A stretch of 64,000 bases of DNA from Utricularia gibba (Eukaryota > Plantae > Magnoliophyta), in NCBI GenBank assembly GCA_002189035.1, contig NEEC01000009.1:2294001-2358000 (forward strand). The letters run 5' to 3'. A program made the translations under genes and the position numbers. Below the pieces are notes generated by a model. It saw only the letters and a list, made by a program, of their open reading frames with translations, was not told the origin of the DNA and did no database searches. Below are positions 1 to 64,000 of this stretch, piece after piece. Numbering within the stretch: the first letter of the stretch is position 1; each line of letters begins with the position of its first letter.

Positions 1-13327: not shown

Positions 13328-16300
13328 CTATGTATAATTCACCTGGTGCTGGCTGGCTCTTGGGCTATCCCTGAGGACATGAAAGATTGCGTGCAAAGTG
13401 CAAGAATTGGAACCAGCCGGAGAAGCAGCGGAGAAGCTTACTTTGTACCGATCTCGCCATCCCAACCCAAAGGGGAGGATACTTGTCCTCTTCCCCGGAG
13501 ATTCGCTGCGTCCCGGACTGCACCAAGGAGTTGTTTTTGGTAGAAAATGTGGTTGTTTTGGGTAGAAGAGAATCACCCAGAATGCCTAACCTTGGAGAAG
13601 CTGAGGCTCTGCTTTGCCCGGAGTGATACTCCAGTGTTGCAGCCAGCATTGATTCTGCCATCACAGCTCTTTTCTCCATCTCAGCAACGGTACACATTGC
13701 TTTGTCATACTTACCCTGAGGTGGAGAATAGATGTACAAGAAGCATGTTTGTTTTCCTGAGAAGATTGAGAAAAGAGCAAGTTTCTTTCCTGTTAGTGGA
13801 GGAATACCTGAAGAATCTTCATCGCGCGTCTCAGAACCAAGGCATCGTGTCGTGTGATGACTTGATCTTCTTCAGTTGAGTTCTCTTCCTGCTCCTCTCT
13901 AAGCATAACCTGTAAGCAAGAATTTGTGACTTCTTGACCACCTCGATCACAATTTCCACTACAGCTCAGAGAGCTAAGGTGCACAAGTGGAACCTGAGGC
14001 ATATTATTCTCATCCTCGACTTTCTTTCCAGCCAGCGCTTGCCTCAAGTCTGCAACCTCCTTTCCCAATTTCTCAATCTGAGTGATAGAATTTCCAATGA
14101 AATTTGCAACACAAACTGTGGCTTATTTAAAAAGCACATGGATCACCGTCTTCTAAGTTGCTATAGCACAATCAATTACAATAACGCAGTTCCTGCATGA
14201 ACACAAGTAGGGGTTGAAGTTGTGAAGTACCCTGATATAGAGTTCCCTTCTGTTGTCTTCCTTAACCATCTCCAATAGTGCAGCTTCCAATTCTTCAGCC
14301 CTACAAGAGAAACACCATAATGAGAATGAAAATAGAGAAGATTGGAAGCAACACTTGTAGTTATGGAATAATCAACCTGAGCATTGCAGATCTCTTCTCT
14401 TCTAGCAGCCTACATAGTTCGGCCTTCAACCATATAACCTGGAGAAGATCAGATGAGATGATAGATGAAACCAATCTAAGTTTCTTTGGGGGTTATTACA
14501 AGTTAATATACTAATTGCTATTAGGTAGGAATCACTAAAACAGAAGAAAACTGTTCCACGTTGAACTGATAGAATTATACCTGTTCCTGAAGATCTGGGA
14601 GAGCGTCCACTTCGGAATCAAAACCTATTCCATTTAGAATATTATCCAACTCCTTAGAATGAGAATCTTGATTTGGCATTTCAACTCTGCCGGGCACTGC
14701 CTTGCTCTTGCTTTCTTTTACTGTTAATTCTGGGGCATGCTTGAAACTATACAACTTCGATGCAAGACGTTTTGGGTTTTTGTCAACAAGTCCTTCAGCT
14801 TTTTCATTTGATGCTGCTAGTATAGCTGGCCTATGCTTCTTCCTTATTTCTTGTAGTGTATCTTCATTTACTGTTAGGAAACCCATGGAAGCTGTCAAAA
14901 CAAGTTGGCTGCTGTCAAATGTGGAACCAGCAAGTGTTTGCAACAATGTTACTGCATCACCGGCATCCTTTGTAGCAACAACCGGGGGCCCTGCCAAGTT
15001 GCAATGTAAGCAAATATGGTTGATATGATGATGCTGAAAAATGTTCCCAACACAATACCGTATAGATCCATCAAAGTAAGGGCTGTTCGAAACAACATGA
15101 CACGATTCCCTTCAAATAGAAGCACATCCCAGACCCGAAGTACTGGAGTTCAGAAGGGGATCTTGTAACATTTGCAATTCAAAAAAGGGGATCCTGTAAC
15201 ATTTGCAGAAGGCTCACCACTTTCCCACGGAAGCATATTCACAAAGATTGTCAGAAACCAGGGGCTTGATATCCATGCCACCTCTACACCCAAGTGTTCA
15301 AAATGACTTACTGCAGGTAAAAATGTTAACAGCAGTAACTTCAGAAGATGAAGCACAATTACATAAAGAAAGGAGCATCAAATACAACACAAACCAAGTT
15401 TTGGAAACCTTTCACGAACCAAATCCTCAAAGACAAGCTGATCAACCTAATGCAGAGATGAAGCATTGTTTCTGGGTGGGGTAGAAGGAACATATTATTT
15501 TCAAGAAAACATAAAATCGAAGAACCCAACCTGTGACTCTATCATTTGTTCCGAAAAATAACCTTCAAAATAGTCATCTATAATGCCAACCAGTGTCCTG
15601 TAGATCGGTACAGCTTTTAGGAGTGAACGGGGCAAGGAAGCTCATGAAAAGTGGAATGGCGATTATCTCTATAATAGTAAATTCAGTTTGGATTGATCCC
15701 AAGGGTAATGTTGAGAGCTAAATTTGAAACATACCAAAATGCATTCTCCTCAGGCATCATCAAAAGTAATAAGCCAGCAAAAAAATTCATTGCCTGAAAG
15801 TACAGTGGGCATGAATGAACCCAAAAATGTTAATGATCGATAATGTGAAAAAAGAACTAACTTGCCTCAACTAATCAAAGTTCAAAAATTAAAAAAAAAA
15901 ATGGTAATTGTTGCAACAAGGCTGCGAGGCAAGAGTTGCCACCTGGCAGTATCCCACAGAAGGGTTATGGCGTGCATACGCTAAAAGTACACGCCTTAGT
16001 GAGTTTCTGCCTCTCTCATTTAACGCAGGATGTCCAGGAAAAGTTCGTGGTAGATCCTGCAGAAATCAATGAAAAAAATGAATGTCAAGCAGCAGGGAAA
16101 GGGAAAGGGCATCAGTGTTCATCAAATAAATGATGTAGACCATCAATCAGAGAGAGTGCGTTATGTAAACTAGTATGTGAAAAAAATATGGAAAGTATAG
16201 ATCAATCGACAACACCCTCTAGGATTTCCCATGGCTTGAAAATCCTCAAAGATAAAAAAAGGAGCTGATGACAGTGAGCTAGAGGCAATGTTGAAGGCCA

Positions 16301-17209
16301 TCCTACATTAACCCCAAAAGAAGCAGCACCTACAAAATGACCTTCTCAATCTGCTTTTTCAACTTCACAGGCAACTCACGCCTCTTCTGTTCATTTTGTT
16401 TCCCATTATCCTCTATGCCAATTTCCGTATCCAGCAGATCCTGGTAGTATCTTTCCACTCGACGAGTTTTAACTCCAACAAAGGCTTGCCAAACCTGCCT
16501 CATGATTTACACAGGTATCATTATTCAGGGACAAGAAATTTTAATCCTGTAAATGAACTAAAAGTGAGCTACTTAACCTCTCCTCGAAGATCCTTCGGTA
16601 CTCCACCTTGAACAAGAAACTCAAGCTCTTTCCTCAAATGAGCAAATGCATCTGTTGGCATTTTATCAGCTTCAATTGAAGAATTATTTTTATCATCCTT
16701 CAATGCATATTTTTTCTTCACTCGTACACCCATCATACAGTCAACTACACTAAGGGATCTTCTACTTTCACACCATGTGTGCAACTCCTCACAGCCCTTA
16801 TCCACCCCTCCAGTCACATTTGAAATTGTTGCAGCTTCTCCTAAAACATCTTCTAGGCATTTTTCCGTTAAATCAAGAAAACCACTCCATTTCTTCGATC
16901 TCTCTTCTTCTTCTTCCTGAAAATACATCCCTTGATTTGATCAAACCATAACCCGATATTCACATTTCCTTAATCAACACCAGAAATGGAGAAAGTAGAC
17001 CTTATAGATAGCGGCGTACTCGCGGTACCGGTGAATATGCTGAGGTCTCACAGCAAACCCGTAGGCGTCTCTGTAAAAACAGCAGCCGCCAGCCAGCCAT
17101 CATCAACAGGCACCTATCTGAAGGAGAATTAAAAAAAAAATCTAAAGGGAGCGAAATGTCACCTGGAATCATCGTGCAACGAACGCTTGCTCAACAACGA
17201 CAACAACAT
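13328..17209 (-). CDS. TBC-domain Rab GTPase-activating protein with C-terminal coiled coil, about 18 exons; both ends approximate
   Basis: RDAYGFAVRPQH, LVQGGVPKDLRGEVWQAFVG, QIEKDLPRTFPGHPAL, YARHNPSVGYCQAMNFFAGLLLLMMPEENAFW, LRVWDVLLFEGNR, PFGLGWRD. Confidence 0.92.
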
Positions 17210-17631
17210 ACTTCAGTCGACTTCCAATTTCACAACCCATATCTCCTCCTCCGCCTCCTCCACTGTTGGTCAGAAAATCCACCCACCGACTGATAACCTT
17301 TTTCCCACCATCCCCGAATCGAAAACTCCAAAACTGATTCCTATGCGTTGATTTCTCCATTGATTAACTAGCTCCCGCAAATTCCGAATCCACGGTGAAG
17401 AATAACCCATGCACAGCAACAATGCCGCCCCATTCGCCATGTGTCATCTCTCTTGTCTTCTCCGAACTTCCATGCACACTCGACCCGGTTAGAACCATGC
17501 ATCCCCCGTACAGTCGAGTTTCGTAAGTTTCGTCAATACATTTTAGGATATGATAAAAAAAGAAAAAATAAATTACAAAGTTCGCACCCCTCATTTTTCG
17601 TAATTCAAAATACCCCCCCCCCCCCCCCATC

Positions 17632-17704
17632 CACAAACTAGGAACACTTCAGCAAGGCTGCAAATGCTGAAGAAATTCAGTCACAAACTAGGAACACTTC
17701 AGCA
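17632..17704. repeat. Perfect 23-bp direct repeat with 50-bp period at the TRM stop codon
   Basis: CACAAACTAGGAACACTTCAGCA at 17632-17654 and 17682-17704. Confidence 0.9.
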
Positions 17705-20700
17705 CCTATAGAACTCAAATACAAACTGAGCCAATAAGTCATCTGTCAACAGGGACTCGATCTCGTTACCGATCATGTCTGTAACTCGATTGGAATCTCC
17801 CCATACCGTTTCCGGATCGAACCACAGCCTCTCAGGTAGCCATCCATCCACAGATTCTGTCCGGATCAACTTGGAAAGGGCATTCTCATCTTTATATGAA
17901 CAGGTTCCTGCTAGTCTTGGCTTGACCCAGGGACATGTATCAACTTGTTGCCGGAACCGATCCATGATTGCAATATTTATCCTGTCAAGTATAAGCATCC
18001 GCTCCGACCTCAACCTCGTTGTGCCCTCGTCGCCTTTCTCCTCAGTCTTATCAAGGAGAGATGGATTGCGATGGTAGTCAGGGTATGCCTCCAAAATGCA
18101 AGGATCTTATCCAAACCGGATTTGTCAACACTACATTGAGCCAACGCCTTGAGAGCAAATGGGCTTTCCCATTCATTGGCATTTGGTGACACGCCTCTGA
18201 GAACTTGGAACAAATTTCGGATTGAAGGGAAAGAGCAGGATGAACTTGGACAGCGGGGACTCTGCATGTCGACATGCATTGCAGCTCTTTCATGCAACTC
18301 TGCGCGGTGAGACAGTGCAAGTAGTGAGGAGAGGTAACAGCACCAAGATACAGTATTTTCAAAATGGAAGAATATAATGAAGATTCATTTGAGGAAATAG
18401 TGAGGCTAGCCAAAGGAAGAAGAGAAATCAATCCACTGGTGAGGTAAAGCAATCGGTTCCATGATAATGTAAACAGAAGCCAATAGCTTTTGAATTGATA
18501 AAGAATTATCACTTCCAGAAAAAAAGTATCAAATAAGATAATCCAAATAGATTTTGCACAAGAATATAAACTTCAGATTTCACAAGAGGTAGTTGCTCTA
18601 ACAAAACCGTGAATAAACTACTCAGAGTAATGAAAACCTATCAGGTTACTCATATCCAAACGTAACATGCCTCCCCTTAGAGATACGAGACAAGCCCTCA
18701 TGCAAGGCTAAAGAAGTGCAAATGAAATGTACCATGCATGTCAACAGTGGCATCAACATTCACAATTCCTGATGATGCAACTTCATTGAAAGGCGCCACA
18801 GAACCCAATATTAGATCAGAATCCTCAGTACCATTGGAGTTTTCAGATGAAGTCCTGCCTGTTTCACGAGACTGCAGCAAAGGAAAGGCAAATGATTAAA
18901 AACATCATTGCATGGTCAAAATCTTTGACATATCAAAGAAAACAATGCACGGCAATGTAAGTGAACATTCAAACCTGGATGCACGAATACTCTTTCTCAC
19001 AAGTCAATGCTATTTCTTTTTCTGAATCAGAGGTCAAGTTACAGTCATTTTGTACATCCCTCACACCAGACAGAAGATTTAAGTCAGTGATATCACTTGC
19101 TGGCATCTGCCTCATGCAAGGCTGTTCATTGAAGTCCTTAATACTGGCCTCCATTTTGAGCTCAAATTGAGCAGGTGCAACATCGAAGTGCCCACACTTA
19201 CGAGAAGCAGAGGAGCTTATCCCGGAGCCTGAAGAATACGGAAATGCATGCTTTTCTTTAAGAAATATGCTTTCACTCACATGCTTATCTCTGTCACAAA
19301 GCTGGAGCCTCGAAAGGACTCTGTGCTTATTTCTAAACAAAGCAATGCAAAAGACACCTTTTCTTTGACTCCTCCTGCCTCCTGAAATAGAAAACGACCT
19401 TGATCTGGACAAAATTCTGTGCTTTTTACCATCAGAGGAGCGCATGCCTGAAGCATCTGAGACGCTTCTATTGTATCCAACAAATTGATTTTCATGAGTA
19501 ATATAAAGCTTTGACCTGGAACTACAATGTTCGAAAATCACTCCTCCACCAAATTCCAGCTCACGAAATCTCTCAGTCACCTTCCACCTCTCCAAAACTG
19601 TTTTATTTATCATATTAGGAGCCCTAGCAGTTGAGCTAGAAGATGGATCCCTACACCATTTGCTACAACTTAATGGAGATGGGTGCATCTCTGATTCAAA
19701 TCTGAGTACGCCCGCACGACCACTGAATGAACGTAATACTTTTCGCTCATGTCCAAGTTTACCTTGGGGAGTCGACGAAGTAGAAGGGCATCTACAAACA
19801 TCACAGCTCATCTGCATTTTAAGAACACTCGAGTCAACTCCAGACTCACCATGGTACGACATTACACACACATCTCTTGTTCGCATTGTAGACCCACGAG
19901 CTATCCCACTCGCTTCAAGAGATTCAGACATCTGAAACCCCTCATTACACATCGAGGCTCTCCATCCCATTGGCGCCTTCCCCTCACCTTCCACACCTTT
20001 ATTTTCTTTGAGAAGATTAGGTTTGAGTACCACAAACCCAGTTGCAAGCTTGCCTTCCACATAATTCTTATGCATTTGACATTCCTCTGATCCATTAAAA
20101 GGATTTTCGGTATGGCAACAACCGAGTAGCAACTGATCTTTACGTCTTGGGAGAGGGCAGGTTTGATACTTCCCTGGAGATGTTTTGTCATTCACTATAG
20201 AATTACGGGGCTTCAAGACTGGTCTGGTACTAACAGGATCAACTTTTACATCTAAAAAGTGACCATCAATCAAGGATGTGGGCGAGATTCGAGAGTTGTC
20301 ATCCTCAGAAAGATGTACCCCATCTGCATTTGTCAGAAGATTAGGCAGTCCAGACTTAGAAGAACATGAACTATCCGCCCACTTAGAAGAAACCCTGCCT
20401 ACAGAAGTACAAGATGCCTCCAAATCTTCGGACACATGACGGGATTCTCGTGGGTAGGTAGAGCTTCTGCATGGGCACTGTCCGTCATTTTTGGCTCTGT
20501 TGGATTCATTGCTAATTGCAATGTTTACCCTTTCACCGCTCTTTGATGCCCTCTTACTTTCTCGACGTACATTCCGAAAGATTCGTAATCCTTCAAGATT
20601 CTTTAATCTGGAGACAACACTGGGAACGATTTCCGTCGATTCGATTTCGCGATACAGTTTTTTTCCTTGCAACTTCGCTGGCCGTGTTCCAATTGTTCTT

Positions 20701-21913
20701 CCAGTCGAACTCAACTCCAACACCTGCTTCAGGCATATCAACGGCTACAACTAGAACAATGAATATATACGAACCAACCCGAAAAAAATAAAACCTCTTC
20801 TTCGGCAATGCCTCCATCATAATCAAAGCAACGACCCCAAAGGAATCCAGCGAAAGCTTTATGCCTTTTAATCTGTTCAATACCTGTGAACAAAATCCGA
20901 AACCGAAAGCCTCAAGATAGGTTTACGAGGCCGGCTTGACCCCCAAAGCAATACATTCGCTACCCAAAACTCCAATAAATCTACTCATCAATCGGAAACC
21001 CACGCCTTTTCGTTACTGTGTGCTGAGAGATGCATCTCCTCCGAGGAACAAAAAACGAAAAATTGAAAACCCATCGGAAACCCACACAGACCAAGAAGAA
21101 TATTGAACAAGCCCCACAAAAAATCTTCTAGAAAAGGCCCAATAAAATCTTCAAAAAAATTTGCCGCTCAACTCTTTATCGCTATTATTGTCATTATAGT
21201 TATTTCAGCAATTTTTGTTTAAATAATATGCACACAAATGCGCAAAGAAACACACATTAAAAAAATGCCATTAAAATAAACAGGACACAAAACGAGGTGA
21301 ATAATAAACACACGAGAGCAGAATCTTGGTTTATTCTTTTTCTTTTTGTTCTTGATAAAATTAAAAGGGGAAACAATTCAAAAAGAATGAGTGGTTACAC
21401 GGTAGTTCATTTGTGTTTGGCTTTTTAGAAGTTGGGCAATGCACACACATCGACCCAACGACCAACCGCCCCAGGAGAGTTATTACAATAAATGGTGCGT
21501 TTTTAACATTTAAAAAGTAGTTGTAGTAAAGGACGGATAACTTCTTTGTCTCTTCTAACCGTTTGTTAAACACCTCTATTAAAAAAATACATGTTTCTTA
21601 ATTTTAACAAAAAGCTAAATTCTATTTTATTAGAAAATACTTTTCTAAAAGGATAATTAAATATTGCAGCCCTACTTATTCTTTTTTTTCAACATTGAGA
21701 AATAATATTAAATACTTTTATTAAAATGATGGGGAAAAGGTAGACTAAGAAAATCGCGAGGCTGTTGGAATAGTAAATACAATAAGCACAGCATTTTAGG
21801 AAATCAACGGGAACGCCCAGAAGTGAAAAGGTCATCAAAGAAAAGGGGAAAAGCCATCTCTAACCTCGAATGCCGTTATCGTCTGGCGACTTCTCCTGTG
21901 GAGCTCCAGTCAT
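17699..21913 (-). CDS. TRM/LONGIFOLIA-like protein (DUF3741/VARLMGL plus C-terminal DUF4378), with one apparent 1-nt frameshift near 18082
   Basis: Phase-compatible exon chain: 21913-21865 (MTGAPQEKSPDDNGIR), 20883-20795, the 590-codon ORF from about 20723 with SVVSRLKNLEGL, an exon near 18880-18735, and a last exon with EWES..RSERMLILDRIN..IGNEIESLLTDDLL. Two 5'-UTR introns are predicted (22504-22274 and 22177-21919). Confidence 0.78.
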
Positions 21914-22755
21914 GTCCCCTGTTTCCCCGAGATACTCGTGAGAAACGAAATACCATGAATACGGAAAAAAGCGGAAGCGTATGCAGATTAGTGAATTTTG
22001 AGTACCGTTACACGAATTCTCCAAAATCATCAGCAGTAGAAGCGTGAAAATCGCCGAACATCGAAACTGGATCAGATCGTCAACAAAAATGTTCTTCGAC
22101 TCCCATAGAAATTATCAAATAACAAGTAACCCAAAACCGCAAGGATCAGGAACCGGTCCCAACCAAAAGGTGAGTACCTTTCTTCGATTTTAACGAAAAT
22201 CATCAAAATGAGGAGCAGGAGAACCGCGAGCACAGCGGAATCGGAAATCCAAAACTCCTATCAGGTGCCGATCCTACACACAAGGCATCGATTGGGTATC
22301 AGGTATCCGAAATGCCGCTGAAAACGCAAGGAATTCCTGCTTTCCACATGCAAAGTTCACTTCCGGCGATTGCGAAACAGAATTCAAAAATCCTGCTAAT
22401 AAGTAGCAGATTACACAGACATACAGCGAAAAATGCCAGAAAGCATCTGCGACTTCGCGAAGAGAAAACCGACCATCGAAAACCGAGGAAAACTTTGTCG
22501 ACACCTGTGCGAGGGATGGACACGGGAATCAGTGCACCAGGCACCGAGAGGGAGAAGAAATACGAGCTAATTTCAAAATAACCGACTCTTCAATTTTGAA
22601 AATCATGCATCTTAATAAAAATATTTTCAAAATAACATATTCTTCAGCATTACTATTTAAAATCCATTTTTTTAAAAAATAGATTTTCGTAGCTTAAAAA
22701 TTTTTAAACTAGATTTGTCTCAAATTAGTAAATCTTCTCATTGTTGGATTTTTTT

Positions 22756-23223
22756 TTAAAAAAAATGTATTTTTATTTCACATGTAGCGAATTTATGCAC
22801 TACCAACCCCTTTCTGCTACGCATGAGTTGACATATTTGTGGAAGCTTGGAGGCCATGGTCCCTGCCCCTGAGACTTGGAATGAATGTTGCCGTGGCGCC
22901 GCTCTCTCGCTCCTGTGGGGAGTATGAAGCCACGCCAGCTCTGGAAGAGAAGAAGACCAGGACTCAGAATCCATCTCACACTTAGTCCATTGGCGTACGG
23001 GTTCGGGCCTGTAGGCGGACGGCCCATGGAGATAGCGGGATGTCATCATCATCCTCCTCCTCCTCATCCTCCGCTTACTACGCCTTATCGGAATCCATCC
23101 GACGCGCCCTTCGAAACTACCGGTTGAATCCGCGAGGATGAGGTCGCGAACCGGGGCTGGATTGAGGACCAGCGGCACGAAGATGATCCGACCCGCCACG
23201 TCGCCGGAGGCGGGAGGGCGCAT
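22756..23223 (-). CDS. Unassigned 155-aa ORF; may not be the true reading frame
   Basis: GC-rich island with a TATA-like CTTATAAG near 23278-23285, a CT-rich leader and aaaATG context. No family motif recognised. Confidence 0.3.
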   Translation of the reverse strand: MRPPASGDVAGRIIFVPLVLNPAPVRDLILADSTGSFEGRVGWIPIRRSKRRMRRRRMMMTSRYLHGPSAYRPEPVRQWTKCEMDSESWSSSLPELAWLHTPHRSERAAPRQHSFQVSGAGTMASKLPQICQLMRSRKGLVVHKFATCEIKIHFF

Positions 23224-24113
23224 TTTGGGAGCGCCTGAGAGAGAGACGGAAGTTCGCCGGAGCGGTTGTTAAAAGGTCTTATAAGGGACGACAGGTGGCA
23301 CTCGAGACGTGCAGGATCCGAATTCTTGCATGTGAACACGTCTGAGGGTTGGCGGATGTTGGGCTCTAATTAGTAACCAGTAAAAATTGTATCCATGAGC
23401 CCGGTTCCGGAAAGAGTGCCGTCGGTTCTCGTTTCGGGTCTCCATTAAAATCCGGAATTGGAACGAATTTTAACATAAAATAATTATTCGTAATAACATT
23501 TAATATAAAATCATATCCTTTATTAATTTATCATGTGGGCCCCACTCAATTGCAAAAACCAAAGGCCGAGTTGTTGGGTGGGCCCGACTTAAAGTCCGAT
23601 TGACAACATGGATCCTTACCCATTCCTTGTACTTGTTGATCAGTCTTCGCCATGTGCTTTTTATTAAAAAAATCGGTACTACAAAAGATTTGTTCAATGA
23701 GAAATTCCCCAAGAAACAAAAGTATTATTATGATTTTTAAAAAACTATTTAAATATCATTTAATTTAATTTTTTTTACTCTATTCATAATTGATGTCATG
23801 AGAGATGCGGGTGAATGGTAATGAATAGAAATGGGAGTTGTGGGGTTTGTAATGCAACTCTCCTGCCACGCCAAATGTTACGCATCCATGTCATGACACA
23901 TTTGAAATTCATGGCATGATGGACTTTATTACAGTCCGTACAGAATAATGGCATACTTGGTGATGTAAGAAACAATTTGTTTATTGATTACGTGTTTCCT
24001 GATTTTCCTGGAGCACGCCTCAACCGTCTGAGGGGGCTTCACCTTTTTCCGTTTATAAAAAAACCCAAGGGTCCCTTGTCTGTTTCACTCCACCAAGTTC
24101 CCGATCGCCGAAA

Positions 24114-24326
24114 ATGTCGAACAACAGCACTGCCCGCCACCGCCGCCGCCTCTCGCAGACCTTCTTCGACTTGCCGGAAGATCTCTCCGTGCCTCCTCCT
24201 GAAGCAAGTGCGGGTCCCCCGCCGCCCGCCAGAACTCCGCTTCCGCCGCCTAATAAAACCACTCCTCAGCCGCCGGGGAAGAAAGACGAGGGAATGCCGC
24301 TTCCCCGCCGCCCTGCCGGAGCCTGA
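24114..24326 (+). CDS. Small uncharacterised Pro-rich protein (70 aa)
   Basis: MSNNSTARHRRRLSQTFFDLPEDLSVPPP... TATAAAA near 24054-24060, aaaATG context, GC-rich island in AT-rich flanks. Confidence 0.6.
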   Translation: MSNNSTARHRRRLSQTFFDLPEDLSVPPPEASAGPPPPARTPLPPPNKTTPQPPGKKDEGMPLPRRPAGA

Positions 24327-25100
24327 TCTATGATTCCGCCGCCTTGGAGGTGAAATAATCTAGGTTTATAATATGGAATTCCTCGGTTTTACCCCTACAG
24401 CAATGGCGCGATATTTCCAATAAAAAATTCAGTTTTCTGCGTCTTCCGGCGACTGACCGGTTCTCTATCTATGTGTATGTGTGTGTGTGTTAGATCCTCT
24501 CCGGCTCGGAGCTTCCTCCCCCTTTTCCCGTTTCTTCTCGGGAAGAAGCTCTGTTATCTTGTTTGTTTAATCTCAGCCGTTGTTTGCTCCTCGTCCTCTT
24601 GTGCATTTAATAAACAATATAAAAAATCATTTTCTACCGAATTTCCTTTTAACGGTCAAAACCAAACCCTAATCTCATGAGATTGTGGAATCAAAATATC
24701 ATGGCTTTCTCATATTTTAGTTACAACGTCAACATTCATTCCATCAACCTCCTATGTCACTCCTCATTAATAAAAAATCTTATATCGAAAAATTTAAAGT
24801 AAATTATTAACAATAAATTGCATCTAATCTTTTTAAACATAATTTATATTTATTGTGTATTCAAATTTTATATACATGTTTTTTCAATTTATGGTATTCT
24901 TAATTTCAACATATTGAATGAATGTCTACTAATAATAAAGGGGCATTTTAATTTATCCTATTAATAATTTCAATTCATCAAATCAAATATAATATAAAAT
25001 TATTACAAAAACATGTGTTCATAGATGATTGGTTGATTTCCTAGAAAGTGACTAAACTACTGAAAATGATTCATGTTTTTTTAGTACAAATGGATCCGTG

Positions 25101-27654
25101 TTAGACCATCTCAGGAGTGTAGTCCATCTTATTCTCCTGCTTCTCCGCTTGCACCACCAAGACTGAAGAGACGATCCCCTTCCCCGATGCGGCTAACAAG
25201 TCTCCGGCAGCGCCGAGTGAAGATTCCGTTTCTGATGTCCCTTTTCCCACAACTATCAAACTGTAAGCGCCGCTCTTCCCGACGCCCACAATTTCCTCTG
25301 AAACATCCGCCCCTGTTTTCTCCACAATCTCCCCTGTTTCTCCGCATCGCATTTCAAACTCCCTTATTGAATTCTCATCTTGCTCTTGGTTTGCGCTGTC
25401 GCTTGCTTTCTGTTTCAATCGGATGACGGTGACTTTTACGGCCGCCTTCTTTGCCATCCTTGTTGCAATTTCCAGGGCTTTCCGATCATCCGCCCCACCG
25501 GAGAACAGCACGCAGATGTTTTGGACATCTGTAGGTTCCTCGAGACTGCGACGATCGACGAGGACGCCGACGGCGGTTTTAGTCTCCTGCAAGACAAGTT
25601 GATTCACGTCTCCCCAGCCGTGTGCCACGATCTCCTCCTCTTCGCTCCTCCATTTCTTGTGGAAGGGGAGTAAGACCAAGGACACATTGTTCTCGTTCAC
25701 CACACGACAAATGTCCTCGTGCATTGTGGCTAATGGCGACACCGCCGTCACCAGCATCGTCCTCGCCCTCCCCACTTTGCCGTACACCTCGAACGCGGTG
25801 GCGACATTGCTGCGGGGATCGACAGAGCGCCCAGCCAATCGGCGTATCAGGGGGATTCCGTTTCTCCTCCATCGCTGGAATTTGATGATCGAGGACGAGA
25901 GATCAGTGAGCTGCGTCAAGTGCATTATGAAGAGATTCATTCGTGAGGATTTTTCTGTGGGACGAGTCAGCTCGATGAGATTGATCATTGCCGGCACGTC
26001 TTCCGGTCCGTGAACGCAGGCGAGAACCGCCTGTTTGTCTGTTTTTGTCGACGGCAGCGACGGTTTCGCGTCTAGGTCGTCGGCAGGGGAAGGCCTGTAG
26101 ATCGCCATCACTGTGGGCGTTGTGAGGAATGTGGTGAAGATCGCCATGATCACGAGTATAGTGAAGGCTTCATCTCCGATGACCTGGTCATAGAATATTC
26201 CGTTAACATCCCTTCCGATAGGTTTAAAATTGGAATACCAAAAGACTAACCTGCGCCTCTCTGCCGATGTTGAGAACAATCAGCTCAACCAATCCTTTGG
26301 TATTCATCAAGAAACCGAGCGTCAGCGATTCCCTCGCCGGAATCCTGCAAAGCATCGAGACGGCAAAGGTTCCCAGTATTTTACCGGTGCACGCCGCCGC
26401 GATCGCGAGCACCAGAAGCTCGACATCTTGGCTGCTGCTGATCCTCGACACATCGGTTTTCAGTCCACTGGAAGCGAAGTACAATGGGAGTAGAAGGCCG
26501 GAGACGAAGTCTTCGATCTTCTCCGTTAGTTTGGTAGCAAAGTCGCCGTCTTTCGGGATCGTTAGCCCGAAAACAAAAGCACCGAAGATGGAGTGGATTC
26601 CGATCATATCCGTCATGAATCCGGACGCTAGAACTCCGGCTAGAGTCAAGCAGATGTAGGCCTCCTCTGCAACCGTGTACTCCGATGAGCACTTCCGGCC
26701 CACCCACCTCATTGCCGGCTTGACTGCCACCATCATGAAAACCACGAACCCGACGCCGGAGAGGAGGATCCACGCCGGAGTTGCCGGACTTTTCTTTGGG
26801 CCATCACCACCGTCCCCTACAAAGTAAACAAATAAAATATAAAATAATGAAACTATTTTATTATGTTTAAAGAAGCTGTTTGACTTCGCGCATGTAGCAA
26901 TTAAAACAGGGGAGAAAGTATTCACCAGCAAGAGCCACGACGACGGCCAGGAAAACCCAAGCAGCGACGTCGTTTAGGGCGGCTGCGGCCATAGCGGTTT
27001 CTCCGATGCGGGTCGTGAGGAGCTTGAGCTCGGCGAGGATGCGAGCCAGAACAGGAAAGGCGGTGATCGAAATCGCCACTCCCATGAAGATCGTGTAATT
27101 CGCATAGCTAGCCGATGTGCCGCTATCCACCGTTTTATGCAGTACGGCAGCCAGAGCAGCCCCACACCCAAAGGTAGTCGCGATTCCCGTGACCCCAATG
27201 GCGGCGGCGCGACGGCCACTCCGCCGTATCGATGTCAAATCGAGCTCGATTCCGACGAGAAAGAGGAAGAACACCAGCCCCAGATTGGCCACCGATCCAA
27301 GAATGGGACTACTCCAACTCGGAAAAATCACCTTCATGTACTCCTGGTTACGTCCCAAAGCCGACGGTCCGAGCAAAACCCCACCCTAGAAATCCAACAA
27401 AAAAAATGAATCTACATGATCCCCGAAACGTGTTAAAGAAAGGAGTTAAACTGAGATTCGAGTTGCAAACGTACCAGTATTTCTGCAACGACCCTGGGCT
27501 GACGAAGGGGCTTGAAGATGAAGGCCAAGGTTCTAGTAACAGCAAGAATGAGAATGGTTTGGATGATGAGCAAAGGAAATGCACAATGCAAAGGGTTATC
27601 CCCAAGCCAAACTCCACTAGAGGAGATTTCAATGGAGGTTATGTTCACAGCCAT
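25101..27654 (-). CDS. CHX20: Cation/H+ exchanger (CPA2 family, CHX20-like), 4 exons
   Basis: MAVNITSIEISSSGVWLGDNPL..FKPLRQPRVVAEI|GGVLLGPSALG..ITAFPVLARILAELKLLTT..GIHSIFGAFVFG..GFLMNTKGLVELIVLNIG, followed by a USP-like tail. Exons end or begin at 26926, 26816-26251 and 26183. Confidence 0.9.
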
Positions 27655-30403
27655 CTGATCCTTTTTTCCTTTTCTTTTGAAGAGTAAGAATCAGATGATT
27701 CCTCACTGTGTAGCTGTTGCTCTGGTTGCTGTGCTTGGATCAGGAAGGGAACAAGATGCATTATTTATAGGGTTTCAATCCACCCCTTCAGCATATGCTC
27801 TTCATTTAATCCAAATCTCCCAAATGGGCAATATGCTCCTGATTCTTTTCCCATATTACAATAATGAAACAGTAGGTCAAAAGTTCACATAAATCCCTAC
27901 ACAGCTTAGGGACGATACAGTACTGTCCGCCCTAATTCCGAACAGCCATCTACCCGAAACCAGTGCCAGTGGTAGCCCAAACTTCCGATCTTGTTCATGG
28001 TTGGGTTCGATAAATCTGAGTTATGTGCATTGGGGATCATCTTCAATAGGGTTTCGATGAATTGCTGAGTGGCATCATCTTCGGGTGCCCATTTCGATTA
28101 TCGGGTTCCTCGATTGGAAAGATTGAAGCAGGAAGAAGCAGTGAACAGTGAGGAAATGGGGGCCATTTAGTTATCCAAAGAATTCATCTTTTTTGCCTTG
28201 AAAATGTGCTATGACTTTGGAGACCGATTGAATGTTAGAAAACGACGGTTACAATCTCATCCAAGTAGTATCATCCTAGTGGCTTGAAAAACCAGGCTAA
28301 CTATCAAACTAGCCTCAAAAGTCAACCAACTCCCACCATCATTGTAATAACACACCAAAGGGAAAAAAAAATCCCCCTTTATTCAATTGTAGGCCTCTAG
28401 TTCCTTTTAATTTTGCCCTAATTTTAGACATTAGATACAAGCACCCAAGAAAGTTCACAAAACACCAATGACGCAAAAAACACGAAAGAAAATACAACAA
28501 AATACGTTGAAATGTTGCACAAGATACTCCATGACTGCTCAAAGTTAATGAAATAAGTGGGTATGAATCCAATCTTACCAAATTCGAGTTCAACAATACT
28601 ATACTTAATTAAGAAACTCGTATATTTGCATGTAAAAATACGTATTTTACGAAATATCGAACCAAATAACTCGATTCGGATCCAAATGTTTGTTGTAAAT
28701 ATGGTTCATACTAACAAGTGAAGTTGTTTGGTAGTCCTATTTGTTGGTGGCTCCAAGGTCAAAGCTTGTTTTTTTCCCATCAAGTTGCCCATGAGATGCA
28801 ATGGATATGATCCCTGGAATTAATCAATTCTACACCAACATGTACATAGATGTAGCTCTAGAAACACTTCTTTGCATAACATTTTCATATTATACCAAGG
28901 ATTCGTTTTATAGACGGACTTAATTGCGACAATTATTGAATTACACACAAGTCCAAGCCCTACCATACCCTCTCCCCAAAAATTATTCATTATTGAAAAT
29001 ATAATTTATTAAGTATAAATTATCAAGATATTTGATAATTTAAATTGGGATAAATGTATAACTAATTTTTTTAATCAAAATTAAAAATATATTATTTTTT
29101 ATCTTTAAAAAAAAGGCATGTGATCCGGGGATTAGATTAATTGCGGGAGACAAAGGAGCAGGTAGGTGAAACGAAGTCAATTAAGATGATTAATTAAGCG
29201 GTAATTAGTAATCATAATCCCAACACAATCATGATCAATGCATTTTTCAACCAACTTGCTACAAGCATCACTTTCTTCCTCCCTTCTGGCTTTAATGCTT
29301 CTTCAAGTGGGGGTGATTGCCCCCTTTTTTTCATTAGCAAAAATATCTGCATTAGTATCATATTTGTTTAAAAATCTCGATCATAAAGGGAATTATCATA
29401 AACTTTATAATTACTATAACTTGCATCAAATACAATCGTGTGATGCATATTCATGGGTACCAAGAATCATGGATCGTTGGTGGTACGAATACGCATGAGG
29501 TTTCGGAATCAAAACCGTACGGTTTCGGATCGATTTTAATCGTGGAATGGATGGATTATGTGTGTAGTATGGTGTTTTTCTATTGTATTCGAATTCTTCT
29601 GATGATTTAGATTTGAAGGAGCATGACCACATGAGATAGAGTATAGTTTCAGCACAATCTTAGGATGTTGAGTTTGAAAAAATCAATATTTATTAGTGTT
29701 ATGTGTAATTATATTAATATTAAATAATAAATATATAATATTAATAAAGTCACGAACCAGGGGATTATAATAATATTGGGTCAAAAATTGATCTGACGAG
29801 GGAGGTTACGGGTTGGGCCGGCCCATATTCACCACCTCATGTGAATGACGATTTTGAAAAAATGAAGTGATTTTCTATCTTTTGTTTTGGAAAAAAAATT
29901 ATAATTTGTGATTCACGGGGCTCTTAGGGAGAAGTTGTACTTGAATAAATTCGGGAACTCCGGACGAGGAATTGAGGCGGCTCGGTGCGGGTGGAGTGAT
30001 CGCAGCATTCTGAAGATTCGAAAGTGCATGGTTTCGGTTGTGTTTCAATGGCAGATTCAAGATCAGAGAATTCTCCTGAGCGGGGGATAAAGAACTCACG
30101 TACGTATGCGAAGGATTTATGATGCTGCTTTTGCTTGTTTATAGTTGTCTTGAACCTCGGCATTAGAATATCGGTGATGAATCATTTAGTTTTATGAATC
30201 GCTCGCGGTGGGTTCGATCTGAGCCGAAATGCTTGGTATGTGGTTTTGGAAAGAGAATTGGCAGAGTTGTGTGATCTTCATACGAATGAAACGTGATGAC
30301 ATATGGAAGAAGTTCAGAGTTCATGAGTGTTTGATTGTCTAGATTTATACAAGAGAGTTCTTCTTCATATATGATTGTATTTTTAGGTCCGGGTGTGTGA
30401 ACA

Positions 30404-30610
30404 ATGGTGAAGCTTACTATGATTGCGAGCATTACGGATGCCCTAGCGCTAGTCGAGGGACTGTCTGATGGCCGTGATGTTCCTGATGCTGAATTTTATA
30501 AGCATCAAGCTAAGTCTTTGTTTAAGAGGCTGTCTGTGGGGCAGAATGAGCCATCAAGAATGTCGATCGAAACAGGACCTTGCATGTTTCAGTATTCTAA
30601 GGTACAGTAG
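30404..30610 (+). pseudogene. SEC22: SEC22-like R-SNARE fragment: first coding exon (half a longin domain) only
   Basis: MVKLTMIASITDALALVEGLSDGRDVPDAEFYKHQAKSLFKRLSVGQNEPSRMSIETGPCMF matches the plant SEC22 N-terminus. No downstream SEC22 exons were found before the Dof gene. Confidence 0.75.
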
Positions 30611-30969
30611 ATGGGTTTATTACATTGTGGATCACTCATATTATAAATGACGTTTATTACATTCCTTCCGATCCCCATCTTTGGCAGTTTGTATCATGAA
30701 TATTGAAGTGGATGAGAAGAACACTTAAGGAGCAAGGAAGCGGCAGCAGGCCTTGGAAGCCTTGGGAAAAGCTCAGACAGAGTGGGAACATATCAGTATC
30801 TCATTTGTGCATGTCTATAAATACAGAAAGCATAAAGCAGTCTCCCTTGCTTTATCTCTCTGGTTCCATATTCCCATCTCCACTTTTCTCTGCCCCTTCG
30901 ATTCTCCACTACAATCTCAAAGAACCATATGATCTTTTACAAAGCACAGAATTTCTTTGGATCCAAGCC

Positions 30970-32081
30970 ATGATTTTTTCTTCTCTGCCTGCTTATCTTG
31001 ATACTACATCAAATTGGAACCAGGTTAGGGTTTCTGCTTTTGCTTTCCTTTTTTTTTTGTGTGTGTGATCTTCCATGGCTAAAGCAGGACTTTCAAAAAG
31101 ATAAAGAAGATATTCCTTCTTTCTCTTTATCTTTTATCTGTTGTTGTTTTGATTTCTTGAGCTTCAGAGTCACCAGGTTATTGGAAGTAGCAGTGGAAAC
31201 AGCAGTTTGATCCCTTCTCTGCAAGCTTCCCAGCCACATGGCGGTGGTGGCGCGGCGGTTGTCCGGTCGGGATCTATGGTGGAGCGTGCCCGTCTCGCTA
31301 ATATTCCGATGCCCGAATCGGCTCTCCGGTGCCCTCGGTGCGACTCCACCAACACCAAGTTTTGCTACTTCAATAATTACAGCCTTTCTCAGCCTCGCCA
31401 CTTCTGCAAGTCTTGCCGAAGGTATTGTTGGAATATTTTCCAGGGAGTGTTCCAATAAAATAATCATAGTGTTCAAACAGGTATTGGACCAAGGGCGGCG
31501 CGTTGAGGAACGTGCCGGTAGGAGGCGGTTGTCGAAGAAACAAAAGAAGCAAGACAAACGCCTCCAGGGCTCAGACAAGAAGTGAACGCCCAAACACAGC
31601 CACCGCTTCCGGATCTCTTCCTGCTAACACCACCGGCGGTGGCGGCAACGGTGGCTTGACACCCCAACTGCCCCCTCTACGCTTTATCCCGCAACTATCG
31701 GAAAACTTCAACACCGCTCACGAAATGGTGGGAAGCGATCTGCTCAACGGTGGCTCACTGGCGCCACTCTTCTCATGCAGCGACGGTAGCCTCGAGCAGT
31801 GGCGGTTTCACCAAGCGCCGCAGCTCAGCTTCATGGATCCATCGCCGGAGTTCCAGCACGGCGAGCCGCCGTTTATCGTGGCCGATATGCTGCAGCCTAC
31901 CAAGCACTCCGAGCGATTCTTCCCTCAAGGCGAATCAGTGAAAACGGAAGAAAACCCTCAAGTGAATCCACCAAGGCAAGCGATGGGAGCAAAGCTACAT
32001 GGAAATGATCATGATTGGAGCAACGCACCCTCTTCATGGACTGAGTTTTGCTCACCCTCTACCACCACCAACCGCATGTAG
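30970..32081 (+). CDS. Dof zinc-finger transcription factor (DOF2.2/3.6/5.1-like); exons 30970-31023, 31168-31421, 31481-32081
   Basis: [62 protein letters not shown]|[22 protein letters not shown]. Continuity of the domain requires removing 31422-31480. Confidence 0.93.
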
Positions 32082-33112
32082 AAAAACCCTAATCATCTTT
32101 AGTCTGGAGACGTGAGAGTGTTCGGAGTTCAATTCTTGCGAGTGTCGTGTGTTTAGGGTTAGTTGGTATGACCGAAAAAACCCTAGTTGCCACTTCATCG
32201 TGTTGCTCTTGTTCTGAAAGTTGAGCTAGGGATGGCTTCTGGGGTGTAATTCCTTTCCATAATGGACGTCAATGGCGTTGCCTGTAGAAGCTCTTGAAAG
32301 TGCTTGTAACCTGCACATGCCATCGCCATTGATCGATCTTGGACATGGGTCTTGTGAAAGTGTTGGGATTCTCTAAGCAAATCGCGTTTGGGGCACTAAA
32401 CAGTTAGAAAGATGAATGGTGCTGTCTCACCCCTTTTTCAAACCCTACTGCAGTGGATCATTACACTTCTATTCCATCGCTAAGGACGCGGGTAACCTTT
32501 GAAAAAAGCAGTGGAGTAATTGGTCCTCTGTTGAGAATCAGGGCGCCTTCTAAAATAAAGCAGCCCATCAGAAAAAGGCACCCACCCATCCAGATCTATC
32601 TCAGTTTACCTTTACTCATATAAACTAGGGTTTCTTTCCTTGGTGTAATCAGGGGAGGAGGATACCGCATCGCTGAATGAGTGAGTAAATGGCCCTAATC
32701 ATTATCATGGAGATTTTCCTGTGAGTTTGCTGGACCCTCCAGGCTTCAGACACCCAATGGAAAAACATGGCGTCCACAGCTTTAAAGGACCACATGCCTA
32801 CCCCACCACAGTATCATTTCCCAATGAATAAAAGCAGTTTCGCTTGTCTGGAATGAAACACCAAATATCATTTCCATATTCAATTTTTCAGGATCCGTAC
32901 GGAAAATTTTTTGGTATAAGATCCACATCCAAACTTTCAAACAATTTCATGTTCAATATTAAATAAATGCCCAAAGCTCAAAAACTCCTTTTTTTTTGTT
33001 TTTGCTTTTTCTTTTTCTTTAGGGTTTGGGATAGACGCACAAGCAATGTTGAGTGTCAGAGATGTGTAGGCATGCATACATGTAACATGCATCTGGTTTG
33101 GGTCCAAAATGA

Positions 33113-36100
33113 CTAGAAGAGAGAAGACTGACGGCCAACTTTGAGGGGAAGCCCGAAGTTCTGGTAAACTCTGATATCACCCTCTAACGTCGCTGTAACT
33201 ATGACCTGTCCCCATGCTGTGGCTTGCACGGTTTGAGTTCCACCGCCATTGTCGAACAAGGACCAGGAGGATGACCAAGACGATGACGGGGAAGCGGCGG
33301 AATTCGAAATCGAAGCCGGGTCGTTGTAATTGAAGGACCCAGAAGATGAACCGAACGAATCGCTCGCCCCGATTCCGGGATCAGTTTTTGCACCATCTTC
33401 GTCGCTGCAGGTGATTGAGCTCTCCGGTAATTGGGTCTGGTTCTGGTTTTTTTTGGGTAGAGGGGGCAAGCTTCTTCTGCCGCTTGTGCCGATTGCGGCT
33501 TCCTGCCTCGGGGATTGGGTCTGCGGTGGGGGGACTGAGCGTTTTGAGTGTCTCTTGGAGTGTATTTCAACTACTGGCGGCTCGTTTCTGGTGCTTCCAG
33601 GCCAGGGGATTGCAATGGATACATCTTTGCACTGGAAATTCTCGTGGGCTTGAACAGTGATTCTGCTTTTCCTTCGTCCAACACTTGGATTTTTGGATTC
33701 CTCCACTTTCCATATGTAGACGTGCGAATCTTCACTTGCACTGATTACATGTTTACCATCTGGAGTAAAAGAAGCCGATATCTGGCTACTTGTGTTGCGG
33801 TACCCTGTTTTTGGAACATATGCATTTGGTGTTAGGGATCACGGGGGTTACAGAACGTTAGAGAACTGAAGTGTATGATGATGTGCACCTCTGTATTTTT
33901 GGATGAGCTCTGTCTCGTTGTATAGGCGGATTCGAGAATCGTTGGAGGTAATAAGAACTTCAGATGGGCTCCATGGAGCAAACTGCTGGATGTAAGCTTT
34001 TAGGAATCTGGAAAACTTTGGCATCCCTGAAAGTCATGAGAAGGAATACCTGAAAGCCAGTAACCTTCTTGGGTTGAGGCTGAGATTGGAATCCTGGAAG
34101 CTTTTTGGATTGTGATCTCCTGATGTGAATATCTTCCGTGTGCTCCAACTTGTTGTCTGTTCGTGCAAGCACTAAGATCACGATTTGCTACATTGCACAC
34201 AGAGGATGAAAAGATATTCACGAAGTCGGTATGTTGGTAGCATTTCGCACCTTCGATGCTGTAGAGTCGACAGACCCCTGGTGAGAACCGATGATAGCAC
34301 CCTTCAAGGTGAAAGAAATAAGATGAGTATTAGTACATGACCTTTTCTTGTTTGCAGCAATACATGTTCTCTGACTACCTGGCCATCTGGAGTGTAGCTT
34401 GCTGCAGTAACCATTTCATGGAGATCTATCCATTCAACGACATGGCGGCCAGGTATGCTCCAGATACGAACTTTTGAATCTAAAGAACCGCTCAAAAAGT
34501 AATCCTCGTCCACTGGACTGAACTGTATGCAAGTTACTGCCATATCATGGGAATGGTTAGCTGCACTTGCCCACAAAATGCTGTGACATGTATGGAAAGG
34601 TGAAGTTAACTGCTATATCACCGTAGCTATTGTGTGCAAACATCTTCAAGCAGCTCTTTGTTTCCACGTCCCACAACCTGACAGTGTTGTCCATTGAAGA
34701 CGAGAGCAGTAGCTGTACACAAGAGCAATCTTACCGTTTGATGCTTAGTCTGAATGCTTCATAGAAATGCTACTGTTCACGTTTTCAGCTGACCTGAGAT
34801 TTTGACCAGCACAGATCCAGGATTTCATCTTGGTGACCTTTTAAGGTGCAGTATGGTTTTTCTGAGAGAGCAAATACTGTCTCTGGAACGTTTACATAAC
34901 TCGGGATCGAGTTTTCCTTTTTCTTACTGTTTTTTCTCCCTTTCTTCTTTTCAGGTGGTGCCGAAGTGATTTCAGCAAGAAGTGGACGATCAGAAGCAAG
35001 TCCGGACATGGAATGCACAGGGGTACCGGCAGCAGAACTGGCATCATCCCTTGTAGCCATAACATCACACTCCTGGACTTCCCACACATGGATCACCGTG
35101 TCTTCACCTGCGCTTGCTAGTGACCGTCCATCTGTACTGAATCTAACTGCCCAAATCGATCCATCGTGAGCCTGAATTTCTTGAGACATGTACAATGCTG
35201 TGAATTCCTTATAAGATTTGCCATGTTGGTGTGCTCGTATCCAGGGTGATGGTGATGACTTGTGCCTCTGCTCTTCTTGTGGGGCGCTGTGCTCTTGCTC
35301 CTTGTTTAATCCACTCACTGACGTTGCTACTTCCTTGATATTCTTCAGGATTGCAGCCCCTCTTCTTTTACTGTTTCTGAAACTCTTTGAGAAATTCGGG
35401 AACTTTTTGCTGTCACAGTTGGAATCCATGGCTCCCCTGTCCTGCCGGCACATCAACTCCTTTACTGCCGGCGAATACCCGACGGACTTCTCGAACTCCT
35501 CCACAGTAAGTTGCTTCCCTGTCTGAACATCATTAAGCTTCTTCCACAACCCCTGTTCATTATACTCTTTAACTACAAAGTCTTTTCCTGTGTCAAGATT
35601 CTTTATCAAGAATAACGAAGCAAATCTTGCATCTGTGGCCAGAGCTTGCAACATGTTATTCGGATATGATCTTGTTTTTGAGGCATCACAGTCCGCGTAT
35701 CGAAGCACCCCGAAAGTCGGAAGCACCAACCCTGATGACGTCCTGGTAAGCCTATGCTTCGGCTCCTGGCCTATCAACTCCTCTTCCCTTTGCTTGGTTT
35801 TCACAGAAAAGACGTAAATGTCTCCCTCTGATCTTGATCTCACCAGCACGATCGCTGTCCTTTGCGAAGACGAAAGCGGAGAAGGAGTCGATGGTCCGTC
35901 TCTTGTCATCCCATCCGTTTTAGTGTGTACGCCTGGAGAGGGCGAAGAGAACGAAGAAGAAGCAACCTCTGCCTTCTGCTTGGGACTAGAAGCAGAAGCA
36001 GAGGCTGAGACAGTAGCCTTTTCTTCTTGAGGGGTAACAGCAACATTGCTGCCGGTACGAGGCTTTGCGACCGGTCCAACGATCTTCGAACTGACGAGCC

Positions 36101-36442
36101 TTAACATGTCCTTACTGCTGGCTAATCCATGCCCTGCAGGAGACGTTTCCGACGCTCCCTGACGTCCCCGGGCTCCTGCATCCACATGTCGTAGCCGGTT
36201 CCGCCGGAAACGGAGGAAGGCTTGTTGGCGCGAATGCTCTTGATGGTGGCGGAGGAGATTGTGGAGGCGAACGACATGCGACTGTCCTGGAAACCTTCAT
36301 CTTCTTCGTCGGATCCGGAAGACCCTAATTCGAGAGGATCGAAGGACGATATTCTTCCCTGGGAGTCGAAGAACCGGTCGTCGTCGTCTTCGTCGTCGCC
36401 GCCTAGGCCATCCCATGTCATCGTCAACGTCCTCCGACTCAT
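33113..36442 (-). CDS. WD40-repeat protein (WDR44-like), with two apparent 1-nt frameshifts (about 36127 and 34276)
   Basis: YDMWMQEPGDVRERRKRLLQGM, FLIKNLDTGKDFVV, QEIQAHDGSIWAVRFSTDGRSLASAGED, GHQDEILDLCWSK, LLLSSSMDNTVRLW, VTCIQFSPVDEDYFLSGSLDSKVRIW, VYQNFGLP. Confidence 0.9.
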
Positions 36443-36847
36443 CGCGCCGGATTTCATGATGCACAAAGTGTAACAAGGAGAGACGGCGAGGAAGGATTTT
36501 GGTGAAAAAGGACGGGGGAGGAAGGGAGGAAAACCAGGGACGTGAAATGCGAAACAGCAGTTCGTTTTGGAAGAAAAGGAGGGAGGGCGGGCATCTCAAA
36601 GCAGTTATGCAGTTATTTTTGCTTTTTTTTGAAGAAAAAAATTAACATATACTAATTTCTTTTAAATACTTCGCTAATGACTATCAGCATGATTCAAACT
36701 GTAATAATTAAAATAAATTGAAGTGTAATTTTAATATTTTAAGAAGGCAAAAAAAGGAGCTAAATTTCTCTTCAACTGACTGACCACGTGGAAGCTTGGC
36801 GGCGTTGAAATCAAAGCTCCTTCGATCCGCTAGTTCCAATTCAAGTG

Positions 36848-37222
36848 TCAAGAAATCAGATCCGCCGGAATGTCATCGAATTGAAGTCTCCGCCGGCATC
36901 GGGGAGATCCGGCGGTCTCTAATCTCAACCGTGTCCTCGCGAGTTTCTTCGGTCGCGGTGCCGGCGGGCAAGTTAGGATCGCCGGGATTTTGCAGTCGGA
37001 TCGAATCGGTGTTCCGAATCCGCCGTCTTCACAGAGAGTGCAACATGAAGAATCCGTTGAGTCGTCTTCAGAGGTATTCCGCTTTTTCTCCTGGCGACGA
37101 TGATTCTCTTCAGAGTCGGATGTGAAATGGACAGTCGATCGCGGCTCGCATTTGAATCCGTCCGCTCTTTGTTTCCCATCGGTTTTCTCGGGGAATTGCT
37201 GTACGCTGGTGTGGCTTGACAT
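36848..37222 (-). CDS. SMR: SIAMESE-RELATED (SMR) CDK inhibitor, intronless
   Basis: SMR motifs GFGTP, KIPAILTCPPAPRPKK and CRRRLQF. Likely start MSSHTSVQQ. Confidence 0.85.
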   Translation of the reverse strand: MSSHTSVQQFPEKTDGKQRADGFKCEPRSTVHFTSDSEENHRRQEKKRNTSEDDSTDSSCCTLCEDGGFGTPIRSDCKIPAILTCPPAPRPKKLARTRLRLETAGSPRCRRRLQFDDIPADLIS

Positions 37223-37871
37223 GGGTGATCCGGGTGGGCGAAAGGAGAAAGTCGCTTGATATTTCTTCCGAAGACACCCCACGCTTTTCAAAAATTTTGT
37301 TTAGATATTTAAATTCGAGAAAGAACACGAAAAAAAAACAGGTTTTATTTCTTATAAGGTATAAAAAGCAATCTTATTTTCTAATATATTAATTACATTG
37401 TAATTATAAGATAATTAAATACACACACTTGTATTATTTCGAAATTTATACGTATTATTATTTTATTATTGAAGTCAAGATGTTTATAAAAAAAGGTGCG
37501 TTCCAACGGTGCAGTCACAGTACAATATTTCTTTCTCTTTTGTTTTCTGCATCATCTCCCTTTCCTCCCCTCAGCTTTCGCTAGCTGTCTATCCTTTGTA
37601 TTTTCGTCTTTGAACAGTTTGTTTATGTCTCTCTCTGCACGCAGATCGGTGTTTTGGCTTCCAAGAATTCTCATTCGCGTCTCCGATTAGGCGTTTTCTC
37701 GCATTTGATTGGCGATGTTGTTGCCTCATCGTGCGGCGATCGTCCATCAGCATTCTGTATACTTTTAGCGGATCCGACAATTTTTAGTCGTCCTTTTTTA
37801 TGGACTGCAGATAAATTAAATTTTGAGTTTCGGGAACTTGGGTTTGGGGCATTTTGATCTGATTGGTTGAT

Positions 37872-41334
<3,463 letters not shown>

Positions 41335-41755
41335 CAGGGTAGGAACTCAACAAAACTCCATGTTTAACAAATTGTAAATGTGCAACAACACTTTCCATAA
41401 GAGCTCAACAAGCTCTGAGTTCCAAATGTCTTTTCTAGAGTTCTTGTGAAGGTGGGCTCATTGAGCTCCCGATTTTTCATCTTTAGGGCATTTTCTCAAT
41501 CTTGGATTGGCCCTACAGTATGTCGAATTCGATGTTATGAATATTTGTTGATGTAAAATAGACAACTGCTGGTACATGTACCATAAAGCGTGTTTGCTAA
41601 TATAGTTGAGTGCAATGGAAGGTGTAAATCAAGTCGAGATATCAGTCTTTACACCTACTTCATGTAACAGCTCAAAATCAAAATTCCATTTGCTTGAGAA
41701 AAAAAGATCACACAGATGGGGATGTGAAATCAGCAACCATCAAAGAATGCGTTAC

Positions 41756-42692
41756 TCAAGCTGATGCTTTCTTGAGCTTAGCAAGCTGAAGCCTAACAGC
41801 TCCAGCCTTCTGCAATGTGGAAGGAGTAGAAACATGCTATCAGGACAGGAACAGAAACCGAAAACACCAATCGACAAGCACGTACAACTGTTGGCTGGTT
41901 AAAAATGTTGGCAACTTTTGCATACCTTGATCTTTGCAAGCATTAGCTTGAACCGGTCAAAATCATTCAGGGAAGCTCTCCTCTTGTGCACAATGAGCTT
42001 CCTGCCCCATGAACTGTTTTCCCACTTCCCCTTCACATCTGTGCAAATGGTGTATGTTAAATGCAATGTACAAAATCTCAACCCAGAGAAACTATATAAG
42101 AAAGCACACCAGCAGCTTCCATGGCATCGATAAGAGCCTTCTTTTTTGGAACCCTTTTTATGTCAATCTTGATGTCGGTTAGGGAAAGCCTCTTGAAGTT
42201 CATTTGGCTCCTTACCATGTCAGGAGCATCCACAAGTGCCTAATTGCATCAACCTTTTTATTACTTCATAGGAGTAATAAATAACGCGGGAAATGTTAAA
42301 GGACATTTCTTCTAGCTTAAAGAAAAAACCACAGGGGCTTTATTTTCAGGGTTCAGAGCAATATAGAACAATATTCCATAATCCATAGATGAGAAAGTAA
42401 AACCTTTTGACTTAAAACTATAATTAAAAACAAACCCATGAATAGAAGAAGAAAAGGAAATAAAACCAGCAAAGAACGAAGTATGCACCCTGTTCTGATC
42501 AATGACATCAACAATGACCACCAGCCTCCCATACTCCTTCCCGTAGTTAACGAGGGCAACGCGCCCGATCTCGACGTACCTCTTGAACGGCTGAAAATTG
42601 GAAACCAAGAGAAATTTCAACCAACGGGAACCTCGAAAAGAAGAGATCAGAAGGGTCAACAGAATCCTTCATCATTCACCCAGACCAACCAT
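41756..42692 (-). CDS. RPL14: 60S ribosomal protein L14 (eL14), 5 coding exons; exon 1 is ATG only
   Basis: M|[34 protein letters not shown]|[22 protein letters not shown]..|[28 protein letters not shown]|[17 protein letters not shown]. Confidence 0.97.
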
Positions 42693-42776
42693 TGCTGCAG
42701 CAGACGAGGCGGCGAGAATTCTGAACGAGGAAGAGAAAGGGAAGGATAGGACTTCGGGCTGTACAATATTAGACTC

Positions 42777-42935
42777 TAGGGTTTCCTTTCGGTGACCCTG
42801 AAGCACTGGATTGGGCTTCATCGGCCCAAGTTCGTATTCAAGTGTTTGCACATTTGTTGGGCTTTAAGACCTAACCAACCCACTACTATGCGAGGTGCAG
42901 CGCCATGTAGGCTTTCTGAAAACATGGTGGGCCCC
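42777..42935. promoter_or_regulatory. Telo-box plus site II elements in the RPL14 / G3BP-like bidirectional promoter
   Basis: TAGGGTTT (reverse complement AAACCCTA) at 42777-42784; TGGGCY/GGCCCA at 42812, 42823, about 42859 and about 42928. This is the established plant ribosomal-protein promoter module. Confidence 0.7.
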
Positions 42936-43166
42936 TAGAGGATCGCAGCCGTTGAGAAATAGATCAGTGTACGGTCATGATCGCAAGAAAATTTAAGAAT
43001 GGAGAAATTTCACAGTTTCTTAAGGGTTTTTCGGGGAACGTCACTGGAGAATGCACTGCTGCCGTCTTCGATTTTCCGCGCTGTAAGAATTGGAAGCTCT
43101 GAACTTGAAGGAGCAGCTCCGTGGATTTGCTTCTTGGTCTAGGGTTGGGCTTGTCGCGTGGCAAGA

Positions 43167-45722
43167 ATGGCCACTAAGGTTTCCGCGCATCAGGTGAGTT
43201 ACGATCTCGTGTGTGATGCTGCTTAGTCTTGGAGAAGTTATGCAGGTTCTTGCGGTCTCTTGATGGACGATTTGTCGTTTTGGGTATTCTAGGTTGGGTT
43301 GTACTTCGTTCAGCAATATTATCACGTGTTTCAGCAGCAGAGGGATTGTGTGCATCAGTTTTATAATGAATCAAGCGCTATGGTTAGAGTTGATGGTGAG
43401 ATTAGCCAGTCCTCGACTGATCTGATGGTAACGACAACGGCGTCCATTTTAAGACTAAATTTTGTTTCTTTGCCAAAGCTTTTTTGTGATAGATCTTTGG
43501 TTATTGATCCACAGCCTTATCAGCAACTACGCAACTGTGGGTTTAGCTTTGTTCCTGCGTTTTTAAAAAGGATTTTACTGATGGCTTGGATAGATTTATA
43601 CTCGAATAATCCTTAAATTAGTTATTATTTATGTGCAGAAAATTCATCAGGAACTCATGGCGTTGAATTTCATAGCAATTGAGATTAAAACTATTAACTC
43701 CCTTGACTCCTGGAATGGAGGAGTTCTGGTAGTTGTTTCTGGAGCTGTCCAGTCAAGAGATTTTGTTGGTTGGAGGAGATTTGTCCAGACCTTTTTTCTT
43801 GCCCCTCAAGGGAAAGGCTACGTTGTTCTAAATGATGTGTTTCAATTTGCTGATGAGGAGGCACAACACCATCCTTCAGCTCCACTTGCAGATGAGATTC
43901 CTGTTGTTGACTATAAGGGCACTGTTCCTACCGAGTTTTCTGCTGCAGCAGGTGGACATCGTAAGTATTTGGTTGTTCCTTTCAGTTCATGAACTCTAGA
44001 AGGTCTTTACCTTTCAGAACATTTCTCCCATCTTTCATGTTCTGGGTTGCGTTCCCGTAAGTATTAGTTTTGGGGCATTGAGTTTTAGGAAATGTTAATA
44101 GTGTCCAACCTAATGCTGTTTGTTGTGCAATAGAACCTGATTTTGCCTCAGATGAGGAAGCTGGGGAATATGGTAATTCAGATCATATTGTTGGCGAAAA
44201 TCCTGCTCAAGAGTATAGTTATGAAGATCATCTTCAAGAGGACACTGATCAAGAGCCCGATCCAGAGCTAGACCTCGAGTCTGCAGCAAAGGGATTAGGG
44301 GAAGAAAAACGCTTTGGTGATCACAATTCCTTGCATCAAAGTGCCGCTTCTCATTTTTATGAGTCTCAGCATGCGGCTGAGCAACCTTGTAGAGAACCAG
44401 AGAAGCTGTCCTATGCCTCTATAGTAAGCTATTTTTCTATGATGCACAAAATATTCCTCATCCCACCTGTGATAGTTTTTCCCTTTTCTCATTATCATTT
44501 TCCAGATGAGCATCTTCTTTATTTTGTGTATTCTCTTCAGTTACGAGCTAAAGGGAAGGCACAACCATCAAGTACATATCAGCAAACGTTTAGCCAGAGC
44601 ACATCATTTGTATCTGATTGGAACGCTACTTCAGAGATTCTGCCTCAACAGTCGAACACAAGTCTTCCAAGTTCCGAAGTTGATGTTGCAGAAGAAGTTG
44701 TTCCTTCACAGAAAGGTATAGCTTTCTACCTTCATGCTTGTCACCTATTTCTAAAAGTCAAGGCATGTTGTCCGTCACTCAGCCTCAATATTTGTGTGTG
44801 TTTCATAGGATACGGCTTTGTGTGTGGTTAAGTTCTGATTTAACCAAAATTTTGTTTATCATTACCGTCATCCCTTATCCCTAAGAAGCTGAAATGTTTG
44901 AATGTGACTGGAATGCTGTAAACGTTCCTGCTATAAAAGATCCGTTTTTTCAGGGGAATCATTATCTGTGTACGTGAGGAACCTGCCATCCTCCATAACG
45001 ACAACAGATATTTTGCAAGAGTTTGAGAACTTTGGTAAAGTCAAGCAAGATGGTATCTTCTTGAGGAATATAATGGTTTGTCTCCTCCGTAATTTCCTTT
45101 TATTTGTGCCCCAACTACATTTTCCCAAGATCTCTAATTCTGGGAATGGTACACAGGACACGGGAGTCTCCTATGCCTTTGTCGAGTTTGAAAGTATTCG
45201 AAGTGTTCATGATGCTATCAAGGTTTGTATTTTGACAAATAGAAGCCTACTCTGGTTTTAGTTTATTGATTCTGGTCCCAGCTAATCTTGCCTTTTGGGA
45301 TTAAAATTTTTCTTGTGTTTCTTCAGGCATCTCCTATTCAGTTAGCTGGAAGGAAAGTGTACATCGAGGAGAGGAGACCCAATAACAGCCTTTCTTCTCG
45401 CGGTGGAAGTATGTACCTTTTGTTTTCCTGCGTTTTAAAGTTCGGTCATTTATTCCCCGATAGTTGCCTTCCCGGAGTTGATAACGAGCTTGTTCTTTGG
45501 CAACTCAAGATGGTTTTGTTCCACACACACTCACTAATGCACACAAAATGAGACTCAAACAATTTATCATCTCCTTTCTTTCCTCTCAAATGATGGCAAT
45601 CTTGCTGTTCCAGCATCCTCCCTCATTAACATGACCCTGCTTTTTCGATATTTGTCTGGTTAGGAAATGCTGGAAGAGGCAGAGGTGGGCGCGGTGGAAG
45701 ATCCTACGGCAGATCAACTTGA
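43167..45722 (+). CDS. NTF2 + RRM + RGG protein (G3BP-like), about 9 exons
   Basis: VGLYFVQQYYHVF..VHQFYNESS, SLDSWNGGVLVVVSG, FVQTFFLAPQGKGYVVLNDVF, KLSYASI, SVYVRNLP, SYAFVEFE, VYIEERRP, GRGRGGRGGR tail. Confidence 0.92.
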
Positions 45723-46307
45723 AGCAACAACCCTGGCGTCAGCCACCATTGCCTTGGATATCAAGTAGCAAGTCAAGTATCAAGATTTTCTTTACAGCGG
45801 CTTGGAAACACCATTCAGCTCATGTACTCACTCCCATCGTACATGGGAGAGACTTGACTGATAATCACCTTTCTTTTCCGAGCATGAGCGCCGGGTTGTG
45901 AGTTTCAGATACTTGTTTTTAAAACTGTCTTTTTTTCCCAAGCCTTTTTTGATGGTGAAGTCTGGTAACTTCGAAAGCAGGCACTGGACGTGCTTCCCAA
46001 AGGGAATGGCTCCAGCTTGTCCAAAAAGGAAAAAAGAACTTCATCATTTGGCAAATTTAATACCAAAGAAAATTTGAAATGGAAATTTGTTGGAAAATAA
46101 TTAAAGTTTATTTTCGAATATAAAAGAAGCAGACGATTGTTGACTGCAGTGAATGTATATCAGTTTTCGAGGTTTAACGCTTTCAAGTTTCATCGACGGG
46201 CAGTGCCACTCCAGCCTTGCGGTTCCTTCTTTTTCCCGGTTTTCGGTCCCAAGGAATCCACATCGCATCGCAGTTCCCTGCAGGCGGATCCGATTCTGCA
46301 TTCCGCC

Positions 46308-49300
46308 ATGGAAGAGGCACTGGAGCTTGCGCGTGCCAAGGACACCAAGGAGCGGATGGCCGGAGTTGAGCGTCTACATGAACTGCTCGAGGGATCTAGG
46401 AAGCCGTTGTCCTCATCGGAGGTCGATTCTCTCGTCGATGTGTGCTTGGATCTTTTGAAGGACAATAACTTCCGAGTGTCCCAAGGGGCGCTGCAGGCGC
46501 TTGCTTCGGCGTCTGTGCTCTCTGGTGAACATTTTAAGCTTCACTTTAATGCCCTTGTTCCGGCGGTAGTTGAGAGATTGGGTGATGCTAAGCAGCCGGT
46601 TCGGGATGCCGCCAGGAGGTTTTTGCTTACGCTTATGGAGGTACTGTTTTCCGCATTTGATTATGTGGTGCATTTCATTTCATCATTGCGATGAGTGAAC
46701 TTACTGGAGTGGCCTAGGTTTAGCTTTTTGAGTCTTGAATTTGTGCTCTAGGTGGAATTTGTTTTTTTTCTCCACCGACACTTTTGGCCTTTTTTGAGGG
46801 GCGGGTGTGGGGATGTTGATTTATTAACCTCCAGCGGATATCTTGCAAGCCTAGTTGTTCAGTTTTCCTCCACATTTGGGCTGCAGGTGTCTTCCCCTAC
46901 GATAATAGTTGAAAGAGCAGGATCGTACGCTTGGACACACAGAAGTTGGAGAGTCCGTGAGGAGTTTGCTCGTACTGTTACATCATCTATTGGATTGTTT
47001 GCGTCTACAGAACTACCACTTCAACGAGCTATTCTTCCGCCTGTATGTTGATTTTGTCTGTCATTCTGATGAATTTGGAGAATGCATAATACCATATTCA
47101 ATTTTGCCGCCAGTTTAAGGCCTCATGCGTTTTTATCCTGAATCAGATTTTGCATATGCTTACTGATCCAAATCCTGCTGTGAGGGATGCAGCAACCTCG
47201 TGTATTGAGGTTAGAGAAATCCATGACAGATTTTCTGCCCATACCTTGCATTTCTCCTATGTTTTGAATGATCATTATATACCGCCGGTTATTAAAAACA
47301 AAACTATTTAGAGGAACATTGGTACAGCATTAGGGAGAGAAAATTCAAGCAGATATTTTGAGATATTTGGGTATAGAAGGGGCAATGTTTTAGTACAACC
47401 AAAAAACCTTGCTGGACGTTGAGAATTAGAAGGATAGGGTGAGGGAGTGTAATTTATCTGAGAGAAAAGAAATCGAACGTGACAAAATTGGATAGCCCGA
47501 AGGATTATGGTATTTGATTTAAATTGGTACGAGATTATTAGTAATTTAGGTGGTAATATCAGATGTTATTAATGGTTCTGGTTGACTGGCTGTAGAATTT
47601 CTTTATCATTTGCCATTTTTTGTTGGCACTTGCTACTTGCTGTCAGTATTCATTCTCCGTTATTTTTTATATCCTCTAGGAGATGTTCTCTCAGGCTGGT
47701 CCTCAGTTTCTTGAAGAACTGACTCGACATAACATAAGCATGCCACTGGTAATATTAGTGCATTCAGTTCAATTCCTGGAGGTTTCTTTTATCTTCTGCT
47801 CTTTTTTTGCATTTTGATAATGTTGGTTATTTTCCCCCCCTACTACAGTTAAAAGATATTAATTCAAGGTTAGAGAAAATCGAACCAAAAGTTCAATCTT
47901 CCAGTGTGATGTCGGTTAATCATTCATCTAGTGAGGCAAAACCTGCTCTTGTGAACCCCAAGAAGAGTAGCCCCAAGCCTAAGAGCAATGCACGAGAGGT
48001 TGCACTCCTTGCTGGTTAGTCCACATTTAGATATTATATCTGTTGGTGGAATTAGCATTTGCATTTTAACTTAGCTCCTTTTCTATGAGCAGCAGAGGGA
48101 GATATCACAGAAAAACCAATTGAACCAGTTAAGGTATACTCAGAGAAAGAGCTTACAAGAGAGTTTGAGAAGATTGCTTCCACTCTTATACCTGAAAAAG
48201 ATTGGCCAATACGCATTGCCGCCATGCAAAGAGTTGAAGGCCTTGTTGTTGGAGGTCTGTTGTGTAGTCATAAAGGATTTTTGGTGCAATGATTTTATGA
48301 AGTGGGTATATGTATTACCTACGTTAAAATGGTTTTTTTGGTGCTGTAGCTCAACTATTTCTTATAAATTTTGTGAACAGGAAAGAAAATTTCTGAAATA
48401 TTTCTTGTCTTCTAGGTGCCACCGATTACCCCAGTTTTAGAGGACTTCTAAAACAGCTTGTTGGTCCCTTGAGTACACAGCTATCTGATCGACGTTCTAG
48501 CATTGTTAAACAGGTTTGAAAAAAGAGATGCAATTGTCTTTTCATTTGAATATGTAGGAAGGCAAAAATGTTACCACGTAAAAAAAAAAAAAAAAATCTC
48601 AAGGGTCAACTAAAATGCAATCATCATGATTTTAAGTATTCATCATGTAATCATTTCACTTCTACAAGGCATGCCATTTGCTGTGCTTCTTATCAAAAGA
48701 TCTATTGGGGACTTTGAGGCATGTGCCGAAATGTTTATTCCGGTGAGAACAATTTTTTTTCGTATTTGCATGACTTGCTTTTATTATGTATTAACTTGAA
48801 AGGTATTTCCTGTCAACGTAGGTTCTTTTCAAGCTTGTTGTGATAACAGTTCTTGTGATTGCAGAATCCGCTGATAACTGCATAAAGACGGTAACATTTT
48901 TTTTCCTGTTTCAAGAGATTATTTTTTCTTCATCACACAAGTCCTCATTTATATTCCACATTTAGATGCTACGAAACTGCAAGGTCTCCCGTGCACTTCC
49001 TAAGATTGTTGATTGTGCGAAGAATGATCGTAATGCAGTGCTTCGTGCTAGGTACCATTCGTCTCTGAATTGCATTGTCCCTAGTTTTGTAAAATGTTAT
49101 CTTGTTGCTCCATGGAAAGCCCTTTTTTTTTTTAATTTTTTGTGGTGCTATGCTCCAGGTGTTGTGAGTATGCACTTCTAATCCTTGAATATTGGGCTGA
49201 TGCACCAGAAATACAACGTTCACCTGACCTTTATGAAGACCTTATTGGATGCTGTGTGGCAGATGCAATGAGCGAGGTATAAAAATTGTTTCCTAGATTT

Positions 49301-52300
49301 TCCTGTTGTAATCTTTTGGATGCCTTGTGGTATTTACTCTTCTGTATGTTCCATGAAACATATTCTCTTCGTCTTTTTACCTGTTCTATCATCAGTACTG
49401 GTACCAATCCCGCATTTTGCAATTGAATGTGACAGGTGCGTTCTATTGCAAGAACTTGTTACAGGATGTTCGCAAAAACATGGCCTGATCGCTCTCGGCG
49501 TTTGTTTTCATCCTTCGATCATGTTGTTCAAAGGGTATTGCATGCATATTGAATGCTTAATTCCCCTTTGTATACTAATGGGCTAACAGACTCTTTTTAG
49601 GTGATAAATGATGAGGATGGAGGAATGCACAGAAGGCATACGTCCCCTTCCATACGTGAAAGAGTTTCAAATCCATCTTTTACTTCTCATGTTCCTGGTT
49701 ATGGAACTTCTGCAATAGTAGCAATGGATAGGACTTCTAGTATGAGTTCAGGAACACCTCTGACCACCGGGCATCTACTTTCACAAGCAAAATCTTCTGT
49801 AAAGGGCACAGAACGCAGTTTGGAAAGCGTTCTGCAATCTAGCAAACAAAAGGTTTCAGCAATAGAAAGTATGCTTAGAGGTTTGAATGTGTCAGAGAAA
49901 AATAGTTCCTCCAGTTTGGATTTAGGTACTTGCAAGCATATTGACTTGCTCGTGCATCCTAAATATATCGAATCTCATGTGAATAGCATTTATATATTGC
50001 ACTTTCCTTTGTGCAGGGGTTGATCCTCCCTCTGCTCGTGATCCACCACTTCCCCTGGCAGTTCCAGCTTCAAACAGCATGACAAACTTCCGTTTTGATC
50101 CAGTTTCTGGTACTTCAAAAGACAGCAGTCGAAATGGCAGCTTAGTTCTATCTGAAATAATGGCACAAATACATGCTTCCAAAGAGTCTGGTATTCTCCC
50201 TTCCCAGAATACTATGGGAAGTAATCTTTTATCAGTGCATTCTTCTTTCTCCAGTCGAAGAGTTCCTGAACAATTACGAGGTATGGGGTTAGGTGAAGAA
50301 AATGCTGATTTTAGGGAAATGCGGCGATATGCAAACACTCATATGGAGAGACAAATCATGGACACATCCGTCAAAGATGGTAACTCTAGGGATGTACCAA
50401 ATTTCCAGCGCCCTCTTCTAAGAAAAAATGTGGTAGGACGGATGTCAGCTCCAAGGAGGAGCTTTGATGAAAGTCAGCTTCCACTGGGAGATTTATCTAG
50501 TAATCCAGATGCTCCTGCTTCTCTTAATGAGGCTTTAAATGAGGGTCTCAGTTCTAGGTCAGATTGGAATGCTCGGGTAGCTGTATTTGACTATATTCAT
50601 TCCTTGCTTCAGGAAGGTACAAGAGGGGTTCAAGAAATAATACAGAGTTTTGAGAAGGTCATGAAACTATTTTTCCGGCATTTGGATGATCCACATCACA
50701 AGGTTGCTCAAGCAGCCTTGTCGACACTCTCGGATCTTATTCCAGTGTGTAGAAAGCCATTTGAAAGTTACATGGAGAGAACTCTCCCTCATGTATTTTC
50801 TCGACTAATCGACCCAAAGGAATCAGTAAGGCACCCTTGTTCAACCACATTGGAAGTTGTAGGTAAGACATATGCAGCAGATTCTCTTCTGCCAGCTTTG
50901 TTACGATCACTAGATGAACAGCGGTCTCCCAAAGCCAAATTGGCTGTGATTGAATTTGCTATTGGATCCTTCAACAAGCATGTACCAAGTTCTGAAGGTT
51001 CTACAAATGTCGGCATCCTTAAGCTATGGCTTGCGAAATTAAACCCACTTGTGCACGATAAGAATATAAAGTTGAAAGAAGCTGCTGCAACATGCATAAT
51101 ATCAGTATACACCCGTTTTGATTCTGTTGCTGTATTGAATTATATACTTAGCTTATCAATTGAAGAACAGAACACATTGAGGCGAGTTCTCAAGCAGTAT
51201 ACTCCTCGGATTGAAGTTGATTTGATGAACTTTCTTCAAAACAAGAGACGTGGCAAGTCTACCTATGATCCTTCTGATTCAATTGGAACCCAGTCAGATG
51301 ATGGTTGCATTGGGTCTTCAAAGAAGGGCCCTTCTATTGGAAGGTATTCATCTGGTGTTATTGATGTGGACGGTGCTAGAAAGTGGAGCTCTCCTCAGGA
51401 TGAACCCCTGTATGGCTCAGCCGGAACATTAAAATCTGATGATGGTCGCCAGGGTCTACAATTTCAAGTAGTGGATGCTCACTTAAGCTTGGATGCTCTC
51501 AAGTCTAGTTATGATTGTCTAAAATATGTACCTTGCGCGCCTGGTATTACCGATGGAACTTGGGAAAGAGACCAGCCAAGCAACGAGTTGTCTTCAACAC
51601 CGGAATTGGATATCAGTGTGTTGGTTGGGTCTGATCACCTGCAGAAGTCTAGCGAACTTGGAGATGAAAAGGAGCACTCAACTGAAGTAGTCCTGAATTA
51701 TTCTGAACTTTCGGGTTTTAAACTGAATGCAACTGCAGAAACAGAGCCAAGTATTCCCCAGATTCTGCATTTGGTCAGTACTACCATAAATGCTCTTCTT
51801 TCGAGAAATCATCTCGTATTTTTGTTTGGGGGATGCAGTTTTTTCTTTAATTATTTGTGTATCCATCTTTTTTGTATTCATCCTCTTTTAAAGATATGCA
51901 ATGGTGATGACGGAAGTGTGATGGAAAACAAGCGCGGTGCACTTCAGAGATTGATTAATGTATCTACATCTGGTGATCACTCTGTCTGGAAAAAGGTTCA
52001 AGTTACCTATGCTTTTCCTTTTTGCAAATTCATGCGCTTCTTTTCTCCTTTAGGATGCACAGCAGTGGTCACTACATTTTCCTTTACTTATTTAGTGTGT
52101 AACTGTAAGAGGATTAAATGCGTGATGGTTGATAACTGGCATGTGTGCTTCAGTATTTCAATCAGATATTGACGGCTGTGCTTGAAGTGTTGGATGATAC
52201 TGAGTCATCAATCCGTGAGCTAGCCCTTGCACTGATCCTGGAAATGTTGAAGAATCAGGTTCTTATATATAGATATGATATGATGTTATCGTTAAGGAAG

Positions 52301-53340
52301 TTTTATACCGTATTGATGGATATGTGCCTTTTTTGAAATTATCCAGAAGAATTTCATGGAGGATACATTTGAGATTGTCATTGAGAAGTTGCTTCACGTG
52401 ACCAAGGATAGTGTTCTAAAGGTAAGTAGCAACTCCTGAATCTCAATGGCCTCTTCCAAGATTTTTTTTTTTCTATTTGTTTCTGCCATTGAATTCAGGT
52501 TGCAAATGATTCCGAACATTGCTTGACTGCAATTCTGTCACAGTACGACCCATTTAGATGTCTAAGTGTAAGTAAAATATTGAAATATAATCATGTCCAG
52601 ATGTGAGTAATCTTGGTTTTTCTGCTTGGCTCAGTCTTTCCTAAATATTTTACTCATGCAATGATTTAGGTTATCGTCCCATTGCTTGTGGCTGAAGATG
52701 AGAAAACACTGGTGACATGCATCAACTGTTTGACTAAGGTATCCTTTTATTGACAGTGGATTTTAAATAAACAACAACTACATCTGGATATTATTGAGTA
52801 TAATAATGCACTTCTCTGTTGCATACAGTTGGTTGGCAGGCTCTCTCAAGAGGAACTGATGACTCAGCTGCCCTCATTCTTGCCTGCACTTTTTGACGCA
52901 TTTGGGAATCAGAGTGCAGATGTTCGCAAGGTATCAAACGGTTACCAGTTTCTTTTGAGAAAGTAATGCATAATAAAACTCCTGAGTTGATGAAGTGAAA
53001 TCTTGATTCTGAAGCTGAACCTTTGAAGAGTTACTGATATTAGCTGCTATTGTTTTCCCTCTTCAGTATTATCATTCATACGACGAGTCTGATATTTTTG
53101 CTTATGATTTGGGTGCCGTCTACTTACGATTAACCACTGTCCTAATTTGTCCTGATACTTGTATTTTCCTTTTTGCTACAGACTGTTGTCTTCTGCCTGG
53201 TTGACATTTACATTAAGCTCGGAAAAGCATTTTTGCCGTACTTGGAGGGCCTTAGCAGCACTCAGCTACGGCTGGTTACAATATATGCGAACAGGATATC
53301 TCAAGCTAGAAATGCTGTGCCACTCGATGCCAACCAATGA
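46308..53340 (+). CDS. CLASP: CLIP-associated protein (HEAT/TOG microtubule regulator), multi-exon
   Basis: MEEALELARAKDTKERMAGVERL, DNNFRVSQGALQAL, VERLGDAKQPVRDA, HRSWRVREEFAR, DDPHHKVAQAAL, DEQRSPKAKLAVIEF, NQSADVRKTVVFCLVDIY, QLRLVTIYANRISQAR. Confidence 0.97.
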
Positions 53341-53736
53341 TTTCCTGCTTGATCGTACGGCATCGAGATGGTTGTATACTCATTGCTGATACTAATCATT
53401 CTTTTATAGCTTGTGCATATCTGTGCAGAAGTGTCTTTTGGAATGATTTCTACGACCACGAAGGTCATTTTGTTGTGCATGGTTTCTTGAACTCCTGCAA
53501 AGGCAGAGGAGCATATTGATCCTGTTGCAAATGGTGTTTTATCTACTGTATAGGATATGGCTTGCTGAACATCATTGCCTATGTGGTGCTTGCTGCCCAA
53601 TAGCCTCAACAAGTCAGCGGGCATTAAAATAAACTTGACACAAACTGCAGATTAGGTTAAACCTGTTTCTTGTAATCCCAAGAACCTTAACTGAAATTTG
53701 GGAACAGTTATATATATGAATCCACTTGCTCTTGGA

Positions 53737-54948
53737 TCAATCTTCAGCATCCGAGCTACCTCCATCCGTGCTGTAACCACTGCTGCTATCATCCTCAATG
53801 TCAAGCTGCACATGGCGTACCTGGATAGTATCTGGTGGTTTGGCCAAGCCAGGGGCCAGCACAGGCCTTAACTGGGGTTGTTCGGCAATGGTCCTCGGTG
53901 GAACAGGAAGAGAATCCACCGGCAATGTGATCGGATCACCAGGCTTCCACCCCGGTGGGGGAAGAGGCAGTTCCACAGGCATGCCGGGTTTCCATCCTGA
54001 TGGCACCGAAATGTTTGGAGGAATCAGGCCCTGAAGAGCCTTCACAGCATCCACGGCAGCAGTGGTTTCAATCATCGGTTCTATTAGCAATGGCTGCTCC
54101 TCTTTCTCCTTTCCTGTACTGGGCAACCCGATGTCAGCTTCTGCAAAGGTGTACAACTGAGATGCACGCATCTGCTCCTCCTGTGGAGCAGGAGGCAGCG
54201 CTCCACGGAGTGGGGCTTGACCTGCACCGAATTCTGGAGGAGCAAAGGTTGTGTAGCTAATCTTGTGAGCATATGACATGATATCACTTAGGTTTAGCTG
54301 CGTTGCAACAGTGGTTGTTGAGGAATCATCTCCATCATTCACTGTCTTGGTTCGTTTAGGGCGATGATAGTCAGAATAATCATCAACGAGTATGTCTAGA
54401 ACATTCTCTGTCTCTTTGAGTTTCTTGGCGAAGGCAAGGATGGCAGAATCTTTCAACCGGATTTCACGGGAAAGCTTCTGTTTAGCATCTTGAAGATCAA
54501 GGATCTCTTTTAGTTCCGCAACAGCTTCAAAAAGTTGAGTCTGAAGTGTTGTAAACTGAGCAATAATTTCTTTGGCACTGGACGGAAGGGACTCCGACGG
54601 TGTTGAAGCTGAGGACTGCATTTGCGAAGACAGAAATGAGGGCAGAGACCCTCTAAATGCACTCACCCAATGGGCACGGTTTGGTGAGACATGAAACAGC
54701 TTAGAGGCAAGAGAAGCCATTTGCAGTAGAAGAGATTGAGCTCTCGGTAGAGGTGGTAGAAGAGGAAGGAGGGTCGAAGAAAAGACTGGAGCACCCGACT
54801 GGCTTCCAGAAGAATGGGGCTGAACTGTTTGCGGACTCGGAGATGAAAATTTAGGCACATTCGAGCTGGGAAGAGATGGAGAGTTGGGATTTGGCAGGAC
54901 GAGCCTCCCTGGAGACTGCAGGATCTGGTGTGGCACATTTTGTAGCAT
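53737..54948 (-). CDS. MED4: Mediator subunit 4, intronless
   Basis: MLQNVPHQILQSPGRL, QLFEAVAELKEILDLQDAK, YAHKISYTTFAPPEFGAGQAPLRGALPPAPQEEQMRASQLY, PSGWKPGMPVELP, VRHVQLDI. Confidence 0.93.
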   Translation of the reverse strand: MLQNVPHQILQSPGRLVLPNPNSPSLPSSNVPKFSSPSPQTVQPHSSGSQSGAPVFSSTLLPLLPPLPRAQSLLLQMASLASKLFHVSPNRAHWVSAFRGSLPSFLSSQMQSSASTPSESLPSSAKEIIAQFTTLQTQLFEAVAELKEILDLQDAKQKLSREIRLKDSAILAFAKKLKETENVLDILVDDYSDYHRPKRTKTVNDGDDSSTTTVATQLNLSDIMSYAHKISYTTFAPPEFGAGQAPLRGALPPAPQEEQMRASQLYTFAEADIGLPSTGKEKEEQPLLIEPMIETTAAVDAVKALQGLIPPNISVPSGWKPGMPVELPLPPPGWKPGDPITLPVDSLPVPPRTIAEQPQLRPVLAPGLAKPPDTIQVRHVQLDIEDDSSSGYSTDGGSSDAED

Positions 54949-55933
54949 TTTGAATACCAGAACCCTTCATCACAAAAAAAAAAAGCAATGAAAAAGAGAT
55001 TGAAGACACCACTGACGGTTAAGTACATTAACAACAACAGCAGCAGCAGCAGCATTGGACGACCGCAAACCCAAAAAAGAAAGAAAAAAGCTAAATCACA
55101 GGAACTACCAAAGACAGGTGCAGCAGTTGACAACAGGAATGCAGGAGCAAGCCAAAGCAGAACAGAAAAATATACCCGCAATCTGTTGGGATGGAGTTGT
55201 GGTTAAATAGCTATCACCAGCAGTCATTCAAGATACTAAGAAGAATGTTCTTTAATCTTAATTGTCCCTTATCCGTACATAATTTGTTTCATTATTCACA
55301 TCTAATAGTTCAATTCGAGGTCGAAATTCAGTTGAACCCGTCACAGGTATGCTTGATCTTAACATTCATGGAAACAAACATCAAGAACATCCCTGAAGAA
55401 GGCTCACCGCGTGCCCCAAATTTAATCAACCCCACACCTTTAAGATCTTCTCTTAACACTTCAATTTCAAGAAATGTAAAATAAATTAACACTCAGCAGT
55501 AATACTCCTATTCGACCTTTTGATTCATCATTGCAGTGAAAAAAAATAAAAAAAACGACTCTTGCTCTGGGTAATTTTATGTACTTTTCAGAAACGATAA
55601 TTAACTAGGGAAGATCCTACACTCAATTATACTTCCCATCACGTGTTACATGTTAGCAAAACACAATCCAGAACCACATAGGAGAACCAGGAACTATAGT
55701 CTCATATCATGCACGGTTGAAACAGCAAATGGCATACCTGGATCCAAAATTGAAAAATCAGAAATTGTGCGGAACTTCCGATCCACCAACTAATCGATAA
55801 GCTAAATTCTTGGGCGAAATCGAGGAGGCATTTCCGTGCAGAGATAGAGTTGAAAAACCACGAGCGAAAGGGTTTCCAGTTTGAATTGGGGAAAAAACTG
55901 TAGAAGGTTACCCGCCGGGCATCGAAGCACAAA

Positions 55934-56072
55934 GGCCCAAAGTGGCCCAGCGGGCTAAAAAATTTAAATAGGCATTGTGCTGAGGCGGACTTAATTACTG
56001 GGCCCCAAGCGGATACGGGCCATATATAAACGGGCTTCATTTTGGCTACTTGAGCCTATGATTTTTGGCCCA
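55934..56072. promoter_or_regulatory. Site II (GGCCCA/TGGGCY) cluster in the MED4 / DUF1644 divergent promoter
   Basis: GGCCCA at 55934, 55944 and 56067; TGGGCC at 55999; TATATAAA near 56023-56030. Confidence 0.55.
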
Positions 56073-57146
56073 CCGAAGGCTACATTTCGCTTGTCGTTTC
56101 TGAAAGTAGGAAAGATAAATAAGAACACATCAACTTGTCACGCAACTTTTCCTCCATTTTAAATTAAACGTGGGGGAATAATACGGAAATCCATCTTGCG
56201 CTAGATGTTTCTACCCAGTTTCGGCGGAAGATTCCTCATCAACCTTGACTTATCGGACAGCCGGATCGGCGGGAGAATTTTGAACGATTTCTGATTTCTC
56301 AAAAGTGTGAATTTGCGCCTTAAATTTTTTTTTTCATATGTTTATGTTGAATTGGTGTGAAATAACTTATCTCTGTTTTCCTGAATTTGGTTCATGAGTT
56401 TCTGGTTTTCTAGGGATTATGTTGCTGCCCTAATTTGGTGTGCTGGTTGTTATTACCCTAAAATATGAGGAAAAGAGTGCATGATAGGGTTTTTGAAAAA
56501 TTCTGGATCTTGATTCCCGGGTATTGAAAGAAAAAATATGTTTGAAATATCGATCTTTAAGATGGTTTTTTCTTTTAAATTATCCTCTTATGGTAGAATT
56601 TTACTGGGGAAATGTTTTAGTGATGCACCTCATTTATCTGGGATCCTATTTTCTTGAGTTTAGTTGTCCTTTGTATGAATTCTTTTATGTTACTTGAAGA
56701 ATTTTGGAATGCGTTTTTTATGCATGGTTTGCACAGTTTGTAAATGTAACTGGATTCTGCATCATGTTATAGCTGAATCAAGAAAATTAAAAGATTTCAA
56801 ATCCGTTGTCATAGAGCCCCGAAAAGGTTACCAGAAGGACATCGAACGATTGCCTTGCCTTATTCCGGTATGTAACTCTGCAGATGGTGTGTTCACCCTC
56901 CAGAGATGCTACTTCATAAAATTAAGAAATCTGATCGTGTTTTTATAGTTATGGTATGAATTTGTTTTTGCAGCTTGGTCTGTACCCCGTTTTGATCGTT
57001 TATCATATTCATGCTTCAAGTCAAATTTGCGTTTTAGCTCTCAATTTTGGACATATATATCTACCTTGGTTTCTAGCCTTGTTTTCGATTGAAAAATGTG
57101 GTCCTAATCTGTTGGTTATTAGCAACTTCTATCGCAGTGCAAGTAG

Positions 57147-58223
57147 ATGGCTAGTAGAAAAAGAAGCTTATCAAATGATGCAGATATGCCTGCTCTACAG
57201 AAAGAGTGGGATGAAGCTTTGTGCCCGATATGCATGGACCACCCTCACAATGCTGTTCTCATCATTTGCAGCTCTCATGGAAAGGGTTGTCGGTCGTTCA
57301 TTTGTGATACAAGCTACAGGCACTCAAATTGTTTGGACCGGTTTAAGAAACTGAAACAAGAAACTATAGAGGCCTTTTCTGCGACAAGTTCTACGCCAGG
57401 AAATGATCATGATCCTGCTGACTCCTCGAGTAGGAATTTGGAATTCGGGGGAAGAGCAGGAACGTTGTTGGTAGGAGCCAATTCAGGGCACCAAGATGTA
57501 GAGGAGCCAATCAAACATGTGGCCTCCTTGAAATGTCCACTATGCCGTGGAGAAGTACTGGGCTGGAAAGTTGTGGAAGATGCGAGAAAGTACCTCAACC
57601 TCAAGTCTCGTAGCTGCTCCCATGAATCCTGTTCGTTTACTGGGAATTATGATGAGTTGCGCAGGCATGCTCGAAGAGATCACCCTACAGTACGCCCAGC
57701 TGATGTGGATCCATCCAGACAGAGAGAGTGGCATCGCCTGGAGGACCAGAGGGAGCTGAACGACATTGTTAGTGCCATTCGATCAGCGATGCCCGGTGCC
57801 ATTTTGGTTGGTGACTATGCTGTTGAAAGTGGGGATAGACTGTTGGGTGAAAGGCTTAGAAATGGCAGCGGTGCTGACCGTGGCAGATTGTTGAGCACCC
57901 TTTTCTTGTTCCAGATGATCAGTTCCTTGGATGATGGAGCCCCCCGACGGAGGAGTGGGAGGTCCAGAAGGGCGTTAGGGCGTCGCAGCAACTCGATTCC
58001 GTCGTCCTCACGGCGCACCCGTCGGTATCTCTGGGGTGAGAATCTGTTGGGACTCGAAGCTGAGGTGATCGAAGAGGAGGACGACGACGACGACGAAGAA
58101 GAAGAGGAAGAAGATGGGGATGACGAGCAGGATCTCAATGTACCCAGCGACCTCGGTTATCACCGGAGGAGACGAGCAAGGCTTTCCCGCCACCATCCTC
58201 AATCGGATGAAGATCGTGGCTGA
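57147..58223 (+). CDS. DUF1644 zinc-finger-like protein, intronless CDS
   Basis: EWDEALCPICMDHPHNAVLIICSSHGKGCRSFICDTSYRHSNCLDRF, LKCPLCRGEV, RSCSHESCSFTGNYDELRRHAR..HP..RP..VDP, YLWGENLLG; acidic tail. Confidence 0.93.
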   Translation: MASRKRSLSNDADMPALQKEWDEALCPICMDHPHNAVLIICSSHGKGCRSFICDTSYRHSNCLDRFKKLKQETIEAFSATSSTPGNDHDPADSSSRNLEFGGRAGTLLVGANSGHQDVEEPIKHVASLKCPLCRGEVLGWKVVEDARKYLNLKSRSCSHESCSFTGNYDELRRHARRDHPTVRPADVDPSRQREWHRLEDQRELNDIVSAIRSAMPGAILVGDYAVESGDRLLGERLRNGSGADRGRLLSTLFLFQMISSLDDGAPRRRSGRSRRALGRRSNSIPSSSRRTRRYLWGENLLGLEAEVIEEEDDDDDEEEEEEDGDDEQDLNVPSDLGYHRRRRARLSRHHPQSDEDRG

Positions 58224-58963
58224 GCACCGATCAGCCGCCTCCGTCGCATGCAACGGCGTTGACTGGTAGTCATGTTGGGCCACGCCGGCTGAAGAACCAA
58301 CGAAAGCCGCCGCCTTGAAGACTGAATTTGATGTGGGGTTGACGGAATGACTGATTGGCGGTGGCGGGGGCGTAACTCACTTGCATGCTTGCTTTGTATC
58401 GTCTTCTTGTTGATGGATTGGATGCACCGGCACTTCCATGGCTTCCTTCTCTGTGGCCTGGCTGGGTTCCCGGCAGGAATAAAATATTTAAAACATTTAA
58501 TTTTATTATGGGGTATTATTTGGGCTCATCTTCATGGCCCCATTTCACAAGTCCATTGGACCGAAAACCGTGTAGTGTAGCCCATTAATTTACTACAAAT
58601 TCACCCCCATCATTTTCAAGTATTTGTATTTTCAATCCAATTTTATAAACGACAATTATTTCACATATTTTAAAACTATAAATTCAATTTCATTCAAATC
58701 TATAATTCATTCAGAGAAATAGATTTCATTTTTATTTAAATAATCTTTTCGCGGGTTAAAATGGTCTTTTCGCCCGGGGAGGGGGGGGGGGGGGGCCGAG
58801 GCCGACAAATCAAATCCTGGAGAGGGAAAAGAGATCCCTTCCAGGGTTCTGCACACGACACAAGTAAAAAAAAAAAAGGGAATCCCAAACTCCAACACAC
58901 TGTCTATTTCACTCATCCACTCCGCCTCGGATTCCCTTTTTTCTTCCTCTCGCAGCAGAACAA

Positions 58964-59916
58964 ATGGGGAAATACACCAAGAAGAAGGCGAGGATCGACA
59001 CGGCCGTCGCTTCCGCAACCGTGTCCGATGCCGGCGCCGACTTCCTTGAACTCCGTTCACGCCGCCTTCACAAAACTACGTGCCAACCCAACTCGCGCCG
59101 AAGGACTCGCTCTCCATGCGCCGCCGCACTGGAGATGAGCCGCCTCCTATCCAGTGGCTCGGGAAAAGATTCGGGAAGGTCCGAGGTTTCCTTTTTTACT
59201 TTTCACCGAGCTCGTGTTTTCTTGTGATGATGGGATTGACTCGTCGGGCCTCCTGTTTGCCTTCCCTGTTTCTCTTGGCGACAAGTTCGCAGATCCGGGT
59301 CCTTTCACCTTGCACGTATCCGTGCTTCTTTTGGGTTGAGGTTCATCCTTCATTTCCCATTCACCTTTTTTATTCCATTTCGATCAGAAGCGGGTACGTT
59401 CCCTACAGTAGATGAATCCCAACACCGCGTCGGGACTGGGAAGTTCTTGAATTCAGCTATAGTGTTGTGGACCTCCCTGCTCCCGAGTCAACATTAATTA
59501 ATAGCTATTTCATAGCCTTTGTGAGGTGGGTCACCCCACAAACTAGAATGCGGTTTCAGTTCAATTACCTGGATTTTATGTGCAGGAAGAGGAGCACAAG
59601 AGTGGCCAGACCTTGCACTTCAAGCTCAAGTTCAATCAAGAATCATATCATCTCAACTTCTCCTGCTAGGGATGTAACAGTGCCTCCTCATGTTGAAGCT
59701 GAAGTGGAAGAGTTCTTAACCCATGCTGAGGAGTCACTGCAACGCCATTACTTAGACAAGTAACATGATTTCGAAAGACTTGTCTATATAATGCATTGCT
59801 GCACCACCCCACTTGGTCTACTCACGTGTATGTTATAATGCAGATACAATTTCGATTTCATGAATGGGGTACCTATGCCGAGTGGACGGTATGAATGGAT
59901 AGAAATGAGGCCTTGA
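58964..59916 (+). CDS. KRP: Kip-related CDK inhibitor (ICK/KRP), 3 exons
   Basis: MGKYTKKKAR, FLELRSRRL, exon 1 ending at 59178 (phase 2), EVEEFLTHAEE..K|YNFDFMNGVPMPSGRYEW. Confidence 0.9.
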
Positions 59917-61216
59917 GGGGCTTGTTTTCCAGCAATGACTGTACAGAAGCGGAGGTGGAAGTAGAGATGCACTTTTCAAGCCATCATCAGCAGAAGAAAA
60001 TGTGACCCTGCAGAGAAAAAAAATGTACGATTAATAAACATTCCAATGTTAGTAAATTTAACAGTCAGCTGAAGTTGAATGAATACCCTTTTTTGTGTGT
60101 TGCTTCTTCTGAATTCCCGTAAGAGCTATACTTGAATATCAACAAAGAATGGATAATCCAGATGGAATTTTCAACTTGTTTTTTCGCGATGTGTTCATAA
60201 AGTATCCCACTGTATAATTTCAGGTTCTGACTCGTGTCAGAACAAGGCTCAGCCTCAGGATAGACTGAGGACTCCCGAATGAATACCTTTCACTTCATTT
60301 TTGTAACTAGTGAGAATGATAAACATGTGAAGTCTGTAATGAAAACAGAAGGAGCTAAAGACATGTACAACATGCTAGTGGTCCACAGTCCACAGTATTC
60401 ATGGCACATAGATAAGACTAGAAATCATGTTCAACATTTACGATTGCTTTTGAGTGAAGAACACAAGTACTAGATTCTACTACCATTTTCAAACAATCCC
60501 TTTTGCTGATTGAAAGATTTGACTGCCAATTACAAAAAACATTGCAAGTCGGAAAATTTGTAGGGTAGATAATCTTTTACCTTCCACCAAAGATTCTCCT
60601 CATAATATTATCTGCTTCGGTTTTGACTGAGCATGGTTTTGACTTCATCTTCTGCAGTCAAGCACATCCTTGGTTTGACACCTCCGACCAGTCAAAAGCC
60701 ATCGCAGTCATATTCGTGATCAAACTGCAACATCTTTTTCAGGCGTAATATTAAGTCAGCCGATGTTGTTGATTCGATGCAAGTGTCCACCAATGGAAAA
60801 GAAGACAAACTGGAAGTCCATGACTGCAGAAGACTCTAATAGATCAGTCAAAACCAAAAACTGAATTTGCAAGTTCAATGTTTCAACAAGAAACCGCCCA
60901 CCCTAACAGCCAACCAACGTCAATAGAAACCTGCCATTTGAAGCCTGCGGGGATTGAAAAATAGTGGCCTCCTGAAGCAAGGAAAATTCCAAAGAACATG
61001 ACATACTACGCTATTGTTGGAAAATTACATTCCATTTTGTAGCGAGAGCTGCTATTTCACAGCTGCATCTCATCAGAGCTCTGCTATGAAAAATATACAC
61101 TCCATTTAAGAAATTGAGGGAAGGCAATGGCATAACTCTGCCCCAGAATTTCAGTAGGGATTCATTTCAAGTGAAAGCATGGAGTAGAAAAAACAAAATG
61201 GCATAACTCTTCAAAT

Positions 61217-62084
61217 CTAAGATGAACTTTTTTGTTCATCTCCCACCGAAATATCAGGCTGCCCAGAAGTCCTAAAATTTGTTTCAAACATTTCAACTTC
61301 CAATCCGCTAACATTAGAAGCACCATCATCGTTCCCACTTCTGATGTCCTTGAGTTTGGCAAGTTGAACAGCACGGAGTTCGCATCTGTAGAATGCCATG
61401 ACAAAGATATGAATGCAGTCAACTACCTCACAAAGAAACTGAAATGCTACACTATCTTCATCTCATGCTTTTAATCCTTTCACTAAAACAGAAATAGCAT
61501 GATTAGAGCTGCACTCACTCAGCGACATAACTCCTGACAAGGGAGAAATATATCCTCCAGAATCGCCCTTCCTTTAAGTAGCGAGGGCACAATCGAAATC
61601 GAAGTTCTACGAGTCCCTAAAGGAGAAATAAGCATGTCCTAAGTTCAATGGGCAAGCCCCCAACAGAGAGATCAATAATCTACCTTCACTTTGGAAAGCA
61701 CGAGCTTAGCATGCATCTCTTGCCATTCCGAAAGATCAGCCCGTACATATCCCTGACTCCCACCATCGCAAATGCTTTCTTCTTCATCTGAATAACCGCA
61801 AAATACGCAACCAATACAACAAGTCTTCGGTAAACACAATGTAACTGAGATTAATCACCTGGGATAGAGAAGTTCCTGAATGTGTCGATTGAAAAGGAGT
61901 TAACGAATTCAAGTAGACGGTCCGTAATTCCGTAGAGCTTTTCCTCTTCATCGTCCAGTTTGATATCAGATTTCGTACTAGTAGAAGCAGCGGAGGGAGC
62001 GGAGACCACGCTAGCCGCCGACGGCAAAGTTGCCCTTCTCAATTTGGAAAGACCTCGCCGGACAAAGGAATAAGCCGCATCCAT
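61217..62084 (-). CDS. BSD-domain protein, 4 exons
   Basis: EEKLYGITDRLLEFVNSFSIDTFRNF, DLSEWQEMHAKLVLSKVK|GLVELRFRLCPRYLKEGRFWRIYFSLV, CELRAVQLAKL, LEVEM. Confidence 0.88.
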
Positions 62085-63625
62085 ATACCCTGCAGCCCCC
62101 CGCGACCTCTCCGGTTTGCCGCCTGCACTTCATTTCACATACTTCTTGGGCCCGTTTTATGGCTGCTGCGGTGTTATCTTTGGGCCCGTCGCTATGTCCA
62201 ACTGAGAAAGAGAATTGAACAGTTGACAGTTGACAATTGACAGACTCAACGATGGTCCAGTCCAGTCCAGGTTTAGGTTGCCCCAGCTACGGCTAGGGTC
62301 CTCAGCCCGGCCGGAAAACAAGCCCCGCAATTGATGACACCAGCAACCTTCCCTCCCCTTTCATCGCCTCTGAATCACTTTTCTAGTCGCATGTCTAGAG
62401 TGGGAATCATCACAAGGTTGCTGGTCCATTGTTTAGAGCGGTCTGAAATCTGATGCAGCAGGCACCAGAAGGGAAGTGAAAACAAAAGGAGGGGACATGC
62501 TTCGTAGCTTTTTGCATCGGGGGAGCACTGAATCAATGGCACACGATCTGCCCAGTTGCAGAAAACCAACACATGTGCAATAAGTGGAGTCTGATGTTTA
62601 AGAAAGTATCATGACAACGCATAGATTCTCATGCGCCTCCCAAGTTTGTTTCTTTGAACATTAATTTCTTCTGCCTGCCCCCTATAGACCGTACACCATG
62701 TCTATACCCTACAAGGATCTGTTGAACAAAATCCCATTGAATTCGTAGCTCTACATGCAAATCTAGGAGAGTCTGTTTGCAACAATGAACTGTTGCCCAC
62801 GGAGGGCTTCTTTTAAAAGTCGAGAACTGTTATGTAATGAGTTGCAGGTTGATGGTTTATGTGCAGATTGCTTTTTGGAATATGGGTCCCCGCACCTAGA
62901 GAGACACTCCTTCACTGCTTTTTTTCTGTACAAGACAAAGGGGAACAAGCAAACTCACCTAGAGACAGGGAAATGTGTTCATGTCATGTGAATATATCAA
63001 TTCATATGCCCTTTGACCAATATCACATCAATCACAGGGATGGAATGGATGCTCTTCAGTGTGTCATTGTAAACATGAAACCAGCCAACAACTCTGGGTT
63101 GATGTGAAGTTTCACATCATTGATGGCTCATGGGATTTCAAATGTTTCTCTTCAGTCTCTAGTTTACTCACAGATAAGATGGAATGGATTAGAAAGCAAG
63201 CATTAAGGAATAGGTTGTTCCCAAAGAGTCATGTGAACACTCTTTAAAAAAGGAGATTCCAAGTAGATATGTGCTGAGTTGTGGATGGAAAGGGGATGGG
63301 GCTGGACTCCAACCCCATCTGTTCAACTCCCCTTGCAATGAGTACTCTTTCCCTTTCTGTGACAAACTTTGCAGGGAATTCTTGTTTGAGGTTTTGTCCC
63401 TTTTGTTCCTGCCATTTGCCATACCTGTTGAACCATTGTGCTTCTTCAATTATTACACATCTTTGGTATATCTCTTCTTCCAAAGAGAGTACAGTGTTTT
63501 ATGCATCGCTGCTCATTATTTATTGCTGCCCACGGGGTCAAAGTAGCAGTGGCCAGAAGTGCTTCCAAAGTCTCCATAAGCCACTACACGTCTTCTTCTT
63601 CCTCCAAATCTTTCAATTTTCAATC

Positions 63626-64000
63626 ATGGCTTCTTCAAAAAGGCACTGGCCAAGCATGTTCAAGTCTAAACCTCATGCACAATGGAGCCATGAAATCAAC
63701 AATTCCAGTAACTGCCATGGAGCTCAATGTTCACCAGGTATGCATGTATGGTTCAAAAATTCTGTGTTTTGTAGTTGTTGATGTATTCTGATGATGGAAT
63801 GATTTGAACAGAGAGAACTCCGGAGCCAAAACCCAGATGGAATCCGAAACCGGAACAAGTTCGAATTTTGGAAGGCATTTTCAACTCAGGAACTGTGAAT
63901 CCAACGAGGGATGAGATTAGAAAAATCAGGATTCAGTTGCAGGAATATGGACAAGTTGGGGATGCCAATGTTTTCTACTGGTTTCAGAACCGCAAATCCA
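63626..64000 (+). CDS. WOX9: WUSCHEL-related homeobox WOX8/9 (STIMPY-like), truncated by the window end
   Basis: [17 protein letters not shown]..|[48 protein letters not shown]; intron 63738-63811. Confidence 0.95.

Follow-up and report, generated by a model that had tools for sequence, protein, structure and literature searches.

The Dof gene in this window, a 64-kb (64,000-nt) stretch of Utricularia gibba DNA, raises the question of whether an intron has been newly inserted into an invariant DNA-binding domain, and by what route. An earlier note, made from the letters alone, described a 59-nt GT..AG interruption of the Dof domain at AG|G, together with an exact 8-mer at both ends. Both copies of the 8-mer, AGGTATTG, were found at 31420-31427 and 31479-31486, where they bracket a 51-nt insert. 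Here, we combined RNA and DNA contigs, orthologous loci, and statistical comparison of the insert with its surroundings. Our overall account is that of a lineage-gained U2-type intron in the Dof domain, most likely produced by repair of a staggered break with filler DNA, and we give it a probability of about 0.6. New introns that are well documented and still carry an intact footprint of the event are uncommon, above all in land plants, and the known plant gains are mostly tandem duplications or transposon insertions. For the present intron, we have the interrupted site as well as its intron-less counterpart in orthologues, and also the spliced RNA.

A Dof gene with a short intron inside the domain

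The coding sequence consists of three exons with a total of 909 nt and specifies a 302-amino-acid protein. The features of the gene and of the interrupted site are as follows.

30970 to 31023, plus strand: coding part of exon 1; RNA contigs join about 31023 to 31168
31024 to 31167, plus strand: intron 1, 144 nt, 67% A+T, ancient; placed by RNA contigs, at a position common to orthologues
31168 to 31421, plus strand: exon 2, with AG as its last bases, ending within the Dof domain after CKSCRR
31422 to 31480, plus strand: intron 2 (gained), 59 nt, GT..AG, phase 2, 68% A+T; placed by RNA joints
31481 to 32081, plus strand: coding part of exon 3, to the stop codon TAG; placed by RNA contigs
31420 to 31427, plus strand: left copy of AGGTATTG, source of the exon-end AG and of the 5' splice site GTATTG
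31428 to 31478, plus strand: the 51-nt insert, single copy in the window, with no similarity to the flanks and no Rfam match
31479 to 31486, plus strand: right copy of AGGTATTG, source of the 3' splice-site AG and of the exon start G TAT TG(G), which codes for R/Y/W
31425 to 31458, plus strand: RNA hairpin predicted by folding on the 5' side of intron 2, with a 15-bp stem, 5 G-U pairs, and a 4-nt loop

The 18-residue peptide encoded by exon 1 is the N-terminal motif MxFSSxPxYLD, typical of DOF2.4/DOF5.1-type proteins. In the spliced 302-residue protein, the Dof domain is complete (Pfam PF02701, E = 5.5e-34), and the best matches of the protein, from Lamiales and at no more than 49% identity, are named DOF2.4/DOF5.1. 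Judged by these matches, the gene is a DOF2.4/DOF5.1 (PEAR)-type Dof transcription factor. A second Dof gene was looked for in the 64-kb window, and none was found.

Across the interrupted site, the window reads TGC AAG TCT TGC CGA AG|GTATTG TTGGAATATTTTCCAGGGAGTGTTCCAATAAAATAATCATAGTGTTCAAAC AG|G TAT TGG ACC AAG GGC GGC. Intron 2 splits the conserved residues CKSCRR|YWTKGG, and its removal rejoins HFCKSCRR to the Dof residues that follow. Retention of the 59 nt shifts the frame of the domain, as the earlier note had said it would, and leads to a stop codon at 31456-31458. The A+T content of intron 2 is close to that of the ancient intron 1 (68% and 67%), as against 44% in the exons. A candidate branch point, UAAU, was picked out by eye ~19 nt upstream of the 3' splice site.

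Intron 2 is removed from RNA

We aligned Logan contigs from four RNA runs to positions 30600-32600. The RNA junction that the earlier note had proposed looking for is present in three of these runs (X1, X2, and X5, from two studies), in each of which a contig jumps from 31419 to 31479, leaving out 59 nt with GT..AG ends. The position of the joint is ambiguous over a stretch of exactly 8 letters. Introns 1 and 2 are both spliced in a 1159-nt X2 contig that spans them. Contig depth in the bin 31404-31470 was 10.6, 2.24, and 4.24, and each value equals the flanking depth multiplied by 16/67, the exon share of the bin. The depth of intron 2 is therefore zero, and the intron is absent from every contig.

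The RNA contigs differ from the window at single bases, namely 31299 T>A in X1 and 31868 G>A and 32034 T>C in X6, which means that the RNA came from more than one genotype. Intron 2 is spliced out in every contig covering the site. One low-depth contig from X1 (3.8 versus 13-41) crosses intron 1 unspliced, at 30998-31194. This suggests partial retention of intron 1 rather than DNA contamination. In the assembled contigs, intron 2 is removed at least as completely as intron 1.

We also performed an index search with the 81 nt around intron 2 (31412-31492), which contain five intron-spanning words. All of these words (5/5, share 1.00) occur in four DNA runs that date from 2013 and come from the same organism; in the RNA runs listed under the species label, X1 and X4 among them, their share was 0.00. 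Since intron 2 is present in DNA and missing from RNA contigs, it is not an assembly artefact. The interval 31422-31480 is a real U2-type GT-AG spliceosomal intron.

Three further DNA runs under the same species label (X17-X19) contained 0/5 of the intron-spanning words; poorly assembled contigs, diverged sequence, or an allele that lacks the intron could be the reason. The same contigs give some information on the ends of the transcript. The 3' end lies near 32395, judging from a poly(A) tail on an X6 contig, and contig 5' ends fall near 30799-30907. In the 3' UTR, the G-run at 32240-32244 has one extra G in the contigs of all four RNA runs relative to the window; this looks like either a wrong homopolymer length in the assembly or a fixed difference between these runs and the sample that was sequenced.

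The orthologous site and the age of the intron

Next, we compared the site with orthologous loci. Genomic orthologues were taken from Paulownia fortunei (L001, L002), Sesamum alatum (L003), Handroanthus impetiginosus (L008), and Andrographis paniculata (L009), with further orthologous genomic loci from plant Logan contigs (L005-L007). In 8/8 of these genomic loci (L001-L003 and L005-L009), tblastn recovers the Dof domain as one block, and the domain is uninterrupted as well in L004, a contig that may be genomic or RNA. When the proteins of L001 and L003 were mapped back to their own loci, the sole intron fell after residue 17-18, which is the position of intron 1.

At the homologous codons, the loci L001, L002, L008, and L009 read AGA AGG TAT TGG AC and carry AGGTATTGGAC in a single copy; L003 and L005-L007 read AGG TAC TGG. 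The orthologue site in four other Lamiales families has a single AGGTATTG or AGGTACTG. With one 8-mer in an uninterrupted domain, the orthologue site is an empty one. Two points of the earlier note are borne out here: its reading of the structure as an 8-bp target duplication plus a 51-nt insert, and its expectation of an intron-less site in related species, which held in all eight genomic loci, those of the four other families included. Intronization of former coding sequence was rejected, as the orthologues have nothing between RR and YW. Taken together, the comparisons make it well supported that intron 2 is a lineage-specific gain, which arose when 51 nt were inserted at an AG|GT proto-splice site and 8 bp of the target were duplicated.

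Several protein searches were made for closer relatives. With the full-length protein, with exon 3, and with exon 2 read into the intron as queries, no relative above 49% identity was found, and the best match to exon 3 was at 40%. Two sets of candidates for an interrupted domain in other plants were examined and discarded. In Genlisea aurea, M569_02555 (L011; a 79-amino-acid partial protein with a 590-nt gene range) has a contiguous domain and belongs to another Dof subfamily. Three Logan proteins that start with MRNVPVGGG (P0135, P0139, and P0140) had looked like products of split Dof domains; their contigs are uninterrupted, and the gene caller had chosen an internal start.

An exact repeat across two splice sites can also arise by chance. 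A scan of the window for GT..AG intervals that have open frames on both sides and a repeat of at least 7 bp in register gave 5 matches. One of them is the 9-bp repeat ACCAGGTTA (31018-31026 and 31171-31179) beside the ancient intron 1. This sequence lies at the donor of intron 1, and a second time 9 nt downstream of the RNA-supported acceptor at 31167. If position 31176 served as the acceptor instead, the frame would be kept and three codons (SHQ) lost; no RNA contig uses this acceptor. Repeats of at least 5 bp have been found in 26% of conserved Drosophila introns (PMC3443670). By itself, the 8-bp repeat at intron 2 is within chance expectation for a window scan. What gives it meaning is the RNA junction, together with the intron-less site of the orthologues.

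The existence of such chance repeats is what would allow intron 2 to be an ancient intron of the Dof domain that survived here only and is flanked by a coincidental 8-bp repeat. We find this scarcely credible. An ancient intron is missing from all eight orthologous genomic loci, and also from L004 and from the other Dof gene of Genlisea aurea (L011), so that many parallel precise losses would be needed. In family surveys, introns of Dof genes are generally found upstream of the domain (PMC4850169). In addition, a new intron at AG|GTATTGG would start with GTATTG by chance in ~0.5-1% of cases, a figure that is a rough estimate of ours, drawn from the base composition of introns and the frequencies of plant 5' splice sites rather than from a computation; the match of ATTG would have to be put down to that chance.

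When the gain took place is a separate matter. The comparisons would place it after the split from Paulowniaceae, Pedaliaceae, Bignoniaceae, and Acanthaceae, and this is the sole bound on its age. The gain could be real and yet not recent, having happened once before the gene or genome duplications of the lineage, in which case other in-domain Dof introns would be paralogous copies. We rate this possibility somewhat below even. The recent date given by the earlier note has the intact repeat in its favour and nothing else. An intact 8-mer requires only that four weakly constrained bases (ATTG) stay unchanged, and it is therefore no proof of youth. Once the outer bases had decayed, splice consensus and the R-Y codons (AG|GTA) would still leave 5 bp of the repeat. 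This alternative concerns timing only and is compatible with either mechanism of insertion considered below.

Origin of the insert and comparison with known systems

The best current reading of how intron 2 arose is break repair with fill-in and captured filler, to which we would give somewhat better than even odds; both the mechanism and the origin of the insert are inferred. The ancestral exon read AGA/CGA AGG TAT TGG ACC, with an AG|GT proto-splice site within it. A staggered double-strand break at this site, with 8-nt overhangs that were then filled in, would have duplicated AGGTATTG, and end joining would have captured 51 nt of unrelated A+T-rich filler DNA. The left copy's GT became the 5' splice site, and the right copy's AG the 3' splice site. 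Because the duplication supplies both splice sites, splicing returns the ancestral reading frame exactly, and this exact restoration explains why an invariant DNA-binding domain tolerated the insertion. The duplicated AG|GT target made the insertion harmless at once. The double-strand-break-repair model of intron gain is reviewed in PMC3443670. Reverse splicing or intron transposition was rejected, as it would leave the target unduplicated.

The insert itself is 51 nt long, starts with TTGGAATA, and ends with GTTCAAAC. No extra copies of it were found within the 64-kb window. Compared on both strands with 120 nt of each flank or with the intron-less junction, it showed no significant similarity (p = 0.07-0.9 against shuffles), and an exon segment duplicated recently is ruled out by this. 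The look-alikes TTGGA, CCAGGG, AGTGTTC, and AATAAT, which it shares with the flanks, had suggested templated filler or a tandem duplication; all fail shuffle tests. A search of Rfam left the gene region without a family match, which argues that the region is not a known small-RNA host.

This lack of similarity bears on a tandem duplication of an AGGT-containing exon segment (the Rogers model) whose interior has since decayed. Such duplications are documented in plants, as in the potato RdRp gene (PMC4974935), and AGGT is indeed duplicated at both ends of intron 2. The 51 nt beyond the 8 bp, however, have no significant similarity to either flank, and a perfect 8/8 match beside 51 nt at random level is at odds with uniform decay. 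We regard a tandem duplication as very improbable.

Two internal features of the insert, both pointed out by the earlier note, were examined further. Its stem-loop holds up as RNA: the hairpin at 31425-31458 folds at -14 kcal/mol (z = -3.2), and only 1/200 shuffles is as stable. It does not hold up as a DNA palindrome, for which the self-reverse-complement score is not significant (p = 0.23). A mirtron was also considered and rejected, the 15-bp stem being too short in our judgement. The internal near-repeat, AGTGTTCCA at 31446-31454 and AGTGTTCAA at 31468-31476, does exist, and its significance is marginal (p = 0.045 for 9/10 matches; p = 0.12 for an exact 7-mer). The 9/10 repeat and the RNA hairpin are compatible with break repair as marginal features, and neither is decisive. 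At the two ends of the insert, an inverted match of 7/9 can be seen by eye; one of its positions belongs to the duplicated 8-mer, and the match is weak.

The alternative source of an 8-bp duplication is a transposon. The transposase of hAT-type elements also makes 8-bp duplications, and the insert could be a very short non-autonomous hAT-like element that acted in the manner of an Introner, its target duplication giving both splice sites. The duplication of AGGTATTG, which is exact and involves a sequence that is single-copy in orthologues, has the size of the target duplication of a hAT-type MITE, and in this the earlier note was right. The hairpin and the weakly inverted ends point the same way. 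Huff and colleagues, writing in 2016, reportedly described Introner-like elements in which a target-site duplication supplies the splice sites. The rest of the hAT or Introner-like reading put forward earlier found no support. With its 51 nt, the insert is much shorter than MITEs usually are, convincing terminal inverted repeats are lacking (p = 0.23 for a self-inverted repeat as DNA), and it is single-copy in 64 kb. Its termini are also unlike the hAT terminal consensus. Some Introner families do draw both splice sites from the insertion site, but a survey of 3,325 genomes found no Introners in land plants (PMC9860276). We therefore consider a transposon unlikely.

Intron 2 may be one of many short (~60-110 nt) lineage-specific introns with exact flanking repeats of 5-12 bp in this genome. 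We put this forward tentatively and think it possible but rather doubtful. If true, repair-driven intron gain like that of Daphnia would have been active in a land plant, and the Dof AG|GT at the CRR|YW codons would possibly be a recurrent target. If other repeat-flanked short introns hold up, the genome would be a plant system for the origin of new introns.

In general, intron 2 resembles the neointrons of Daphnia pulex, for which repair of staggered double-strand breaks has been proposed (Li et al. 2009; PMC4202315). In Daphnia neointrons, the end of the adjacent exon is repeated over 4-12 bp, and internal repeats are frequent (PMC4202315; PMC3443670); the 8-bp repeat described here falls within this range. 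In both, a short new intron lies in a conserved exon with the frame restored exactly, a direct repeat of the exon end is found at the intron's other end, and the insert has internal short repeats (of marginal significance here) and no known source. The differences are that the host here is an angiosperm and not a crustacean, and that a single locus is described, as opposed to a population survey. Like Introners (Gozashti et al. 2022, PMC9860276), intron 2 has an AG|GT target duplication that yields both splice sites and leaves the mRNA length unchanged; unlike them, its insert is only 51 nt long, without clear terminal inverted repeats, and present once in the 64-kb window. The Rogers-model intron of the potato RdRp gene (PMC4974935) is likewise a plant case in which a duplicated AGGT at the ends defines the splice sites, whereas in intron 2 the duplication is limited to 8 bp and the interior bears no relation to the exon. 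Finally, the insert is like the filler left by plant end joining, where tens of unrelated or patchwork bases are found at a repaired break (Gorbunova & Levy 1997, as cited in PMC3443670). As far as that citation describes them, those fillers are somatic products of transgene repair, and not germline introns like the one gained in this Dof domain.
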